Source of the DNA: Bacillota bacterium | GTDB taxonomy: Bacteria > Bacillota > Clostridia > Oscillospirales > CAG-382 | DNA: 64,000 nucleotides | Direction of reading: 5' to 3' | Assembly (NCBI GenBank): GCA_029550965.1 | Contig: JAKPGJ010000015.1 | Location: 2,139 to 66,138, forward strand | Shown here: piece by piece, positions 1 to 64,000 of the stretch | Layout: each line of letters begins with the position of its first letter | Numbering within the stretch: position 1 is the stretch's first letter | The notes under the pieces: generated by a model | The model's database searches: none | What the model was told of the DNA's origin: nothing | What the model saw: only the letters and a program-made list of their open reading frames with translations | Made by a program: the position numbers and the translations under genes

Positions 1-1
1 C

Positions 2-997
2 AAAAAAGTGGTAATGGGCTGGTATACCAAATACGAGAATGTCGGCACGGAGGAAAATCCCATCTACAAGTTCGACGAAGCGGATTTGTGGGATTTCGAG
101 AAGGACAGGATCAACGACTCGAATACGGTTGACAGAACCCTTACCCTTTACGCCCGCTGGATCGATCCGCCCACCATATTCTTCGTGGACGCGGACAATC
201 CGGACAACGTTCTGATTAAATGGGAAAATGTTGACGTAACAAAAACGCTTTCCAAGCCGACCACCACCGAAAGGGCAACGTTGGAAAAGGAAAAAGACGG
301 CAGAACCGTAATTTTTACGCTGCTGGATTATTACTTCGACAAAGAATGCACGAGAAAAGCGGTCTGGGGAAGCGACGGCAAAACCATTGAGGAGCTCATC
401 GCAGACCAGAACGGCGATTCCGCAGTCTATATTTACTGCAAGTACATCGAAGGCGAATATACCAGAATCAACAACGCCACCGAACTGAAGAACATCAAGG
501 ATATGAGCGGCAGCTATATTTTAGCCGCCGACATCGACCTTAAGAACGAGAGCTGGACTCCGCTGGGAGAAGAAGCGTTCAAAGGCACCTTCATCGGAAA
601 CGGTTACACCATATCCAACCTAAACGTTACCGCGCTGAACAGAGTCAGCAAAATTGCCGTCAGCGGCGCCGAGGAAAAATCGTTCGGTTTGTTTACAAAA
701 CTTTCCGGCGCGAAATTCTACGGACTGAATTTCAAGAACGTAACCTTGAACATCAACAACACCAGCAACGTTCGGGTCAGCGTCGGCGCATTTGGCGGCA
801 GAGCAGAAAACTGCGTCTTTGAAAACTGCGCGATAGAAGGTTTGAAGGTCACTTCAAGCGGAAAGGTCAGCGTCGAGGTAAGATTCGGCTCCGCCTGCTT
901 TGATAACGGAACAAGCCAGTTTACCAACTGCAGTTTCGCAGACGCGGACCGTAGCGGTCTTAATATTGACGATTCACTTTTAATAATCGGCGAATAA
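2..997 (+). CDS. Cell-surface repeat protein, C-terminal part (5' end outside window)
   Basis: The frame is open from nt 2 (KKVVMGWYTKY...), so the listed GTG at 8 is probably internal. It has a GWYT...LYARW Listeria-Bacteroides-type repeat followed by GNGYTISNLNV-type beta-helix-like segments. Stop at 995-997. Confidence 0.6.
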   Translation, partial: KKVVMGWYTKYENVGTEENPIYKFDEADLWDFEKDRINDSNTVDRTLTLYARWIDPPTIFFVDADNPDNVLIKWENVDVTKTLSKPTTTERATLEKEKDGRTVIFTLLDYYFDKECTRKAVWGSDGKTIEELIADQNGDSAVYIYCKYIEGEYTRINNATELKNIKDMSGSYILAADIDLKNESWTPLGEEAFKGTFIGNGYTISNLNVTALNRVSKIAVSGAEEKSFGLFTKLSGAKFYGLNFKNVTLNINNTSNVRVSVGAFGGRAENCVFENCAIEGLKVTSSGKVSVEVRFGSACFDNGTSQFTNCSFADADRSGLNIDDSLLIIGE

Positions 998-1040
998 CGC
1001 CTATTATTATAAAAATAAAAAAATATTTTAGGAGGGTTTT

Positions 1041-3470
1041 TTGGTGAAGAAAGCAAAACGACTTTTGGTGCTGTTACTATGCTTTGCTTTTGTTTTCAGC
1101 TTCGCCGCCTGCAAACAGACCGGCGATGAAACATCAAAAGATGCAACATCGAATACCACAACTGTTAAACCCGATGTTCCGGATAACAGAAGAGATGCAT
1201 CTGAGCGTACTGGAAACAACGCATCACAGCCGTTGGTAATCAGCACAATGACACTGGACGGCAAGTTCAATCCGTTCTATTACACAAGCGGATATGACGG
1301 CGACATCGTCGGAATGACGCAGATTCCGCTTATCACGAGCAACGAGAAAGCTGAACCTGTCGCCGGCATTAATGAAAACAGCCTTGCTTACAGCTTCAAG
1401 ATGACTGTCAGCGAAGACAAGAGCAAGAGTACCTATGAGTTTATACTTAAGAACGGAATCACGTTCAGCGACGGTACTCCTGTAAGCAGCAAGGACGTAT
1501 TGTTTAACTTATATGAGTTCCTCGATCCCGCTTACACCGGATCGTCCACGCTGTTCTCTATGAACATCGTAGGATACCAGTCCTACAAGAACCAGGTTCC
1601 CGGCGATGAAGCTGCTGAAGCAAAAGACCAGGAATTTGGCGAAGCTGCTCTGAAGAGAGTAGAAGCGCTTGTTGCCGGCAACGGAACCGAAGCAGACATC
1701 GCCGCTGCATGGGCTAAGGTTAAAGAGCGCATCGCCGAAGATGCTTCCGTTCTTGCAGGTTATCTTGCGCAGGGCTATACGCTTGAAGCTTTCGGAATCG
1801 GCAAGAACTGGCCCGAAGATTTCAACAAGGACGCAGCAATCCTTGGATACATGGGCAACATCAGCTGCGAAGACGGCACTGTCAAAGCAGTCGATACCAA
1901 CGTTGACCTCAACAAACTCGCTTCCATGACACTGGAAGAAGCAGTTGATCTCGCATTCAACTATACAAAAGCAAATATGTCTCTTGTTGAATACGACTTG
2001 AATTACGGCTGGTCCGTTGTAACCGACGGCAGCGAGGAAAAAGCTTCTGAAGCTTCGGATATGTTCAAAGAGTTCAAGAAAGACGAAGCTGCTAAGTACC
2101 TCGAAGAGAACAAAGGTACCGTTAAGAGCATCAGCGGTATCACAGCCGACAAAGTCGTATGCGACGACGGCGTTGAGCGCGAAAGAATTACTGTCGTTCT
2201 GAACGGCGTCGACCCCAAAGCGATTTGGAACTTTACTTTCTACGTAGCGCCGCTGCATTACTACTCAACCGACGAGCTTGTCGCTAAGTTTGACGGCGTT
2301 GAGAACTTCGGCGTTGAATTCAACAGCACAGAATTCCAGGATCAGCTCAAGAAGAAGACCGTTCCGCTCGGCGCAGGTCCGTACATTGCAGCTGACGACC
2401 AGGGTAACGTTACAACCGACTTTACCAAGTTCTTCAAAGACGGTATTGTTAACTTTGTTGCGAACGATAACTTCATGTTATCCGCTCCGAAAATTAAGTA
2501 TGTCCGTTATAAGACAATCTCTGCCGGAAGCCAGCTTTCTGCTCTGAAGAGCGGCGAGGTTATGTACTCCGACCCGCCTGCAAGACCGAAGAGCATCAGC
2601 GAACTCGCTGGTACCGATCTCAAGCAGATCCTTGTCGACAACCTCGGCTACGGCTACATCGGCATTAACGCTAAACTCATTCCGGATATCAACGCAAGAA
2701 GAGCGATTGCTTCCGCATTTGACGTAACGCTCGCGCTTGAGTACTACACCGGCGGATTGGCTTCCAACATCTACCGCAGCATGTCCAAGATTTCATGGGC
2801 ATATCCGACCGACGCTACCAATATGTATCCGTTTGATGAGTCCGGCGAAGCATCCAAGCAGTTCTTCCTGAAGTCCGACAACTTCATTGAGAAGGACGGC
2901 AAGGTTGTGAACAAAGACGGCTCGCCCGTTAAGTACACATTTACGCTTCCGCAGGCAGCCGATGACCATCCGGCAGGAAGAATCTTCCTGAAGGCTAAGG
3001 AAGTTCTTGCTAAGATCGGCGTCGACGTCACGATCGAAGTTGACGACAACCTGCTCAGCAAGCTCGAAAACGACGTTGTCGCGATTTGGGCAGCCGCATG
3101 GCAGGCAACCATAGACCCGGATCTCTTCCAGGTTTACTACTCCGATCCGAACAAGAACACTTCTTCGTCGCCCAAGTCTTACGGTCTGTACTGGCTGTTT
3201 GAAAACGGAACCGATGAAGAAAAGGCGCTTCTGAGAGAACTCAACGATCTCATTATGAAGGGCCGCGAGTCCCTCAACGTTGAAGAGAGAAAGCCCGTAT
3301 ACGCTCAGGCGCTTGACGATCTCGCTAAGCTCTGCGTCGAGATCCCGACCTATCAGAGAAAGAACATGTATGTTTACAACAGCGCCATTATCGACGGCAC
3401 CACTCTCTGGCAGAACGTAACGCCTTACAAGGGACCGCTCGCTGAGATTTGGAACGTAAGCTTTAAATAA
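1041..3470 (+). CDS. ABC transporter substrate-binding lipoprotein, peptide/nickel (family 5) type, long 809-aa form
   Basis: GTG start follows a GGAGGG RBS. Signal peptide with lipobox FSFAAC. The body resembles family-5 SBPs, and it is the first gene of a B/C/D/F-type ABC operon. Confidence 0.85.
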   Translation: MVKKAKRLLVLLLCFAFVFSFAACKQTGDETSKDATSNTTTVKPDVPDNRRDASERTGNNASQPLVISTMTLDGKFNPFYYTSGYDGDIVGMTQIPLITSNEKAEPVAGINENSLAYSFKMTVSEDKSKSTYEFILKNGITFSDGTPVSSKDVLFNLYEFLDPAYTGSSTLFSMNIVGYQSYKNQVPGDEAAEAKDQEFGEAALKRVEALVAGNGTEADIAAAWAKVKERIAEDASVLAGYLAQGYTLEAFGIGKNWPEDFNKDAAILGYMGNISCEDGTVKAVDTNVDLNKLASMTLEEAVDLAFNYTKANMSLVEYDLNYGWSVVTDGSEEKASEASDMFKEFKKDEAAKYLEENKGTVKSISGITADKVVCDDGVERERITVVLNGVDPKAIWNFTFYVAPLHYYSTDELVAKFDGVENFGVEFNSTEFQDQLKKKTVPLGAGPYIAADDQGNVTTDFTKFFKDGIVNFVANDNFMLSAPKIKYVRYKTISAGSQLSALKSGEVMYSDPPARPKSISELAGTDLKQILVDNLGYGYIGINAKLIPDINARRAIASAFDVTLALEYYTGGLASNIYRSMSKISWAYPTDATNMYPFDESGEASKQFFLKSDNFIEKDGKVVNKDGSPVKYTFTLPQAADDHPAGRIFLKAKEVLAKIGVDVTIEVDDNLLSKLENDVVAIWAAAWQATIDPDLFQVYYSDPNKNTSSSPKSYGLYWLFENGTDEEKALLRELNDLIMKGRESLNVEERKPVYAQALDDLAKLCVEIPTYQRKNMYVYNSAIIDGTTLWQNVTPYKGPLAEIWNVSFK

Positions 3471-3495
3471 GCAAAACGAACATTAAACAGTTTAA

Positions 3496-3527
3496 TCGGG
3501 GCTTAATAGTCCGCTATTAAGCCCCGA
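3496..3527 (+). other. Intercistronic 14-bp perfect stem-loop without U-tract (mRNA stabiliser/partial attenuator between SBP and permease genes)
   Basis: tcggggcttaatag-tccg-ctattaagccccga read directly; followed by cttaaatg, so it is not a canonical terminator. Confidence 0.55.
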
Positions 3528-3663
3528 CTTAAATGAAAAAAGAAAAATATAAAACGATCAATGAAGCACAAGCGTTATGTTTGTGGTTCATTGAGTGTTT
3601 TATATGGCGAAACATATAAAATGTCTAAAAAAGCAGGATAGATGATTTTAGGGAGGAATTCTT

Positions 3664-4653
3664 TTGTTCAAGTATATAATGAAAAGATTATTACTTGGTT
3701 TATTAATTCTGTTCGGCGTTTCGATCATTATATATTTTCTTGTTCGAAACATGCCGGCGGATTACATTGACACACAAACCGCGGCTCAGGTCTCGCAGGG
3801 CAAGCTGACCCGAGAGCAGGTTGAAAATATGAAAGCGCTATACGGAATCGGCGACAATTCGTTTACCGGCATTTTGAAAAACTATTTTACCTGGTTGGGC
3901 AATCTGCTCAAAGGCGATTTGGGTATTTCGTTCGTTTACGGAAGACCTGTGGCGGACGTTATCAACCAGTACATGTGGATATCGTTCGGCATCTCCTTTA
4001 CGGCCTTGATTTTTGAAGTAATCATCGCGATTCCTCTCGGCATCTATGCTGCTACCAACCAGTACGGCGTCGCGGATTACACCGTTACGGTACTGGCGAT
4101 GATGGGTATTTCGCTGCCGTCCTTCTTCCTTTCGGCGCTGTTACTTAGAGTTTTCTCGTTAAAACTGGGCTGGTTCCCGTTGTTGGGTTTGCGCGACGCG
4201 ACGCAGATGCTCTCCGGCTTCCCGGCGTTTTTGGATATGCTGCACCATTTGGTGCTGCCGATGACAACGCTTGTGCTTTTGTCCGTCGGAGGCTTGATGC
4301 GTTACACCAGAACCAATATGCTCGAGGTTCTCAATTCTGATTACATCCGCACCGCAAGAGCAAAAGGCCTTTCGGAAAAAACCGTTATCTACAAACACGC
4401 TTTCCGGAACACGCTGATTCCGCTGGTTACGCTGCTCGGCGGAACCATTCCTTCGCTCTTCGGCGGCGCTATGATTACCGAAAGCGTTTACGCGCTTGAA
4501 GGTATCGGTTATACCGCTTATAAGGCCGTGCTTCAGGCAGACGTGCCGTTCGTTATGGGTTACAATATGTTTATCGCTGTGTTGACCGTATTGGGAATTT
4601 TGATTTCCGATCTGCTATACATGGTTGTTGACCCTCGTGTTAAGCTGAGGTAA
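3664..4653 (+). CDS. ABC transporter permease (DppB/OppB type)
   Basis: TTG start after a GGGAGGA RBS. Multi-TM protein with the binding-protein-dependent permease EAA loop (IRTARAKGLSEKTVIYKHAFRN). Confidence 0.9.
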   Translation: MFKYIMKRLLLGLLILFGVSIIIYFLVRNMPADYIDTQTAAQVSQGKLTREQVENMKALYGIGDNSFTGILKNYFTWLGNLLKGDLGISFVYGRPVADVINQYMWISFGISFTALIFEVIIAIPLGIYAATNQYGVADYTVTVLAMMGISLPSFFLSALLLRVFSLKLGWFPLLGLRDATQMLSGFPAFLDMLHHLVLPMTTLVLLSVGGLMRYTRTNMLEVLNSDYIRTARAKGLSEKTVIYKHAFRNTLIPLVTLLGGTIPSLFGGAMITESVYALEGIGYTAYKAVLQADVPFVMGYNMFIAVLTVLGILISDLLYMVVDPRVKLR

Positions 4654-4667
4654 GGAGGGGCTGCAAA

Positions 4668-5711
4668 ATGTCAGAGAACAAAAAAGTACCAGATACAATT
4701 GATGAGTTGGAAGAAGAGAGTTTATCGGACAGCGTGAAGGTTTTATCGCCCGGCAGACTGGTTCTTCGCCGCTTCTTCAGAAGCCGCCTTTCTATTGTCG
4801 GCTTGAGCATTCTTATTTTCCTTTTCGCTTTCTGTTATATCGGACCGTTGTTTGTCGAATATACGGACACAACCACCTTTGCGATTCCGCGCGAAATAAA
4901 GATGGTTACCGAGGAGCATTTTACCGGCGCGGACGGAAAAGTATATACCTATTACGACGTATCCAAAAACCTTGCGTACGATAAAGCGCCGCCTTCTAAG
5001 GAGCACTGGCTGGGAACCGACCCCAACGGCATGGACGTATTCACGCGTCTTATGTACGGCGGCCAGGTTTCGTTAAAGATCAGCTTTATCGTCGTTCTTC
5101 TGGAAGCATTGCTTGGCGTTATCTTCGGCGGCATTGCAGGCTATTTCGGCAAATGGGTGGACATGCTGATCATGCGAATCGTCGATATATTCTACTGTCT
5201 GCCCGGTCTGCCGCTGCTGCTGATTGCGTCCCAGATCATCAGGGCGATTCCCTCCATTCACCCGAACGAGCGCCTTTACTGGCTGATGGGCATTCTCACC
5301 TTCTTCAGCTGGTCTGGTACCGCAAGACTGGTCAGAGGCCAGATATTGTCCTTGAGAGAACAGGAATTTATGATCGCCGCGGAAGCAACCGGTCTTAAAG
5401 CGCGCACAAAAATTATCAAGCACCTGATTCCGAACGTAATGCCGCAACTGATCGTTTCGATGACACTTGGTCTTGGACAAATAATCCTTTACGAAGCTAC
5501 GCTTTCCTACCTTGGCTTAGGCGTTCCGTTCCCGTATGCTGCGTGGGGTTCAATGATCTCGGCAGCCGACCCGTCGAAAGGAAGCGAGATTCTTTCCTTC
5601 TACCCGAACCTCTGGGTTGCGCCCGGTATTCTCATCGTCGCCGCGGTTCTCGGCTTTAACTTCGTCGGCGACGGACTTCGTGACGCTTTTGACCCGAAAA
5701 TGAAGAAGTAA
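4668..5711 (+). CDS. ABC transporter permease (DppC/OppC type)
   Basis: AGGAGGGG RBS. N-terminal cytoplasmic extension, TM segments and EAA loop (MIAAEATGLKARTKIIKHLIPN). Confidence 0.9.
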   Translation: MSENKKVPDTIDELEEESLSDSVKVLSPGRLVLRRFFRSRLSIVGLSILIFLFAFCYIGPLFVEYTDTTTFAIPREIKMVTEEHFTGADGKVYTYYDVSKNLAYDKAPPSKEHWLGTDPNGMDVFTRLMYGGQVSLKISFIVVLLEALLGVIFGGIAGYFGKWVDMLIMRIVDIFYCLPGLPLLLIASQIIRAIPSIHPNERLYWLMGILTFFSWSGTARLVRGQILSLREQEFMIAAEATGLKARTKIIKHLIPNVMPQLIVSMTLGLGQIILYEATLSYLGLGVPFPYAAWGSMISAADPSKGSEILSFYPNLWVAPGILIVAAVLGFNFVGDGLRDAFDPKMKK

Positions 5712-5734
5712 ACCGGAAATGATGGTGTAAATCT

Positions 5735-6889
5735 ATGAACGGTATCAATAAAAATAAAAATAAATATACGCTGACTCGAAAAGAAGAGCGCGCGATCATC
5801 CGTGAAAACAGAAAAATGATGCGCCACTTCGAGAAGCTGAAAAAGCGTAAGAATGTTTCGGAAAGCGAATATCTGACGCAAATGCGCGACCCGAACAATC
5901 TGGTAGAGTTCGACGATCTGCATACGTACTTCTATACGGATATCGGAACCGTAAAAGCGGTTGACGGCGTTTCGTTTGAAATTCCGAAAGGAAGCACGGT
6001 GGGCGTCGTCGGCGAATCCGGCTGCGGCAAAAGCGTTACCTCGCTTTCGCTGATGCAGTTGGTGCAGGCGCCGCAGGGACAGGTTGTAAAAGGCTCTATC
6101 CGCTTTAACGCGGGCGACAAATGCTACGATATCGTAAAAATGCCGACCGAGGCGATGCGCAAAATCAGAGGCAAGGATATCTCGATGATATTCCAGGAGC
6201 CGATGACCAGCTTGAATCCCGTCTTTACGATCGGCAGTCAGATCGACGAGGTGATCCTGCTTCACCTCGAGGGTTATACCAAAAAGCAGGCAAAAGAAAA
6301 ATCCATCGAGATGTTGAAGCGCGTCGGCATCGCGAGACCGGAGGCTGTTTATGACAGCTATCCGCACGAGCTTTCCGGCGGTATGCGTCAGAGAGTTATG
6401 ATCGCGATCGCTTTGGCCTGCGAGCCGAAGCTGATTATCGCCGACGAGCCGACCACCGCGCTTGACGTTACGATTCAGGCGCAGATTCTTGACCTGTTAA
6501 GAGAAATCAAGCATAAAACAAACAGCAGTATAATGCTGATTACCCACGACTTAGGCGTGGTTGCGGAAATGGCGGACTATGTTGTCGTCATGTACGCCGG
6601 CAGAATTATAGAAAAAGGCACTGTCAACGATATCTTTCTTGACCCCAAGCATCCCTATACGATCGGTCTAATGAAGAGCAAGCCGGTTGTAAACAAAGTT
6701 GTTGACCGTCTTTACAGTATCCCCGGTCAGGTTCCGAACCCGATTAATATGCCCAACTATTGCTACTTCAGGGACAGATGCGACCGTCGGTTCGACAAAT
6801 GCGCCGGAGATTATCCACCGTTGTATAAAATCAGCGATACTCATTATGCTGCCTGCTATTTGTGTGATAAGAGCAAGGAGGCGCAATAA
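5735..6889 (+). CDS. ABC transporter ATP-binding protein (DppD/OppD type)
   Basis: Walker A GESGCGKS, signature LSGGMRQR, Walker B IIADEPTTALD, and a C-terminal oligopeptide-type Cys-rich extension. Confidence 0.9.
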   Translation: MNGINKNKNKYTLTRKEERAIIRENRKMMRHFEKLKKRKNVSESEYLTQMRDPNNLVEFDDLHTYFYTDIGTVKAVDGVSFEIPKGSTVGVVGESGCGKSVTSLSLMQLVQAPQGQVVKGSIRFNAGDKCYDIVKMPTEAMRKIRGKDISMIFQEPMTSLNPVFTIGSQIDEVILLHLEGYTKKQAKEKSIEMLKRVGIARPEAVYDSYPHELSGGMRQRVMIAIALACEPKLIIADEPTTALDVTIQAQILDLLREIKHKTNSSIMLITHDLGVVAEMADYVVVMYAGRIIEKGTVNDIFLDPKHPYTIGLMKSKPVVNKVVDRLYSIPGQVPNPINMPNYCYFRDRCDRRFDKCAGDYPPLYKISDTHYAACYLCDKSKEAQ

Positions 6890-7887
6890 TGGACAACACG
6901 ATCAAAACCAACGATACGCAGTATTGTCTGCAGGTAAAAAACCTGAAGAAATACTTTACGATCGGAAAAACATTCTTCGGCACGCCGAACCAGTTTCTAA
7001 AAGCGGTTGACGATGTCTCGTTCGATATTGAAAAGGGCACGACGCTCGGTTTAGTCGGCGAGTCGGGCTGCGGCAAAACGACGGTCGGAAGAAGCATCCT
7101 CCGCCTGCACGAGATTACCGACGGACAAATCATCTTCAACGGCGTTGACATTACAAAGCTAAAGCACGAAGAGCTTCGGCGGCTGCGCCCGAAAATGCAG
7201 CTGATTTTCCAGGACCCTTATTCCAGCCTGAGCCCGAGAATGAACGTCGGCGAAATCATCGGCGAAGCCGTAAAGGCGCACCGCATTGTTCCGCGCAGCG
7301 AGTACAAGGATTACGTGCTCGGCGTTATGCAGAACTGCGGACTGCGTCCTCAGTATTTCGACAGATACCCGCACGAGTTTTCCGGCGGACAGCGGCAGCG
7401 CATCTGCATTGCGCGCGCGCTGGCGCTCAAACCTGAATTTATCGTGTGCGATGAGCCGGTTTCGGCGCTTGACGTTTCGATTCAGGCGCAGATTATAAAC
7501 CTGCTCAAGGACCTTCAGGATCAGTATAAATTCTCGTATCTGTTTATTTCTCACGATCTCTCCGTCGTCGAGTATATTTCGCACAAAGTCGGGGTAATGT
7601 ATTTGGGGAACATCGTGGAAATGGGTACGAAAGAGCAGATTTTTAAGAACCCGATGCACCCGTACACAAAGGCGCTGCTCAGCGCGGTTCCGGTTCCGGA
7701 CCCGACGGTGAAAATGAACCGCATCATCCTGCAGGGCGATCTTCCCTCGCCGGCAAACCCGCCCAAGGGCTGCAAGTTCTGCACCAGATGCCCGAACTGC
7801 ATGGATATCTGCAAAGAGGTTCCGCCGGTTTACAAGGAGTACGAAAAAGGACATAAAGTCGCCTGCCATTTGTATCCGCAGGACTAA
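6889..7887 (+). CDS. ABC transporter ATP-binding protein (DppF/OppF type)
   Basis: Start overlaps the stop of the previous gene. Walker A GESGCGKTT, signature FSGGQRQR, Walker B IVCDEPVSALD. Confidence 0.9.
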   Translation: MDNTIKTNDTQYCLQVKNLKKYFTIGKTFFGTPNQFLKAVDDVSFDIEKGTTLGLVGESGCGKTTVGRSILRLHEITDGQIIFNGVDITKLKHEELRRLRPKMQLIFQDPYSSLSPRMNVGEIIGEAVKAHRIVPRSEYKDYVLGVMQNCGLRPQYFDRYPHEFSGGQRQRICIARALALKPEFIVCDEPVSALDVSIQAQIINLLKDLQDQYKFSYLFISHDLSVVEYISHKVGVMYLGNIVEMGTKEQIFKNPMHPYTKALLSAVPVPDPTVKMNRIILQGDLPSPANPPKGCKFCTRCPNCMDICKEVPPVYKEYEKGHKVACHLYPQD

Positions 7888-7911
7888 AACTGGAACGATT
7901 GGGTATTGTGA

Positions 7912-8202
7912 ATGGAAGAAAAAGAGAAAGTCAACGAGAACAACGCTGAAAAAAAGAAAAAGAAAAAAGTAAAGTATATTGACGACGGCAGGACGATTGC
8001 CAACATGAACGTTGAAGGCATGAGAGGGTACGTTCCTGAAAAATACAAACGCGCCAAATCCGAGCTTGCCGATCTCAAAATCACAAAAGCGGAACGCCGC
8101 GCGATGATCAAAGGCGCGCTGCTCGCGATTCTGCCGCTTGTGTTTGCGTATATCGCGATGTTCTTTCTTATCTTCCTGATCATATATTTTTGGCTGTCAT
8201 AA
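7912..8202 (+). CDS. Small hypothetical membrane protein (Lys-rich N-terminus, one C-terminal TM)
   Basis: 96-aa ORF between the ABC operon and a strong terminator. The RBS is weak and I recognise no family. Confidence 0.45.
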   Translation: MEEKEKVNENNAEKKKKKKVKYIDDGRTIANMNVEGMRGYVPEKYKRAKSELADLKITKAERRAMIKGALLAILPLVFAYIAMFFLIFLIIYFWLS

Positions 8203-8243
8203 AAAAATAAGCGGGTGTTTCACGCACCCGCTTTTCTTTTTTT
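8201..8243. terminator. Bidirectional intrinsic terminator
   Basis: gcgggtg-tttcacg-cacccgc stem, flanked by an A-run upstream and a T-run downstream. Sits between convergent genes. Confidence 0.8.
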
Positions 8244-8246
8244 GGT

Positions 8247-10419
8247 TTAGGAGTATAGACTCTGTGTTCCGATAATATGTTTTTTAAGCCTTAAATAATC
8301 CAGCGAATCCGGCGTGTCAGAACTGCTGATGCAGGCGGCTCTTAAATATGCGCCCTCAAGTTTATAGGAACCGACCAATGCTTTTTTGAGCAGCAGACAG
8401 TCGTAAGAATCCACGAAGCCATCGCCGTCTATATCGCCGAGCACAACGATTGTGTAGGTATTGGTTCCGTCCGAAGCCGTATCGCCGGTGGAGACAACGG
8501 ACGAATCGTTCAGCGGCTTCCCGTTTGCACCGATAATCGTCATCCCGACCGCTTTCTTAAGAAGCGCTGCGGTTGTGCCTTCTTCAACACCGGTTATCAT
8601 ATCGTTTTCGATTTTAATTTGGCTCTCCGTCAGCGAAACGAAGTTAAAGCCGTACAGCTGCGCATAAATCTCCGCGTACGAACCGGGGACGCCGACTATC
8701 GTATAATGATAGGGTTCCCACATGAAATGCAGCGCGTTCTGAAGCATATACTCGACATTGCCGCGAATTGTAATGGTTTTCAGATTTTCGGATTGAAATG
8801 CTCTGGCTTCTATGGTCTTAACGCCTTTCCCGATCGTGAGCTGGTTCAGCTTGGAGCAGTCTCTAAACGCGTCGCCTTTAATCCGTTCAACGCTGTCGGG
8901 AATATTGACGCTTGTCAGCTTATAACAGTATCTGAACGCTTCGCTTCCGATGGTTACGACGCTGTTTGGAATGTTGATGCGCTCGATATTATTGCTATAT
9001 GCGAAGGTATATCCCGATATGTATTTTACGCCATGCGGAATATCAACCGCGGTCTTGCTGCCTTTATATCGAATAAGAATGCGTCGCCGACGATGATAAA
9101 TTCGCCTGTCTGCGCGCTCATCCAGGGCGTATTCTCAAACGCCAATGTTTCTATCTCTTTAATGCCGTTTGGAATGCTCGGAAAATATGCGTTTGAATCG
9201 GAAAAGGCAGCGATGCCGATATATACAAGGCTTTTCGGCAGCGTCGCGTTTAACAGCTGCGCGCCCTGAAAAGCTGCGTGGCATATATGGGTAACGCCTT
9301 CCGGAATCGAATTGACTGTTTTATACTTGAACACGCCGCCCGCGATGACGCGCACGCCGGACGGGATAACGCTGTTGTTGCAGGCAAGCAGAATGCCGTT
9401 TTCTACAACCGCGCTGTTGTTTTTACGGGCATTCATATACGCCGTTCCAGCAAAAACGTCGACATGCACCTTTACAAGACTGTTCGGCAGAGAAATTCTG
9501 GATAAATCCTTGCATCCGGAAAAAGCAATCGTTGCAATCTCCTCTACCCCTTCGGGCAGCGAGATTTCGGTCAGCGCGCAATTGCAGAAAGCGCCGTATC
9601 CGATATATTTCAGATTTTTGGGAAACTGAACGCTCTTTAGTTTTCTACAGTTGCCGAAAGCCATTTCTTCGATTCTGGTCACGCCGTCCGGAATGACAAT
9701 GCTCTCCAAAGACGTTTCGCAGAAAGCGAAGCTGCCGATATATTTCAGCGTGCTGGGCAGAACTGCTTCTTTGAGGTTAAAGCAGAAGTCAAATGCATAG
9801 GTGTCAACCCTGGTCATGCCTTCGGGCAGCGTAACTTTCTCAATGTTGTTGTTATAATAAAACGCATGCTCCTTTATCGCTTTAACGCCGTTCGGAACTA
9901 CAAAGTGTTTTTCTGTAAGTCCGTTGGGATATGTATCTTTGCTGTAAAGCACACCGTTTTCCGCGGTAAAGTGCTGGTTTTCTTCGCTGACTGTGATCGC
10001 TGTCAAATTCGGACAGTAAAACGCCCTTTCGCCGACATAACGTACGCCTTTTCCCAGCGCAACATTTGTAAGAGAAGAGTTCGAAAACGCGCCGTTCTTA
10101 ATTACTTCAACGCTGTTCGGTACGGTAAGCTGACGGACCGAACTGTTTCCGCTTAAAAAACCGGTTTCAATGATCTTGACAGGTTTGCCGTTAAAAGTAT
10201 CCGGCAAAACCAAATTCTGCTCGTATCCGTTATACTTGACCAAAACGATTTCGCCGTTGTCCTCGGATACTTATAGCTTCCCGCTGTAACGACTTCTTCA
10301 GACGTATACGCTGCGTATTTATCCGCATCAGCAGTTTCCGAAATCGCTAAAACCGAAGGAATCGTAATCAGCACAAAAAGCATGAGGGAGATGACTGTAA
10401 ACACTGTTGTCTTTTTCAT
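8247..10419 (-). pseudogene. Secreted BspA-type leucine-rich-repeat protein with C-terminal dockerin, split by two frameshifts
   Basis: Three consecutive minus-strand frames make up one gene. 10419-10153 carries the signal peptide MKKTTVFTVISLMLFVLITIPSVLA. 10243-9026 carries LRR repeats (...VLPDTFNGKPVKII...). From about 9080 to 8247, hand translation gives LIRYKGSKTAVDIPHGVKYISGYTFAYSNN... running into the listed 166-aa ORF, which ends with the dockerin-like GDIDGDGFVDSYDCLLLKKALVG. The frame junctions are near 10262-10272 and 9065-9085. Confidence 0.7.
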
Positions 10420-10502
10420 ACATTTTTCGCCTTTCGTTGTATTTATATTTTATATTATCAAATATTTTTAATTTAGTCAACACTTTTTTCTGTTTTTTTG
10501 TC

Positions 10503-10540
10503 GAAAAAAGAGACCGCTCATAAAACGGTCTCTCTTTTTT
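10503..10540 (-). terminator. Intrinsic terminator after dut (end of fusion-aroQ-dut operon)
   Basis: gagaccg...cggtctc stem. On the minus strand it is followed by a T-run (the complement of aaaaaa at 10504-10509). Confidence 0.7.
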
Positions 10541-10548
10541 ATTATAAA

Positions 10549-11013
10549 TTACTTCTTATCCGTGCTTCCGAAACCGCCGTTCCGAATCCCCTGACAGTCG
10601 TCGTCGACGGTTATGCCGTAAGGGACAAACACGCCCTGCGCGAACGCCTCGCCTTTTTTGATGGTCAAAGGCTTGTCGCCGTTCGTGATTTTGATAAAAA
10701 TATGCCCCTCGTTGTCCGAATAATAGTAGTCGGAATCAATTATGCCGACTGTATTGTTAAAGGTCAAGCGGTATTTAAAGCCCAGACCCGAGCGCGGAAA
10801 CAGCATGAGCACCCAGCCGTCGTCGATTCTGACGCGGATGCCGGTCGGCACCGTTTCGGTTTGGTGCGGCTGGAGCGCAATATCATACGGCGCGAAAAAG
10901 TCATACCCGGCGGAGCCGACGGTGGCCCGTCTGGGAAGTTTGATATCGTCATAATGTTCCGCCGGCTGGTATAACGCGCGGCTTACCTTAAAAAACTGCG
11001 CTATTCTCTGCAT
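10549..11013 (-). CDS. dut: dUTP diphosphatase (trimeric dUTPase family)
   Basis: Motifs GSAGYDF, GIIDSDYY and C-terminal RNGGFGSTDKK. The start overlaps the end of aroQ by 13 nt. Confidence 0.85.
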   Translation of the reverse strand: MQRIAQFFKVSRALYQPAEHYDDIKLPRRATVGSAGYDFFAPYDIALQPHQTETVPTGIRVRIDDGWVLMLFPRSGLGFKYRLTFNNTVGIIDSDYYYSDNEGHIFIKITNGDKPLTIKKGEAFAQGVFVPYGITVDDDCQGIRNGGFGSTDKK

Positions 11014-11438
11014 AATTTCTCCTTTAGCAACGCAATCGCTTCCGCATACCCTTCAAACCCGCGCCCCGCGATGGTGGCGATGCAGGCTTCGGCAGTGTAG
11101 GAACGGTGTCTGTACTCCTCGCGTTTGCTGATGTCCGAAAGATGCACCTCAACGGCGGGAATGCCGACCGCTTTAATCGCGTCCGGAATCGCGATGCTGG
11201 TGTGCGTGTACGCGGCGGGATTGATGACAAGGCCGTCGAAAACCCGATACGCCGCCTGAATCTCGTCGACAATGGCGCCTTCGTGGTTGGACTGGAAGAT
11301 TTTCGCCTCTATCCCGTTATCTTTGCAGTAATCCTGAATAAAAGCGCAAAGCTCCGCATATGTACGTCTGCCGTAAATTTCCGGCTCGCGCACGCCAAGC
11401 ATATTCAGATTCGGTCCGTTGATAATGAGTATTTTCAT
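11001..11438 (-). CDS. aroQ: 3-dehydroquinate dehydratase, type II
   Basis: MKILIINGPNLNMLGVREPEIYG N-terminus, HEGAIVD and VEVHLSDISKRE motifs typical of type II dehydroquinase. Confidence 0.9.
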   Translation of the reverse strand: MKILIINGPNLNMLGVREPEIYGRRTYAELCAFIQDYCKDNGIEAKIFQSNHEGAIVDEIQAAYRVFDGLVINPAAYTHTSIAIPDAIKAVGIPAVEVHLSDISKREEYRHRSYTAEACIATIAGRGFEGYAEAIALLKEKLCRE

Positions 11439-11463
11439 ACCGCTGTCCTTTAAAGATTTGTCT

Positions 11464-13998
11464 TTATGCAGTAACGATTTTGCTTGCTTCCTGCAATCCG
11501 AGCTTCTCGATTGCCCATTCTCTCAATTTATACTTCAATATCTTGCTCGCCGCGTTCATCGGGAATTCGGTCATAAACTCGACATAGCGCGGGGTTTTAT
11601 GTTTCGCCATATGCGCGCGGACAAAGTCCTTCAGTTCTTCCTCTGTCATGGTTTCGCCTTCCTTGAGGATGACGCACGCCATGATTTCCTCGCCGTACTC
11701 CCTGTCGGGAACGCCGATGACCTGAACGTCCCTTACCTTCGGATGCGTGTAGATAAAGTCCTCGATTTCCTTCGGATAGATGTTCTCGCCGCCGCGGATA
11801 ATCATATCCTTGATTCGGCCGGTGATTTTAAAGTAGCCGTCCTTGTCCCTGCGCGCGAGGTCGCCGGTGTGCAGCCAGCCGTCCTTGTCGATAACGCTGG
11901 CGGTCGCCTGCGGCATCTTGTAATAGCCCTTCATAATGTTGTAGCCGCGCGCCACGAACTCGCCGTCCACGCCGTCCGGCAAATCCTTTCCGGTTACCGG
12001 GTCAACGATTTTGCATTCGACGCCGAACATCGCTTTTCCAACCGTATTGACGCGGCGCTCGATGCTGTCGTCGATCGTGCTCATCGTGTCGCCGGGAGAC
12101 GACTCGGTCTGACCGTAAACGATGATGATTTCCTTCATGTTCATCTTGTCGATAACATCCTGCATAACCTTGACCGGGCAGGGCGAACCGGCCATAATTC
12201 CGGTTCTGACATGCGAGAAGTCGGTCTTTGCAAAGTCCGGATGTTCAAGCAGCGCGATAAACATGGTCGGCACGCCGTGGAAGGCGGTGATTTTTTCCTT
12301 GCTGATGCACTCGAGCGCAACCTTCGGCTGGAAGTACGGAATCGGGCACATGGTGGTTCCGTGCGTCACCGCGGCGGTCATCGCCAGCACCATGCCGAAG
12401 CAGTGGAACATCGGAACCTGAATCATCAGCCGGTCGGCAGTCGAAAGGTCCATGCCGTCGCCGATGGTCTTACCGTTGTTGATGATATTGTAGTGCGTCA
12501 GCATAACGCCTTTGGGGAAACCGGTGGTTCCGGAGGTGTACTGCATATTGCAGACGTCGTCCTTGCCTAAGGAAGCTGCTCTGCGGTGTACCTCCTCGAT
12601 CGGAACCTTGTCCGCATATTCCTGCGCTTCCTCCCAGGTCAGGCAGCCCGGCAGTCTGCAGTCAACGGTAATAATGTTGCGCAGGAAGGGCAGGCGCTTG
12701 GTATAGAGGGGTTTGCCCGGCTCGGCGGTCTCCAGCTCGGGGCAAAGCTCTTTCATAATCTCGAGGTAGTTGCTGTCCTTATAGCCGTCAATCATAACCA
12801 GCGTATGCGTGTCCGACTGACGGAGCAGATATTCTGCCTCATAAATCTTATATGCAGTGTTCACGGTGACCAGCACCGCGCCGATTTTTACCGTTGCCCA
12901 GAAGGTGATAAACCACTGCGGAACGTTTGTCGCCCAAATCGCGACGTGGTCGCCCCGCTTTACGCCGAGCGCGATGAGGGCTCTCGCGAAGCGGTCAACG
13001 TCTTCCCGGAACTGCGGATAGGTGCGGGTATAGTCGCAGGTGGTGTACTTAAACGCGTACTGGTTCGGGAAAATATCGCATACGATGTCTAAAAGCTGCG
13101 GGAAGGTAACGTCGATCAGTCTATTCTTCTCCCAAATATAATGGCCGTCGCCCCGCAGGCTGGTCTGGAGCTTGCCGGTGCCCTTTCCTTTATCGATGAA
13201 CTGCGACATATAGTGGACAAACTGCGGAAACACGATGCCCGCGTCCTCCAGATCGGGCGCCCAGCGCTTGACCCATTCCAGCGAAATGTAGCCGGAATAG
13301 TCAATCGAACGCAGCGCCATAATCATATCCGGAATGGGAAGGTCGCCCTCTCCCATCAGCCGGTATTTGATCTTTCCGTTTTCAACGACGCTGTCCTTAA
13401 CGTGCACATATCGGATATACCTTCCAAGCGTCTGCACGGTTTTTTCGGGGCTTTCGCCCGCATACCGGTAGGGATGATGAAAATCCCAGAGCGCCGCGAC
13501 ATTGTCGCTCTTAAACCGGTCAAGCAGGTTCTTGAGCCGCTCGGTATTGCTGTAAACGCCGTTGGTTTCGATCAAAAGCGTCACGTTGTTCTTCTCTGCG
13601 TAGGGAATCAGCGCGTTCAGCTGCAGAAATACAGTATTGTCGTCCACTTCTTCGGCGCAGGGTTCCGGGTTCAAGTCCCCCAGCACTCTGACATACCGTA
13701 CGTCCAGCGCGTTCGCCAGCTCGATATACTTTTTCAGTTCGTTTATATTCTCCTCTGCTTTGTCTGCGTACTTCAGGCAGCAGCCGGCAGAAAGGCAGGA
13801 AATCTCCAGCCTGAGCGAGCGCAGCTTCTGCAGGGTCTGCGGAATCTGCTCTTTTGAAAATGGCATTGTCTTTCCGTCAAAAATGTCCAGTCCAAGTCCC
13901 CTTACTTCGATACCGTCAAAACCAAGGTCGGTCGCCATCGAATAAATCTCTGAAAAGCTGTAGTTGTGACACGCAAGGGTTGAAAATGCAATTTTCAT
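11464..13998 (-). CDS. Fusion protein: xylose-isomerase-like TIM barrel (about 275 aa) + AMP-forming acyl-CoA synthetase (about 565 aa)
   Basis: ATG at 13998 lies 7 nt after TAGGAGA; the track's 14004 is an upstream TTG. The N-terminal part resembles the AP-endonuclease-2/sugar-phosphate isomerase fold. The C-terminal part has the adenylate-forming motifs YTSGTTGFPKGV, YGQTE, TGDLARRDKDGYFKITGRIKD and IIRGGENIYP. Confidence 0.85.
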   Translation of the reverse strand: MKIAFSTLACHNYSFSEIYSMATDLGFDGIEVRGLGLDIFDGKTMPFSKEQIPQTLQKLRSLRLEISCLSAGCCLKYADKAEENINELKKYIELANALDVRYVRVLGDLNPEPCAEEVDDNTVFLQLNALIPYAEKNNVTLLIETNGVYSNTERLKNLLDRFKSDNVAALWDFHHPYRYAGESPEKTVQTLGRYIRYVHVKDSVVENGKIKYRLMGEGDLPIPDMIMALRSIDYSGYISLEWVKRWAPDLEDAGIVFPQFVHYMSQFIDKGKGTGKLQTSLRGDGHYIWEKNRLIDVTFPQLLDIVCDIFPNQYAFKYTTCDYTRTYPQFREDVDRFARALIALGVKRGDHVAIWATNVPQWFITFWATVKIGAVLVTVNTAYKIYEAEYLLRQSDTHTLVMIDGYKDSNYLEIMKELCPELETAEPGKPLYTKRLPFLRNIITVDCRLPGCLTWEEAQEYADKVPIEEVHRRAASLGKDDVCNMQYTSGTTGFPKGVMLTHYNIINNGKTIGDGMDLSTADRLMIQVPMFHCFGMVLAMTAAVTHGTTMCPIPYFQPKVALECISKEKITAFHGVPTMFIALLEHPDFAKTDFSHVRTGIMAGSPCPVKVMQDVIDKMNMKEIIIVYGQTESSPGDTMSTIDDSIERRVNTVGKAMFGVECKIVDPVTGKDLPDGVDGEFVARGYNIMKGYYKMPQATASVIDKDGWLHTGDLARRDKDGYFKITGRIKDMIIRGGENIYPKEIEDFIYTHPKVRDVQVIGVPDREYGEEIMACVILKEGETMTEEELKDFVRAHMAKHKTPRYVEFMTEFPMNAASKILKYKLREWAIEKLGLQEASKIVTA

Positions 13999-14069
13999 GA
14001 CCAAATCTCCTAATCATTTATTTTTACTAAAATAACAACGATGAGCCGAAAAACGCGCAAAAAAACAAT

Positions 14070-14360
14070 AAAAAAAGCTCTGTTTTGCCGCAAGCATGGA
14101 CAGAGCCGGTAAGTTTCAAATTATCATTACAATGTCTAACAACATCGTCTCTTGATAACGGCGAGAAACCCGATCACGCCTACTTAAATCCATACAAAGC
14201 GCCTGTATGCGCGAACTTTTATATGAATTTGTTCAACGGACAGCTCCGGGGTGAGCTCACGTCTGCACTGCGTACTGCCTCGCACCATACGGCAGCTCTC
14301 TGAAAACGCATGAACAACAAAAATGTTGTTTACATCCGCTTGTTCCCCATCAATGCTTTT
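14070..14360 (-). promoter_or_regulatory. T-box-like leader RNA (Stem I with CUC specifier) ending in an intrinsic terminator; canonical T-box sequence not recognisable
   Basis: Read on the minus strand, in order. K-turn base: AGC-AUU-GA-UGGGG pairing with CCCCG-GA-GCU. Specifier-loop 3' side GAG-CUC-A (CUC at 14255-14253). AG bulge AGAGA. Stem GCUGCC/GGCAG enclosing distal loop GUAUGGUGCGA. GUUGAAC follows Stem I. CCGUUA F-box-like element. Stem III-like ACGAUGU/ACAUUGU. Terminator GCUCUGU...ACAGAGC + U7 (14070-14106). AAUUUGAAACUUACCGGC occupies the position where AAUNNGGGUGGUACCGCG is expected. Confidence 0.55.
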
Positions 14361-14385
14361 ATTAAACTGTTATTAAGTTAATACG

Positions 14386-14414
14386 ATTATATTAAGCGGT
14401 AATTGGTTTGTCAA
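14386..14414 (-). promoter_or_regulatory. Consensus sigma-A promoter for the T-box-like leader/fusion operon
   Basis: Minus strand reads TTGACA (14414-14409), an exact 17-nt spacer, then TATAAT (14391-14386). Confidence 0.75.
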
Positions 14415-14456
14415 GAGCTTTTTTTATGAAAATATAAAAAATTTTGAGAAAATATA

Positions 14457-14485
14457 TTGTAAAATCAACACCTTTATGTTACAAT
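14457..14485 (+). promoter_or_regulatory. Sigma-A promoter for the Gfo/Idh/MocA oxidoreductase gene
   Basis: TTGTAA, 17 nt, TACAAT, about 38 nt upstream of the ATG at 14524. Confidence 0.65.
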
Positions 14486-14523
14486 CGCCCATAGATATAA
14501 AACAATATCGGAGGTTTTATTCA

Positions 14524-15588
14524 ATGTCTAAGATCAAAGTGGCCATCATAGGCTGCGGTACCATCGCCAACAACGCGCATATTCCGGCTTATATGGCAAA
14601 TCCCGACGCAGAGATTAAGTATTTCTGCGATATAATTCCCGAGAGAGCAAAGGCGGCTGTCGAGAAATACAACTGCGGTATTGCCATCACGGATTACAAG
14701 GAGATTCTTGCTGATCCCGAAGTTGAAGCAGTATCCGTTTGCACGCCGAACAAGATGCACTCCACCATTACCATCGACTGCTTAAAAGCAGGCAAGCACG
14801 TGCTCTGCGAAAAGCCCGCCGCAAGAAATTATACCGAAGCGCTTGCGATGCAGGAAGCGCAGCACAAATACGGCAAAGTGCTCAACATCGGCGTTGTTAA
14901 CCGTTTCAATGCCGCTGTCAACAAACTGCGCGAGATGATTCAGCGCGGCGACCTCGGCGAGGTTTATCACGTTTATGTTTCCTTCAGAGCGCACAGAAGC
15001 ATACCCGGTCTCGGCGGCGCTTTCACAACCAAGGAGATCGCAGGCGGCGGCGTTCTGATCGACTGGGGCGTTCACTATCTGGACATCGTCATGTACTGCT
15101 GCGGCGACCCGAAACCCCTTACCGTTTCCGCAAAAGCGTTCTCGAAGCTCGGCGTAGACATGAAGAACTATGTTTACGAATCCATGTGGGCTGAGAATAC
15201 AAAGGACCTCAACGGCACTTACGATGTCGACGACTTTGTAACCGGATTTGTCCGCACAGAAGGCCCGACCATCACCTTCAACGGCGCTTGGGCTCAGAAC
15301 ATCGGCGTCAGCGAGACCTACATCGACTTCCTCGGCACAAAAGCCGGCGCCCGTCTGAACTACGGCGGCGACTTTACCGTTTACACAACCGCTTGCGGCG
15401 GTCTGGTAAACCTCAAACCCAAATTTACGCCGAACAATCACTTCCAGGCTGAGATCGACAGCTTCCTGAGATGCATCAAGACCGGCGAGAAGCTGCCCGC
15501 TCACATCGATACCGTTATTATTACTGCAAAGATGATGCAGGCTATGTACGATTCGAGCGAGCAGAACCGCGAGATCGCCCTCGACTAA
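14524..15588 (+). CDS. Gfo/Idh/MocA family NAD(P)-dependent oxidoreductase
   Basis: ATG at 14524 lies 8 nt after GGAGG; the track start at 14476 falls inside the promoter. Rossmann motif KVAIIGCGTIANNAH and VLCEKPAA motif. Confidence 0.85.
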   Translation: MSKIKVAIIGCGTIANNAHIPAYMANPDAEIKYFCDIIPERAKAAVEKYNCGIAITDYKEILADPEVEAVSVCTPNKMHSTITIDCLKAGKHVLCEKPAARNYTEALAMQEAQHKYGKVLNIGVVNRFNAAVNKLREMIQRGDLGEVYHVYVSFRAHRSIPGLGGAFTTKEIAGGGVLIDWGVHYLDIVMYCCGDPKPLTVSAKAFSKLGVDMKNYVYESMWAENTKDLNGTYDVDDFVTGFVRTEGPTITFNGAWAQNIGVSETYIDFLGTKAGARLNYGGDFTVYTTACGGLVNLKPKFTPNNHFQAEIDSFLRCIKTGEKLPAHIDTVIITAKMMQAMYDSSEQNREIALD

Positions 15589-15603
15589 CGATTCGTAAAA
15601 AAA

Positions 15604-15646
15604 ATACGGCAGATAAGGTTTTCTTATCTGCCGTTTTCTTTTTTTC
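15604..15646. terminator. Bidirectional intrinsic terminator
   Basis: acggcagataag-gttttc-cttatctgccgt, with an A-run before and a T-run after, between convergent genes. Confidence 0.85.
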
Positions 15647-15647
15647 A

Positions 15648-16100
15648 TCACTCGACTTCCGAGATTTCGCTGACGCCGAACTGTCGCCAGCTTTCCGACT
15701 CATTCTTTAAAGCGAAGGTTATGGAAAGCTTTTTTTCTTCCGCGTTATAAGCGAGCGTGATAAACACGTCGCCTTTCTGCGCGGTTTTCGGGTAATCGCC
15801 GTTGCCGAACTGCAATCCCGAAGCGGCAAGTTTCGCCGCGTAAGCGTCTAAAGCCGATTTTTCGACATTCTGAGCATACACCACCGTGCTTGTCCCGGAA
15901 ACCATTACGGAATAGATATCCCCTTCGAATTTCGGAACGCCTTTCGTAAGGTCGTTATTCGGCCATTTCGTCTGAACGATCGGATTATAGCCGTTTGATT
16001 CCTCGTTCGATTCGTTCAGGGATATGATAATCAATACCGCGCATAACACCACAACAACAAACACGACGGCCATGAAGGCAAAATGAAGTTTGTTCTTCAT
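15648..16100 (-). CDS. Hypothetical membrane-anchored extracellular protein
   Basis: Probable start MKNKLHFAFMAVVFVVVVLCAVLIIISL at 16100, 5 nt after the upstream stop. One N-terminal TM. No family recognised. Confidence 0.6.
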   Translation of the reverse strand: MKNKLHFAFMAVVFVVVVLCAVLIIISLNESNEESNGYNPIVQTKWPNNDLTKGVPKFEGDIYSVMVSGTSTVVYAQNVEKSALDAYAAKLAASGLQFGNGDYPKTAQKGDVFITLAYNAEEKKLSITFALKNESESWRQFGVSEISEVE

Positions 16101-16104
16101 CGCT

Positions 16105-18342
16105 TTAATATTTTTCCTGACGCAGCTTGATGATAAACAGGGTTGCGCCGCCGGCCGCAGCAAGCGCGATGATAATCAGCGCGACGATCAGGCTCGAGCT
16201 GCCGCTGCTGCTTTCCTCGGAAGACTGCGTTTCCGCCAGTCTGAAGCTGACGGTTACATTCAGGTCTGCCGTTACCTGCTGCAAAACTTTATCGTACGAC
16301 GCTTTGCCCTGCGCGTCCGTATCCTCGGTTGTGCCTACGACCAGCGAGTTGATCACGTATCCTTCGTCGGCCGTGACTCTGAATCTTGCGGCGCCGCCTT
16401 TTTCTACAAACAGTTTATTGGAGGGCAGAACCGAGCCGCCTACGTTTAAGATGATATTGATGGTATGATACTCCGTTAAAACGTCGCACACGACTATATT
16501 GCTGTCGTTCCTGTAATTCAGACTGACCCAGCAGTCGCTCGCAACCGTACGGATATCCAGCGCTTTGTCGCCCAGCTCGTTCTTCGGATTGGAAAGCGTT
16601 TTGTTTGCCGGGTCATAAATCAGATGCTGCACTTCCTGGCTTACGAAGTTGTTTGGAAGCATTATCTCAAGAACGGTTCCTTCGGGGAACTGAACGCTGT
16701 TGTCGTAGGAGTACAGCATAACTTTCGCGTTCGATTTCTTTGCGCTTACGGCAGAAGAAACCTCTGCGTAAAGCGTGTTGTTGGTCTGAAGCGCGACGTT
16801 CGCGGACTCTGCGCTGATGGAAACGCTGGCGCCTTTGGGCAGCACCCATTTGTACGTCTTCGCTTCGAATATAACGGTTTTATCCTTGATGTCGTTGGTT
16901 ATCTTTTTGAAAACGTCGGCGGAAATCAGCGTCTTGGTCTTGATATCAATTACGATGATGTCCGCGTTCCAGTTCACGTCCGACACCTGAACGACGCCGC
17001 CGTTGCCGCCGGGGTTGTCTGTCGGAGCCGCATCCTTAAAGGTAACGGTTATCGTATGCGAAGCGGCTACGTTGCTGAACGTGTACGTATTGTTGGTCAG
17101 CGAAACCACGTTGCCGTCCACCTTCACCGTATCCACTTCTTTGCCGGGATCCGGCGTGATGACGAACGTAATGCTCTGACCTTCCTCGACAGTCGTCTGG
17201 TTTGACGGCGTGATGATTCCGCCGGGGCCTGCGGTCGCCGTAATGGTGTATTGCTTAATGCCGTCCGCGGCTTTAAAGGTAACGACGACCTTTTTGGTAG
17301 CGTCGATCGCCGGAATGGTAAACGAGTTGTCGGTCAGCTCGACCGGCGTTCCGTCAACCGTGACGGTATCTATCACATATCCGAGCGAAGCCGATACCGA
17401 AATCACCACGTCGCTTCCCTCGGGAACCTTGGTTACCGAGGTGCTGCCTACCTCTTTGCCGTTAATCGAAACCGTGCCGCCCTTGCCTGCCTGCACGTTA
17501 ACGGTCACTATCTTTACAAATTCTGCTTTTACGACGGTATCGGTCGTGATTGTAAACGAGTATTTATTGTTTGATACGCTTGAAATCGAAACCGCGGTGT
17601 CGTTCAGCTTCAGCGAGGACAGCATGTATCCGGTGTTGGGGGTCAGCGTCAGCGTGACCGTGCTGCCCGCTGTAAAGAGCTCTCCGTTCGCGGTAACGGT
17701 TCCGCCGGTTGTCGGTTCTATAATTAAATGCTTCTGGTCGGAGATAAATTCCTCAACAACAACGATTTGGAAATTGTTGATTTCGCTTACCGTAAACGTG
17801 TATGTATTGCCGGCGGGAACTTCGCTGCCGTTTAGTATGATTTTTGAAACTTTATAGCCTTCGTCCGGCGTTATTCTCAGCGTAACCGTCGAACCGATAT
17901 AGGCTTTGCCCTCCGTGTCAACGCCATCAAACGTATAAATGTAATGCGCGCCCGGATTGACGACGGTGACCAGCGCCTTCTGCAGCTTTTCCACCGTTAT
18001 GATAATGGAAGTTTTGCTCTCGAGGTCAGAAAGCTCGTAGTTTGTTTTTCCGGCCGCGCCGGGCATCGTGATATTGTTCGCTTTTACCGAGGCAATCCTG
18101 TATCCTTCTTCCGTTTGAATGGTCGCCGTTACCGTTGTTCCTTCCGGGAATTTACAGGTAACAACATCGTTCTCGACACTTTCTTCGCCCGAAACGTTGA
18201 AAGTGACGGTATATCCCTCGCCCCGATTGTAAGTAATTTCAAAAACATTACTCTGACTGTTTTCCGCCATAACGGGAAGAGCGAATATTGAAAACAACAT
18301 CATTATGGCAAGCACAATTGAACAACTTTTCCTGCTAAACAT
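16105..18342 (-). CDS. Repeat-rich cell-surface protein (InlB-B-repeat/Ig-like modules) with signal peptide and C-terminal TM anchor
   Basis: ATG at 18342 after GGAGGAAATA gives the signal peptide MFSRKSCSIVLAIMMLFSIFALPVMA. At least six modules of the form EGY(K/R/V)(I/V)xS(V/I)xxNG... are present. An S-rich linker is followed by the TM segment LIVALIIIALAAAGGATLFII and then KLRQEKY. Confidence 0.8.
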   Translation of the reverse strand: MFSRKSCSIVLAIMMLFSIFALPVMAENSQSNVFEITYNRGEGYTVTFNVSGEESVENDVVTCKFPEGTTVTATIQTEEGYRIASVKANNITMPGAAGKTNYELSDLESKTSIIITVEKLQKALVTVVNPGAHYIYTFDGVDTEGKAYIGSTVTLRITPDEGYKVSKIILNGSEVPAGNTYTFTVSEINNFQIVVVEEFISDQKHLIIEPTTGGTVTANGELFTAGSTVTLTLTPNTGYMLSSLKLNDTAVSISSVSNNKYSFTITTDTVVKAEFVKIVTVNVQAGKGGTVSINGKEVGSTSVTKVPEGSDVVISVSASLGYVIDTVTVDGTPVELTDNSFTIPAIDATKKVVVTFKAADGIKQYTITATAGPGGIITPSNQTTVEEGQSITFVITPDPGKEVDTVKVDGNVVSLTNNTYTFSNVAASHTITVTFKDAAPTDNPGGNGGVVQVSDVNWNADIIVIDIKTKTLISADVFKKITNDIKDKTVIFEAKTYKWVLPKGASVSISAESANVALQTNNTLYAEVSSAVSAKKSNAKVMLYSYDNSVQFPEGTVLEIMLPNNFVSQEVQHLIYDPANKTLSNPKNELGDKALDIRTVASDCWVSLNYRNDSNIVVCDVLTEYHTINIILNVGGSVLPSNKLFVEKGGAARFRVTADEGYVINSLVVGTTEDTDAQGKASYDKVLQQVTADLNVTVSFRLAETQSSEESSSGSSSLIVALIIIALAAAGGATLFIIKLRQEKY

Positions 18343-18500
18343 TATTTCCTCCGTCTGCCGCAGCGCGGCAATATTTTTTAATTGAATCGAGATAAAGGTA
18401 CAAACCATGTCTTGGCGTTTTCATGTCGTACCTTTATATAAGTGTGGTTTTTTTATCGATTTTGCTTCATAAAATATTGTTTTTCACTTTGATTTATGCA

Positions 18501-18529
18501 TTGACTTTGAGCATAATTTTTGTTATACT
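18501..18529 (+). promoter_or_regulatory. Sigma-A promoter for proS
   Basis: TTGACT, 17 nt, TATACT. Confidence 0.65.
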
Positions 18530-18621
18530 TTCTCAATACTATGTATTATACACGATTTTATACACAATTCAAGACTGACCGTAAAAATTTTGATTAATTC
18601 TTTAGAAAGGGCTGACTTATT

Positions 18622-20058
18622 TTGGCTGAAAAGAAGCTGGTTGAAGATATCACGTCCATGGAGGAAGATTTTGCCCAGTGGTACACGGATATCGTAAAGA
18701 AGGCAGAACTGATCGAATATACAAGCATCAAAGGCTGTATGGTCATCCGCCCGTACGGATACGCGATTTGGGAAAACATTCAGCGGATTCTGGACAAGGC
18801 CTTTAAAGAAACCGGGCATGAAAACGTATGCATGCCGATGTTCATTTCCGAGAGCCTTTTGAACAAGGAAAAAGACCACGTCAAAGGCTTCGCGCCCGAA
18901 GTCGCCTGGGTTACGCACGGCGGAAGCGAAAAACTGGAAGAAAGGCTGTGCGTCCGTCCGACCAGCGAGACGCTGTTCTGCGAACACTACTCCAACATCA
19001 TTCATTCCTATAGAGACCTGCCCAAACTTTACAACCAGTGGGTCAGCGTAGTCCGCTGGGAAAAAACCACCCGGCCGTTCCTGCGCTCCAGAGAGTTCCT
19101 GTGGCAGGAAGGCCACACCATTCACGCCACCGCGGAGGAAGCCATCGCGGAAACCGAGAGAATGCTGGACATTTACGCAGACTTCTGTGAAAAGAGCCTT
19201 GCGATTCCCGTCATAAAAGGCAGAAAAACCGAGAGCGACAAGTTCGCCGGCGCCGTCGCGACCTACGCCATCGAGGCATTGATGCACGACGGCAAAGCCC
19301 TTCAGGCGGGCACCAGCCATTATTTCGGCGACGGTTTCGCAAAAGCGTTTGACATCATGTACACAAACAAGGAGAACCAAAAGGTTTATCCGCACCAGAC
19401 CTCCTGGGGCGTTTCTACCCGTCTGATCGGCGCGATTATCATGACGCACGGCGACAACAACGGTCTCGTGCTTCCGCCCGCGGTCGCCCCGATTCAGGCA
19501 ATCATCATTCCGATTGCGCAGCACAAACCCGGCGTGCTTGAAAAATGCAGAGAACTGAAAGGCGTTCTTGAAAAGGAATTCCGCGTAAAAATAGACGAAA
19601 GCGACAATTCAGCCGGCTGGAAGTTCGCCGAGTACGAGATGAAGGGCGTTCCCGTTCGGATCGAGCTCGGGCCGAAGGACATCGAAGCCGGCCAATGCGT
19701 TGTGGTCACAAGACACGACAACAAAAAAGAGACCGTACCGCTGGATTCGATCGTCGAGGTTATCCGGAGAAAACTGGCCGCGGTGCACGACGGCCTGTAC
19801 GAAAAAGCGCTGCAGAACCGCGAGAGAAGAACCTATATCTGCCACGATATGGACAGCATTGTAAAATCAATTGCCGAGAATGGCGACGGTTTTGTCAAAG
19901 CGATGTGGTGCGGCGACGAGCATTGCGAAGCGACCGTAAAGGAAAAAACCGGCGTCGGCTCCCGCTGCATTTTGCCGGACGCCGAACCCGTCGGCGACAC
20001 CTGCGTCTGCTGCGGCAAACCCGCAAAGCACCTCGTCGTGTGGGCGAAAGCATATTAA
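18622..20058 (+). CDS. proS: Proline--tRNA ligase (short archaeal/eukaryote-like type without INS editing domain)
   Basis: TTG start. Class II aaRS with a ProRS-type N-terminus ([17 protein letters not shown]...[12 protein letters not shown]) and a C-terminal Zn-binding-type domain (WCGDEHCE...CVCCG). Confidence 0.9.
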
Positions 20059-20074
20059 TTTTTCCATATTACAA

Positions 20075-20101
20075 AGAACAGCGCAGGCTGTTCTTTTTTT
20101 A
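20075..20101 (+). terminator. Intrinsic terminator after proS
   Basis: agaacagc-gcag-gctgttct followed by T7. Confidence 0.85.
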
Positions 20102-20127
20102 TCAACAATTTCCGCAACATTTTTATC

Positions 20128-20156
20128 TTGACTAATTTTCTTAAAACCGTTAAAAT
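20128..20156 (+). promoter_or_regulatory. Sigma-A promoter upstream of the solute-binding lipoprotein gene
   Basis: TTGACT, 17 nt, TAAAAT. Confidence 0.6.
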
Positions 20157-20178
20157 ATGCCTGTTACTTTGTTCGATC

Positions 20179-20229
20179 GTTTCACGTGAAACACAAGCGG
20201 GACTGTCGCCGATTGTTTCACGTGAAACA
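20179..20229. promoter_or_regulatory. Two copies of a perfect palindrome GTTTCACGTGAAAC (second extended to TGTTTCACGTGAAACA), centres 35 bp apart
   Basis: Read directly at 20179-20192 and 20214-20229. Both lie between the predicted -10 (20151-20156) and the start codon at 20253. Confidence 0.6.
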
Positions 20230-20252
20230 TATCCGCGATTATAATTTGGACG

Positions 20253-21686
20253 GTGAACTCTTTGAGAAAAAATAGATTGGCGGCATTGTTTGCAAGCCTT
20301 TTGCTTTTATGCGCTTTTATCGCTTCCTGCGAAAACGTGTCTCTGCTCGAAGACGCGTCGTCGGGTACTTATTCGGACGGCGTTTCGGACACGACGAGCG
20401 TGGACGTGGAATCGCTGCTGAAATACATCGGCGGAGAAATCACCATAGCGGTTCCGGAGAGCCAGCAGCTTGCTTTTTCCACGAACCCGAACACGGACGA
20501 TATTATCGGCTTGACTTCGATGGCGCGGAACGATTTGCTCGCCGAGAAATGCGGTCTTGAATTGAAAATCAAAACGGTGTCTGCCGAAAACGTTCTAACC
20601 GAACTGGACGCCGCGCAAAAAGCCGGCTTAAACTACGCCGATATTCTCTGTCTTCCCGCCAAGACGCTTTCCGCGCTGGCAGACGGCGGATACCTTTTCA
20701 ACCTGCTTTCTTCGCCCGATTTCAAACTGGATTCCAATTATATCAATACAACCGCCGCGAAAGAAATGGCGGGCAACAAAACGCTTTATATGCTGTTTGA
20801 CAACGCCACGCTGTTCTACGACGAGACATGGGTTGTATTCTACGACAAACAGCTTGTCTCCGGCACCGGGCTTGCCGACCCTGCGAAACTTGCGGCGTCA
20901 GGCCAATGGACCTGGGACGAGTTTATTAAATATTCCGAAGCCGTCGCGCAGAAAGTGATGAGCAAGGGTTCGCCCGATACCGCGACCGACGTGTTCGGCT
21001 TTTCTTCTTACAACAACACCGCCGACCTTCCGCTCGCCATTTGGGAAAGCTGCGGCATTCCGCTGTTCGGCGAGACCTACGGCGGTCCGGTAACCTTAAA
21101 AGCGGACGCCGCCGTGCTGAAAAACAGCGCGAAAGAACTGCAGAATATATATTTCCACAAGAGCCGCTTCCCGCTTCAGGGCGAAGAGGCTGCCGCCGCG
21201 TTCAAAAAAGGCAGAATGGGTTTCTTTATCTATAAGCTCGGATTTTCCGCTGCGCTTGTGGAAACCGGCAGGGACTGGGGCATTCTGCCACTTCCGAAAT
21301 ACTCAGCCGACCAGAACGGTTACCGCTCCTATGTCGATCCGAACGCATACGCGTTCGCAATACCGGCAAACGCCGCGAATCCGCAGAGAAGCATTCTTGC
21401 TTTAAACATGCTCTGCGCCGCATCCAAAGATACGATGCGGAAAGCGGTTTACGACAAATATGTCAATCTGTATTTTACCAACAACGCCGCGACCGTCATG
21501 CTGAACACGATTATGGATTCGGTTTATTTCGATTTCGCGGCAATCCACGCGTCCGGCATGCCCGCCATCGCGAACGTCAGCACGAACGTTGTCATCGACG
21601 CCGTCTCAAAGAAGGGCTCTGATTTTTCCTTCACGAACGAAGCGCTCTCCGCGTTCGAAAAATACGCTTCCGAGAAATTCAAATAG
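20253..21686 (+). CDS. Extracellular solute-binding lipoprotein (ABC-type, sugar-binding family-1-like), no cognate permease genes adjacent
   Basis: Signal peptide with lipobox LLLLCAFIASC. About 450-aa periplasmic-binding-protein-like body. The start is uncertain (GTG at 20253 or TTG at 20262; the RBS is weak). Confidence 0.7.
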   Translation: MNSLRKNRLAALFASLLLLCAFIASCENVSLLEDASSGTYSDGVSDTTSVDVESLLKYIGGEITIAVPESQQLAFSTNPNTDDIIGLTSMARNDLLAEKCGLELKIKTVSAENVLTELDAAQKAGLNYADILCLPAKTLSALADGGYLFNLLSSPDFKLDSNYINTTAAKEMAGNKTLYMLFDNATLFYDETWVVFYDKQLVSGTGLADPAKLAASGQWTWDEFIKYSEAVAQKVMSKGSPDTATDVFGFSSYNNTADLPLAIWESCGIPLFGETYGGPVTLKADAAVLKNSAKELQNIYFHKSRFPLQGEEAAAAFKKGRMGFFIYKLGFSAALVETGRDWGILPLPKYSADQNGYRSYVDPNAYAFAIPANAANPQRSILALNMLCAASKDTMRKAVYDKYVNLYFTNNAATVMLNTIMDSVYFDFAAIHASGMPAIANVSTNVVIDAVSKKGSDFSFTNEALSAFEKYASEKFK

Positions 21687-21716
21687 CGCGATTCGGAATT
21701 TAAAACGACACAGGTA

Positions 21717-21745
21717 TTGATTTTTCAGACGCTTTATGGTATGAT
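21717..21745 (+). promoter_or_regulatory. Sigma-A promoter for pgk-tpiA
   Basis: TTGATT, 17 nt, TATGAT. Confidence 0.6.
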
Positions 21746-21832
21746 TAATTGGTTATTTATGGAATAATACTATAAATTGGTTGAACAAAAATTCACTGTG
21801 CGGCTGAAAAACCGTGGAAAGGAATGGTACAG

Positions 21833-23020
21833 ATGTATAACAAAAAATCAATTGAGGATATTGACGTATCCGGAAAAAAAGTGCTGGTAAGATGCGACTT
21901 CAACGTTCCGCTTGAGGACGGCAGAATTACCGACGACAACCGAATTGTCGGCGCATTACCCACCATCAAATACCTGCTCGCGCACAAAGCGAAGGTTATA
22001 CTTTGCTCCCATTTGGGCAGACCGAAGGGCGAATTTAACATGAAATACACCCTCGCGCCGGTTGCTAAGAGACTTTCCGAACTGCTCGGAATCGAAGTCA
22101 CGCTCGCAAATGACGTTATCGGCGAAGACGCCGTCGCAAAAGCGGCCGCTTTGAAGGAAGGAGAAGTCCTGCTTCTTGAAAACGTACGCTTCCATAAGGA
22201 AGAAGAGAAAAACGACCCCGAATTCGCAAAGAAGCTCGCTTCTCTTGCCGAGATATATGTAAACGACGCGTTCGGCACCGCGCACAGAGCGCACGCTTCC
22301 ACAGCCGGCGTGGCCGACTATCTCCCTGCCGTCTGCGGATACCTGATTCAGAAAGAGATTTCCGTAATGGGCAAAGCGCTTTCCGATCCGAAGCGTCCGT
22401 TTGTCGCGATTCTCGGCGGCGCGAAGGTTTCGGATAAAATCGGCGTTATCAACAACCTGATCGAAAAGGTCGATACGCTCATCATCGGCGGCGGCATGTC
22501 CTATACGTTCGAAAAAGCGATGGGCGGCAACATCGGTAAATCCCTGTGCGAGGCGGATAAGCTGGACCTGGCAAAAGAAATGCTCGAAAAAGCTAAGAGC
22601 AAGGGCGTAAAATTCCTGCTCCCGACCGATACCGTCTGCGCGAAGGAATTTTCAAACGACGCCGAGCAGAAGGTGTTCCCGACCAACGCTATCCCCGAGG
22701 ATTACATGGGTCTCGATATCGGTCCGGAAACCATCAAAGCGTTCTCCGAAGCGCTCAAAGGCGCAGGAACCATTGTCTGGAACGGCCCGATGGGCGTGTT
22801 TGAGTTCGATAACTTCGCAAAAGGCACCAAAGCGATTGCGGAAGCCGTCGCGGCAAGCGGCGCCATCTCGATCATCGGCGGCGGCGACAGCGCGGCAGCG
22901 GTAGAGAAATTCGGACTTGCCGACAAGATTACCCACATTTCCACCGGCGGCGGTGCGTCTCTCGAATTCCTCGAGGGTCTTGTCCTGCCTGGAATCGCTT
23001 GCTTAAACGATAAGAATTAA
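21833..23020 (+). CDS. pgk: Phosphoglycerate kinase
   Basis: The ATG at 21833 is better spaced from GGAAAGGA than the track start at 21824. [14 protein letters not shown]-terminus and the [22 protein letters not shown] motifs. Confidence 0.92.
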
Positions 23021-23082
23021 ACATTTTTGGTGTATTCCAATTATTTATATTTTATTTTAAAATAGAAAGGTCTCTATCGTAA

Positions 23083-23856
23083 ATGAACAAAGCAAAAAGA
23101 AAGACTGTTATTGCCGGAAACTGGAAGATGAATAAAACGCCCGTAGAGGCTGCGCAGCTGATTTACGACATTAACCAGAGAATTTCGAATATCGAAACAA
23201 AGGGCTGCGAGATTGTCGCTTGCGTTCCCTTCGTCGATATCGACGCCGCTGTGAAAGCCGCCGACGGCACAAGAATTAAGATCGGCGCCGAAAACTGCCA
23301 CTGGGCAAAGAGCGGCGCATTTACCGGCGAAATCAGCGCGGATATGCTCAAAGCCTGCGGCGTCGAATATGTAATCATCGGACACAGCGAAAGAAGACAG
23401 TATTTCGGCGAAACCGACTTAACCGTAAACCAGAGGCTTCACGCCGCGCTGGAAGCAGGGCTCACGGTAATCCTCTGCGTCGGCGAGCTGCTTGAGCAGA
23501 GAGAACAGGGCATTACCGAAGAAATCGTTTCGATGCAGACAAAAATCGCGCTTTTAAACGTCACGGAAGAGCAGATGAAGAACGTCGTCATCGCTTATGA
23601 GCCGGTTTGGGCGATCGGAACCGGCAAGACCGCGACCAGCGAGCAGGCCGACGAGGTTTGCGGCATTATCAGAAACGTTCTCGCCAAACTCTACTCGAAA
23701 AAGACAGCCGAAGCCACCTCGATTCTGTACGGCGGCTCCATGAACGCAAAGAACGCAAAGGAGCTGCTCAGCATGGAGAACGTGGACGGCGGTCTGATCG
23801 GCGGCGCGTCTCTGAAAGCCGAGGATTTCTCCATCATCATCGAAGCCGCACAGTAA
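23083..23856 (+). CDS. tpiA: Triose-phosphate isomerase
   Basis: AGNWKMN, IIGHSERR, AYEPVWAIGTG and GGASLK motifs. Confidence 0.95.
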   Translation: MNKAKRKTVIAGNWKMNKTPVEAAQLIYDINQRISNIETKGCEIVACVPFVDIDAAVKAADGTRIKIGAENCHWAKSGAFTGEISADMLKACGVEYVIIGHSERRQYFGETDLTVNQRLHAALEAGLTVILCVGELLEQREQGITEEIVSMQTKIALLNVTEEQMKNVVIAYEPVWAIGTGKTATSEQADEVCGIIRNVLAKLYSKKTAEATSILYGGSMNAKNAKELLSMENVDGGLIGGASLKAEDFSIIIEAAQ

Positions 23857-23867
23857 GAAATACAAAC

Positions 23868-23906
23868 AAAAAAGGAGTGAGTTTTTCGCTCACTCCTTAT
23901 TTTTTA
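23868..23906. terminator. Bidirectional intrinsic terminator
   Basis: aaggagtgag-tttttcg-ctcactcctt with flanking A and T runs, between convergent tpiA and the lipid kinase gene. Confidence 0.85.
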
Positions 23907-24842
23907 CTCCGGCAGTATTATCCGAACGGCGTTCGGCACGACTGAAATGGTGGGGTTCTTCATCGGGATAATGTTTCCGTCGATGTTTACGTCAATGATT
24001 TTCTCGGAGATGATTTTCAGCTTTTTGCACAGCTTATGCGTACAGTACTTTTGCAGCTTCGTCAGGTGTTCCCCTCTGCGAAAACTGCCTACAAGCGCGG
24101 CAAAGGTCAGGCGAGAAACGGTTTTGATGCGGATAAAATCCAAAAGCCCGTCTTTTATGTCGCTCAACGGCGAAGCCTTAAAGCCGCCGCCGTAATATTT
24201 TCCGTTCGCGCAGATGGCGAATAAGTACTCGGTGTCCTTGTCCTTTACTTCCTCTCCGTCGGCGACCAGCGTGAACTTATGCTTCATTTTGGAAATCAGA
24301 CATTCGACGACCGACAGGTTGTACGCCGCTTTGCCGCTGACAAGCGGGAGCTTTTTGTACTTTTCCATTCCCTTTGCGACGGCGGCGTCGTAGCCCGCGG
24401 ACACGATGTTGACGCTGACGTGCTCTCTGCCGCTGTCGGCGTCTTTGACCAATATCAGGTCGCTAAAATCAAGTCTTCCTCTCACCATGTCCGGCAACGA
24501 ACGGAATTTTTCGGTCGGGATTTCCTCAAAATACTTCACAAAATCGTTTCCGGAACCGATCGGGACGACGCCGACCGCGCAGTTTTTGTTCTGCGCTTTA
24601 TAAACGCCCTCGACCACTTCGCTCAGGGTGCCGTCTCCGCCGCAGGCGTAAATGCGCAAAAAGGCATCCGAAGGAAGCGTATCGAGCTTTTCCTTCACAA
24701 TCTCGGTGGCGTCTCCGACGCATTTGGTAACCTCGATTTCATACGGCTCGATTAACAGCATCCTCTCGACTGCTTTTCTGATCAGTCCCGAACGGTCTTT
24801 CTTCCCCGCGACCGGATTGATTACAAATAAATGCCGCTGCAA
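23904..24842 (-). CDS. Diacylglycerol/lipid kinase family protein (YegS/DagK type)
   Basis: FVINPVAGKK N-terminus and the ACGGDGTLSEVV catalytic-domain motif. Confidence 0.85.
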   Translation of the reverse strand: MQRHLFVINPVAGKKDRSGLIRKAVERMLLIEPYEIEVTKCVGDATEIVKEKLDTLPSDAFLRIYACGGDGTLSEVVEGVYKAQNKNCAVGVVPIGSGNDFVKYFEEIPTEKFRSLPDMVRGRLDFSDLILVKDADSGREHVSVNIVSAGYDAAVAKGMEKYKKLPLVSGKAAYNLSVVECLISKMKHKFTLVADGEEVKDKDTEYLFAICANGKYYGGGFKASPLSDIKDGLLDFIRIKTVSRLTFAALVGSFRRGEHLTKLQKYCTHKLCKKLKIISEKIIDVNIDGNIIPMKNPTISVVPNAVRIILPE

Positions 24843-24862
24843 ATTCTCATTCTCCTGAATTT

Positions 24863-26029
24863 TTATTTTTTAAATTTTATAAAAGGTGTTTTTTCCATGG
24901 CGTTTTCGTTCTGAACGCCGGGAGCCGACAGCAGAAGGACGCTTTCGATCTCGGCTTCCCGATAGAACGCTTTTTGGATATGCGCCGGCTGTTTTTTAAT
25001 GTGCGCCGGTTTGGTAATCAATGGTATGCCGAAATGCTTTTTCCTGTTTTTCAGAAAAGCGCATCCCGCTTCGTCCGCCGCGAGCAGCAGCGTGTATAAC
25101 GGTTTTGAAAGCGCGTCTTCCGGCGTGACGCCGAATACCATCGAGAAAACGCTTCTCCGGATTCTTGCTTCCGTATAGACCGTGTTCCTGCAGACATCCA
25201 CCAAATGCGTAAAGGAATTCAGCAGCTTCGCCGCGTTCACAATGCTGTTCGCCAAATCCAGCGGCGTGCTGTAAATGTTTCTGTTGTCGCCGACGTTATA
25301 GCGCCGCAGCGTGCCGATAATATACTGCGACAGGTTCTCCGCGCTTCTGGGCAGTTCCTCAGCGCTCAGACCGCCGTAAACAGCGGCGCTGCATTCGGGC
25401 AGAAGCGACAGGAATTTCGCGCGGTCCTTTTCGGCGCGGATCGACGAGGAGGAACGAAGTGTCATGTCCCGCGCGACCGGAAAAGGTTTTAAGCTGTACC
25501 CGCCCTTTTCAATGGCGGCAAGGTACTCGAGCGTCAGGATATTGTTCGGCTTTCGGATGATCTCGGCCGCTTTTTCCCCCAACTTCGCCGCGACAAGCAT
25601 TTCCTTCGCTTTCGGATACGAAAGGTTTTTCTCTTTGTCAATCAGCGCCATCAGTTCTTTTTCAAAGGAAACATCTTTGGTTTCCCGATATATTTTCTCA
25701 AGCGTCGAAAAATCGTCCTCGCAGCCGAAAGCCAGCGCGTCCGCGCCGAGCATCGCCGCGATATATACGCCCGCGGCCGCGAAATCACGCGCCGACATCA
25801 TGCAGTACGGGAACGGCAGAGAAACGACAAGGCTCGCGCCGCACATCACCGCGGCTTTCGCTCTGCTGTATTTATCGGCGACGGCAATTTCGCCGCGCTG
25901 AACGAGGTTGCTGCTCATTATGCAGATAACGCCGTCAAATTCTCTTTTGAGATGCTCGATCTGCTTTAAATGCCCGTAATGAAAAGGGTTGTACTCACAG
26001 ATAACGGCCGCATAACGTTTTTTGGTCAT
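24863..26029 (-). CDS. tmcAL: tRNA(Met) cytidine acetate ligase (YlbM/UPF0348 nucleotidyltransferase family)
   Basis: ICEYNPFHYGHLKQIEHLK HxGH-type motif at the N-terminus. About 390 aa, typical of the family. Confidence 0.8.
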   Translation of the reverse strand: MTKKRYAAVICEYNPFHYGHLKQIEHLKREFDGVICIMSSNLVQRGEIAVADKYSRAKAAVMCGASLVVSLPFPYCMMSARDFAAAGVYIAAMLGADALAFGCEDDFSTLEKIYRETKDVSFEKELMALIDKEKNLSYPKAKEMLVAAKLGEKAAEIIRKPNNILTLEYLAAIEKGGYSLKPFPVARDMTLRSSSSIRAEKDRAKFLSLLPECSAAVYGGLSAEELPRSAENLSQYIIGTLRRYNVGDNRNIYSTPLDLANSIVNAAKLLNSFTHLVDVCRNTVYTEARIRRSVFSMVFGVTPEDALSKPLYTLLLAADEAGCAFLKNRKKHFGIPLITKPAHIKKQPAHIQKAFYREAEIESVLLLSAPGVQNENAMEKTPFIKFKK

Positions 26030-26080
26030 AAAACACCTCTTTTACGTTGAAAAAGCCTTATTTTATGTATAAGAATACCC

Positions 26081-26109
26081 TTGATTTTTGTATATAGGGG
26101 TAGTATAAT
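26081..26109 (+). promoter_or_regulatory. Sigma-A promoter for ackA
   Basis: TTGATT, 17 nt, TATAAT. Confidence 0.7.
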
Positions 26110-26173
26110 TACTTTCGGTTTAAAAGTCAATATATACGGTTTTTTGTAAAACCGCAGCAAAAGGAGATACGAA

Positions 26174-27370
26174 ATGTATATTTTAGTTGTAAACGCAGGG
26201 AGCTCTTCGTTAAAGTATCAGTTGTTCGATATGGAGACAAAGAGCGTTATCGCTAAAGGCCTCTGCGAAAGAATTGGCATCGATGGAAGGCTGAAACACC
26301 AAACCACCGGCAAAGACCAGATCATCAAAGACATACCGATGCCTACACACGCGCAGGCGGTTTCCGCGCTGGTCGATATCCTGACGGATAAGGAACACGG
26401 CTGCATATCCGATATGAGCCAGATTTCAGCAGTCGGACACAGAGTTGTCCACGGCGGTCCCTGGATTACAAAAAGTGTGCTTGTAAACGAAAATGTCATC
26501 GCAGACCTTGAAAAATGCTGCGATATAGCGCCTTTGCACACGGTTCCGCACCTGATGGGCATCAGAGGATGCATGAAAGCAATGCCGAAAACGCCGCAGG
26601 TCATCGTTGTCGATACGGCGTTCCACCAGACAATGCCCGAGCACGCATATATGTACCCGATTCCCTACGAGCTGTACGAAAAGTACAAGATTCGCCGCTA
26701 CGGCTTCCACGGCACGTCGCACCGCTATGTTTCCGGAAAAGCGATCGATCTGCTCGGCAAGAATCCGGAGGACACGAAAATTGTAACCTGCCATCTCGGC
26801 AACGGCTCTTCCATTTCCGCAATCAAAGGCGGAAAGGTTATTGACACAAGCATGGGCTTTACGCCGCTGGAGGGCGTTATCATGGGCTCCCGCTGCGGTT
26901 CTATCGACCCTGCGATTATCCCGTTCATCATGGAAAGAGAAAACATCCCCGCTTCCGAAATGTGCAACTGGCTAAACAAAAAGTGCGGCTTCCTCGGCGT
27001 TTCGGGCGTCTCGAGCGACCTCCGCGAGATTTCGGCAGCCATTGAGGAGGGCAACGCAAGAGCAAAACTTGCGCACGATATTCTTTGCTACCAGATTAAA
27101 AAATATGTAGGCGCTTATGCCGCCGCGATGAACGGTTTGGACTGCGTCGTGTTCACGGCCGGCATCGGCGAGAACAACCCGCAAATCCGCTACGACAGCC
27201 TTTCCGACATGGATTATTTGGGAATCGAAATCGACAAGGCGAAAAACGAGCAAAAGAATGCCTGCGAGATCAGCAGCGACAACTCGAAAGTCAAGGTTTT
27301 TGTCATCCCGACAAACGAAGAGCTTGTGATCGCAATGGATACGCAAAGCATTGTAAGCAATCTTTATTAA
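26174..27370 (+). CDS. ackA: Acetate kinase
   Basis: ILVVNAGSSSLKYQLF, GHRVVHGG, RRYGFHGTSH and TAGIGENN motifs. Confidence 0.95.
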   Translation: MYILVVNAGSSSLKYQLFDMETKSVIAKGLCERIGIDGRLKHQTTGKDQIIKDIPMPTHAQAVSALVDILTDKEHGCISDMSQISAVGHRVVHGGPWITKSVLVNENVIADLEKCCDIAPLHTVPHLMGIRGCMKAMPKTPQVIVVDTAFHQTMPEHAYMYPIPYELYEKYKIRRYGFHGTSHRYVSGKAIDLLGKNPEDTKIVTCHLGNGSSISAIKGGKVIDTSMGFTPLEGVIMGSRCGSIDPAIIPFIMERENIPASEMCNWLNKKCGFLGVSGVSSDLREISAAIEEGNARAKLAHDILCYQIKKYVGAYAAAMNGLDCVVFTAGIGENNPQIRYDSLSDMDYLGIEIDKAKNEQKNACEISSDNSKVKVFVIPTNEELVIAMDTQSIVSNLY

Positions 27371-27388
27371 AACAATCCGGCGCGCGCC

Positions 27389-28135
27389 CTAAACAGGCGT
27401 TGCGCCGGTTCTGTATTTATTCGGTTCGATTAAGAAAGGCTTAAAGTTGAGCCTGTCCGCCGCAATCAGCTTGAGCTTCGTGGTCCCCAACTGATACGCA
27501 AGTTTTTCCTCCGATACGGTGTGCAGATGCCCGTAAAAGCATCTGCTGATTTTATATTCGCGCAGAACGTCGCAGATTTTGGCGCATTCAATCCCGCCGT
27601 AGGCAGGCGGATAGTGCAGAAAGCATAAGATTTCCTTGTCGGGGTGTTTTTCTTTGATTTTCAAGCCCTCGTTCAGCGACATTTTGAGCCGTTCGGCTTC
27701 GCGGTTGACGATTTTTTCATCCTCGGGCGTATAGGTTGTGTCAATAAACCATCCGCGCGTTCCGCAGATGATAAAATCCTCGCACAAATATGCGTTGTTG
27801 TGCAGGAAAGATATGGATTTTATGTTTAAACTTTCCAAAAAAGCGTTCAGCTTTTTCATGGTCTGCCACCAGTAATCGTGATTGCCTTTGGAAATAATTT
27901 TTTTACCGGGAAGCGCTTCTAAAAACAGAAAATCCCCTGCCGCGTCCGCGGTTTTCAGTCCCCACGAAAGATCGCCCGGAATCACGACGGTGTCGTTTTC
28001 CCGAACCACAGAAAGCCAATTTTCTTTTATTCTTTCGGCGTGATGATTCCATTTTGCGCCGAACACGTCCATCGGTTTGTCGGTCCCGTGCGAGAGATGG
28101 AGGTCGCCGATTACAAATACCGAAATAACAATCAA
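27389..28135 (-). CDS. Metallophosphoesterase (calcineurin-like phosphoesterase family)
   Basis: GDLHLSHG, PGDLSW, GNHDYWW and YGHLH metal-ligand motifs. The exact start is uncertain. Confidence 0.8.
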   Translation of the reverse strand: MIVISVFVIGDLHLSHGTDKPMDVFGAKWNHHAERIKENWLSVVRENDTVVIPGDLSWGLKTADAAGDFLFLEALPGKKIISKGNHDYWWQTMKKLNAFLESLNIKSISFLHNNAYLCEDFIICGTRGWFIDTTYTPEDEKIVNREAERLKMSLNEGLKIKEKHPDKEILCFLHYPPAYGGIECAKICDVLREYKISRCFYGHLHTVSEEKLAYQLGTTKLKLIAADRLNFKPFLIEPNKYRTGATPV

Positions 28136-28283
28136 CTCCCGTTTTTGACAAATCGCATTAGCAACAGTTGCTAACGCAAAAAAGAATAAAAAAACAATGC
28201 GCGCGAAAAATAAAACCGAACGGTAACGCTGTTACCGTTCCGCATTTTTGAATGCAAAAACGACTCAAAAGAGAGGAATCACA

Positions 28284-28472
28284 ATGGATCCAATCAGAAT
28301 TGACGAGCATCCGAAGCCGATAAAAGGCATCAGCTGTTCCGTTAAGAATTGCGTTTATCACGACGGGAAAACGCAGTGCACCGCTGGAAAGATCGCCGTC
28401 GGTCCCTCCAACGCGGTTACCAGCGGCGATACGCTTTGCGCCACTTTCCAGTTAAAGGAAACAGACCAATAG
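28284..28472 (+). CDS. DUF1540 domain small Cys-rich protein
   Basis: ATG at 28284 lies after AGAGAGGAA. ISCSVKNCVYHDGKTQCTAGKIAV pattern typical of DUF1540. Confidence 0.7.
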   Translation: MDPIRIDEHPKPIKGISCSVKNCVYHDGKTQCTAGKIAVGPSNAVTSGDTLCATFQLKETDQ

Positions 28473-28485
28473 CCTTTTTAAAACT

Positions 28486-28528
28486 GAAAGCGTGTCTGAA
28501 AAAGGCACGCTTTTCTTTTATTTTTTTA
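28486..28528. terminator. Intrinsic terminator between DUF1540 gene and thrC
   Basis: aaagcgtg-tctgaaaaagg-cacgcttt followed by a T-rich tract on the plus strand. Confidence 0.65.
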
Positions 28529-30008
28529 TCGCGTCGGCGAACGCAAGCACTTCGCTTTTCATCGCTTCTTTTTCAATAATTTTCGTAAAGCGAACCTTTT
28601 TGCTTTCCAGTTTCGCCAAGCGTTCCGGAATTTGAACGCCGCTGACCGCGTTCAGCTTCTTTAGCGCTTCGAACTCTTCCGCGGGAACCGTTTCGCCGAG
28701 CGCGCCCAGCACGGCGGGCGAGAACTTGTAGGGCGAAGCGGTCGAAGCGATCAGCATCGCGCCGTCGTCGCCGGTCGTCTTTTTATATTCTTCCGCGCAG
28801 TAAAGCCCCACCGCGGTGTGCGTATCCGAAAGGTAATTGTAGTTTTCAAAATAACGCTTTATGGTTTCTTTTGTGCCGTCCTCGTCGCAGAAACAGCCGC
28901 AGAAGTCCTGCTGAATGACCTCCAGCACGTCTTTTTCCACTTCAAAATAGCCTTTCTCAAGGAGCGACTTCATATATCCGGCGCAGCGGGACGCTCCGGC
29001 GATTAGGTATAAGAGCCGCTCAAGGTTGCTGGAAATCAGAATGTCCATCGAGGGGGAAATGGTCGTATAGAAAGGCCTGCGCTTGTCGTAAACGCCGGTT
29101 CGTATAAAATCGGTGAGAATGTTGTTTTTGTTGGACGCGCAAACCAGTTTTCCGATCGGAACCCCCATTTTCTTCGCGAAATAGCAGGCCAATATGTTGC
29201 CGAAGTTGCCGGTCGGAACCGTGACGTTCAAAGTCTCGCCGGGCTTTATCTTTTTCTGCTTTAAAAGCTCGCAGTATGCCGAAACATAATATACAATCTG
29301 CGGCGCGAGCCTGCCCCAGTTGATGGAGTTCGCGCTGGAAAGGAAAAGGCCTTTTTGATTCAACGCTTCGATGATTTCTCCGTCGCCGAAAATGGCTTTT
29401 ACGCCGCTCTGCGCGTCGTCGAAATTGCCTTTAATCGCGGTGACGCATACGTTTTTGCCGCTCTGCGTCGCCATTTGCCTTTTCTGGATGTTGCTGACCC
29501 CGTCGCTCGGATAGAATACCTGTATAAATACCCGTTCTGCGTCGGCATAGCCTTCCAAAGCCGCTTTGCCGGTGTCGCCGGAAGTGGCAACCAGAATCAA
29601 AGCGTCCCTTTTCTCGCCCGTCTTTTCGAGCGCGAGCGCCAAGAGGTGCGGCATAATCTGCAAAGCCATGTCCTTGAACGCGCTGGTCGGGCCGTGCCAC
29701 AACTCTAAAACATAATCGCCGTTGACCTGCGACAGTCGAACAGGGGGCGACGGGAATTTGTGTCTGCCGTACGCTTTCGACGCGGCCCTGATCAGTTCCT
29801 CTTTCGTGTAATCGGTCAGGAATAATCCGAGCACATGCGCCGCTCTCTCGATATAATTCATTTTTGTCAGCGCGGTAATGTCCGCCTGAGACAGTACGGG
29901 AATGCTTTCGGGGACATATAAGCCGCCGTCGGGGGCGATGCCCTGCTTAATGACGTAAGCCGCCGATTTTTTCTCTGAGTTTTCACTTCTTGTGCTGATA
30001 TAGTTCAC
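28518..30008 (-). CDS. thrC: Threonine synthase (long form)
   Basis: MNYISTRS N-terminus. PLP-lysine region HGPTSAFKDMALQ. About 496 aa. Confidence 0.9.
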   Translation of the reverse strand: MNYISTRSENSEKKSAAYVIKQGIAPDGGLYVPESIPVLSQADITALTKMNYIERAAHVLGLFLTDYTKEELIRAASKAYGRHKFPSPPVRLSQVNGDYVLELWHGPTSAFKDMALQIMPHLLALALEKTGEKRDALILVATSGDTGKAALEGYADAERVFIQVFYPSDGVSNIQKRQMATQSGKNVCVTAIKGNFDDAQSGVKAIFGDGEIIEALNQKGLFLSSANSINWGRLAPQIVYYVSAYCELLKQKKIKPGETLNVTVPTGNFGNILACYFAKKMGVPIGKLVCASNKNNILTDFIRTGVYDKRRPFYTTISPSMDILISSNLERLLYLIAGASRCAGYMKSLLEKGYFEVEKDVLEVIQQDFCGCFCDEDGTKETIKRYFENYNYLSDTHTAVGLYCAEEYKKTTGDDGAMLIASTASPYKFSPAVLGALGETVPAEEFEALKKLNAVSGVQIPERLAKLESKKVRFTKIIEKEAMKSEVLAFADAIKK

Positions 30009-30030
30009 GATGATTTATTCCTCGCCGTAC

Positions 30031-30447
30031 TTAGAATGCGTTTTGAATGTGATGGATTTTATAGGGCGAAAAAACGCCTTTTTTTGTGTATATCTCGATA
30101 ATGTCGTTTCGCGTGTTCTTAACCCGTTTTTTCGCTTTAAATCCAAACTTGTAAAAAACCGTCACCCTGCCGTCTCTGCACTGCTCGCGCAGAAAAGCGG
30201 CAGCGGCGCTTCGCAGGCAGGCGATCTTCTTGTCGCCGACGGCTTCGGCCGGTGTTCCGAAAGAATCGTCCGAGCGCGTCTTGACTTCCGCGAAAACAAG
30301 GGTGCCGCGTTTGTACGCGACGATGTCCAGCTCCCCGCCGCCGGCTCTGTAATTCTGCGAAAGGATCCGGTACCCGTTCTTTTTTAAAAACTGCGCCGCG
30401 TACTGTTCACCAGCTCTGCCAAATGTCTTGCTGCTCAAAGCTGTCAC
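30031..30447 (-). CDS. yraN: YraN family (UPF0102) endonuclease-like protein
   Basis: GEQYAAQFLKKNGYRILSQNYR...GELDIVA...LVFAEVKTR motif. Overlaps the rnhB 3' end by 41 nt. Confidence 0.8.
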   Translation of the reverse strand: MTALSSKTFGRAGEQYAAQFLKKNGYRILSQNYRAGGGELDIVAYKRGTLVFAEVKTRSDDSFGTPAEAVGDKKIACLRSAAAAFLREQCRDGRVTVFYKFGFKAKKRVKNTRNDIIEIYTKKGVFSPYKIHHIQNAF

Positions 30448-31042
30448 CCAACGTTTTTTTCAAAAAACTGCGGCGGTGTACCGGGCAGGGACCGTATTTT
30501 AAAATAGCCGCTTTGTGCGCCTTTGTCGCATACCCTTTGTTTTTTGCAAATCCGTAGCCGGGATAAAACCGATCCATCTCCTCGCAATAGCGGTCCCGCG
30601 CGACTTTCGCAAGCACCGAGGCCGCCGCGATACAGGGAATTTTGCCGTCCCCTTTTACAACCGGCTGCGCAGGAATCGGAAAATCTCTGGCGATGTTTCC
30701 GTCCACCAGGGCTAAATCAGGCTTTATGGGCATCATCTCAATCGCTCTGCGCATGGCGAGCATGGAAGCGTTTAGAATGTTAATCGCTTCGATTTCGTAA
30801 ACCTCGGCATGCGCGATGCCGTAAGCGAGCGCCTTTTGTCGAATGATGTCGTACAAGTGGTTTCGCTCGCGCTCGGTCAGCTTCTTGGAGTCGTTCAGCT
30901 CCTCGATAACCAAACCTTTGGGAAGAATCACCGCCGCCGCGAAAACCGGGCCGGCAAGCGGTCCCCTTCCCGCTTCGTCGCAGCCGCATACGACGCTGAC
31001 CGTTTCGGTGTAAAAGGTGTTCTGCAAGTCCCAGCTTACCAT
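30407..31042 (-). CDS. rnhB: Ribonuclease HII
   Basis: GCDEAGRGPLAGPVFAAAV and DSKKL motifs. Confidence 0.92.
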   Translation of the reverse strand: MVSWDLQNTFYTETVSVVCGCDEAGRGPLAGPVFAAAVILPKGLVIEELNDSKKLTERERNHLYDIIRQKALAYGIAHAEVYEIEAINILNASMLAMRRAIEMMPIKPDLALVDGNIARDFPIPAQPVVKGDGKIPCIAAASVLAKVARDRYCEEMDRFYPGYGFAKNKGYATKAHKAAILKYGPCPVHRRSFLKKTLGDSFEQQDIWQSW

Positions 31043-31107
31043 TGGAAGCGCCCCCTTTTCCGCCCGTAAAAAACAGGCTTCCCTTATTTCTTGCTGCGCT
31101 TTATATA

Positions 31108-31950
31108 TTAATCGAGCGTGATTTTTCCGATTTTTCCCGCGCGGAACTCGTCCAGCAGAACGGACGCGCAGCGTTCCTCGTCAATCACGCCGCCCGAACG
31201 CAAAAAACCTCTTTTTCGCGCAATGCGTTCGAAAAGTTCGTATGAACTTTCGTCCGGCAAAGGCTCTGTCTTGTATCTTTCGGTTATGAAATGCGGGTAC
31301 TTCTCCCGCAAAAGGTCGAGCAGCTTGAGCGAAAGCTCAACCGTGTCCAAAATTTCATCCTTAATCGCGCCGGTGCAGGCGAGCTTGACGCCCGTCATCT
31401 GGTCGTCGAACTTATGCCACAAAACGCCGGGCGTATCCAAAAAGTCAATGCCGGCGTCCGACTGTATCCACTGGTTGGCGCGCGTCACGCCGGGCCTGTC
31501 CTCCGCTTTTGCTTTCTTCTTGCCGGTAAAAGTGTTGATAAATGTGGATTTTCCGACGTTGGTAATGCCGACGACCATCGCTTTGATGGTTCTGTTCATG
31601 CCTTTTTGCTCGTATCGCTCCAGCTTCTCTTTGAGCAGTTCGCGAACAGCGGGGACGATTTTGTTAAAATTCTTCTTTGTCTTGCAGTCTATGGGAATAA
31701 CAGGCTTTCCGTCCTCCGACAGCTTCTTGACCCAGTATTCGGTCGCCGCGTCGTCGGCAAGCGTGCATTTCGTCAGCAGCGTAATGCAGGGCTTGTTGGA
31801 AAAAATGCTTTCAAAATCGGGGTTTTTGCTTGAAACTGGTAAGCGCGCGTCTAAAAGCTCTATCACAATGTCGATCAGCGAGAGGCATTCGATCATCTTC
31901 CTCTTCGCTTTCGCCATGTGCCCGGGATACCAAACGATTGGATTCTCCAT
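31108..31950 (-). CDS. rbgA: Ribosome biogenesis GTPase A (YlqF)
   Basis: WYPGHMAKAKR N-terminus. Circularly permuted GTPase motifs LTKCTLAD, GITNVGKSTFIN, DTPGVLW. Confidence 0.92.
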   Translation of the reverse strand: MENPIVWYPGHMAKAKRKMIECLSLIDIVIELLDARLPVSSKNPDFESIFSNKPCITLLTKCTLADDAATEYWVKKLSEDGKPVIPIDCKTKKNFNKIVPAVRELLKEKLERYEQKGMNRTIKAMVVGITNVGKSTFINTFTGKKKAKAEDRPGVTRANQWIQSDAGIDFLDTPGVLWHKFDDQMTGVKLACTGAIKDEILDTVELSLKLLDLLREKYPHFITERYKTEPLPDESSYELFERIARKRGFLRSGGVIDEERCASVLLDEFRAGKIGKITLD

Positions 31951-31959
31951 TTTTCAAAC

Positions 31960-32640
31960 CTACTTTTCAAACGCGCTGCTGAACTCTATGACGCTGTCGG
32001 CGGTTCTGCCGGTATTGTTGTCCACTTTGCCGAAATTCGGGTAAACGCGGAAGATGACCCTGCCGAGAATATCGCTTTCGTTGAAGAGTCCGAACTCGCG
32101 GCTGTCCTTCGAATTGTTCCGGTTGTCGCCCAGGACAAAAATTTTGCCCTCGTCAACCAAAAACTCCTCGTCTGTCGCATACGCTCCGCCGGCCATCGGT
32201 ACGCCGGCGATTCTGCGGACGTAAGGTTCGTCCAGCTTTTCGCCGTCCACATAGATCGCCCAGTTCTCGTAATCGATTCTCACCCGCTGCCCGCCGACCG
32301 CGATGATTCTTTTAATCAGCGGCTTCGGAGAATGTTTGATCACCACAATATCGCCGGTTTTCGGCGTGTACGCCAGGTTCGATATAACCAGCTTGTCGTT
32401 GTTGTGCAGCGTATAGAGCATGGAATCGCCATCTACCGAAACATATCGGAACACAAACATAAAAAGCAGAATCATCAAGGCGAGCGCATAGCAGAATGTC
32501 TCGACGTACTCGTAAAGCCCCTGTATCGCGCTTTGCTTTTTCTTCTGCTTTTTTTCCTGCGCGTCTGCCTCTGTTTGCCGGTTTTCCTGCGTATCAACCG
32601 AATATTCATTGTTCTCCAATGCCATATTGTCAATACTCAT
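31960..32640 (-). CDS. lepB: Signal peptidase I
   Basis: One TM, catalytic VDGDSM, box KRIIAVGG and GDNRNNSKDSR. Confidence 0.9.
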   Translation of the reverse strand: MSIDNMALENNEYSVDTQENRQTEADAQEKKQKKKQSAIQGLYEYVETFCYALALMILLFMFVFRYVSVDGDSMLYTLHNNDKLVISNLAYTPKTGDIVVIKHSPKPLIKRIIAVGGQRVRIDYENWAIYVDGEKLDEPYVRRIAGVPMAGGAYATDEEFLVDEGKIFVLGDNRNNSKDSREFGLFNESDILGRVIFRVYPNFGKVDNNTGRTADSVIEFSSAFEK

Positions 32641-32771
32641 GCCATCTCGACCTTTCTGATTTCGGTAAAAAGCGCTGTCGCTTCTGTCTTAAAATTAGAA
32701 CAAAAGTGTCTGCAATACTACTTCTAAATAAGAAACAGTATCATACAGACACCTTTACGGTTGCAAAAGAC

Positions 32772-33113
32772 TTAGATTTTTTCTTTTACTTTAGCAGCCT
32801 TGCCGACTCTGTTACGCAAGTAATACAGCTTTGCTCTGCGAACCTTACCGCGTCTGACAATCTCGATTTTCTGTACGTTCGGCGAATGAAGCGGGAAGGT
32901 TTTCTCAGTTCCGACACCGAAAGAAACTCTTCTAACGGTAAAGGTCTCCGATATGCCGCCGTTTCTCTTAGCGATAACGGTACCTTCAAAAATCTGCGTT
33001 CTTACTCTTGCTCCCTCAACGATACGCTGATAAACCTTGACAACGTCGCCAACTTCAAAAGAGGGAACGTCTTTTTTAAGCTGCTCATTTACAAAAGCTT
33101 CAAGTATGTTCAT
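32772..33113 (-). CDS. rplS: 50S ribosomal protein L19
   Basis: Full-length L19 sequence ([16 protein letters not shown]...[14 protein letters not shown]). Confidence 0.97.
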
Positions 33114-33193
33114 AAAGCTTTTCCTCCTGTTCGTTTGTTTACGAAGCGTTCGTGCTGAGCTTGCAGAGGACCGCTCCGGTAAATTGACAATTG

Positions 33194-33222
33194 ATTATAT
33201 CACAAGTGTTTGCGCTTTGCAA
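33194..33222 (-). promoter_or_regulatory. Sigma-A promoter for rplS operon (about 75-nt leader with ACGAACGCUUCGU hairpin, possible L19 autoregulatory leader)
   Basis: Minus strand TTGCAA (33222-33217), 17 nt, TATAAT (33199-33194). The hairpin acgaa-cgc-ttcgt lies just before the GGAGGAA RBS. Confidence 0.6.
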
Positions 33223-33307
33223 GCCTTTTTTATAAAAAATATTAGTAGAAGCGTATTGCGAAAAACGCCTTTATTTTTCTTCCCGGTTCGGATAAAAGGC
33301 TTTTTTC

Positions 33308-33357
33308 TTGACATATTAAGTAAAAAATGATAATATTGATTGTTACAAAATAACAAT
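33308..33357 (+). promoter_or_regulatory. Sigma-A promoter (TTGACA-17-TAATAT) followed by inverted repeat ATTGTTA-caaaa-TAACAAT at the predicted transcription start
   Basis: Read directly: TTGACA at 33308-33313, TAATAT at 33331-33336, inverted repeat at 33339-33357. Confidence 0.55.
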
Positions 33358-33385
33358 GTAATTATTTTTTTGTTTATGCTAAACT

Positions 33386-34228
33386 ATGAAATGCGAAAAC
33401 GCTCGGGAGGGCTGCGGTTTGACTGCTGCTGGCAGAGTGATCTTTATTACAAGCTTTAAAGGCGGGGTGGGCAAAACCACGGCCGCCGCCAATATTGCTG
33501 CGGCTCTGCGCGCCTTCGGCTACCGGGCGCTGGTCATCGACGGCGATTTCGGCATGCGCTGCATGGATTTGGTGCTCGGCTGCGAGAGCGACACGGTCTT
33601 CGACTGCTTCGACGTGCTCACCGGCCGTTGCGAGCCCGAAAAGGCGATTGCGGAATCGGAAGGACTTTTCTTTATGCCGGCGCCGATGAACTACAGCGGC
33701 GAACCAATCCCGGCAGATAGCTTTTTTGCGCTTTTTTCAAAACTGCGGCAGAAATTTGATTTCATCATCATCGACAGCTCGGCCGACCCGTCGCCCTATT
33801 ATTTATCCTTCGCGCGCGTCGCCGACGAAGCGATCATCGTCGCGCACCATCAATCGACGGCGGTTCGAGCGGCGGAGAAAACGGCCGCCAAGCTGTCCGA
33901 GTGGTTTTCGGACCCAAAGCTTATTATTAACGGTTTTCACCGGGAATATGCCGAAAAAGGCAAGCTCCCGAGCATCGTCGACATCATCAACCGCTCCACG
34001 GTCGGACTTATCGGCGTTATCCCGTTCGACGAAAACCTTCCGGCCGACCAGGAAAAAGGTTACGTAACCCTTTCCAGTGAAAAAAACGCGCGTTTGAAAA
34101 AATACGAAGCGGCTTTTGTCAATACGACGCTCAGACTTTTAGGAAAACGCGTCCCGCTGTTTCATAACGTTTTTACCCCAAAGCGGAAGAATTACTATCT
34201 GAAGAAATATAAAAAAGAGCCTGTTTGA
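33386..34228 (+). CDS. MinD/ParA-family P-loop ATPase (MinD-like, no minC/minE adjacent)
   Basis: Deviant Walker A SFKGGVGKTT, a MinD-like DGDFGMRCMDLVLG switch region, and a basic C-terminal tail KRKNYYLKKYKK. Confidence 0.75.
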   Translation: MKCENAREGCGLTAAGRVIFITSFKGGVGKTTAAANIAAALRAFGYRALVIDGDFGMRCMDLVLGCESDTVFDCFDVLTGRCEPEKAIAESEGLFFMPAPMNYSGEPIPADSFFALFSKLRQKFDFIIIDSSADPSPYYLSFARVADEAIIVAHHQSTAVRAAEKTAAKLSEWFSDPKLIINGFHREYAEKGKLPSIVDIINRSTVGLIGVIPFDENLPADQEKGYVTLSSEKNARLKKYEAAFVNTTLRLLGKRVPLFHNVFTPKRKNYYLKKYKKEPV

Positions 34229-34306
34229 AGGATGCCTTCAAACGACGTTATGCGCAACCACAATTCTCAAAGTCGGGGAACCAGAGGAAAGGAATGAATT
34301 TTAACA

Positions 34307-34714
34307 GTGAACATCGCCATCATCGCCAGTGACAAGAAAAAAGAACTGATTACAGAGTTCTGCCTTGCATACTGCGGAATTTTGAGCAGGCATAAGCTTT
34401 GCGCCACCGCGACAACAGGGAAATATATTTACGAAGCGACAAAGCTGAACATCGAAAGGCTGTTGTCCGGATATCATGGAGGCATCCAGCAAATCGCTTC
34501 GAAAATAGCCTATGATGAGGTCGATATCCTCATTATGCTGCGGGATCCGTTCAACGAGCAGGAATACACCGGCTCGGAGCTGGAGCTTATCCGTCTTTGC
34601 GATAAGCTGAATGTTCCGGTTGCGACCAACATTGCGACCGCAGAAGCGCTCATCCTCGCGCTCGACAGAGGCGACCTTGACTGGAGAACGCTTCAGAGAG
34701 ACAAAAAAAGGTAA
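34307..34714 (+). CDS. Methylglyoxal synthase-like protein with non-canonical active site
   Basis: GTG start. Clearly homologous to MgsA end to end (MNIAIIASDKKK..ATTGKYI..SG..GG.QQI..RDP..LIRLCD..NVPVATN). However, His19 is Ser, GGDQQ is GGIQQ, and PHEPD is EYTGS. Confidence 0.7.
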   Translation: MNIAIIASDKKKELITEFCLAYCGILSRHKLCATATTGKYIYEATKLNIERLLSGYHGGIQQIASKIAYDEVDILIMLRDPFNEQEYTGSELELIRLCDKLNVPVATNIATAEALILALDRGDLDWRTLQRDKKR

Positions 34715-34755
34715 ACATTATTCGGTATTACCGTAGAAAGGCATGGACAATACGA

Positions 34756-36015
34756 ATGGGTTATCAAAAGCCAAAAGGAACGCTGGACATTTTGCCGTCG
34801 GAGAGCGGCGTTTGGCTGTATGTGGAAGATACGATAAGACGTCAGGCTGAGCTTGCCGGATTCAAGCTGATTCGTTTTCCGACCTTCGAGGCGACCGAGC
34901 TGTTCAACAGAGGCGTCGGCGGAACGACGGACATCGTACAGAAGGAAATGTACACCTTCATCGACAAGGACGGCTCAAGCCTTACGCTGCGTCCGGAGGG
35001 GACAGCCTGTGTGGCAAGAAGCGTGCTGGAGAACGGCCTTTACGCCGGCGCGATGCCGCTGAAACTGTACTATCTATCCAACTTCTTCCGCCGCGAGCGC
35101 CCGCAGGCGGGCAGAAGCCGCGAGTTCTGGCAGTTCGGCGTCGAGCTTTTCGGCAGCGCCGGCGCGGAAGCGGACGCTTCGGTGATCCTGCTTGCGAACA
35201 ACGTTTTTCGTGCGTTCGGCTTGCAAAACATAAAACTGAAAATCAATTCCATCGGCTGCCCGAACTGCAGGCCCGCATACCGCGAAGCGCTCAAAAAGCA
35301 TTTCGAGCGCAATCAGGACGAGCTCTGCCAAACCTGCAAGGACAGGCTCGATACCAATCCTTTGCGGATTCTTGACTGCAAATCGCCTGTCTGCAAAAAC
35401 ATCGCGAAGGGCGCGCCGAGAACGATAGACTTTTTGTGCGACGACTGCAAAGCGCATTTTGATAAGCTCAAAACCCTGCTGGACGACTGCGGGGTCAGCT
35501 ATGAAATCGACACCAACATTGTACGCGGTCTGGACTACTATACCAAAACCGTGTTCGAGTTTATCAACGAATCCATCGGCGCGCAGAGCACCGTCTGCGG
35601 CGGCGGAAGGTACGACGGGCTGATTGAGGAGCTGGGCGGTCAGCCGCTGCCGGGCGTAGGCTTCGGCATGGGCATTACCCGGCTGATTCAGTCGCTAAAG
35701 GACGAAAATTTAGTCCCCGAAATCGATTCGTCGGCAACCGTTTACATCGCCCCGCTCGGAGAAGCGGCCGCAAGAAAAGCGTTCGTGCTCGCGGAAAACC
35801 TGCGCGAAAAAGGCGTCGCGGCGGAAACCGACCTCTGCGCGCGCTCATTGAAAGCGCAGATGAAGTACGCGGACAAAACCGGCGCGAAGTTCGTGCTGGT
35901 TCTCGGCGACAACGAGATAAACGAAGGAAAAGCGGTGCTGCAGAACATGCGGACCGGCGAGAAAATACAGATTGATTTAAGCTTAGAGCGTATCATGAAT
36001 ACTGTCTGTTTATAG
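34756..36015 (+). CDS. hisS: Histidine--tRNA ligase
   Basis: KGTLDILP N-terminus. Class II motifs FRRERPQAGRSREFWQFG and GGGRYDGL. Confidence 0.95.
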   Translation: MGYQKPKGTLDILPSESGVWLYVEDTIRRQAELAGFKLIRFPTFEATELFNRGVGGTTDIVQKEMYTFIDKDGSSLTLRPEGTACVARSVLENGLYAGAMPLKLYYLSNFFRRERPQAGRSREFWQFGVELFGSAGAEADASVILLANNVFRAFGLQNIKLKINSIGCPNCRPAYREALKKHFERNQDELCQTCKDRLDTNPLRILDCKSPVCKNIAKGAPRTIDFLCDDCKAHFDKLKTLLDDCGVSYEIDTNIVRGLDYYTKTVFEFINESIGAQSTVCGGGRYDGLIEELGGQPLPGVGFGMGITRLIQSLKDENLVPEIDSSATVYIAPLGEAAARKAFVLAENLREKGVAAETDLCARSLKAQMKYADKTGAKFVLVLGDNEINEGKAVLQNMRTGEKIQIDLSLERIMNTVCL

Positions 36016-36027
36016 GAAGAGGTAATT

Positions 36028-37803
36028 ATGGCGGAATTATTAGGCAGCGACCGCCGCACGCATTACTGCGGCGAGCTTCGAGAAAGCGATATCGGAAAAA
36101 AAGTATGTGTGATGGGCTGGGTCCAGAAGCAGCGAGACCTCGGCAGCCTGATTTTTATCGACCTGCGCGACAGAACCGGCATCGTGCAGTTGGCGTTCGA
36201 CGAGAAAACCGAAAAGGAGATCTTCGATAAAGCCTTTCGGATTCGAAGCGAATATGTTTTGTCTGCGAAAGGCACCGTAAGAGAAAGGTCGAGCAAGAAT
36301 CCGAATATCCCGACCGGGAATATCGAAATTTTTGTGGAAAGCCTGAAAATTCTTGCTGTTTCGGAAACCCCTCCCTTTGAAATCACCGACGAGACGAAAG
36401 CGAACGAAGAACTGCGGCTCAAATACCGCTATCTTGACCTGCGCCGTCCCGCGCTGCAGCAGAATCTGATGTTCCGGCACAAGGTCGCGAAGATAACAAG
36501 AGATTATTTTGACGAACAGGGCTTTATTGAGATAGAAACGCCGATATTAATCAAATCCACGCCGGAAGGCGCAAGGGACTATCTTGTGCCCAGCAGACTG
36601 CACAAGGGCTCGTTCTACGCGCTGCCGCAGTCTCCGCAGCTGTATAAACAGCTGTCGATGGTTGCCGGGTTTGACCGCTATATGCAGATTGCGCGCTGCT
36701 TCAGAGACGAAGACCTGCGCGCTGACAGGCAGCCGGAGTTTACGCAGATAGACCTTGAGATGAGCTTTGTCGATCAGGAGGACATTTTAAACATCGTCGA
36801 AGGCTATATCCAGCGTCTGTTTAAAGAAGCGCTGGACATCGATATCCCGCTCCCGCTGCCGAGATATACCTACCGCGAAGTGATGAACCGCTTCGGCACC
36901 GACAAGCCGGATATGCGCTTCGGCATGGAACTTCGCGATCTGTCCGACGTTGTCGCCGACTGCGGATTTGCGGTGTTTGCCGACGCTGTTAAAAACGGCG
37001 GCAGCGTTCGCGGCTTTACGATAAAAGGAAAAGCGGACGTTCTGACCCGCAAAGAAATCGACAAACTGACGGAATACGCGAAGGGCTGCGGCGCCAAAGG
37101 TCTCGCATGGGTGCGCCGCGCCGGTCAGATTTCGTCCTCTTTTGCAAAATTCCTGACCGAAGACGAGATGAACGCGCTGCTTGCGAAAGCGGACTGCGAA
37201 GACGGCGACGTTCTGCTCATCATCGCGGACAGCAACACCTCGAACGTGCTGACCCAGCTCGGTCAACTGCGCGTGGAAGCGGCGAACCGTCTGAATATCG
37301 AAAGAAGCGGCTACTGCTTCCTTTGGGTTGTGGAAATGCCCTTCTTTGAGTTTGACAAAGAGACCGGCGAATGGGTGGCCATGCACCATCCCTTTACGGC
37401 GCCGCTGGATGAATGTATCCCCTATCTGGAAACCGACAAGGCAAACGTGCGCGCGAAGGCGTATGACCTGGTTCTCAACGGCATAGAGCTTTCGAGCGGT
37501 TCGATCAGAATTACAGACCCCGAACTGCAGGCAAAGATATTTCAGTTGCTGGGGCTTTCCGACGAAGAAGCGAAAGCAAAGTTCGGATATCTCCTGGACG
37601 CATTCCGTTTCGGTCCTCCCCCGCACGGCGGCATGGCCATTGGACTGGACAGACTTGTCATGCAGATGCTCGGCGCGAGCAGCCTGCGCGAAGTCGTGGC
37701 GTTCCCGAAAGTGCAGAACGCTTCCGAGCTGATGACCGACTGCCCGGCGGAGGTTCCCGAATCGGCGCTCGAAGAGCTCGGACTCATCATAAGGAAGGAG
37801 TAA
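36028..37803 (+). CDS. aspS: Aspartate--tRNA ligase
   Basis: OB-fold N-terminus, [39 protein letters not shown]. Confidence 0.95.
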
Positions 37804-37806
37804 ATT

Positions 37807-38775
37807 ATGATTGAGATTCTTAACGTAACCAAAAAATTCGGCGATAAGGTAGCGGTGGACAACCTGTCGTTTAACGTCGTCGAAGGCGAGATTTTGGGCT
37901 TCCTCGGACCGAACGGAGCCGGCAAATCCACCACCATGAACATCATTACCGGCTATCTGTCGGCGACGAGCGGAACCGCCAAAATCGACGGCATAGACAT
38001 TCTGGAGAATCCAATCGAAGCGAAGAGAAGAATCGGCTTCCTTCCCGAAATCCCGCCGCTGTATCCCGAAATGACGGTTAAGGAGTACCTGGGCTTCGTT
38101 TACGAGCTGAAGGAATGCCGTTTTCCGAAAGAACAGCATCTTAAGGAAATCTGCGACGTTGTCAAAATCGGCGACGTCTATAAGCGGATGATCAAGAACC
38201 TCTCCAAAGGCTACCGCCAGAGAGTGGGCATCGCGCAGGCGCTGATCGGGAACCCGAAGGTGCTCATCTTCGACGAGCCTACCATCGGACTTGACCCGAA
38301 GCAGATTATTGAGATTAGAAACCTGATTAAAATGCTGGGCAAAGAGCACACCGTCATTCTGTCCACGCACATCCTGCCCGAGGTGCAGGCCGTCTGCGAC
38401 AGAATCGTTGTCATCAACAAAGGCAAGCTGGTCGCGAACGAAAAGACCGAGGACCTTATCCTTGCCGTCGAAGGCTCAAGAAGGCTTACGGCGAAAATTG
38501 TCGGACCGGAAGCAGAAGTGCTCAAGATGCTCAAATCCACGCCCGGCGTAAGATACGCCGAATCCATCGGAAAGCGGGATACGGACAGCATCAGCTATAT
38601 CATCGAATCCGAGGACAACGTGGACGTACGAAAATCGCTGTTCTTTAATCTGGCGAAGAACAACTGGCCTTTGATCGGGCTTGAAGGAGACGAGCTGAAC
38701 CTTGAGGATATATTCATCCGGCTCATCGATAAAGAAAAGAGCGACAAAAAGAAGAGAGGTGCTAAAAAAGGATGA
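37807..38775 (+). CDS. ABC transporter ATP-binding protein (ABC-2/GldA-like subfamily)
   Basis: GPNGAGKST, LSKGYRQRVGIAQAL, LIFDEPTIGLD. Starts 3 nt after the aspS stop. Confidence 0.9.
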   Translation: MIEILNVTKKFGDKVAVDNLSFNVVEGEILGFLGPNGAGKSTTMNIITGYLSATSGTAKIDGIDILENPIEAKRRIGFLPEIPPLYPEMTVKEYLGFVYELKECRFPKEQHLKEICDVVKIGDVYKRMIKNLSKGYRQRVGIAQALIGNPKVLIFDEPTIGLDPKQIIEIRNLIKMLGKEHTVILSTHILPEVQAVCDRIVVINKGKLVANEKTEDLILAVEGSRRLTAKIVGPEAEVLKMLKSTPGVRYAESIGKRDTDSISYIIESEDNVDVRKSLFFNLAKNNWPLIGLEGDELNLEDIFIRLIDKEKSDKKKRGAKKG

Positions 38776-39479
38776 TCGCGATCTATAAAAGAGAATTAAA
38801 GTCCTACTTTTTAACACCGATCGGTTATGTGTTCTGCGGCATGTACTTGGCGGTGTCTGGCATTATTTTCTCCTATACCACGCTGCTCGCGCAGTCAACC
38901 TCCAGTCTTCCGACCTATTTTCTGATGATGATCGCCGTTTTCGCGATTCTGATACCGCTTCTCACCATGAAGCTGTTCGCGGAAGACCGAAAAACCCGGA
39001 CCGAGCAGATTCTGCTGACAACCCCCGTTTCGCTGACGGGCATGGTCATGGGCAAGTATTTTGCTGCTGTTACGGTTTTTGGCGCTACGTTTTTAGTCAA
39101 CAGCTTTAACTATATTCTTTTGTTCCAGTACGGCGAACCGAACGCGGGATTGATTCTGATTAATATTTTAGGCCTGTTTTTGATCGGCTGCGCGTTCATC
39201 GCAATCGGCGTGTTCCTTTCTTCTTTGACCGAGAACCAGCTGATCGCCGCCGTTTCGTCCATATGCGTGATCGTCGTGTTCCTCGCGCTGTTCTTCGTCG
39301 TGGACAAAATCGGCGTCGAATGGGTGCGCGTGTTCTTAAAATGGTTCTCGATTCTTGACAGATACAGACCGTTTACCATCGAGCTGCTCGATATCACCGC
39401 AGTCGTCTATTTTATAAGCTTAACCGCGGTATTCCTTTTCCTTACCGTAAGGGTTTATGAGAAACGGCGCTGGTCGTAA
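38772..39479 (+). CDS. ABC-2 type transporter permease (GldF-like)
   Basis: Overlaps the upstream stop by 4 nt. Six predicted TM segments. Confidence 0.8.
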   Translation: MIAIYKRELKSYFLTPIGYVFCGMYLAVSGIIFSYTTLLAQSTSSLPTYFLMMIAVFAILIPLLTMKLFAEDRKTRTEQILLTTPVSLTGMVMGKYFAAVTVFGATFLVNSFNYILLFQYGEPNAGLILINILGLFLIGCAFIAIGVFLSSLTENQLIAAVSSICVIVVFLALFFVVDKIGVEWVRVFLKWFSILDRYRPFTIELLDITAVVYFISLTAVFLFLTVRVYEKRRWS

Positions 39480-39491
39480 GGAGGTGCCGAA

Positions 39492-41024
39492 ATGAGCATG
39501 AACAACAACGAAACTTCAACCATCCGAAAACTCAAATACGGTTCGCTTTCGGTCGTTTTTACGGCCGCGTTCATCGCATTGATATTGGCGCTCAACCTGA
39601 TTCTGTCGTCCATTGCGCCGAAAGTCAATCTCGCTGTTGATTTGTCCGAAAAAGAACTGTATTCGCTCAGCGACAGCACAATACAGATTCTGGACGAACT
39701 GAAAGAACAGTCAAACTTTCAGATCACCATTACCTTCCTCGCGGAAAGGGATATGTACGATAACGACCCTTACGCGATGATGGTGCGCAACCTCGGCGAA
39801 GAGTTTGCCCGCCATTATCCCGATAATATTTCCGTGCAGTATAAAAATATTCAAAAAGACCCGGCATTCGCGCAGCAGATTATCGCCGAAACGCAGACAA
39901 CCGGACTGAACAGCAGCTATGTGGTCGTGAAGGGCGCTTATCATTACAGAGTGCTCAGTTTGGAAGCGTTTTTTATCAAAAGCTCGGAAACCGGCAATCT
40001 GTACGCGTTTGACGGCGAAAAGCGCTTTACCGCCGCCATCCAGCAGTGCTCGCTCGAAAAACCGCTGGTCGTCGCCTTTACAAAAGGGCACGGCGAGCCG
40101 GATATTTCCGACATCATCGCGGGAAAAGTCGAATCGCAATCCGCTTCCAACATGAAACGGCTGTGCGATATTCTGATGACGGCCGGCTACGAGATTCAGC
40201 AGGTCGATCTTTCCAAAGAAGACCTTGACGAGCGGACCGAGATTCTGATTATCAACAATCCGAAAACCGATTTTATCGGCATCGAGAATCCGAACGCCGA
40301 AAACGAAATCGATAAAATTATCGAGTTTATGACCGGGTACAAGGACATTATCGTGCTGGTCAACGCAGATACGCCGGAACTGCCCAACCTGCAGGAGTAT
40401 CTGTCCGAAAGATGGGGCATTAACTACAAACCGTATCACAAGCTTACCGATATGTCCCATTCGATTAAGAGCGACGGTTTGTCGATCGTCGGACAGTACG
40501 CCGGCAACGCGAACGAAACCGCTTCCTACAACATCACCAGCGTTTTGGCCGGCTCCGACATTAAAACCGTTTTCAGAAACGCGGTCGAGCTGGAAACCGT
40601 CAACGCAAACAAAGCCGATTATGTCCTGGAAACCGTTATCAAAACCTATTCTACCGCGCAATCGGTTTACAAGGACGAACCGCCCAGATCCGGCGAGTTT
40701 CCGCTGATGCTTTTATCGACCTACGCGACGTATGTGGACAACGCAAAAAAGTATAAGTATGTGCTGCTTTCCTCTTCCACCGATTTTGCCGTGGACGAGT
40801 TTATGACGTCCGCATTCGGAAACAACAAAATCGTCCTCGGCGCGATGCGCGTCATGAGCACCGAGCGGGTGGTTCCCGATATTGATGAAAAACCCTTTAC
40901 CGAAACCGCCATGAAGATAGAAGCGGGGACCGCAAACACCCTCGCATGGCTGGTTACCACGGTGTTCCCGATTATCATCATTTGCGCGGGCGTTGTCGTG
41001 TTTATTAAGAGGAGACACTTGTAA
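39492..41024 (+). CDS. GldG-like ABC-transport auxiliary protein (N- and C-terminal TM anchors)
   Basis: Size, terminal TM helices and position after GldA/GldF-like genes. The family assignment rests on synteny and general resemblance only. Confidence 0.65.
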   Translation: MSMNNNETSTIRKLKYGSLSVVFTAAFIALILALNLILSSIAPKVNLAVDLSEKELYSLSDSTIQILDELKEQSNFQITITFLAERDMYDNDPYAMMVRNLGEEFARHYPDNISVQYKNIQKDPAFAQQIIAETQTTGLNSSYVVVKGAYHYRVLSLEAFFIKSSETGNLYAFDGEKRFTAAIQQCSLEKPLVVAFTKGHGEPDISDIIAGKVESQSASNMKRLCDILMTAGYEIQQVDLSKEDLDERTEILIINNPKTDFIGIENPNAENEIDKIIEFMTGYKDIIVLVNADTPELPNLQEYLSERWGINYKPYHKLTDMSHSIKSDGLSIVGQYAGNANETASYNITSVLAGSDIKTVFRNAVELETVNANKADYVLETVIKTYSTAQSVYKDEPPRSGEFPLMLLSTYATYVDNAKKYKYVLLSSSTDFAVDEFMTSAFGNNKIVLGAMRVMSTERVVPDIDEKPFTETAMKIEAGTANTLAWLVTTVFPIIIICAGVVVFIKRRHL

Positions 41025-43381
41025 TGAAAAAGCAGATCATTATTGTCGTCAGCGTTTTGGCTGCAGCGCTTCTTTTGTTCGGACTGTATGAGTTTGTTTT
41101 TAAAACGGATTCACTCGATGACATCAGCGGCGACAGCTTCTACACGCTGACCGAGCCCGTCGCCGCCGAAATCCAGAATATCGAGGACAATATTACCATC
41201 CTGTTCTCGGGCGTTTCGGAAGAAACCGTCAAGAGCGACGAGTATCTGAACCGCACCTACAAATACGCGCTTGTGTTTAAAAAGACCAATAAAAAGATCA
41301 AGGTAAAATTCGACGAGGACGGCAGCTTTCAGGGCGTCGTCGTGAAAAAAGGCGACGCAGAAAAGCAGATTCCCTTCGACGACTTTTATAAAACACTAAG
41401 CAACGGCACAAAATACGCGTTCGACGGCGAGCGGCTTATCGCCAACGCTATCTTTTCGCTCTGCGGCAAAGAGGAAATGAAGGTAGAGCTGCGCGCTTTG
41501 GACGGATATGATACCGACGGCGATACGGTCGTTCCCACCGACAAGCGGCCCTTCCTCTATCCGAATATAGACCGTTCGCAGGTGCAGTCCATAACGGTTC
41601 GGAACCAGTACGGCACGTTCAAGACTTACAGGGGTTCCGACAATAAATTCTATTTCGAGGGCGCCGAGCAGGTAAGCTATAATTCCGAAAAGTTCTCAAA
41701 CCTCATCGTCAACTCGACGTATGTGCTTGCAAGCGGAAAAGTAAAAGACCCGCTTGACTTGTCCGTGTACGGCCTGGACGACGAGGAAAAGGCCACGGCG
41801 GTCATCACCGTTCTGACCACCAACAACATCACGCACAAAATCATCATCGGCAACAAAACGCCGTCCGGCGACAGCTATTACGCAAAGTATTATACTAAGG
41901 ACTTTGTCTATATCATCAAAGCGTCTGATTTGAACATGCTGCTGGGTCCGGTAACCGATCTGCTGACCCAGACAATGGTTTACAGCATTTCAAGCCAGAA
42001 CGATCTGTTCGCCATCAACAACATCAGCATTGACTATTTAAGCTCGAACCAGTCCTTAAAGTTCCTGAATTACGCAAAGATTAAACCTTCACCGAACCTG
42101 ACGGTTTACAAGAACGCCGAAATTACCGCGATATTGACCAACAAAATAAAGTTCTCCGGAAACTACACGAACTGGACGGAGATCGCGTCGCTCGCCGGCT
42201 TTACGTCTCTGGACGGCAAGACCGTTTATCTCGAAGCGCCGCTCTCGGTTTACGGCAGCAGGGGCGACTATACGGTCTCCTTCGGCCTGTTGCGCGACGA
42301 CGCTGCCGGCGCGGTTCTGCCGAAGAGCTTTAAAGCGGCGTTCTCGACGGACGAAGTCAATTTTACGGATATTGATACGTCCGGCGTATCCTTCAACCAG
42401 GCAAACATGGAGCTGAAGAATTACTCCTTTACTTTCCACAGCGATACGCCCGTCAGAGCCGTGCGTCTGTATTTCGACGTCGCCGCGTCCAGGTATATCG
42501 TGCTCGACGAGGTGACGGTCAAGGTTGACGGAGAAGACGCGATGCCGGACGACGGCGTTGTCGGCGGCTGGAGGATTGTTTCGCCGTCGGAGTATATTCC
42601 GTCCGGCAGGAACTTTATTTACCCGACGATGGACTTCTCGTCAGAAGTGCTGCTCAAAATCGCTACGCTGACTTCGGATACGATCGTGGATTACGGAATC
42701 ACCACTTCGGGCAATCCCGACACGCTCAAAACCGAAAAGCTGGCGAAATACGGTCTTGATAAGCCGGATAAGCATATCTCCTATGAGCTGTACGGCGTAA
42801 AAAGCGATCTTTACTTCAGCAAAATGGACGAGAACGGATATTATTACTGCTATTCCGTCATTTCCGGGCAGTATAACGGCAAACAGGTCAACATCTGCAC
42901 GGACGTCATCGCGGCGATTTCCGCGGTCGACGCGCCCTGGCTCAACTGGGACATTCTGGATTATCTGGACCACTCGCTGGTTTCGATGTATATCGATTCG
43001 ATCGATACGCTTACCATTTCCTTTAAGAACAAAGACTATGTGTTCAATCTCATCAAGGGCGACGACGGAAAGCTCGCCAAAGTCACCTACGAGGGCAAAG
43101 AAATTGATCTGCCGAACTTCAGGCGTCTGTACGTTTCGATTCTGAGCATCTACATCCACGGCGAATACGGCGATGTCGAGAACACGCCCACCGAGGAAAT
43201 GATCATCGACATAAAGGGTTCTTCCAAGAATCAGGAAATCCGGTTCTACCGGGTAACGACCAGCAAAGCCTATTACACCGTCAACGGCGAGGGCAAGTAC
43301 TACGTGCTGGTTGAGAACATCAACCGCATTCAGAAGAACGTCCAGCTTCTGATTGAAGGCAAAGAGGTTTCCAACAAGTGA
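41024..43381 (+). CDS. Large N-terminally anchored extracellular protein (DUF4340-like position in the GldAFG-type cluster)
   Basis: Start overlaps the upstream stop. One N-terminal TM. 785 aa. The family assignment is tentative and based on synteny. Confidence 0.55.
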   Translation: MKKQIIIVVSVLAAALLLFGLYEFVFKTDSLDDISGDSFYTLTEPVAAEIQNIEDNITILFSGVSEETVKSDEYLNRTYKYALVFKKTNKKIKVKFDEDGSFQGVVVKKGDAEKQIPFDDFYKTLSNGTKYAFDGERLIANAIFSLCGKEEMKVELRALDGYDTDGDTVVPTDKRPFLYPNIDRSQVQSITVRNQYGTFKTYRGSDNKFYFEGAEQVSYNSEKFSNLIVNSTYVLASGKVKDPLDLSVYGLDDEEKATAVITVLTTNNITHKIIIGNKTPSGDSYYAKYYTKDFVYIIKASDLNMLLGPVTDLLTQTMVYSISSQNDLFAINNISIDYLSSNQSLKFLNYAKIKPSPNLTVYKNAEITAILTNKIKFSGNYTNWTEIASLAGFTSLDGKTVYLEAPLSVYGSRGDYTVSFGLLRDDAAGAVLPKSFKAAFSTDEVNFTDIDTSGVSFNQANMELKNYSFTFHSDTPVRAVRLYFDVAASRYIVLDEVTVKVDGEDAMPDDGVVGGWRIVSPSEYIPSGRNFIYPTMDFSSEVLLKIATLTSDTIVDYGITTSGNPDTLKTEKLAKYGLDKPDKHISYELYGVKSDLYFSKMDENGYYYCYSVISGQYNGKQVNICTDVIAAISAVDAPWLNWDILDYLDHSLVSMYIDSIDTLTISFKNKDYVFNLIKGDDGKLAKVTYEGKEIDLPNFRRLYVSILSIYIHGEYGDVENTPTEEMIIDIKGSSKNQEIRFYRVTTSKAYYTVNGEGKYYVLVENINRIQKNVQLLIEGKEVSNK

Positions 43382-44166
43382 GAAGGTTAACGCGCATTCT
43401 TCTTGCGCTGGCGCTGGCGTGCGGGCTGCTTTCGGGCTGCGGCGGAAACGCTTCGTTCGGCGAAGTCAGCGCCGGCGTTGAAAATACAAACGCAAACAAG
43501 CGGTATTCCGCAAGTTTTATTACCGAAATAACCTTTGACAACGAAACGGCGACCCTGCTTTACCAGCAGGGAAGCTATTCGATTGACCGGGACGCGCAAA
43601 AGCTGTACGCAGAATATGTCCGTACCTATTTAGGGTCTTCGGACAAGGTTGCCGAGATGGTTCAGGACGGCTATCTCTATATCAGCGACAGCAACGGCAA
43701 ATTCAAAGTGAACAGACCGGACTATCTCGGCTACCTGCAGTACGCGGAAGCGCTCAATTTCGACGAGAAGGATGTTTCCGGCTTAAAAAAGAGCAAAAAT
43801 TCCTCCGGCACGCTCTACGCCTTCAAGGTCAAAAGCGGTTATGACGAACAGCTCAAAAAGCTCCTTGGCGACGATATCTATTCGCTCGCGAAAATCATCA
43901 AACCGCAGAAGAACAAAACCCGTTTTGGCGAAATCGAATGCGAGTACACGTTTACGCAGGACGAAAACGGACAAACCGTTCTTGTGTCCCGCCAGATCGT
44001 GTTTACGGTCGCCCTGTACGACACGCCCGCCTATACGCCGGGCTATACGCCGCCGGAGACGGATTACATGCTGGATTTGAAAGTCCGGATAAAGGTAACC
44101 TATAAAGCGTTTGATAACGTTGAAATCTCCGAGCCTGTGACAACCGATTACAGCGAAATCAGCTAA
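43378..44166 (+). CDS. Hypothetical lipoprotein
   Basis: Overlaps the upstream stop. Signal peptide with lipobox LLSGCGG. Confidence 0.7.
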   Translation: MRRLTRILLALALACGLLSGCGGNASFGEVSAGVENTNANKRYSASFITEITFDNETATLLYQQGSYSIDRDAQKLYAEYVRTYLGSSDKVAEMVQDGYLYISDSNGKFKVNRPDYLGYLQYAEALNFDEKDVSGLKKSKNSSGTLYAFKVKSGYDEQLKKLLGDDIYSLAKIIKPQKNKTRFGEIECEYTFTQDENGQTVLVSRQIVFTVALYDTPAYTPGYTPPETDYMLDLKVRIKVTYKAFDNVEISEPVTTDYSEIS

Positions 44167-44254
44167 AACACTTGACAAATCAAAATGAGCGCGTATAATA
44201 ATAGCAATAGCGCAAGCTATTCTTTACAATCGGCGTTTTGAAGCGACGCCGTAC

Positions 44255-44340
44255 ATAACAACGGGGTGCTGAGAAATCGGCTGAGATTATACCCATGGAA
44301 CCTGATGCGGGTAATGCCGCCGTAGGAAACATAGTTACAG
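44255..44340 (+). promoter_or_regulatory. TPP (THI-box) riboswitch aptamer
   Basis: GGGGUGCUGAGA...CUGAGA..ACCC...AACCUGAUGCGGGUAAUGCCGCCGUAGGAAAC read directly, upstream of the thiT-like gene. Confidence 0.9.
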
Positions 44341-44362
44341 TTAGTCTATTCGTCTGTCTATG

Positions 44363-44394
44363 GCTGTACCGTTTCCGGTGCAGCTTATTTTTTT
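44363..44394 (+). terminator. Riboswitch expression-platform terminator
   Basis: gctgtaccg-tttc-cggtgcagc followed by ttattttttt. Confidence 0.85.
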
Positions 44395-44412
44395 CAAGAA
44401 AGGAAGTGTATT

Positions 44413-45000
44413 ATGGAAAGAAAAAATATACGAATTTTAGTCGAATGCGCAATTATGGTTTCCCTGGCGACAGTTTTGTCTATGATAAAAGTTTACGAAG
44501 CTCCGCTCGGCGGTTCCGTCACCCTGTTATCCATGCTGCCTATCATTGTGATTTCGTTCCGATGGGGTGTTCCGGCAGGTGTCGGTTCCGCTTTTGTTTA
44601 TTCTGTAATCCAGCTGCTGTTCGGTCTGAACACCTTCGCGTACGTTGTTACGCCTGCGGGCATTATCGGCGCAATTCTTCTGGATTATATCGTTCCCTTT
44701 ACCGTTCTGGGTCTTGCCGGCATATTTTATAAAAGCGGTGTGGACAGAAAAAAAGCGCTGATATCCATTTTCGCCGGAACTTTTCTGGTTTTATTGCTCC
44801 GGTTTATCAGCCACGTAATCATCGGCGGCGTCGTCTGGTACGAGATTACCAAGCAAAACAATTGGAACGATTACGTGCATCAGTACAGCAAGTGGATCTA
44901 TTCGCTGCTTTACAACATTACCTACATGGGTCCGGAAGCCGCGCTGACCCTCTTGGCATCCCCGATTATTCTCAAGCTCAAAGACCTCTTTAAGCATTAA
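44413..45000 (+). CDS. thiT: Thiamine ECF transporter S-component (ThiT-like)
   Basis: Six-TM small membrane protein under a TPP riboswitch. The N-terminus resembles ThiT (RILVECAIMVSLATVLSMIK...GGSVTL). Confidence 0.8.
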   Translation: MERKNIRILVECAIMVSLATVLSMIKVYEAPLGGSVTLLSMLPIIVISFRWGVPAGVGSAFVYSVIQLLFGLNTFAYVVTPAGIIGAILLDYIVPFTVLGLAGIFYKSGVDRKKALISIFAGTFLVLLLRFISHVIIGGVVWYEITKQNNWNDYVHQYSKWIYSLLYNITYMGPEAALTLLASPIILKLKDLFKH

Positions 45001-45032
45001 AGGCATTTACCCGCAAGTGTTCCAAAAAAACA

Positions 45033-45068
45033 AAAATACCGTGTTTTTCCACACGGTATTTTTGTTTT
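45033..45068 (+). terminator. Intrinsic terminator after thiT
   Basis: aataccgtg-tttttcca-cacggtatt followed by a T-run. Confidence 0.85.
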
Positions 45069-45096
45069 CATTCATCTCAGAATAAACTTTCATACA

Positions 45097-45125
45097 TTGA
45101 CTATAAAATATAGATATGATAAAAT
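45097..45125 (+). promoter_or_regulatory. Sigma-A promoter for gpsA
   Basis: TTGACT, 17 nt, TAAAAT. This overlaps the ATGs used by the long ORF-track model. Confidence 0.6.
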
Positions 45126-45162
45126 GAAGATACGACATATTGGCAAGAAAGGGAAAAACCGT

Positions 45163-46122
45163 TTGAAAATCAGTGTCATAGGATGCGGAAGATGGGGCGT
45201 GTTTCTGGCGTGGTATCTCAACCGCTGCCGAAACAGCGTCTATTTATACGGCAGGGCAGGTTCCGACAAGCTATTAAAGCTCCAAAACGAGCGCACCAAC
45301 GGAACCATCACGCTGGATCAGGAAATCGCGGTCGGTTCCGACCTGAAAAGAGCGCTGGAGAGCGAAGTGATTGTCATCGCCATCGCTTCGCAGGGGCTGC
45401 GTTCGCTGATGCAGGAACTGAAAAAGATCGGTTTTTCACACAAAACTTTTGTTTTGTGTATGAAAGGACTTGAAGTCGGCAGCAACAAGCGCTTGAGCGA
45501 GGTTGTGCGCGAATATATCGACAACGACAGCGCCGTCGCCGTCTGGCTGGGTCCGGGACACCCTGAGGATTTCGTAAAAGGCATTCCCAACTGCATGGTC
45601 ATCGACAGCGATAACCAGCAGGTCAAGGAATTCCTGGTCGATTCCTTTTCCAGCGACCTGATTCGGTTCTATTACGGCAACGACCTGATCGGAAACGAAA
45701 TCGGGGCCGCGGCGAAAAACGTCATCGGCATCGCCGCCGGAATGCTGGACGGAATGCGGCTTTCTTCGCTCAAAGGTGGGCTGATGTCGCGCGGCACGCG
45801 GGAAATCGCGCGGTTGATCAAAGCGCTGGGCGGAAGCGAGCTGTCTGCGTACGGGCTTTGTCACCTCGGCGACTATGAAGCGACGCTGTTCTCGCCGCAC
45901 AGCCACAACCGCCGGTACGGCGAAGCGTTCGTAAAAGGCGAGCGTTTCGACGCGCTTGCGGAAGGGTGCTACGCGGTAAAGGCGCTGGTTCGGCTCGCAG
46001 AACAAAACAACGTAGAGCTGCCGATCTGCACTGCGGTCAACGCGGTGCTGTACGAAGGAAAAAGCGCTTCCGAAATGATGCAGGCGCTGTTCCAGCGAAG
46101 CCTGAAAAAAGAGTTTTTATAA
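45163..46122 (+). CDS. gpsA: NAD(P)H-dependent glycerol-3-phosphate dehydrogenase
   Basis: TTG at 45163 lies 8 nt after AAAGGGA and gives the LKISVIGCGRWG Rossmann start. The track start at 45097 lies inside the promoter. GpsA-like body (GNEIGAAAKNVIGIAAGM). Confidence 0.85.
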   Translation: MKISVIGCGRWGVFLAWYLNRCRNSVYLYGRAGSDKLLKLQNERTNGTITLDQEIAVGSDLKRALESEVIVIAIASQGLRSLMQELKKIGFSHKTFVLCMKGLEVGSNKRLSEVVREYIDNDSAVAVWLGPGHPEDFVKGIPNCMVIDSDNQQVKEFLVDSFSSDLIRFYYGNDLIGNEIGAAAKNVIGIAAGMLDGMRLSSLKGGLMSRGTREIARLIKALGGSELSAYGLCHLGDYEATLFSPHSHNRRYGEAFVKGERFDALAEGCYAVKALVRLAEQNNVELPICTAVNAVLYEGKSASEMMQALFQRSLKKEFL

Positions 46123-46141
46123 ATGATTAGGAGGGTTCTGA

Positions 46142-46825
46142 ATGTTATATTATGATTTAAACTATCTGCTTTATATTGCGCCCGCGATACTGCTCGGCCT
46201 TATCGCGCAGATTTGGGTGAAATCAGCTTTCAATAAATACAGCAAAGTGAGAGCCAGAAGCGGACTGACCGGCAGAGACGCCGCAAGGGCTATTCTTGAC
46301 CGGAACGGCCTATATAACGTAGACGTCCGCCCGATTCCGGGAGAACTGACCGACCACTTTGACCCAAGAACCAACGTAATCAGCCTGTCCACGCCGGTTT
46401 TCGGTTCGAATTCCATCGCGGCGATCGGCGTTGCCGCTCATGAAGCGGGGCACGCCGTTCAGCACCAAACCGGTTATTGGTTCATCAAGGTGAGAACCGC
46501 GATTATACCGGTCTGCAACATCGGCGCGTCGATTTCTCCGCTGCTGATTATACTGGGCTTTGCGTTAAGCTGGATCGAATTATACTGGCTGGGCATTATC
46601 CTTTTCGGAACCGTCGCCGTTTTTCAGCTGGTGACGCTCCCGGTCGAATTTAACGCTTCCAGACGCGCGATCGCGATTCTTGAAGCGAACGGAACGCTGA
46701 CCTACGACGAACTGAAAGGCGCGCGGGCCGTGCTTTCGGCGGCCGCCTTAACCTACGTCGCGGCGCTGGTCACCTCGCTTTTACAGCTGTTCTATTTCCT
46801 TTCCTTGTCCAACAGGAGAAGATAA
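46142..46825 (+). CDS. Membrane zinc metallopeptidase (putative neutral zinc metallopeptidase family)
   Basis: HEAGHAVQH motif, an N-terminal TM helix and C-terminal TM helices. Confidence 0.8.
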   Translation: MLYYDLNYLLYIAPAILLGLIAQIWVKSAFNKYSKVRARSGLTGRDAARAILDRNGLYNVDVRPIPGELTDHFDPRTNVISLSTPVFGSNSIAAIGVAAHEAGHAVQHQTGYWFIKVRTAIIPVCNIGASISPLLIILGFALSWIELYWLGIILFGTVAVFQLVTLPVEFNASRRAIAILEANGTLTYDELKGARAVLSAAALTYVAALVTSLLQLFYFLSLSNRRR

Positions 46826-47559
46826 TGGATTCTTCCTTTGAAGCGGCGCTTGAGTACTGTCTGTCTGCGGACAGCAGCCGCGCCGGCATTGGAACGTACA
46901 AAGAGAAAACGCTTCACGCCGTGCTGAAGCGCTACATAGAGCCGAACGACGCGTTTCAGGAGGTCGCTGTCGGCTCTTTTGTTGCGGACATCTGCAACGA
47001 AAACGGCATAACCGAAATCCAGACAAGGGATTTTAACAACCTGCGCAAAAAACTGGATTTTTTCCTCAAGGAACATATCGTTACCATTGTTTTCCCGATC
47101 CCCGCGACCAAGTGGCTTCTGTGGGTGGACCCGGAAACCGGCGAAACCACCAAACAGCGCAAAAGCCCCAAAACCGGGAATCCCTGTCAGGCTTTCCACG
47201 AGCTGTATAAAATCAAGCCGTACCTGACGCACCCCAACCTGCGGCTGCGGCTGATGCTTTTGGACATGCGGGAATACCGGTATCTCAACGGCTGGAGCCG
47301 GGATAAGAAAAAGGGTTCTACCCGCTGCGAGCGGATTCCAGTCGCTTTGAAAGACGAACTGCAGATCGACAGCCCGGCGGAATATCGAAAACTGATTCCC
47401 GACACCCTGCAAGGCGGATTTACTTCCGCCGATTTCGCCAAAGCGGCAGGGCTGAGCCGGCATGCCGCTTCAACGGCTTTGAATGTGCTAAACTTTGTCG
47501 GCGCCGTCGAGAGAGCGGGGAAAAAAGGCAAAAGCTATCTATACCATATCTTAACGTAA
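46825..47559 (+). CDS. Hypothetical protein, possible PD-(D/E)XK-like nuclease fold with C-terminal wHTH-like region
   Basis: Start overlaps the upstream stop. The pattern VADI...ITEIQTR resembles D...E-x-Q/K nuclease cores such as CoiA-type proteins. The C-terminus (FAKAAGLSRHAASTALNVLNFVGAVER) looks HTH-like. This is weak, by-eye evidence. Confidence 0.4.
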   Translation: MDSSFEAALEYCLSADSSRAGIGTYKEKTLHAVLKRYIEPNDAFQEVAVGSFVADICNENGITEIQTRDFNNLRKKLDFFLKEHIVTIVFPIPATKWLLWVDPETGETTKQRKSPKTGNPCQAFHELYKIKPYLTHPNLRLRLMLLDMREYRYLNGWSRDKKKGSTRCERIPVALKDELQIDSPAEYRKLIPDTLQGGFTSADFAKAAGLSRHAASTALNVLNFVGAVERAGKKGKSYLYHILT

Positions 47560-47605
47560 AAAAAGACTGCCTATGCAATCGCATAAGCAGTCTTTTGCAT
47601 TTTAT
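47558..47605. terminator. Bidirectional intrinsic terminator
   Basis: aagactgc...gcagtctt stem with an inner tatgc/gcata extension and flanking A and T runs, between convergent genes. Confidence 0.8.
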
Positions 47606-47608
47606 GGC

Positions 47609-48673
47609 TTAGCAAATCTGCGGGTTCTGTCTGTGCGCTTCCTCGATAACGGCAAGCTGCTGGCGGACCTGATACAGTTTTACCTCGTGCTCTTTGCCCT
47701 CGGTAAGCAAATCGTAAACCTGGTCGTAATACGTCTTGACCGCCGCGATAAAGGGCGCCTGCGGGTCGCCGTCCCAGCTCTCCTCGTACCATTTGAGCTG
47801 TTCGGTGCAGTATGCGGGCAGTTTTTCCTCGCCCTGGCAAAGCGGCTCTTTCATCAGCTGCTGCTTGGGCGCTTCTTCTTCCTTGAAGTACTTCCAGTCG
47901 ATGTGACCCATGGTTCCCTTGAGCGTGCCTCTTGTGCCCTCTACTTTGTACGTATAGCTCGGGTAAGCGTCGCAGGAAGAAATATCTAAGTCGATGAGCG
48001 GACGATTGGGCGCTGTCAGAATGAGCTTGACATAGTCCTCGGCATTGCCGAAGGTGTTCGCTCTGTCCATTTTGCAGAAGACATTGGGCATGCCGTCATA
48101 GTAATCCAAAAGGTTGAGCGCCTGGTCCAGCGGGTGCGGTCCGGTATTGGCGAGGTTGCCGCCGTTGAACTCAAGGCAGCACTGCCAGTCCCAGCGTCTT
48201 GCGAATCCGTTGAACTGGATGCCGATATGTACGATTCTGCCCAATACGCCGGAATGGATGACCTCTTTGACCTTTAAGAAGTAGCTTGCGAAGCGGGACT
48301 GCTGGAAAACAAGCAGTACGCGGTTGTTTTTCTTCGCAGTTTCGACAAGGTCGTCAAACTCCTTCACGGTGGGCACGCAGGGCTTCTCGCACAGAACGTT
48401 GAAGCCGTGCTCGAGCAAATCTTTGGTGATGCTGTAATGCAGATGGCTGGGGGTCGCGTTGATGACCAGGTCAACGTCGGTTCTTCCGAATAGCTGTTTG
48501 TAATCGGAGTAGGTTTCGCAGCCGAACTCCTTTGCGGCTCTTTCGCGGCGGATTTCCATCGGCTCGACGACGCCGACCACCTTAAAGCGTTCGGTGTCCT
48601 TTTTCAGATGAAGCCCGTGGATATCTCTGCCGCTTCTGCCCTGACCCAATATTACCACTCTGAGCTGTTTCAT
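47609..48673 (-). CDS. Gfo/Idh/MocA family oxidoreductase
   Basis: LRVVILGQGRSGRDIH Rossmann motif and VLCEKPC motif. Confidence 0.85.
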   Translation of the reverse strand: MKQLRVVILGQGRSGRDIHGLHLKKDTERFKVVGVVEPMEIRRERAAKEFGCETYSDYKQLFGRTDVDLVINATPSHLHYSITKDLLEHGFNVLCEKPCVPTVKEFDDLVETAKKNNRVLLVFQQSRFASYFLKVKEVIHSGVLGRIVHIGIQFNGFARRWDWQCCLEFNGGNLANTGPHPLDQALNLLDYYDGMPNVFCKMDRANTFGNAEDYVKLILTAPNRPLIDLDISSCDAYPSYTYKVEGTRGTLKGTMGHIDWKYFKEEEAPKQQLMKEPLCQGEEKLPAYCTEQLKWYEESWDGDPQAPFIAAVKTYYDQVYDLLTEGKEHEVKLYQVRQQLAVIEEAHRQNPQIC

Positions 48674-48761
48674 GGTTAACGTCCTTTCGTGTATTACAAT
48701 ATTTAATCTTTTATTCTGTCGTCACGCCCATTATACCCATCGGTTTTCAAAATGTAAAGGG

Positions 48762-49433
48762 TTAAACCGAAACTTTTAATAGTTTTTTTTCTTTGAGCGG
48801 TTCTTTGTCGCAAAGGAACACGCGGACGCCCGGTTTGCTGCCCAGCCGCTCAGCGGGATAAAAAAACGCGACCGCTTTTTCGGTGATATAGAAGCTGTTT
48901 TCCACAAAAAACTTCCGCAGCGCCTTTTTATACTCCTCCGTCGGAAGAACGCCGGTATTGCCTTCGGAAGCGAAGCGTTCCAAAAGAAACTCCTTCGCGC
49001 CGGGCGCGAAAATATCGTTGAAACCGTACATATACCCCTTGTCTTTGTTCCAGACCTGCGACGCTCTGAGATGGTTCTGCTCGCTTATGCCGTCGAACAC
49101 GCTGATATCGGTATAAATCGACAGGATGTTTTTGCTCTCGTACGAGCAGGTAAACTTCATCACCGCGCCGCAGGGGCGGAAACCTTCTTTGTCCGCCAGT
49201 TTTTTTGCCCTCTCAAACAGGTCGTTTTCCGCAAAGTGCAGAAAATTCTTCGCGCTGCGCTCGTAAAACGGCTGCGCGTTCTGCTTGAGCCTGCTTTTTT
49301 CCTTTAAATTAATCGACGGATAGGCGATGTTGACATGCACCAACACCCTTCCGTTCTCGTCGCAAAGGTCTTTTTTGATTGTCTCCTCCTGAATAACCGT
49401 CGTATCGTTTTTCAAAAAGAACATATCCTTCAT
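48762..49433 (-). CDS. Hypothetical protein (DUF3298/DUF4163-like, RsiV/PdaC-type fold suspected)
   Basis: 223-aa ORF with normal codon usage. The family call is by general resemblance only. Confidence 0.5.
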   Translation of the reverse strand: MKDMFFLKNDTTVIQEETIKKDLCDENGRVLVHVNIAYPSINLKEKSRLKQNAQPFYERSAKNFLHFAENDLFERAKKLADKEGFRPCGAVMKFTCSYESKNILSIYTDISVFDGISEQNHLRASQVWNKDKGYMYGFNDIFAPGAKEFLLERFASEGNTGVLPTEEYKKALRKFFVENSFYITEKAVAFFYPAERLGSKPGVRVFLCDKEPLKEKKLLKVSV

Positions 49434-49475
49434 TCCTTTCGTTCACGATATAAGGTTATTCTTGCGGGAGTTCTT

Positions 49476-50171
49476 TTATGACTGGTTCTGGTTCGCGTTC
49501 TCGTCGAGCAGATCCTTTCGCCAGAGAATGGTTTCCTTAATCGCGATGAGTTCGGCGGAAATCAGAACCGGCGCGATGAAGTTCAAAGCGATCGCGCGGA
49601 AGAAGGGCGAATCTATCAAAAAGAAGAAAACCGCGATGGACAGCGCGCTCATAAAGGCCGGAAATAGCTTATAAAAACGGCTGGGCCGCAGGTACAACAG
49701 CGACAGCGCGGTTGACGGCGGAGAAATAATGGATAAAAAGTACTGCTCGACGCTCTTTCCGACAACCGGATTATCGGCGGGTTTTCCGGCAATGACGTTG
49801 ATGAACGCCAGAAAAAGCAAGGCAAAAAAGACGGGCGAACACAGATGCTTAAACGCGGTCATACCGGTCCGGCTGCTGGTTCCGAACGCGATATAGATGC
49901 AGACAATCAGCAAAAGTCCGACTAAAATCCAGATGTTGACGCCCTTGATATAGTTTTTCTGCAGTTCTTTCAAGAAGAAAACGATATGCAGCGCGAACGA
50001 CAAAAGCAGCAGCGGAACAAACACGCGGATATCCTTGTTCTTTCTGAAATACACCGAAAACAGCGTCAAGTACGCGACGGTATACAAAACCTCAACGGCA
50101 AAAGTAACGGCGGTGAACTCGGATTTGATTAAAAAGGAAGCGGTCAGCACCGTTGTGCACAAGAAATACAT
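49476..50171 (-). CDS. Polytopic membrane protein immediately downstream of the GerA-family gene
   Basis: Start MYFLCTTVLTASF at 50171, 5 nt after the gerA-like stop. About 7 hydrophobic segments. It is much shorter than GerAB permeases (about 360 aa) and does not resemble them. Confidence 0.6.
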   Translation of the reverse strand: MYFLCTTVLTASFLIKSEFTAVTFAVEVLYTVAYLTLFSVYFRKNKDIRVFVPLLLLSFALHIVFFLKELQKNYIKGVNIWILVGLLLIVCIYIAFGTSSRTGMTAFKHLCSPVFFALLFLAFINVIAGKPADNPVVGKSVEQYFLSIISPPSTALSLLYLRPSRFYKLFPAFMSALSIAVFFFLIDSPFFRAIALNFIAPVLISAELIAIKETILWRKDLLDENANQNQS

Positions 50172-50175
50172 ACGC

Positions 50176-51585
50176 TTACAATTGTTCCTTTCTGCCAAGC
50201 GTTTTCTTCGGAGACGCGATGAGGAAGTCCTCCAGACCGGTTTTGTCGAACGGAGCAAGCGGGGTCATATACGAAGAACCGAAGCTGTCGGTCCGGCACA
50301 GCAGGAAAAGAAGCATCAGCGTTCCTAAAATAATGCCGTAAAAACCCAGCTTGAATCCCAAAAATAGAAACAATATCCTTAAAAGGACGGTCGAGTACAT
50401 ATACACCGGCACGATAAACGCGCAGACCGCTGCCAAAGCGATCGCGACAATGACAATCGGCGAAGCCAGTCCGGCGGAAATCGCCGCGTCGCCCAAAATC
50501 AGCGAGCCGACGATGCCGATCGCGTCGCCGACCGAACGGGGCATCCGCACGCCGACCTCTCGCAGCATCTCGAACATAATGAGAACAAACACGACTTCCC
50601 AGAACATCGAGTAGGGCATATCCGCGCGCATTTTTTGAATGGATTCGTACAGGGATTGCGGGATCAGCTCGTTATAAGAGGTAATCAGCGTGACCAGCAG
50701 CCCGGGCAGATACAGCGCGACCATCAACGCCGTAAAGCGGAGACAGCGTATAAAGGTCGCGTAAAACGTAGAACGGTAATAATCCTCCGAGGATTGAATG
50801 CTTTCCGCGAAAACGTACGGCGCCGTCAGCACAAACGGGCTTCCGTCCACAATAATGGCGACTCTGCCCGCCAGTATCTTGGACGCGACTTTGTCCACTT
50901 TTTCGCTGCTGCCCATAATCGGGAAAAACGGAAATTTGCGCTTGTCTATGAGCGTATTGATGTTCGCGGAATCCACAATGGCAGTAGCGTCGGCGTTTTT
51001 AATCTTGGTTTTGATGTTTTCGATTACATTCGGGTTCGCCCGCCCCTCCATATAGGCGATGACCACTTTGGTGTCGGTCAGGTTGCCGATGTTGACCGAC
51101 TCGAATTTCAGACTGGAATTTTTGATATACCGGCGCAGCTGCGCCATGTTGGTTTCGGCGTCCTCGATAAAACCGGCTTTGGGTCCTTTTACGGTAATGT
51201 CGCTGGTCGGCTCGTCTATGCTGCGCCCGACGCTGACCTGACAGTTTGTCATCACCGTGTACAGCGTGCCGTCCTTTTCGACGGCGATTAAGACCTCGCC
51301 TCGCAGGATGCCGTCCACGACTTCGTTGATGTCGGGCGGATATTTGACCGTGCTGCTCTGCAAAATGGTTTCGAAATTGCCGCTGAAACTGTTCAGCATA
51401 TCGGCATGGACAAGGAAGGGTTTTATCAGCTTTTCGCTGATATAGTCGCGCTGCGTGATGCCTTTGAAGAAGCAGAACATCACCGCGGTGTTGCCGGCGT
51501 TTATTTTTCGAATCAAAAAATCGTCGCAGTTCGCAAAAATTTGGGTTACTTTATTCTCAAGCTCGGTAAGCGTAGCTACGTCCAC
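50176..51585 (-). CDS. Spore germination protein, GerA (GerAA/SpoVAF) family
   Basis: Typical GerAA architecture: a soluble N-terminal domain (FLIRKI...DYISEKLIKPF) and a C-terminal TM bundle (...ILGDAAISAGLASPIVIVAIALAAV). Confidence 0.8.
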   Translation of the reverse strand: MDVATLTELENKVTQIFANCDDFLIRKINAGNTAVMFCFFKGITQRDYISEKLIKPFLVHADMLNSFSGNFETILQSSTVKYPPDINEVVDGILRGEVLIAVEKDGTLYTVMTNCQVSVGRSIDEPTSDITVKGPKAGFIEDAETNMAQLRRYIKNSSLKFESVNIGNLTDTKVVIAYMEGRANPNVIENIKTKIKNADATAIVDSANINTLIDKRKFPFFPIMGSSEKVDKVASKILAGRVAIIVDGSPFVLTAPYVFAESIQSSEDYYRSTFYATFIRCLRFTALMVALYLPGLLVTLITSYNELIPQSLYESIQKMRADMPYSMFWEVVFVLIMFEMLREVGVRMPRSVGDAIGIVGSLILGDAAISAGLASPIVIVAIALAAVCAFIVPVYMYSTVLLRILFLFLGFKLGFYGIILGTLMLLFLLCRTDSFGSSYMTPLAPFDKTGLEDFLIASPKKTLGRKEQL

Positions 51586-51758
51586 AGAACTTCCCCCTTA
51601 CGAGAACAAAACCGTAATTTTTGATTATTTTTCCCAAAAAAATGTTTTATTTTCCTTAAGGAAAAAATTATTAACCAGATTCTATTGACATAATGCGGTT
51701 TCAATTATATAATATAACCGAATTGTCGAAAAAAATCTGTCTGTCGGAGGATATTGCA

Positions 51759-53345
51759 ATGAAAGGAAGCAGCAAAAGCCGTTCCTTTATGGGGATATTG
51801 TTCTGCATCCCGCTGGCTTTTATTTTCTATTTTGCCATATCGTTTTCGTCGCAGAATATCTCGAAAGACAACGTAAAAACGGTCACGTTCACCGTGCCTG
51901 ACGGACAGCAATATACATACAGCGATCCGAACCAAATCGAGTTCTTCGTAAACGTGATTAAAAGCGCGCAGAACATCAATTCTGCGGTACGCGATATTTC
52001 CCAGGAAACGCCGGTCACGCTTCAGTTTGACCGCGGCGACCGCACCATCGCCTACGATTTGTATCTGCAGAACAATCTTTCCGGCTGCATGGCCGTCGAT
52101 TCGGATAACAAAATGTATATTTTAAGCTCCGACAGCGCTTCCGAACTGCTGATGCGGGCTGAGTTTCAGTTTGTTTACAAAAAAATAATGCTTCCGGAGC
52201 TGGCGATCCTTTCGGCGTCCGAAAGAACCGTTATTCCTCCGATTACCTACGACTGGCATTATAAAAAAGTGGACGGCAATCTTTACGCGGATAAAACCAG
52301 CGCCGTTTATAACGCCGAAACGACGAAGTTAGCCTGCATTCGTCCGAGCAGCGACAATAAAATCAGCTTTTCGATTACGCCGGACGACCTCGCCATCTCC
52401 TTCGCGACGGCGAACGGAACTTTGTCGGTCAGCGACCTGTCCTACATAAGTTTCGATAAGGATACCGAAATCGAGGTAACCATCACCGCAAAATGGTATC
52501 AGAACAGCAGCTTGAATTATTACGGCGAGGCTACCTACTCGTTCCCGCTTTTGTATGACCTGCCGGCGACCGTTACGCTTGAGAAGAAAACCTATAATCC
52601 GGGCGAAGTCGCCGTCATCGGCATTGAACACCTCAACAAGGACGAGGTTATCACTCTCGAAACCAAACTCAACACGCCCGGCATTGCCTGCTTTACGCAG
52701 GGCGATATTTCCTTTGCGCTGATTCCCATCTCTGCCGAGAACAAAGCCGGCGAATATACGCTGGATTTTATGCTGAGCGGCGTATCGTACAGCGAGAAAA
52801 TAACCGTCAAGGAAGCCGACGACGAAAAAACCGTGCTGAGCTTGGGCAGTAAAAGCGAGCAGGATATCACCGAAGACGCGATTCAAAAAACCGCCGAGAA
52901 GCTGGAGCAGGTGTTCACGAACCGCTGCGCCGAGGCGTACTACACTTTCGGAACGGCGTTTGTAAAACCCGTTGACGGAAACATACGCGCCAAATTCGGC
53001 AGCAAAGTGATTCTGAAAGACAACAATACCAAAAAGCTGCTGGGCGTCATGTTCTCCGCGGCCGAAGGGTCTGAGGTTACAGCGGCCCAGCGCGGAAAAG
53101 TCGTGCTTGCGGAATCGCTTCCGGCAACCGGGCTAACGGTGGTCATCGACCACGGATACGGAATTATGTCCTGCTACTATAACCTGCAGAGCGTTTCCGT
53201 CAGCGTCGGCGAAATTGTCAGCCAGAACGAAAAGATTGGACTTTCGGGAACAGCCGGCGAGGATGCCGCGCTTACCTTCGCGGTAAACGTAAACGGCGCC
53301 TTTGTGGATCCGGACCAGTTCCTCAGCATGATCCGAATTCCGTAA
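51759..53345 (+). CDS. Membrane-anchored protein with C-terminal degenerate LytM (peptidase M23) domain
   Basis: ATG at 51759 lies after GGAGGA. One N-terminal TM. The C-terminus has M23 topology (GLTVVIDHGYGIMSCYYNL...VGEIVSQNEKIGLSG...VNVNGAFVDP). The HxxxD motif is LLGVMF, and the HxH motif (PHLHFE) is AALTFA. Confidence 0.75.
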   Translation: MKGSSKSRSFMGILFCIPLAFIFYFAISFSSQNISKDNVKTVTFTVPDGQQYTYSDPNQIEFFVNVIKSAQNINSAVRDISQETPVTLQFDRGDRTIAYDLYLQNNLSGCMAVDSDNKMYILSSDSASELLMRAEFQFVYKKIMLPELAILSASERTVIPPITYDWHYKKVDGNLYADKTSAVYNAETTKLACIRPSSDNKISFSITPDDLAISFATANGTLSVSDLSYISFDKDTEIEVTITAKWYQNSSLNYYGEATYSFPLLYDLPATVTLEKKTYNPGEVAVIGIEHLNKDEVITLETKLNTPGIACFTQGDISFALIPISAENKAGEYTLDFMLSGVSYSEKITVKEADDEKTVLSLGSKSEQDITEDAIQKTAEKLEQVFTNRCAEAYYTFGTAFVKPVDGNIRAKFGSKVILKDNNTKKLLGVMFSAAEGSEVTAAQRGKVVLAESLPATGLTVVIDHGYGIMSCYYNLQSVSVSVGEIVSQNEKIGLSGTAGEDAALTFAVNVNGAFVDPDQFLSMIRIP

Positions 53346-53353
53346 AAAAGCAT

Positions 53354-53396
53354 AAAAAAACAACGGGGAAACGACAATATCGTTCCCCGTTTTTTA
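53354..53396. terminator. Bidirectional intrinsic terminator
   Basis: acggggaaacg-acaatat-cgttccccgt with flanking A and T runs. Confidence 0.85.
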
Positions 53397-53397
53397 T

Positions 53398-53853
53398 TTA
53401 CTTTTCGGCAAGCAGTTTTTTGAGCTCTTCCATAAAGTCGTTGATATCTTTGAACTGCCGGTAAACCGACGCAAAGCGGACGTACGCAACTTCGTCTATC
53501 ATTTTCAGCCGGCTCATGACCATTTCGCCGATTACGGAACTCGGCACTTCGCTCTGCAGCGAATTCTGGAGGGCAGATTCGATCTCGTTGACGATTGCCT
53601 CCATCTGGCCCCTCGTAACCTGCCGCTTGTCGCAGGCTCTGATGATGCTGTTTAGAATTTTATTTCTGTCAAAGCTCTCGCGGGATTTATCTTTTTTTAT
53701 GACTATAATCGGAACCGTTTCGATGGTTTCGTATGTAGTGAATCTCCTCTGACAGTTCAGGCACTCTCTTCTTCTGCGGATCGACGCGTTGTCCGCCGAC
53801 GGACGCGAGTCGATTACTTTGCTGTCAAGATGCCCGCATGAAGGACACTTCAT
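53398..53853 (-). CDS. nrdR: Transcriptional repressor NrdR
   Basis: [19 protein letters not shown]...[12 protein letters not shown] zinc ribbon plus an ATP-cone. Confidence 0.95.
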
Positions 53854-53960
53854 AATAACCTCCTGTGATGAAAAGAATTGTCAGCTCAATTTATAATTTA
53901 TCATATTTTCTTGCTTTTGTAAATAAAAAATCCAACTTTTGTTAGAAAGGAAAAATAAAA

Positions 53961-54173
53961 ATGAACAGAACCAAAAAAAGACGTCTTTCGTCATTCGCGT
54001 CGCATATCCTGATATGCTCGACCCTGCTGGCGACGGTTTTCTGCATCGGCTACATATCCACACTGGAATATATGAGCTATCTGTATAAATCGGCCTGCGA
54101 GTTTTACGTTCTCCTGCTTGCGGAAATCGTGTGCATGACCTGCTTCGCGGATTACATTTATAAGACAACATAA
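53961..54173 (+). CDS. Small hypothetical membrane protein (70 aa, basic N-terminus, two hydrophobic segments)
   Basis: GAAAGGAAAA RBS 9 nt upstream, and a terminator immediately downstream. No family recognised. Confidence 0.4.
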   Translation: MNRTKKRRLSSFASHILICSTLLATVFCIGYISTLEYMSYLYKSACEFYVLLLAEIVCMTCFADYIYKTT

Positions 54174-54207
54174 AAAAAGAGGTTTATTAAAAAACCTCTT
54201 TTTTTTA
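54172..54207. terminator. Bidirectional intrinsic terminator
   Basis: agaggttt-attaaa-aaacctct with an A-run before and a T-run after. Confidence 0.8.
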
Positions 54208-54747
54208 GATATTTAGCTGTTTTTTCCCGTATTCGATCAGCTTGTACAGCGGCCTGTACAAGACCAGCGTGAGCGTGAAGTTCGCCGCGCAGTGGATAAA
54301 ATCGAACTTCAGCCCGTCTATCCAGTACGCAACGGCCGCGCCCGCTCCGCTGATGAAAAAATAGGGTATCGCGCATAAGGCGCCGAACAAAAGCCCGAAT
54401 ACTCCGGCGACGACCGCCCATAAAACAGGGGACCTGTAATTTCTGAGCGGCAGCGCGGCCAATACCAGTACGCTCCAGATGTAGAGATAGTTAATCGTCC
54501 ATATCTCGAAGCCGTACAACGCCGTTTCCACAAACACAAAAACATAAACGGGAATAAACGCGCGCCATGCGAAAATGCAGGTATATACGACGATCAGAGT
54601 GGATACAATTTCGATATTCATCCGTATCGGATTTACTTCTTTGAAAACCACCATAATCGCCGCAAGCAGGGCGAACAGGATCAACTGCCTGAGTTTTGCG
54701 CCAGAACCGTTAGTATGTGGACAAGATGAGCTCAATGATATCACCAT
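54205..54747 (-). CDS. Small polytopic membrane protein, candidate ECF-type S-component for a corrinoid
   Basis: Second gene behind a cobalamin riboswitch. About 5-6 TM segments. The start is uncertain: ATG at 54747 overlaps the upstream gene, and there is an alternative TTG near 54684. The function is inferred from context only. Confidence 0.55.
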   Translation of the reverse strand: MVISLSSSCPHTNGSGAKLRQLILFALLAAIMVVFKEVNPIRMNIEIVSTLIVVYTCIFAWRAFIPVYVFVFVETALYGFEIWTINYLYIWSVLVLAALPLRNYRSPVLWAVVAGVFGLLFGALCAIPYFFISGAGAAVAYWIDGLKFDFIHCAANFTLTLVLYRPLYKLIEYGKKQLNI

Positions 54748-55102
54748 CCTTAATCGGCGTTGTATCCGCACCGGTTGTTGTCTGCTCACCGTTTTTTACA
54801 ATCTGCCACCATTCCCGCTTATCCTCGTTCGCGGTTCTGCCGTCCACAGCAGTGATGTAATAACCGTACCTTCCGCTTTCGCCGGCAATAAGATTTTTCT
54901 CATTGAGTGCGTCCAAAAGATATTCCGCGTCGGTTTTTATCTCGAACGTCTTAACGTTGTCGCCTTCTATTACTTTTACGATAATTTCCTTGCCGCCGCT
55001 TTCCGTATCCGGCCTTGAAAAATAATATACGGCGACGAAAACGCCAAGAAGCACAACCAGCGCCAGCACTGCAATCAGAACAATCTTTGTTTGCTTGTTC
55101 AT
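54710..55102 (-). CDS. DUF4430 domain protein (membrane-anchored, corrinoid-binding family context)
   Basis: N-terminal TM followed by a DUF4430-like pattern (...GYYITAVDG...WWQIVKNGE...IKDGDIIELI). First gene after the cobalamin riboswitch. Confidence 0.7.
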   Translation of the reverse strand: MNKQTKIVLIAVLALVVLLGVFVAVYYFSRPDTESGGKEIIVKVIEGDNVKTFEIKTDAEYLLDALNEKNLIAGESGRYGYYITAVDGRTANEDKREWWQIVKNGEQTTTGADTTPIKDGDIIELILSTY

Positions 55103-55169
55103 TTTGCTCCCCCCTTTCTTTGCTTATTTTTTTTAGGACACCTGCAAAGACCGGAGGTAATGAGCAAAG

Positions 55170-55400
55170 CAAACAAAGCCCTCGCTTCGGAGGGGAATTG
55201 TACCTTCGCCGATTACTCGCGGCTCTTTGTACGGTTTCGTCCGGGCAAGTCTTCTGACTTAAGCATCAAACACCGGCCGCAGTCTTCCCAGCGTGCGCCA
55301 GTGACATCATTGCGGCCGATTAGCTCTCACAGCGACGAGTTCGTGGGGGACTCTGCCCGGTAAAAAACCGAACATACACCCCGCTTCCTTTTTAAGCCGA
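55170..55400 (-). promoter_or_regulatory. Cobalamin riboswitch with putative terminator
   Basis: Minus strand reads AAAAGGAAGCGGGGUGUAUGUUCGG...CGCUGUGAG...GUCACUGGCGCACGCUGGGAAGACUG...UUAAGUCAGAAGACUUGCCCGG, with the B12 box at 55244-55260. This is followed by the hairpin ccctc-cgaagc-gaggg and a U-rich tract (55160-55195). Confidence 0.8.
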
Positions 55401-55441
55401 GCGTTTTATAAAACAGCCCGGCACCCAGACGCCTAAGTATT

Positions 55442-55487
55442 GAAAAAACCAACCGTTTTGCGGCGGTCTGCCGCAAACCGGCTGGTT
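55442..55487 (-). terminator. Intrinsic terminator after the kinase-like gene
   Basis: Minus strand ccggtttgcggc-aga-ccgccgcaaaacgg(ttgg) followed by tttttt. Confidence 0.8.
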
Positions 55488-55511
55488 CTATTATATCATA
55501 TGTTTATTGAT

Positions 55512-56588
55512 TTAATCAAGTATGTCCGCAAACTCGATATCAATCAGATTGTTGATCTCGTTTATTTTGGCTTCATTCGTCCTTACGGTAAAAACCGTAT
55601 TGTCCCCTTTCTCAACCGGAAGCGACATGGTAAACTGCAGACGCGACAAATCCGCTCCCGGTGCGGTGATGCTGAAGTTCCACAAATAATACTCGCACAG
55701 CGATTTTATCAGCAGCAGCTCGAAATACATCCATCCGTCGGGGTTATAAAAGCTTTCGGCCTCATACTCGCCCTCGCAGATAAATCTTGCGGTTTTTTCC
55801 GGCAGGATGGTGTCCGTCATGACGGAGAAGTATATTTTCTCGTTGATAACGTTGATATCCACCTGCAGTTTTCCGCTCTGCGAAATGCGGATCGCGTTGT
55901 AGATGATCAGGCACAGCAGCATGTTGAAATCCGGCTCGCAGATCATCGCGGTGAGCCTGCCGAACGTGTCGGCGTTATTGTTGAAGGTAATCTGAATGCC
56001 GAGCGGGCGCAGCGTGTCCCGCAGCGATGTAACGATCGAAGTAACAATCGACCCTACGTCGCAGACTTTCGTTTTTGTGTTTTTTACGCCGTTGATAATG
56101 CGCAGAAATTCGCTGATGTGCTGCTGCGACCGAATGATCCGATTGGATTTGTGCTTGATCAGCTCGGATATGCCTTTCTCGCCGTTTTCGACAGAAAGCG
56201 CGCTCATCTGACACAATATAGACTCCGTAAGGTCAGAATTGAGCTTGACAAGCTCGTGTATTCTGTTTTGCAAGGTCGCGGAAAGCGTCCGCAGTCCAAC
56301 AAGGCAGCAGTCTTCCCCTTTATACACGAACGCGCCGTATAAAGCGGGAAGCTCGATGCTGACCCTGATGGTTTCTCCTGTTTTCATCTGAACAATACGC
56401 CGGTAATCCGCTGTGGTAAGATGATTCTTAATGCACGAACCAAGTCTCAACGGAATGAGCCGGTTCAGGCAGAATGCGTTTTTGTAGCAAATCTTGTAGT
56501 CTTTGTCCAACAAAAGCGCCGGGTATGCCAGTTTGTCCGCGAGCGTTTTCATGTTCTCAATACTTCCGTTTCCGGTTAATTCCCGCAT
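55512..56588 (-). CDS. Cytoplasmic histidine-kinase-like protein with degenerate H-box and ATP-binding motifs
   Basis: ATG at 56588 lies 8 nt after GGGAGGGG. The N-terminal part is PAS-like and the middle is helical. The C-terminal part has a GHKL-like layout (N-box-like LIIYNAIRIS), but the DxGxG position reads TDTILP and the GxGLGL position reads DGWMYFEL. The opposite-strand 300-aa ORF has an Arg-rich antisense-type composition. Confidence 0.55.
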   Translation of the reverse strand: MRELTGNGSIENMKTLADKLAYPALLLDKDYKICYKNAFCLNRLIPLRLGSCIKNHLTTADYRRIVQMKTGETIRVSIELPALYGAFVYKGEDCCLVGLRTLSATLQNRIHELVKLNSDLTESILCQMSALSVENGEKGISELIKHKSNRIIRSQQHISEFLRIINGVKNTKTKVCDVGSIVTSIVTSLRDTLRPLGIQITFNNNADTFGRLTAMICEPDFNMLLCLIIYNAIRISQSGKLQVDINVINEKIYFSVMTDTILPEKTARFICEGEYEAESFYNPDGWMYFELLLIKSLCEYYLWNFSITAPGADLSRLQFTMSLPVEKGDNTVFTVRTNEAKINEINNLIDIEFADILD

Positions 56589-56696
56589 TTTTATCCCCTC
56601 CCTGTTGTAAAAAGCCATGATGCATGGGGTATTCCATTATTAGCATAACATACTTCCAGGCAAAAAACAATAGCTTTTCTGGGCAGGGGGATCCAT

Positions 56697-57533
56697 TTAG
56701 CGCAGGTCCGCTTCTTTCAGCAGCCTGCCTTCTTTTATAATCGCGTAGAGCTTTTCTTTGTTGCCTTCCCGAATGGCGTCCCGGTAAGCTGTGAGGTTGG
56801 CGATCAGCGTGTCGATCTCCCTGCACAGATTTTCGCCGTTATAGAGAAACAGCTCGCTCCACAGGTTTTCGTCCGCGGCGGCAACCCGAGAAACATCCAT
56901 AAAGCTGCCCGCGGAAAACCCTTTTCTTTCCCGGCAGGTGGGCGATTTTACATAAGCGCCGGCAAGCACATGGGGCAGCTGCGAAGTATAGGCGATGATC
57001 CGGTCGTGTTTCTCCGGGGTCGAAACCGTTACCCTGCCGGCCTTTAAAATCCGAATAAACTCCTGCATTACGAAGACGGCTCTTTCCGGCGTGTGTTCGG
57101 TCGGGGTAATGATATAGCTCGCCCCGACAAACAGCCCGGCGTCCGCGTTCGCATAGCCGCCTTTTTCCTTGCCCGCCATGGGATGCCCGCCGATGAAGGT
57201 CAAACCGTGCTGTGCGCATATCTTTTCGCATTCTAAAACGATATGCCTTTTTACGCCGCATACGTCCGTAACCACCGTTTCTTTCGAAAACCGCCCGCCG
57301 TTCTCCTGCAAAAATGCAACGGTCGCGTCGGGCGGGAACGCGATGATTGCGAGGTCTGCGCACAGCGGGCTTTGTTTGTCCCATATGCAGTCGATGGTTC
57401 CGTCCTTTAACGCCTGCTCGGCGACGCCGATGCTTCGGTTCCAGCCGATAACTTTGATATCCGAATTTTGCTTGACGGCTTTTGCGATCGACGCGCCGAT
57501 CAGCCCAAGCCCAAACACAGCGATGCTTTTCAA
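56697..57533 (-). CDS. tyrA: Prephenate dehydrogenase
   Basis: IAVFGLGLIGASIAKAV Rossmann motif and a TyrA-type body (GGHPMAGKE, SQLPHVLA). Confidence 0.9.
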   Translation of the reverse strand: MKSIAVFGLGLIGASIAKAVKQNSDIKVIGWNRSIGVAEQALKDGTIDCIWDKQSPLCADLAIIAFPPDATVAFLQENGGRFSKETVVTDVCGVKRHIVLECEKICAQHGLTFIGGHPMAGKEKGGYANADAGLFVGASYIITPTEHTPERAVFVMQEFIRILKAGRVTVSTPEKHDRIIAYTSQLPHVLAGAYVKSPTCRERKGFSAGSFMDVSRVAAADENLWSELFLYNGENLCREIDTLIANLTAYRDAIREGNKEKLYAIIKEGRLLKEADLR

Positions 57534-57550
57534 AATGCTGCCCCTTTCTG

Positions 57551-58594
57551 TTATATGTCAACCGCTGCTTTGAAAACCGAAACTTTTCTGTCCACCGCGG
57601 CGGCAATCTTTTTCACATTATTCACAACCGAATCGAACATATCCGGCGTCAGGGACTGCGAACCGTCGCAAAGCGCTTTCGCCGGATTGTTATGCACTTC
57701 GATAATCAGTCCGTCCGCGCCTGCGGCGACCGCAGCCATCGAAAGCGGCTCGACCAGCCAGGGAATTCCGGCGGCGTGAGACGGGTCGATGAAAACCGGC
57801 AGATGCGACAGTTTCTTTAAAATCGGAACCGCGGAAATATCCAGCGTGTTGCGGGTTTTCGTCTCAAAGGTGCGGATGCCGCGCTCGCAGAGAATAACGT
57901 TTTCGTTGCCGTTCGACATGATGTACTCGGCGCTCATCAGCAGCTCTTCGATCGTGTTGGCAAGCCCGCGCTTGAGCAGCACCGGGCGGCGCTGTTTGCC
58001 CAACGCTTTTAAAAGGTCAAAGTTCTGCATATTTCTCGCGCCGACCTGAATGATGTCGACGTCCTCAAACAGCTCGAGCTGGGAGACCGACATAACCTCG
58101 CTGATAATCGGAAGTCCGGTTCTCTTTCTTGCCAGTCTTAACAGTTTCAGACCGTCCGCGCCCATGCCCTGAAACGCGTACGGAGAGGTTCTGGGTTTGA
58201 ACGCGCCGCCGCGCAAAATGACGGCGCCGGATTTCTTTACGGCTTCCGCGACTTCCGTAACCTGTTCTTCGCTCTCAACCGAGCAGGGGCCCGCGATCAG
58301 CGTAACGCTTCCGTCGCCGATTTTCAAGCCGTTTTCCAGCGTAATCACCGTATCGTCGGGATGGAATTTGCGGTTCGCTTTCTTATACGGCTCCTGAACC
58401 CGCTTTACTTCCTGCACGATTTCCTGCGCGCGGATAGAGTCCTCGTCCACCGCCGACGTGTCGCCGATCAGGCCGAGAACCACGCTGTCGCGGCCGACCG
58501 AAACGTGAATGCCGACGTTGTATTTTTTCTCAAGGTACTCTTTAAATTCATTGATTTTGCTTTCGGTTTGGTTGTTTTTCAGAACGATGATCAT
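57551..58594 (-). CDS. aroF: 3-deoxy-7-phosphoheptulonate (DAHP) synthase, type I-beta with N-terminal ferredoxin-like regulatory domain
   Basis: About 70-aa N-terminal regulatory domain, then a KDO8P/DAHPS barrel (IAGPCSVES, GAFKPRTSPY, VGARNMQN, DPSHA). Confidence 0.9.
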   Translation of the reverse strand: MIIVLKNNQTESKINEFKEYLEKKYNVGIHVSVGRDSVVLGLIGDTSAVDEDSIRAQEIVQEVKRVQEPYKKANRKFHPDDTVITLENGLKIGDGSVTLIAGPCSVESEEQVTEVAEAVKKSGAVILRGGAFKPRTSPYAFQGMGADGLKLLRLARKRTGLPIISEVMSVSQLELFEDVDIIQVGARNMQNFDLLKALGKQRRPVLLKRGLANTIEELLMSAEYIMSNGNENVILCERGIRTFETKTRNTLDISAVPILKKLSHLPVFIDPSHAAGIPWLVEPLSMAAVAAGADGLIIEVHNNPAKALCDGSQSLTPDMFDSVVNNVKKIAAAVDRKVSVFKAAVDI

Positions 58595-58632
58595 AAATGT
58601 TCTTCTCCTTCCGTTGTCTTTCGTATTGGTAT

Positions 58633-58664
58633 AAAAAAACGGAGCCCACTGCGTGAGCTCCGTA
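58633..58664 (-). terminator. Attenuator terminator upstream of aroF
   Basis: Minus strand ACGGAGCUCAC-GCA-GUGGGCUCCGU followed by U7 (58639-58633), ending 39 nt before the aroF ATG. Confidence 0.8.
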
Positions 58665-58684
58665 TAATCTCCCTACTATTGCTC

Positions 58685-58795
58685 CTATTCGGGTATACAG
58701 ACCATCTTCACAGCAGTGTTATTACACGACGAAAAGACCGCATAATAATAGCGGCCGCCGTAATAGTAATAACCCTTTTTGTTTGCTGTAAACAT
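58685..58795 (-). CDS. Tyr-rich leader peptide (36 aa) of the aroF-tyrA operon
   Basis: Hand translation of the minus strand: ATG TTT ACA GCA AAC AAA AAG GGT TAT TAC TAT TAC GGC GGC CGC TAT TAT TAT GCG GTC TTT TCG TCG TGT AAT AAC ACT GCT GTG AAG ATG GTC TGT ATA CCC GAA TAG, giving MFTANKKGYYYYGGRYYYAVFSSCNNTAVKMVCIPE. AGGAGAATAAGG lies upstream. The ORF is below the size cutoff of the supplied track. Confidence 0.65.
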   Translation of the reverse strand: MFTANKKGYYYYGGRYYYAVFSSCNNTAVKMVCIPE

Positions 58796-58816
58796 AAGTC
58801 TGCCTTATTCTCCTGA

Positions 58817-59215
58817 TTATTCAGATTCGGTTTCGTAAAGCGATTCGGTAGAAGACGTATCGGTCGAACTCGAAGTCTCGCTGGTAACTGCCGCCGCAGA
58901 GCTTGTCGCCGCGGAATTTACAGCCGAAGTAGACGACTCCTCGTTATCCTGTCTTACCGTAACGGTGTGAACAATGTAAAGCGAAAGTACAAGCGCTGCG
59001 AATACGATGCCTAAATACATAGTCGCTTTGTTCAGCATTCTTGCTTTGCTTTTTCTTTTATTTTTGCCGTAGAAAGTTTCTGAAGCACCGCCGCTGATCG
59101 TACCCGACAGACCTCTTCTGATGCTCTGCTGCATCATGATCAGTACTATAAGAACAATTCCTAAAATACCCAATAGTCCGCCGATAACGTATTCGAGCAC
59201 GCTTAATCCGTTCAT
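58817..59215 (-). CDS. secG: Preprotein translocase subunit SecG with long Ser/Thr-rich acidic C-terminal tail
   Basis: ATG at 59215 after GGAGGA. The two-TM SecG core reads (MNGLSVLEYVIGGLLGILGIVLIVLIMMQQ...GLSGTISGG...). This is followed by a tail of about 50 aa: SSTSAVNSAATSSAAAVTSETSSSTDTSSTESLYETESE. Confidence 0.8.
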   Translation of the reverse strand: MNGLSVLEYVIGGLLGILGIVLIVLIMMQQSIRRGLSGTISGGASETFYGKNKRKSKARMLNKATMYLGIVFAALVLSLYIVHTVTVRQDNEESSTSAVNSAATSSAAAVTSETSSSTDTSSTESLYETESE

Positions 59216-59281
59216 ATTTATAAATCCTCCGATTATAAGCAATTCATTTAGGCATGATATCCGCAATATGCCGCAGTCTCC

Positions 59282-59310
59282 ATTTTACCATATAAAATCT
59301 TATTTTGCAA
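59282..59310 (-). promoter_or_regulatory. Sigma-A promoter for secG
   Basis: Minus strand TTGCAA (59310-59305), 17 nt, TAAAAT (59287-59282). Confidence 0.6.
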
Positions 59311-59383
59311 GAGAAAAATTCTTTTTTTGCAAATATTTTTAAAGACGCCGGTACTGCGGTTTTTGTTCTTCCTGCAAATAGGA

Positions 59384-60889
59384 TTAGCGGTATCCGTTCT
59401 CGTTGTCTTTTTTAATTTTTTTAACTCCCCGAACGATCGAAGCGACCAGCGAGAACAACGTATAGGCAACAATGATTAAAGCGAACACGATCAGAATAAC
59501 CTTCATCGTGCTGCCGAACAGGAAATCCTTGATGCGGTTTGCCGTTGACATCAGTTTGCTCTCGTCTACCGTGTTCTGGGTGATGAGGTTGACGCTGCCG
59601 ATAACGGTTCCTTGATAGGTAAAGGTCAGCGTGCCCACAACCTGTCCTTTGAGCACCGGCGCTTTTATGGTGCTGACCTTAGATTCTTCGCCGCTTTCAT
59701 ATATCAGGCTGGAATCCAGCGTAATCTGCCTTTGTATCTGCGAAAGGTCCACCGCTTTGTTGATAAGCAGTTCAACCTTTTTCTCCGGGACAACCGCGAC
59801 GTAGTCGTAGTTTTTGCCCATCTCCACCTTCATCTCGGTAATCAGCTCGTTTTCGCCGACCAGCTTTTGAAAAGCGAAGGATTTGCGCGTCCAGTCAATC
59901 AGGACCGCGGTGTCGTCATAGGCGTTGCCGGGGCCGAAGGTTCTCGAACCGTCGGTTCCGCGGATTTCTCCGCTCGCCTCCATGACAACGATGATATACG
60001 CAAGCCCATCCTTCTCGGTCGCGGTAATCAGACAATAGCCGTCGTTGTTGCTGCGCTGCCCCGCCATTAAGCCGACGGCGTACTTGTTTTTATAATCCCG
60101 CGTAAGAAAATCCGACAGGAGATAGTTTTTGGTGTGAATGGTGCTTTTTTGGTTAAAGGTCATCTTCGGACGGTTGTCGAGCAGCAGCAGGTCGTTGTAT
60201 TTGTAAAACGCGCCGGCGATCCTCGCGACATCCTCCGGCGTCGTCGTCATGCCGTCCTCGACCAGACCGATCGCGTTCGTGAAGTTGCTGTTCGTTGCGC
60301 CGACCTCCGCGGCTTTCTGGTTCATACGCGCGATAAACGCATCCATATTGCCGTTCAGCAGCTTGGTCGCGCAGTAATACGCCAAAATATTGCAGGCGTC
60401 GTTCATATTCGCAATCAGGGTCGCGCCGATTAAGTCCTCCGCCTTGTAGGTTTCGCCCGGACGCAGTCCTAAAAACGGAGCGCTCAAATCGCCCTGCTTG
60501 CCGATATTCAGAAGCGCGCCCGATTCGACGGTGATTTCCGTGTTAAAATCAAGGTTCTTCTCTTTAAAAATATCGTACACGACCATCATGGTCAACAGCT
60601 TGGTCGCCGCCGTGGGCGACAGCTTTTCGGCGCCGCGTTTGGAATACAGCACCTGATCGACGTCCACGTTATAGACCACAACCGCGTTGTCGGAAGTCAG
60701 GTTCGGCGTAAGCGTAATTTCGTCCGTCGAGCTGGTGTTCGCGCTGGACGAACCGGCGCTCGAAGACGCGGAAACTGCGCTTGAGGTTTGCGAGCTGGTG
60801 TTTGCGGCCGAAACGCCGGAAATCGGCATAGAAACCGCCGTAAATACCGCCAAAACTGCCAATATGAATGCTGCTGCTTTCTTTTTCAA
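59384..60889 (-). CDS. D-alanyl-D-alanine carboxypeptidase (PBP5/DacF, S11) homologue lacking all three catalytic motifs
   Basis: Signal peptide, S-rich linker, S11-like body and a C-terminal TM. Aligned by eye to B. subtilis DacF as recalled from memory: SxxK (PASMTK) reads PTAATK, SxN (SGND) reads NMND, and KTG reads MAG. Confidence 0.75.
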   Translation of the reverse strand: MKKKAAAFILAVLAVFTAVSMPISGVSAANTSSQTSSAVSASSSAGSSSANTSSTDEITLTPNLTSDNAVVVYNVDVDQVLYSKRGAEKLSPTAATKLLTMMVVYDIFKEKNLDFNTEITVESGALLNIGKQGDLSAPFLGLRPGETYKAEDLIGATLIANMNDACNILAYYCATKLLNGNMDAFIARMNQKAAEVGATNSNFTNAIGLVEDGMTTTPEDVARIAGAFYKYNDLLLLDNRPKMTFNQKSTIHTKNYLLSDFLTRDYKNKYAVGLMAGQRSNNDGYCLITATEKDGLAYIIVVMEASGEIRGTDGSRTFGPGNAYDDTAVLIDWTRKSFAFQKLVGENELITEMKVEMGKNYDYVAVVPEKKVELLINKAVDLSQIQRQITLDSSLIYESGEESKVSTIKAPVLKGQVVGTLTFTYQGTVIGSVNLITQNTVDESKLMSTANRIKDFLFGSTMKVILIVFALIIVAYTLFSLVASIVRGVKKIKKDNENGYR

Positions 60890-60902
60890 GCGTATTCCCC
60901 CA

Positions 60903-61829
60903 TTAATGCTGGTTTAAAAAGTATTCTTTTGCCGCTTTAATATCCGATTGTATCTGGTCTTTTAATTGGTCGAGCGAATCGAACTTTATCTCCTGCCTTA
61001 GCCGTTTCTTCAGGCTGACTCGTACCGCCTGGTTATACAAATCGCCGCTGAAATCAAAAAGATGGGTTTCGCAGACCGGGCAGTCCCCCGTTTTGCAAAC
61101 GGTGGGGCGAATCCCTATGTTGGCGATGCCTTTATAAACAACGCCGTTCGCTTCGCATTCCACCGCGTAAACGCCGTAGGCAGGGATTACACGGTACTCC
61201 GGAAAAACCTGATTGATGGTCGGAAAACCCAGGCTTCTGCCGATTTGGCGGCCGTGGATGACCGGCAAAGTAAAGCAGTACGGCCTGCCCAACAGCTTTT
61301 CCGCCCGCTCGACGTCCCCGACGCTCAAAAGCCGCCGTATCTCGGTCGAGCTTACGGGCTTTCCTTCAAAATACACCGCGGGGGTGATCACGCACCGGAC
61401 GCCGTGTCTTGCCAGCAGCTTTTCGAGGTCTTCCGCGCTCCCGGCCCTCCCTTTTCCGAACCGGAAATCGAACCCGCAGATGACGGTGTCGGCGTTGAAT
61501 TTTCTTACAAGAATATTATCGGTGAATTCTTCGGGAGATAATCCGCCGATATCCGCAAAATCCGCAAAATAGATGTTCTTTGCGCCGTATTCGGAAAGAA
61601 ACCGCATTTTGTCCTCGGTTCCGGTCAGATATTTGACCTCGCCGCTTGTCAGCAGGTTCTTCGGGTTCTGGGCGAACGTAAAAACGATTCCGTCCAGCTT
61701 TTTTTCTTCCGCCAGCTCTGCCATCGTCTTTATTAAAAGCCGGTGTCCGATATGAACACCGTCGAAGTTTCCAATGGCTATGATGGTTTTTTGCTTTATC
61801 GGCAAGTCGTTGTCGGTAATAATGTTCAT
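60903..61829 (-). CDS. ribF: Bifunctional riboflavin kinase / FMN adenylyltransferase
   Basis: Start MNIITDND at 61829; the track start at 61910 is an upstream extension. GNFDGVHIGH, and a C-terminal riboflavin kinase domain (GFPTINQ...GIANIGIRPT...ETHLFDFSGDLY). Confidence 0.9.
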   Translation of the reverse strand: MNIITDNDLPIKQKTIIAIGNFDGVHIGHRLLIKTMAELAEEKKLDGIVFTFAQNPKNLLTSGEVKYLTGTEDKMRFLSEYGAKNIYFADFADIGGLSPEEFTDNILVRKFNADTVICGFDFRFGKGRAGSAEDLEKLLARHGVRCVITPAVYFEGKPVSSTEIRRLLSVGDVERAEKLLGRPYCFTLPVIHGRQIGRSLGFPTINQVFPEYRVIPAYGVYAVECEANGVVYKGIANIGIRPTVCKTGDCPVCETHLFDFSGDLYNQAVRVSLKKRLRQEIKFDSLDQLKDQIQSDIKAAKEYFLNQH

Positions 61830-62056
61830 AAAAGATCTCTTTTCTAACCCTGTTTGCGAACAAAAAATAGAAAAAACATGCGGTGCCGCATGACGCTCTC
61901 GTTCTACCAACCTTTTGCTTTTATACCTTAAATATATCTTTTTTTTCGCGCTTTGTCAATCGCAGGCAGAATATTTTTGGGCGCGGACGATAAAAATATA
62001 TTTACCAGACTTTTACGGTTTGGCAGGTTTTTTAATATGTTAAAAGGATGGATTTT

Positions 62057-64000
62057 ATGTCCGGTCAAAAATACGGCGCGGTAGTTATGGCTGGAGGATT
62101 CGGAAGCAGGCTTGCGCCGCTGACCAACACAAGACCCAAGCCCATGCTTCCGATCAACAACCGCAGCGCGTTCGAGCGCATACTCGACCTGCTCGCCGAC
62201 AACGGGTTTGAAAGCGCCGCGGTGACGACCATGTATCTTCCGGAACAGCTGGAAAGCGTCAAACACGACCGCGTCCGCCTTGCGTTTTTCCGCGAGGACG
62301 AGCCGAGGGGCAGCGCCGGCGCGGTGCGAGCGCTTTCTGACTGTCTTTCCGATACGGTGCTCATTATTTCCGGAGACGCCGTATGCGATTTCGCGCTGAA
62401 AGAGCTTTACGAAAGGCATATTTCCGAAAACCGGCAGGTTACCATGCTGCTGACCAAAACTAAAAACCCAAAAGAATTCGGCACGGTGCTTTTGGACGGT
62501 AAAACCGGCAGAATCGCGCGATTTTTAGAAAAACCATCGTGGGCGGACACGCTTTCCAATCTGATCAACACCGGCATTTATATTTTGAACCGAGATATCA
62601 TCAACCAAATCCCCGAAGGGGTATTTTTTGACTTTGGAAGAGATTTGTTCCCGCAGCTTTTAAAAAAGAACATTCCGATTCACGGCGAAGTGGCGCAGGG
62701 ATACTGGTGCGACATCGGAACGTTCGGCGACTTTTACGCCTGCAGCATGCGGCTTTCGGGCGGCCAAAACATTGTCGGCGCGGGCTGTTCGGTCGATCCA
62801 AACGCGAAAATCGCCGGCAGCATTCTGTTTGAAAACGTCAAAGTCGGCGACAGCGAGATTACGGACAGCATTATTGCCGAAAACGTCGTGATCGGCAGCG
62901 GCTGCGTCATTCCGGAGGGCTGCGTCATCGGCGCCGGAACCGTGATCGGCGACCGCGCGGTTTTATCGCCCGGCATTCGGATCGCCGACCGCGCGCGTAT
63001 CAGCAAAGGAGCAAAAGTGATGGGAAATATATTTATGAGTTCCGCTTCCTCGCACCTGTTCGGTGACGAGGGCATTTCCGGAAAATACGGAAGCGAGATT
63101 GACGGCGAGCTGTGCTTCAAACTCGGGCATGGGTTGTCCACGCTCGGAAAACCCGCCCGCGTCGGGATTATGTACAACGGCGAAAAAATAGCAAAACTGC
63201 TCGCGGATTCCATAAAAATAGCCGTCGTTTCCTGCGGCGGGCAGGTGATTGACCTGGAGGACGGGTTTGTCGAGCTGGCGTCCTTCGCCCCGCAGGCGTA
63301 TCGTTTGGACTGCTGCGCGTATGTTTCGTATCTGGGCGGGGACAGCGAGAAAAACGTTCATATCCGGATTTTTGAAAAGAACGGGCTTTTTTTGTCCCGA
63401 GAAAAACAGCGCAAAATCGAAAACGCGATGCGCGAAAAACTGCCCGCGCCCGCGGAGATTTACGAGCCGCAGCTTCTTGAGCATACGGAGCGTGTCAAAT
63501 TCCGGTACTGCCATTACCTGCAAAACACCGCCGGACGGCTGGACGGCATTCAGGCGGCGGCGATGGGCAAAAACGAGCAGGCGAACTTCTTCTTTTCCAA
63601 CGCGCGCGAGCTGGGCGCCGAAACGGTGATGATTGAGGACGACTCCGACGTCAGCGGCGACGTTTTTGCGTTCGACGGCGACGGCGGCGTTTCCGCGGTC
63701 ACTGCCGATGGAACGACGCTTTCGTTCTGGCAGTTGTTTACGCTTGCCGCGCTGTGCGGAAAGAATAAGAAAAAGCTGTATCTTCCGCAGTCCACGCCGG
63801 AAGCGGTGGAAGGCTATCTGAAACAATCAGGCCTGCAGCCCTGTTTTTACAACCACAGCGAAAGCGAGGAAAGAAAAAACGCTTTTTCAACCCATTTTTA
63901 CAACGACAGCGTGCTTTTGGCGCTGATGGTCTGCAGGTATCTTTGCGAAAACAACTTAACGCTCAAAGAGGCGGTCAGCAAGCTGCCGCGCTTCTATGTC
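62057..64000 (+). CDS. Sugar-phosphate nucleotidyltransferase (NTP_transferase + left-handed beta-helix) fused to a phosphohexomutase-like region; 3' end outside window
   Basis: This ORF is not in the supplied track. I translated 648 codons from ATG 62057 (after AAGGATGG) to the window edge without meeting a stop. N-terminus reads MSGQKYGAVVMAGGFGSRLAPLTNTRPKPMLP. Hexapeptide repeats (ENVVIGSGCVIPEGCVIGAGTVIG) are followed by a PGM/PMM-like region that lacks a recognisable (T/S)ASHNP phosphoserine loop. Confidence 0.8.
   Translation, partial: MSGQKYGAVVMAGGFGSRLAPLTNTRPKPMLPINNRSAFERILDLLADNGFESAAVTTMYLPEQLESVKHDRVRLAFFREDEPRGSAGAVRALSDCLSDTVLIISGDAVCDFALKELYERHISENRQVTMLLTKTKNPKEFGTVLLDGKTGRIARFLEKPSWADTLSNLINTGIYILNRDIINQIPEGVFFDFGRDLFPQLLKKNIPIHGEVAQGYWCDIGTFGDFYACSMRLSGGQNIVGAGCSVDPNAKIAGSILFENVKVGDSEITDSIIAENVVIGSGCVIPEGCVIGAGTVIGDRAVLSPGIRIADRARISKGAKVMGNIFMSSASSHLFGDEGISGKYGSEIDGELCFKLGHGLSTLGKPARVGIMYNGEKIAKLLADSIKIAVVSCGGQVIDLEDGFVELASFAPQAYRLDCCAYVSYLGGDSEKNVHIRIFEKNGLFLSREKQRKIENAMREKLPAPAEIYEPQLLEHTERVKFRYCHYLQNTAGRLDGIQAAAMGKNEQANFFFSNARELGAETVMIEDDSDVSGDVFAFDGDGGVSAVTADGTTLSFWQLFTLAALCGKNKKKLYLPQSTPEAVEGYLKQSGLQPCFYNHSESEERKNAFSTHFYNDSVLLALMVCRYLCENNLTLKEAVSKLPRFYV

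Follow-up and report, generated by a model that had tools for sequence, protein, structure and literature searches.

Leaders of the T-box type carry a 7-nt bulge, the T-box sequence, whose UGGN pairs with the 3′ NCCA of tRNA and 'controls regulatory logic' (TBDB, PMC7778990). It is from this UGGN:NCCA contact that the T-box takes its name and, in current models, its mode of regulation. At the locus described here, a leader with the features of a leucine T-box lies between a strong promoter and the gene of a fusion enzyme, and the T-box sequence is missing from it. The question is what such a leader can still do. In the earlier note on this DNA three readings had been offered, namely a divergent T-box that could not be aligned by eye, a decayed T-box, and a tRNA-docking leader of the Stem I type that is read out in another way. 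All the sequence features listed in that note were found on the minus strand where it had placed them. The features of the locus, including those added by the present analysis, are collected in Table 1. The window is the whole 64-kb stretch of DNA that was analysed, WIN is the leader studied in it, and L-numbers (e.g. L081, L012) are the loci of relatives.

Table 1. Positions in the window of the promoter, the leader elements and the downstream genes.
Feature	Position	Strand	Remarks
sigma-70 promoter	14386-14414	-	TTGACA 14414-14409, 17-nt spacer, TATAAT 14391-14386; 12/12 matches
T-box Stem I	14242-14357	-	RF00230 alignment; 73 invariant columns among 8 clade members
Inserted hairpin AACAACA-UUUU-UGUUGUU	14313-14330	-	in the 5′ strand of Stem I
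Stem I 3′ base CGGAGCUG	14241-14248	-	K-turn GGA and basal GCU; candidate alternative partner of 14108-14101
Stem II region, AGUA box, Stem IIA hairpin, F-box	14149-14241	-	RF00230 alignment; strongly conserved in the clade
Px 5′ strand GUUAUCA	14153-14159	-	last G of IIA, F-box tail and pseudoknot linker
Stem III-type hairpin ACGAUGU-UGUUAG-ACAUUGU	14129-14148	-	aligned as Stem III by RF00230; inside Px
Px 3′ strand UGAUAAU	14120-14126	-	invariant in 9/9 clade leaders, including L093 (no Stem I)
Single-stranded linker UUGAAACUUACCG	14107-14119	-	no UGGN; canonical relatives have AGAG-UGGUACC-GCGG here
Terminator 5′-strand base CGGCUCUG	14101-14108	-	frozen in the clade
Intrinsic terminator	14070-14106	-	GCUCUGU 14106-14100, ACAGAGC 14083-14077, degenerate apex, U7 14076-14070
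Fusion gene, 844 aa	11464-13998	-	SD AGGAG 14011-14007; downstream of the leader
aroQ and dUTPase-like gene	10549-11438	-	aroQ 11438-11001, dUTPase-like gene 11013-10549; downstream of the fusion gene

Both promoter hexamers are kept in the leader alignment of the relatives. In the scan of the whole window at the gathering threshold no T-box was reported, because WIN scores 52.3 bits and the Rfam gathering score for RF00230 is 93. A local search with the same model gave a match at 14362-14116 (E = 1.2e-10). Its alignment spans Stem I, Stem II, IIA/F-box and Stem III, and the 28-position antiterminator core is reduced to 4 nt. The model search that the earlier note had recommended thus returned a match, though one below threshold and with the antiterminator core skipped. 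The aligned stretch from Stem I to Stem III bears out the assignment of a T-box-type leader. Rfam families other than the T-box gave no match in the leader region.

Upstream of fusion-gene orthologues in many other Clostridia, canonical RF00230 matches of 96-124 bits with CUC-A specifiers were obtained. UGGNACC follows 88-155 nt downstream in 38 of the 39 reference orthologues with a Stem I. The textbook A1/bulge/A2 antiterminator folds in every canonical orthologue tested (13/13, -9.3 to -12.1 kcal/mol). Roughly half of the Clostridia with the fusion gene have a Leu (CUC) T-box in front of it. Since the canonical T-boxes stand before the same gene, at the same position, with the same specifier and with a Stem I of the same sequence family, WIN is to be regarded as a T-box by descent. 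The comparison shows the leader to have been derived, in a particular lineage, from the Leu (CUC) T-box ahead of the fusion gene. CUC T-boxes are familiar from ilv-leu and leuS of Bacillus subtilis.

The half of the leader that would dock tRNA was compared in the clade of variant leaders. The base of Stem I is a K-turn (GA motif), AGC-AUUGA-UGGGG with CCCCG-GA-GCU, which is aligned by the model and unchanged in 8 clade members. The specifier loop reads GAG-CUC-A. CUC (Leu) at 14255-14253 occupies the specifier position of RF00230, as had been proposed, and is followed by A at 14252. CUC with A or G is the specifier throughout the variant clade, and nearly all canonical orthologues also have CUC. 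The AG bulge (AGAGA, 14301-14297) leads into the distal stem, in which GCUGCC (14296-14291) and GGCAG (14279-14275) enclose the loop GUAUGGUGCGA (14290-14280). AGAGA and the UGGUG motif of the distal loop are aligned by RF00230 and are invariant in the clade at the sequence level. In the distal helix two pairs are changed on both sides in the clade alignment, i.e. in a compensatory manner. The comparison of homologous leaders suggested in the earlier note therefore gave a conserved Stem I with covariation at two pairs of the distal helix. The extra hairpin in Stem I, singled out there as atypical, is present at its position; it is, however, a variable, lineage-specific insertion, which L084, L094, L099 and L100 do not have, which is extended in L081 and L082, and which takes another form in L101.

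The F-box, CCGUUA, lies at 14161-14156. As read by eye, a GAGA segment could pair with the IIA loop to give IIB. The Stem III-type hairpin is flanked by a purine string, AAGAG, on its 5′ side and by AAUAA on its 3′ side, and both flanks match those of the canonical orthologues. An extra hairpin, 'X', is frequent ahead of Stem III in these orthologues. Identity of the WIN hairpin with X was considered and dropped, as the AAGAG and AAUAA flanks favour Stem III when compared with L095, L002 and L052. For X itself, an optional insertion in the orthologues is the favoured interpretation.

The 3′ half was then found to lack the sensor of the tRNA end. UGG is absent from the Stem III hairpin to the end of the terminator, hence there is no UGGN bulge. 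Local folding of the antiterminator region gave -3.8 kcal/mol for WIN and -1.3 to -6.3 kcal/mol for the variants, with no consistent structure, and in none of the variant leaders did it give an A1/bulge/A2 antiterminator sharing a strand with the terminator. In WIN, L081 and L082 the locally folded linker makes no pairs to the terminator. There is no room for a hairpin with a shared strand, since the terminator begins right after the linker. A weak AGAACC/GGCUCU mini-hairpin (-1.5 to -4.2 kcal/mol) is seen in 5 of 10 leaders, and not in WIN, L081 and L082; it is treated as a vestige of helix A1. Mimicry of the terminator 3′ strand by UGAUAAU or by the linker was considered and rejected, this weak mini-hairpin being all that was found. 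Pairing of the tRNA 3′ end with the CGGC of the terminator was likewise rejected, as just two G-C pairs are possible with NCCA.

These results show, for the aligned leaders, deletion of the UGGN tetranucleotide and of antiterminator helix A2, and use of the leftover CGG and CUCU of the antiterminator region as the base of what is now a stand-alone terminator. On this evidence charge sensing through UGGN:NCCA pairing is excluded. The absence of a canonical T-box sequence, described in the earlier note, is thus confirmed by the missing UGG and by the core that the covariance model skips. A divergent T-box that merely escapes alignment by eye, the first of its readings, is contradicted, for the covariance model also skips the discriminator and no antiterminator folds. 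Nor does its view of the retained UACCG as a T-box remnant hold up well: in relatives UUCCGG or UUUUCGG stands in its place, the ACC is missing from L084, and the resemblance is probably coincidental. A translational (class II) arrangement was also looked for and not found. U7 comes after the hairpin, the SD AGGAG is a further ~60 nt downstream, and a UGGN-bearing antisequestrator is not present.

Loss of the sensor is common to all relatives with at least 79% protein identity, and to the distant L012. The same defect is seen when the leader is aligned with those of relatives at 90, 89 and 81% identity, and all 8 variant relatives score 46-82 bits on RF00230 with the same antiterminator gap. 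Each variant shares a new helix of the Px type (described below), the lack of a foldable antiterminator and the stand-alone terminator. The subclade of WIN, L081 and L082 is the most degenerate and has no vestigial mini-antiterminator. Identity at 4-fold sites between WIN and these two nearest relatives is 0.57-0.62; because they are so close, features shared by the three leaders alone carry little weight. Across the wider clade it is 0.27-0.38 against a random expectation of 0.31, that is, synonymous sites are saturated, and the flanking spacers of the relatives are not alignable. The invariant columns of Stem I (Table 1) and the compensatory pairs, retained despite this saturation, indicate that the docking domain is still selected. 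The clade comparison accordingly shows a docking half (Stem I, Stem II, IIA/F-box and Stem III hairpin) that is to all appearances intact and under purifying selection.

Two loci depart from this pattern. L093 has kept Px and the terminator and has lost Stem I and Stem II, and L097 has lost the entire leader. The gene is intact in both, and can thus be maintained without tRNA docking. Even L093 retains the sequences UGAUAAU, ACC with the U-run, and CGGCUCUGU. A metagenome scan for the 3′ module returned 65 matches, three of which are real, all of them duplicates of L084 or L094. The organism of the window is also represented in the assemblies ERZ773286, ERZ795101 and ERZ651803, and GCA_030154545.1 is a genome of the clade. 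Within the 64-kb window the module occurs once.

The new helix, Px, consists of 7 bp between the F-box tail and UGAUAAU. It encloses Stem III and is part of the minimum free energy fold of 9/9 clade leaders. This helix had been missed in the earlier note. Px is without covariation because both of its strands are invariant in the clade. Its 5′ sequence is also present in some canonical orthologues, e.g. L011. At L012 the counterpart is a closing helix with another 3′ sequence (CCGUU:GACGG), and relative to Px the compatible changes are on one side only. A Met-Ile-Ile leader peptide starting at AUGAUAAU was considered and rejected, as it has no SD, neither frame nor length is conserved, and Px accounts for the motif (by eye). 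Px occupies the G and the UUA of the F-box. The IIA/B pseudoknot, required for tRNA binding, is built in part from nucleotides of the F-box (PMC7583486). From the modelled folds, Px and the IIA/B pseudoknot may be mutually exclusive.

The terminator hairpin at 14106-14070 was missed by a simple terminator scan since its apical part exceeds the loop limit of that scan. In WIN its folding energy is -12 to -13.9 kcal/mol. The hairpins of the relatives are longer (-12.5 to -22.4 kcal/mol), are followed by U6-7 and have three doubly compensated positions. Relative to L081, WIN has an 8-nt deletion in the apex (-13.9 vs -22.4 kcal/mol). The two strands of the terminator differ in conservation, with a column identity of 0.91 in the 5′ strand and 0.63 in the 3′ strand.

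Complementarity to the conserved 5′ strand was found at the 3′ base of Stem I. In WIN, CGGAGCUG and CGGCUCUG can form 8 bp (-12.8 kcal/mol), an energy reached by 1% of shuffled sequences. Among the variants the energies run from -9.2 to -12.8 kcal/mol, and 0.3-5.7% of shuffled sequences do as well. In contrast, 27 canonical orthologues give -6.7 kcal/mol against -6.2 kcal/mol for shuffles, and hence show no such complementarity. This complementarity is a post hoc find. By eye, the AG-bulge segment AGAGCYG is nearly as good a partner of the terminator 5′ strand. When the whole upstream RNA was scanned in an unbiased manner against this strand, nothing exceeded the shuffles and no location was consistent. 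Applied to true T-box antiterminators as a positive control, the energy criterion of the scan was powerless (mean z 0.03), with the location right in 9 of 14. Local folding was adopted for this reason. Full-length minimum free energy folds of pre-terminator transcripts were noisy and inconsistent, and were left out of the evidence.

Taken by its sequence, the leader must either terminate by default or read tRNA in an undescribed way. The explanation preferred here is a T-box derivative in which docking has been kept, read-through is governed by competition for the terminator 5′ strand, and the charge of the tRNA is not perceived. It is put forward tentatively, its probability falling a little short of an even chance. 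According to this proposal, tRNA-Leu(GAG) would still dock on the decoding domain, and its 3′ end could not be read by base pairing. Canonical sensing of the aminoacylation state would consequently be lost. Transcripts from the consensus promoter would end by default at 14070-14106, and the extent of read-through would depend on which segment captures the frozen terminator 5′ strand. Among the candidate competitors the 3′ base of Stem I has the best support, and the 5′ leader may assist it (AAGCAU vs AUGCUU, 14358-14353 with 14097-14092). Px and the IIA/B pseudoknot, which draw on the same F-box nucleotides, would be a second pair of coupled alternatives. The leader would then respond to tRNA that occupies and rigidifies the decoding domain, and not to charge. 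A logical difficulty for this proposal is that binding of tRNA should stabilise the K-turn and the Stem I base and thereby favour the terminator, a response that runs counter to the canonical one and is blind to charge. The polarity might even be opposite to that of every T-box described so far. The complete scheme, in which charge sensing has been exchanged for a new platform with both strands at the Stem I base (K-turn region) contesting the terminator 5′ strand with its own 3′ strand, a toggle between Px and IIA/B, and termination fixed by tRNA-Leu occupancy, is rather doubtful. A docking leader with another read-out, the third reading of the earlier note, is as a proposal the one that best fits the evidence for selection.

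The antiterminator may instead have been lost and not replaced, so that the terminator holds expression from a very strong promoter at a constant, low level and the docking domain is kept for some other reason, such as RNA stability, co-transcriptional folding or a function in trans of the ~300-nt tRNA-binding leader. Constitutive attenuation of this kind is somewhat unlikely. The perfect consensus of the promoter is in keeping with it, as are the lack both of a foldable antiterminator and of a consistent upstream partner in the unbiased scan. So is the intact gene in L093 and L097, which have no Stem I. The 8-nt deletion that weakened the WIN terminator would be expected if leakiness were being tuned. 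What it does not account for is the invariance of the specifier, K-turn, AG bulge, distal loop and F-box, together with compensation, at synonymous saturation. The frozen 5′ strand beside a drifting 3′ strand, and a complementarity to Stem I that is specific to the variants, are also left unexplained.

Antitermination could also depend on a protein or another trans-acting molecule that binds Px, the linker or CGGCUCUG, with the decoding domain serving as tRNA input or carried as a passenger. In the terminator 5′ strand it is the sequence itself, and not only the capacity to pair, that has been conserved, and the 3′ motifs (UGAUAAU, ACC with the U-run, CGGCUCUGU) persist in L093 where Stem I and II are gone. 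Yet no candidate RNA-binding regulator is encoded nearby, the motif is present only once in the 64-kb window, and there is no non-T-box Rfam match in the region; a bound factor is distinctly improbable.

That the leader is a recently broken T-box, decaying and without function in any of its parts, is very improbable. In its favour, features that WIN shares only with its close relatives L081 and L082 count for little, and L093 and L097 are examples of leader loss. The variant architecture extends, however, to lineages at synonymous saturation, and Stem I, Px and the terminator 5′ strand are nearly invariant, with compensatory pairs, where the flanking spacers cannot be aligned. By these invariant columns, compensatory pairs and saturated sites, neutral decay appears largely refuted. 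Of the decayed T-box put forward in the earlier note, the lost discriminator stands, and the decay of the rest does not, the decoding domain being conserved with compensation across saturated lineages. A canonical T-box with a UGGN bulge and an antiterminator too divergent or too displaced to be seen is scarcely credible and already refuted at the sequence level: the rest of the leader is canonical and UACC stands just before the terminator, but no UGG occurs from Stem III to the terminator end, the covariance model deletes the antiterminator block in all 9 variant leaders, local folding yields no A1/bulge/A2, and L084 is without even the ACC.

The leader was compared with known systems. Like the orthologous Leu (CUC) T-boxes, WIN has a promoter-proximal Stem I with K-turn, CUC and purine, AG bulge and distal loop, followed by Stem II, IIA/F-box, Stem III and a U-tract terminator before the same gene. 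Unlike them, it is without the UGGNACC bulge, helix A2 and a strand-sharing antiterminator; it has Px and a terminator 5′ strand complementary to the base of Stem I, and its 52.3 bits fall below 93. The 'stem Sa' insertion of staphylococcal glyS T-boxes is a comparable lineage-specific and clade-conserved remodelling of the discriminator or expression platform (PMC9177973, PMC4574755); as described there, those T-boxes keep the bulge and the pairing of the tRNA 3′ end, whereas WIN has no bulge. In actinobacterial translational (class II) T-boxes, e.g. ileS, one half is also strongly altered and the other kept (PMC7583486). There, Stem I is shortened, the UGGN discriminator is kept, and a sequestrator and antisequestrator act on the Shine-Dalgarno sequence (PMC7583486); in WIN, Stem I is of full length, the discriminator is lost, and the U-tract terminator stands well upstream of the SD. 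T-boxes of the glyQ/glyQS type are a recognised archetype that functions without a whole domain (PMC7583486). They lack Stem II and IIA/B and keep the bulge (PMC7583486), while WIN has the sequence elements of Stem II and IIA/B and no bulge. A literature search for bulge-less T-boxes or for the fusion-gene family found none; a description in Vitreschak 2008 or Gutierrez-Preciado 2009 is possible.

A clade has thus been without the UGGN:NCCA contact for long enough to reach synonymous saturation, and has still preserved the domain that decodes tRNA. Either the decoding domain by itself may suffice for a useful switch that works by way of a new expression platform, or a tRNA-docking RNA may be kept for a purpose other than charge sensing. 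Leaders of this type score under the Rfam threshold and would be absent from collections built on RF00230.

With respect to the enzyme, the 844-aa protein joins a xylose-isomerase-like TIM barrel (residues 22-246) to an AMP-forming acyl-CoA ligase (residues 310-819), and its identity across Clostridia is 66-75%. Relatives in the PDB are just generic ANL ligases and remote TIM-barrel matches. No tRNA-Leu gene was found in the window or at any relative locus examined, the sole find being a tRNA-Ser(GGA) gene in L084. Operon partners at the canonical loci, looked at as a clue to the substrate, are not conserved. The 38 canonical Leu T-boxes strongly suggest a link of the fusion enzyme to leucine, and the conserved Leu T-box would mark this widespread, uncharacterised TIM-barrel/acyl-CoA-ligase fusion as a part of leucine metabolism. 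Neighbours of the fusion gene are a GFO/IDH/MocA oxidoreductase, aroQ and dut. The synteny with aroQ and the dUTPase-like gene is kept in the variant clade and missing from the canonical T-box loci, and in the variant clade only, these two genes may be co-transcribed with the fusion gene.

Reading of the minus strand between 13900 and 14600, element by element, recovered every part of the leader listed in the earlier note (see table). At the Rfam gathering threshold no T-box was found in the whole window; the only riboswitches above their gathering scores lie elsewhere (cobalamin, 55227-55443, minus strand, 89.1 bits; TPP, 44252-44348, plus strand, 64 bits). With permissive filters and a small search (13950-14500), RF00230 aligned at 14362-14116 with 52.3 bits against a threshold of 93 (E = 1.2e-10). 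Stem I, Stem II, the IIA/F-box region and Stem III aligned well, and the 28 positions of the antiterminator core were reduced to 4 nt. The earlier description, a good T-box 5' half with the T-box sequence missing, is thus accurate.

Elements of the leader in the window
Element	Position	Strand	Sequence or remark
Promoter	14414-14386	-	TTGACA, 17 nt, TATAAT; 12/12 matches
Stem I specifier	CUC at 14255-14253	-	GAG-CUC-A in specifier position
Stem I, other parts		-	K-turn base; AGAGA bulge; distal stem GCUGCC/GGCAG closing GUAUGGUGCGA
F-box	14161-14156	-	CCGUUA
Hairpin	14148-14129	-	ACGAUGU/ACAUUGU
Terminator	14106-14070	-	GCUCUGU...ACAGAGC + U7

RF00230 exceeded its threshold in 9 of the first 17 loci scanned, all with orthologues of the downstream fusion gene (96-124 bits, specifier CUC-A). 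These nine carry a textbook antiterminator, AGAG-UGGUACC-GCGGAAG...CUUUCGUCUCU, followed by a terminator. When the upstream regions of 80 reference orthologues (L001-L080) were searched with a Stem I profile by iterated nhmmer, Stem I was detected in 39, with UGGNACC 88-155 nt further on in 38 of them. About half of the reference orthologues have a Leu T-box and the rest have no T-box. Folded in isolation, the stretch that begins immediately upstream of UGGNACC and runs through the strand shared with the terminator forms helix A1 (4-5 bp), a 7-nt bulge and helix A2 (8 bp) in all 13 orthologues examined, with energies between -9.3 and -12.1 kcal/mol. Nearly all canonical orthologue leaders specify CUC, which bears out the Leu specifier proposed for the window. 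Since its orthologues carry these canonical CUC leaders, the window leader is a T-box by descent. The canonical L052 leader (upstream of 3001) has the Leu specifier CUG (CCCGCUGGCCCCGGAGC). The closest canonical orthologue, L095 (77% protein identity; complete T-box at 1098-1420, gene at 1501), reads UUC (Phe) at this position (GUGAAUUCACCC vs GUGAACUCACCC in L003 and L004), which looks like a one-nucleotide change of amino-acid specificity ahead of the same gene.

The comparison of homologous leaders called for in the earlier note was made by fetching the closest protein clusters and by scanning metagenomes once for the 3' signature. It yielded nine distinct leaders from relatives at least 79% identical in protein to the window, and a tenth from the more distant L012 (71%). 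UGGN is absent from all of them; the eight relatives retaining Stem I score 46-82 bits with RF00230, the discriminator block being deleted in the alignment. They share one plan, in which Stem III is followed by AAUAA and UGAUAAU, a variable linker of 12-25 nt (usually with ACC and a U-run), CGGCUCUGUNUAUGCUUA opening a long hairpin, and a U6-7 tract. In one member of the clade, L093 (1270-1470), Stem I and Stem II are deleted and RF00230 gives no hit; the gene is intact, and still present are the promoter, the initial 21 nt of the leader, CCGUUAUCA, UGAUAAU, the ACC with its U-run and the terminator. The next-nearest relatives are canonical (L095; L001 and L002, 75%) or have no T-box (L097, 76%). 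L097 has the synteny of the window (GFO/IDH/MocA, fusion, aroQ, dut), but its 5' UTR (about 230 nt; 1200-1500) is unrelated and gives no T-box hit; GCGGGCUCACCC near its start is a possible vestige.

No antiterminator was found in the variants: the stretch that starts at UGAUAAU and stops with the terminator loop reached only -1.3 to -6.3 kcal/mol on local folding and had no consistent structure. UGGN and helix A2 are lost. A weak mini-hairpin, AGAACC-loop-GGCUCU, is retained in five leaders and is read as a probable vestige of helix A1 and the ACC of the bulge. No pairs between linker and terminator were found by local folding in the window, L081 or L082. The path of change was followed by eye between L095, with the canonical layout CAAUAAGAG-UGGUACC-GCGG[AAG..loop..CUUUCGU]CUCU, and the variant L101, with CAAUAA + UGAUAAU...AGA-ACC-U(n)-CGG-CUCU. 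This comparison suggests loss of UGGU and helix A2 by deletion, with the leftover CGG and CUCU turned into the terminator base. Read in this way, the UACCG earlier taken for a T-box remnant aligns with UUCCGG of the variant L100 and is probably not the UACCG of a T-box.

The loss of the bulge is not a fresh break. At four-fold degenerate sites of the fusion gene, the window and its relatives of about 80% identity are 27-38% identical, against 31% expected at random from composition; neutral sites are thus saturated. Over eight sequences Stem I retains 73 invariant columns, and two pairs of the distal helix switch together (CG/UA and UA/CG), whereas the spacers outside conserved elements cannot be aligned. 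The decoding domain is thus under selection and, if the shared 3' architecture had a single origin, has been so ever since loss of the bulge.

The terminator is real and is the default structure. All nine hairpins fold at -12.5 to -22.4 kcal/mol and are followed by U6-7, and pairs are kept by changes on both sides at three positions. The window terminator lacks 8 nt of the apical stem compared with L081 (-13.9 vs -22.4 kcal/mol). A second UUUUUCGGCUCAU lies at 14042-14048 (minus strand), 28 nt downstream of the U-tract; it resembles the junction of U-run and CGGCUC at the terminator base (cf. UUUUACGGCUCAU in L094) and may be a remnant of local duplication.

The two strands of the terminator differ in conservation. 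Mean column identity is 0.91 in the 5' strand (11 of 19 columns invariant) and 0.63 in the 3' strand (2 of 20), where C and A are often mismatched close to the base. Both strands of an ordinary terminator would be expected to drift, and the asymmetry suggests that the 5' strand is under a second constraint. A candidate partner is CGGAGCUG at the 3' base of Stem I, which spans the K-turn GGA and the basal GCU and is complementary to CGGCUCUG over 8 bp. In a post hoc test, the pairing of these regions in eight variants reached -9.2 to -12.8 kcal/mol, a level that 0.3-5.7% of shuffles attained; the 27 canonical orthologues gave -6.7 vs -6.2 kcal/mol for shuffles (median shuffle fraction 0.45). 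This pairing would explain the frozen strand, as the Stem I base is itself fixed by T-box constraints. AAGCAU of the 5' leader could likewise pair with AUGCUU, which follows later in the terminator 5' strand (-4.7 to -6.2 kcal/mol; the match is disrupted in L099), and the two pairings would be nested; in the window AUGCUU is kept though its partner in the terminator 3' strand is deleted. AGAGCYG of the AG bulge pairs almost as well, and the 5' strand stays frozen in L093 although Stem I is absent there. An unbiased scan of upstream RNA for a terminator partner did no better than shuffles, and the same scan had no power on true antiterminators.

Folding of the 3' module produced a further helix, Px, in 9/9 leaders: GUUAUCA, made of the last G of Stem IIA and the F-box tail, pairs with the invariant UGAUAAU and encloses Stem III. 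Its 5' strand is ancestral (canonical L011 reads CGUUAUCAAAGAGA) and the novelty is the 3' strand. Both strands are invariant across the clade, hence without covariation. L012 has an equivalent closing helix with another 3' strand (CCGUU:GACGG plus CA:UG); compared with the clade, its changes are one-sided and pairing is kept. F-box nucleotides help to build the IIA/B pseudoknot, on which tRNA binding depends (PMC7583486), so that Px and the pseudoknot are expected to exclude each other at least in part.

Two contacts define T-boxes, specifier:anticodon and UGGN:NCCA, the latter controlling regulatory logic (TBDB; PMC7778990). Here Stem I, specifier, platform, Stem III, terminator and descent are those of a T-box, whereas the bulge, the antiterminator and a score above threshold are absent; the leader is best called a T-box derivative. 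It could still be a tRNA-dependent switch with a new platform, a reading we place a little below an even chance. tRNA-Leu(GAG) would still dock, its charge would not be readable by base pairing, and competition for the terminator 5' strand between the Stem I base and the terminator 3' strand, coupled to Px versus the pseudoknot, would set read-through. Polarity is a difficulty for this model: tRNA binding should favour termination because it should stabilise the K-turn and the Stem I base. A constitutive attenuator whose docking domain is kept for another reason is rather unlikely, and control through another factor is improbable. A neutral relic, at odds with selection on the decoding domain, is more doubtful still, and a hidden canonical T-box can practically be dismissed. 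Known departures from the canonical form are of other kinds: glyQ-type T-boxes are without Stem II, translational ones have a short Stem I (PMC7583486), and staphylococcal glyS T-boxes have an insertion in the terminator/antiterminator domain (PMC9177973). A literature search found no T-box described with the decoding domain kept and the bulge absent, although an earlier description is possible as coverage of surveys is incomplete. TBDB would miss these leaders since its set derives from the Rfam model (PMC7778990).

The product of the regulated gene (13998-11464) is an 844-aa protein in which a xylose-isomerase-like TIM barrel is fused to a PRK12583-like AMP-forming acyl-CoA ligase. Downstream lie aroQ and a dUTPase-like gene, and upstream a divergent GFO/IDH/MocA oxidoreductase gene; in canonical T-box loci the fusion gene stands alone. 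Relatives are encoded in 589 stretches of reference genomes, the best 80 being 66-75% identical over the full length, and the window and these 80 show the fusion conserved over 844 aa in many Clostridia, including Thermoclostridium, Anaerobacterium and Acetivibrio thermocellus. No close relative with a characterised function was found; matches to the ligase half are generic (fatty-acid, feruloyl and malonyl-CoA ligases), and solved relatives of the TIM barrel are only remote. The 38 canonical Leu T-boxes make the link to Leu strong, and isovalerate, proposed earlier as substrate, is a reasonable candidate.

The aroQ and dUTPase-like ORFs overlap by 13 nt in the window and are called as one 310-aa product (PF01220 + PF00692) in L094 (4138-5070) and L099 (4096-5028), where the genes are truly fused or a frameshift has misled the gene call. 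Neighbouring genes for dockerin, BspA-type LRR and InlB B-repeat surface proteins (window 8247-10243 and 16105-18408; L086, 7615-8115) suggest that the window comes from a cellulosome-type, fibre-associated member of the Clostridia known only from metagenome assemblies. In L084 the GFO/IDH/MocA gene is separated from its upstream neighbour by a tRNA-Ser(GGA) gene (1250-1341), which has no relation to the Leu leader. Protein P0001 (100% identical) is indexed in 49 blocks of the sequence collection.

Follow-up and report, generated by a model that had tools for sequence, protein, structure and literature searches.

Leader peptides upstream of genes for DAHP synthase are already known. In Corynebacterium glutamicum, aroR-aroF has an experimentally tested leader-peptide attenuator (Neshat et al. 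2014; summarized in PMC11802643 and PMC4046766). According to these summaries, aroR is a short leader ORF with aromatic codons (Phe-Tyr-Phe) that lies upstream of a gene for DAHP synthase, and the aroF operon is transcribed more when ribosomes stall on it. Its layout resembles that of the leader we analyze here, which lies within a 64,000-nucleotide stretch of DNA from a bacterium of the Oscillospirales (Clostridia); we refer to the whole stretch as the window. However, aroR is from Actinobacteria and has only three regulatory codons, which mix Phe and Tyr, and we liken the two by function only. Furthermore, the reported response was to Phe limitation, with none to Tyr. The leader in the window has 7 Tyr codons in two runs, lies ahead of aroF-tyrA, and belongs to a family from Clostridia.

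Another leader, known from prediction, is the uORFC-13-1 motif upstream of aroF, which is confined to Acholeplasma and environmental sequences (24 representatives; Brewer et al. 2021, PMC8632094). As in the window, a predicted upstream ORF (uORF) with a ribosome binding site and a start codon lies directly before an intrinsic terminator and upstream of aroF. The motif also has an extra base-paired substructure, and attenuation via decoding speed was proposed (PMC8632094). In contrast to the leader in the window, uORFC-13-1 has a U-run that codes for at least one Phe and has no runs of Tyr; also, the relatives of the window's leader are from Oscillospirales and other Clostridia, not from Acholeplasma. 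Within the Clostridia, a premature transcript end was mapped experimentally in the 5' UTR of aroF in Clostridioides difficile 630 (Fuchs et al. 2021, PMC8237595). As in the window, this site is upstream of aroF and is unlike known riboregulators; no mechanism or uORF was reported for it (PMC8237595).

The classical attenuators of E. coli (trpL, pheL, hisL, leuL, thrL, and ilvL) share a four-segment logic with the leader in the window: the regulatory codons are in segment 1, and we propose the same alternative 1:2, 2:3, and 3:4 hairpins. In both cases, the stop codon is a few tens of nucleotides before the terminator, and the antiterminator (a candidate one in the window) falls short of the terminator in stability (-14 versus -18 kcal/mol in the window; about -11.7 versus about -20 kcal/mol for trp of E. 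coli). The leader in the window differs in that it has no sequence or Rfam model similarity to the classical attenuators, its second run of regulatory codons is in a hairpin loop, and its AUG is itself sequestered. Also, no Tyr-specific classical attenuator is established: the "tyr-tRNA attenuator" of aroF-tyrA in E. coli (Camakaris 1980) stayed a hypothesis. The usual solution in Firmicutes is a T-box with a Tyr specifier, which senses the same signal (the charging of tRNA-Tyr) and has the same terminator/antiterminator output, but which binds the tRNA directly, so that translation is unnecessary. In the aromatic regulons of low-GC Gram-positives, Panina and colleagues (in FEMS Microbiol Lett, 2003) reportedly described T-boxes, not leader peptides.

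This kind of system is already known, and what is new is the Tyr-dominated set of codons and a wide family in Clostridia that has no match in Rfam. An earlier note on this DNA overstated the novelty: C. glutamicum has an experimentally tested Phe/Tyr leader, and a uORF with Phe codons was already predicted upstream of aroF in Acholeplasma.

The leader of aroF-tyrA

The genes and the leader are arranged as follows.

58817-59266, minus strand: secG (SecG), directly upstream of the leader; annotation as given in the earlier note
58810-58814, minus strand: AGGAG, a stronger Shine-Dalgarno-like element, 14 nt from the leader ATG
58803-58806, minus strand: AAGG, a weak Shine-Dalgarno element, 7 nt 5' of the leader ATG
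58685-58795, minus strand: leader ORF with ATG start, 36 codons plus stop, encoding MFTANKKGYYYYGGRYYYAVFSSCNNTAVKMVCIPE; read from the sequence, with homologous uORFs in relatives
58760-58771, minus strand: Tyr run 1, codons 9-12 (UAU UAC UAU UAC), within the long hairpin, on the 5' side of its upper stem
58742-58750, minus strand: Tyr run 2, codons 16-18 (UAU UAU UAU), which make up the 9-nt loop of P2, the apical hairpin
58632-58663, minus strand: intrinsic terminator (segments 3:4) of -18 kcal/mol, with a stem of 11 bp, a GCA loop, and U7
58605-58610, minus strand: ribosome binding site of aroF (AAGGAG)
57551-58594, minus strand: aroF, DAHP synthase (NF006421 subfamily), which has a ferredoxin-like regulatory domain (PF18152) at its N-terminus
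56697-57533, minus strand: tyrA, prephenate dehydrogenase; follows aroF and completes the unit's pair of aromatic-pathway genes

The earlier note had described a 36-codon ORF with seven Tyr codons, in runs of YYYY and YYY, followed by a canonical intrinsic terminator and aroF-tyrA. We found all of the sequence features that it listed, at coordinates that agree to within 1 nt, and the identities of the flanking genes (SecG, a DAHP synthase with the N-terminal domain, and prephenate dehydrogenase) also match. The leader has two Phe codons as well. The note had also placed a Shine-Dalgarno element before the ATG. Such an element does exist, but AGGAG is probably too distant from the ATG to serve, and the usable one is AAGG. 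The terminator stem, ACGGAGCTCAC-GCA-GTGGGCTCCGT (58663-58639), has 7 G-C pairs out of 11 and is followed by T7 (58638-58632). There are 21 nt from the stop codon of the leader to the terminator stem and 37 nt from the terminator to the start of aroF.

We also scanned the whole window for other uORFs that are rich in one kind of amino acid. We attribute a Thr-rich ORF (16024-16086, plus strand) and a second aromatic ORF (14014-14097, minus strand) to chance: the former is antisense within long ORFs, and the latter merely reads through the U-tract of a terminator.

Related leaders upstream of aroF in Clostridia

Among 80 related aroF upstream regions, 53 contain an ATG-initiated uORF with at least 5 Phe, Tyr, or Trp residues within 8, as compared to 4 of 80 on the reverse strand and 7 of 400 in shuffled sequences. 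A terminator lies between the uORF's stop codon and aroF at 48 of these 53 loci (at a median of 35 nt), but at just 3 of 18 loci that lack an aromatic uORF. We sought Shine-Dalgarno-like motifs at -16 to -5 relative to the leader ATG in 85 members of the family and found them in 65 (76%), versus 18% of control ATGs. Homologous uORFs are present in the closest relative (L081, whose AroF is 84% identical) and in 10 further nearest relatives. To quantify covariation, we counted pairs explicitly, for the terminator only, in 12 relatives: 92% of cells were paired, 9 of the 11 pairs had changed on both sides, and none of 500 shuffles gave as high a score. Thus, the comparison of orthologous leaders that the earlier note had suggested showed conservation of the uORF, of its runs of aromatic codons, and of the terminator, with compensatory changes in the terminator hairpin. 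Loci with both an aromatic leader and a terminator include those of the isolates Clostridium tyrobutyricum, Acetobacterium carbinolicum, and Blautia hominis.

The conserved uORF, its aromatic runs, and the covarying terminator support the earlier note's reading, and we consider it very probable that aroF-tyrA is controlled by a ribosome-mediated transcription attenuator of the leader-peptide kind, tuned mainly to the supply of tyrosyl-tRNA. If instead the hairpin and U7 were a constitutive terminator for secG, then the Tyr-rich ORF would be a chance frame in the spacer. There are just 21 nt between the stop codon of secG and the leader ATG, our scan found no promoter-like site between secG and the leader (a promoter scan of L081 was equally uninformative), and many secG transcripts probably do end at this terminator. 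However, across the related aroF loci, secG precedes aroF in the window only, and the leader and the terminator accompany aroF, not secG. In L081, the upstream gene is divergent, but a homologous leader is still there together with its terminator, and the association of aromatic uORFs with terminators upstream of aroF is far above the controls. Synteny largely refutes the idea that the hairpin is a mere secG terminator, and we reject this reading, with its chance ORF, as very improbable.

The leader peptide of L081 retains a YYY-G-S-R-YYY-AVFSS core even though the ends of the peptide have diverged. Relative to the window's locus (WIN), the L081 leader has three synonymous changes and an in-frame indel of 3 nt, and its in-frame ATG has moved. 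In L081, the first Tyr run reads (N)YYY and has a synonymous change from TAC to TAT, and the second reads YYY and has one from TAT to TAC. The two peptides differ at their N- and C-termini (the frame shifts after codon 24), but the aromatic core and its frame are kept. This comparison bears out the Tyr-only core in the nearest relative, and at both loci the operon comprises aroF-tyrA only.

More broadly, the leaders range from Phe-only (L160) through mixtures of Phe, Tyr, and Trp (Clostridium sensu stricto) to Tyr-only (WIN, L081, L076, and L040). The leaders of Clostridium sensu stricto have Trp (UGG) codons beside those for Phe and Tyr, as in FYFSWGYFYF, which favors a logic based on amino acids over one based on an RNA motif. 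The Tyr fraction of the leaders also varies with the operon: its median is 0.50 if tyrA is adjacent (n = 63) and 0.29 otherwise (n = 10; P = 0.0004). This is a statistical trend. A strict rule, by which a Tyr-only leader implies an operon for the Tyr branch only, is ruled out by L076, where a Tyr-only leader is upstream of a full aroF-tyrA-aroB-aroA operon; Tyr specificity is therefore not strictly tied to Tyr-branch operons. On balance, we lean towards the view that the window's leader is a Tyr-specific attenuator, a specificity for which no example is established, and that it represents one tuning state of a large, so far uncatalogued, Clostridia-wide family of aroF leaders, in which each lineage fits its mix of codons to the content of the operon.

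When we compared the leader to Rfam 15 with cmscan, there was no hit at the gathering threshold and no T-box or riboswitch at E values up to 10. The hits to 58450-58950 at E up to 10 (mir-2582, OxyS, McaS, and psbA 3'UTR) are all spurious, with scores of 15.3-19.2 bits as compared to gathering thresholds of 42-75 bits. We rejected a T-box riboswitch because no T-box model matched this region even at E up to 10. We also rejected Rfam's families of leader peptides, which we take to be the Trp, Phe, His, Leu, Thr, and leu/phe leaders, as none were among the cmscan hits. We found no description of the family of aroF leaders from Clostridia in the literature that we searched, with most subscription journals outside its reach.

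Leader-peptide attenuation is usually taught as proteobacterial, with Firmicutes relying on T-boxes and TRAP. In our sample, about two thirds of the related aroF loci, mostly from Clostridia, have a translated-type leader with Phe, Tyr, or Trp codons followed by a terminator. If these are attenuators, then leader-peptide attenuation would be a mainstream strategy in Clostridia alongside T-boxes, and no rarity; a Tyr-tuned member would join the known specificities; and the family would offer a natural series in which the composition of the regulatory codons co-varies with the content of the operon. It might also account for the premature termination at aroF of C. difficile, provided that that leader is in the family. 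In practice, these leaders could improve the annotation of gut-microbiome genomes, in which aroF uORFs go unannotated, and would be a cis element to delete when engineering Clostridia or Acetobacterium for aromatic compounds.

Predicted folding and the proposed switch

Upstream of the terminator, the predicted structures are as follows.

58697-58803, minus strand: long hairpin (segments 1:2), -41 kcal/mol, which holds the whole uORF
58736-58756, minus strand: P2, the apical hairpin (GGCCGC-loop-GCGGUC; -8.8 kcal/mol), with UUUUCG on its 3' side
58653-58712, minus strand: candidate antiterminator (segments 2:3), -14.1 kcal/mol, which spans the entire 5' arm of the terminator

The attenuator model in the earlier note was incomplete in that it overlooked the -41 kcal/mol hairpin that covers the uORF. 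In the lower stem of this hairpin, 58803-58784, which includes the AUG, pairs with 58716-58697 (-22.5 kcal/mol). As modeled, the long hairpin is the classical anti-antiterminator, and it sequesters the AUG along with the 5' half of the candidate antiterminator. The leader RNA in the window folds with z = -5.0 relative to dinucleotide shuffles, and the mean z across the family's uORF regions is -2.5.

The earlier note had also proposed an antiterminator at the end of the uORF. The pairing exists: the core, UCUGUAUACCC (58701-58691) with GGG(AGAU)UAUACGGA (58673-58659), has a predicted energy of -9.6 kcal/mol, and adding GUGA...UCAC brings it to -14.1 kcal/mol, for GUGA..G.UCUGUAUACCC (58711-58691) with GGG..UAUACGGA.C.UCAC (58673-58653). 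However, this is weaker than both the terminator (-18 kcal/mol) and the lower stem of the long hairpin. In constrained folding, the terminator forms if there is a ribosome on the stop codon or if there is none. If just the footprint of a ribosome at the Tyr codons is masked, then the lower stem closes again behind the ribosome, and the predicted fold retains the terminator; the antiterminator is the minimum free energy structure only if all of the 5' sequence is masked and the 3' arm of the terminator has not yet been made. The energy of the antiterminator duplex was no better than that of shuffled arms (z about 0), and sequestration of the terminator arm was marginal when compared to shuffled upstream sequence (P = 0.06). 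Since neither test reached significance, we do not claim the antiterminator as shown. Among the 12 relatives, the best partner for the 5' arm of the terminator is at the 3' end of the uORF in 7, but the 5' half of the antiterminator is not conserved in L081. This specific pairing is plausible but weak.

Most likely, the leader switches aroF-tyrA on when tyrosine is short. If the leader is not translated, or if a ribosome proceeds to the stop codon, then the long hairpin and/or the ribosome would hold segment 2 (58716-58691) and keep it from the 5' arm of the terminator; the terminator would form and transcription would end at about 58632. If charged tRNA-Tyr is scarce, a ribosome would stall at codons 9-12 or 16-18 and open the long hairpin. 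The freed 3' strand could then pair with 58673-58653 before the 3' arm of the terminator is made, and the polymerase would read into aroF-tyrA. A second ribosome or a 30S subunit on the AUG may be required to hold the lower stem open.

The results for the antiterminator (z about 0 and P = 0.06) also fit a translated regulatory uORF that acts mainly by another route, such as Rho termination that depends on uncoupling, mRNA stability control, or a general sensor of translation stress that is not specific to Tyr. The sequestration of the AUG by the lower stem would suggest an additional, translational layer of control. The two Phe codons in the leader point the same way, as does the Phe-Tyr-Phe leader of C. 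glutamicum, which reportedly answered to Phe and not to Tyr. Against this, the uORFs of the family are followed, at a median distance of 35 nt from the stop codon, by a covarying intrinsic terminator, which is the classical geometry, and codon composition tracks operon content, which favors amino-acid specificity. We consider these other routes to be unlikely as the main mechanism.

In another alternative, the ORF would be incidental and the hairpins would bind a regulatory protein (an antiterminator protein like TRAP or PyrR) or a small ligand (as in a riboswitch). RNAalifold found no consensus structure in a MAFFT alignment of the uORF core because the arms of P2 are out of register among the rows, so we used an alignment-free hairpin test instead, which gave P = 0.00 versus shuffles for P2 in the window. 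The position of P2 is kept, with different stem sequences, in L081, L083, L003, L005, L008, L002, L001, L085, and L086. Judged by eye, P2 covaries; its loop is U/A-rich, and a UUUU(C)G(U)CGUGC stretch on its 3' side is conserved. These features, and the strong structure of the leader as a whole, are consistent with a binding site. However, many members of the family that retain the uORF and the terminator lack P2, while the in-frame ATG, the Shine-Dalgarno-like motif, and the stop codon before the terminator are kept across very different sequences. The regulatory positions track codon identity (UUY, UAY, or UGG) with no common RNA motif, the changes between the window and L081 are synonymous or in-frame, and no riboswitch or T-box in Rfam matched at E up to 10. 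A binding site with an incidental ORF thus seems very unlikely. Under ribosome-mediated attenuation, P2, with regulatory codons exposed in its loop, is a candidate pause hairpin for RNA polymerase: together with the U-stretch, it would probably pause the polymerase and keep transcription and translation coupled.

A tyrosine-rich leader ahead of aroF-tyrA

Within the 222 nt between secG and aroF lies a 36-codon ATG ORF (58795-58685, minus strand) with the product MFTANKKGYYYYGGRYYYAVFSSCNNTAVKMVCIPE. The neighboring genes are:

58817-59266, minus strand: secG, upstream of the leader (SecG confirmed by Pfam and NCBIfam)
57551-58594, minus strand: aroF, DAHP synthase with an N-terminal ferredoxin-like regulatory domain, PF18152 (Pfam, NCBIfam)
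56697-57533, minus strand: tyrA, prephenate dehydrogenase (Pfam and NCBIfam)

An intrinsic terminator, ACGGAGCUCAC-GCA-GUGGGCUCCGU (58663-58639) followed by U7, begins 21 nt past the stop codon of this upstream ORF (uORF). An earlier note had proposed an attenuator here with a leader peptide rich in Tyr codons, and its coordinates agree with the re-read sequence to within 1 nt. The AGGAG that it took for the Shine-Dalgarno sequence is present but lies 14 nt from the ATG; the usable element, AAGG, is weaker and sits 7 nt upstream. The feature is real, is conserved, and is very likely a ribosome-mediated attenuator. There is good support for its uORF and terminator, whereas its antiterminator and its Tyr specificity are inferred.

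The gap between the secG stop codon and the leader ATG is just 21 nt (58796-58816, minus strand), and no promoter-like site was found in it. The attenuator's terminator may also serve secG, and translation of the leader could be coupled to secG termination. Among 160 related loci, the window alone has secG upstream of aroF. In the closest relative (L081, 84% AroF identity), a divergent gene lies upstream, and convergent ORFs come after the leader-aroF-tyrA unit. This implies that the leader and terminator belong to aroF.

A 368-aa ORF (55512-56618, minus strand) adjoins tyrA downstream, where relatives have aroB-aroA; Pfam and NCBIfam give no match for it, and none of the 160 fetched loci has a homologue. 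Directly downstream of it is a cobalamin riboswitch (55227-55443, minus strand, 89 bits). This and a TPP riboswitch (44252-44348, plus strand, 64 bits) are the only matches in the window at Rfam 15 gathering thresholds; no family matched the leader at those thresholds, or at E up to 10 in a search of 58450-58950. Two other small ORFs were rejected as chance: Thr-rich MIINTAHNTTTTNTTAMKAK (16024-16086, plus strand) is antisense within long minus-strand ORFs, and an aromatic-rich ORF (14014-14097, minus strand) reads through a terminator U-tract.

Conservation of the uORF and terminator

Starting from the window's AroF, we collected 80 loci from reference genomes (best identity 72%) and 80 from metagenomes (best identity 84%, L081). 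The genome loci include Hominenteromicrobium, Acutalibacteraceae, Oscillospiraceae, Lachnospiraceae, Clostridium sensu stricto, Acetobacterium, and Christensenella. We searched the 350 nt upstream of aroF for uORFs that start with ATG and have at least 5 Phe, Tyr, or Trp per 8-residue window. These were present at 53 of 80 genome loci (counting the window's own locus and omitting one with too little upstream sequence), versus 4 of 80 on the reverse strand and 7 of 400 shuffled sequences.

Examples of aromatic uORFs
L026: MTIRSFTAAYYYYYYFTGKSNSDFCCENEVVSLR
L010: MSKLLSYTTSYFYFFNYYFFSKSSSDLCCKKV
L066: MSSAAQFYFYYYYFFTQKK
L034 (C. tyrobutyricum): ...FSFSWGYYYFSAGYLFCKK...

Between the uORF stop and aroF, 48 of the 53 loci have an intrinsic terminator (median distance from stop to stem, 35 nt), as do just 3 of 18 loci without an aromatic uORF. 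The terminator stem shows covariation: 92% of its cells are paired across the 12 nearest leaders, with changes on both sides in 9 of 11 pairs; none of 500 shuffles scored as high, and register-shifted controls were 30-44% paired. Also, an SD-like motif precedes 65 of 85 unique leader ATGs, versus 18% of control ATGs. In Clostridium sensu stricto, Trp (UGG) codons are mixed among the Phe and Tyr codons, which fits an amino-acid logic rather than a common RNA motif.

The leader of L081 encodes MTIKLTAVTENYYYGSRYYYAVFSSYCSLL. In the core, it differs from the window by three synonymous changes (TAC to TAT, TAT to TAC, and TCG to TCA), one Tyr to Asn, one Gly to Ser, and a 3-nt in-frame indel. Its ATG is relocated with the frame kept, and a 1-nt indel alters the peptide's C terminus but leaves the nucleotides CUGCUGUGAA in place. 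As judged from sequence, this is the pattern that would be expected of a translated, non-functional peptide under RNA-level constraints.

In many leaders from different clades (L010, L014, L016, L026, L030, L056, L062, L072, L089, and L160; ORFs roughly 80-260 nt upstream of aroF), Phe-Cys-Cys or a similar Cys-Cys (UUC UGC UGC) closes the aromatic block. In the window's clade, UUUU(C)G(U)CGUGC is conserved as its equivalent. The motif is probably one of the RNA (the segment-2 strand) rather than of the peptide. One contig binned as Treponema (L022) has the leader …AYFYYGYFYFS… (uORF at -302..-161 from aroF) and a terminator upstream of aroF-tyrA, suggesting either mis-binning or horizontal transfer from Clostridia.

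Predicted fold and switching

The leader RNA (58815-58625) has a predicted folding energy of -64.4 kcal/mol (z = -5.0 versus dinucleotide shuffles), and uORF regions are structured across the family (mean z = -2.5). In the predicted fold, one long hairpin (58803-58697, -41 kcal/mol) encloses nearly all of the uORF. In its lower stem, the AUG region (58803-58784) pairs with 58716-58697 (-22.5 kcal/mol as a duplex). Tyr run 1 (codons 9-12) sits in the 5' strand of the upper stem, and Tyr run 2 (codons 16-18) forms the 9-nt loop of an apical hairpin, P2 (stem GGCCGC/GCGGUC, -8.8 kcal/mol). With the UUUUCG after it, P2 looks like a hairpin-dependent pause site, which might couple polymerase and ribosome. 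Across the family, hairpins with at least 2 aromatic codons in the loop reach P ≤ 0.05 in 26 of 85 leaders (about 4 expected); they are enriched, not universal, and strong in the window's clade with differing stem sequences.

The earlier note did not see the long hairpin, whose 3' strand is the 5' half of its antiterminator. Hence this half is inaccessible unless the hairpin is opened. The hairpin corresponds to the 1:2 element (anti-antiterminator) of classical attenuators.

The terminator is present in the predicted fold without a ribosome or with one at the stop codon. To model stalling at Tyr12 or Tyr18, we masked all sequence 5' of the ribosome, with polymerase past the 5' arm of the terminator but not its 3' arm. 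The MFE structure then holds an extended version of the proposed antiterminator, in which GUGA..G.UCUGUAUACCC pairs with GGG..UAUACGGA.C.UCAC (-14.1 kcal/mol as an isolated hairpin) and covers 10 of 11 nt of that arm. Once the 3' arm has been made, stability favors the terminator conformation by about 9 kcal/mol (-30.8 versus -21.5), so the switch must be kinetic, as it is in classical attenuators: in the trp attenuator, the antiterminator (2:3) is about -11.7 kcal/mol and the terminator (3:4) about -20. With a 28-nt footprint alone masked, the lower stem closes again behind the ribosome and the fold still contains the terminator; the switch might need steric exclusion, or a second ribosome or 30S subunit on the AUG.

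The proposed pairing appears in the masked MFE structure, but it is no better than in shuffled controls (z about 0 in one test; P = 0.06 in another), and L081 does not conserve its 5' half. There, the terminator arm is predicted to pair with another segment, the last uORF codons and the stop codon. Two observations speak for the antiterminator. In 7 of 12 relatives, the arm's best partner lies at the uORF's 3' end. UCUGU:ACGGA in the window versus CCUGU:ACGGG in two relatives (L003 and L083) hints at a single U-A to C-G compensatory change.

Precedents and amino-acid specificity

Attenuation of aroF by a leader peptide is not new in principle. In C. glutamicum, a Phe-Tyr-Phe leader peptide, AroR, attenuates the aroF operon (Neshat 2014 via PMC11802643; first noted in PMC4046766) and is reported to respond to Phe and not Tyr. 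In Acholeplasma, a Phe-codon uORF and terminator were predicted at aroF (uORFC-13-1 motif, 24 representatives; Brewer et al. 2021), and the aroF 5' UTR of C. difficile has a mapped, unexplained premature termination event (Fuchs et al. 2021). His and Leu leader peptides are documented in Firmicutes. For E. coli aroF-tyrA, an attenuator sensing tyr-tRNA was hypothesised in 1980 and never established. Neither a Clostridia aroF leader family nor a leader with Tyr runs was found described in a literature search that covered few subscription journals. What looks new is the predicted codon specificity, the lineage-wide family, and the distinctive display of codons in a hairpin loop.

Most relatives have mixed Phe/Tyr leaders ahead of aroF-tyrA-aroB-aroA; in the window and L081, the runs are Tyr-only and the unit has just two genes, aroF and tyrA. 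Among 85 unique leaders, the median Tyr share of aromatic residues is 0.50 if tyrA follows aroF (n = 63) and 0.29 if aroB or pheA does (n = 10; one-sided Mann-Whitney P = 0.0004). As the loci are phylogenetically non-independent, we read this as a trend rather than a rule. Exceptions are L076, a Tyr-only leader before a four-gene operon, and L160, a Phe-only leader (12 Phe, 1 Tyr) before aroF-tyrA. Codon and operon content suggest that the window's element would be specific for Tyr. The L160 uORF, MNNLYFAAVFFFFFGFFFFKKDVFCCGRFR (-167..-74 from aroF), is the extreme opposite of the window's Tyr-only leader.

One MAG, CAJJZS01, has two aroF paralogues (L011 and L019): one with a Phe-rich leader, in aroF-aroB-aroA-aroC, and the other without a leader, in aroF-tyrA. 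This suggests that labour is divided between differently regulated DAHP synthases.
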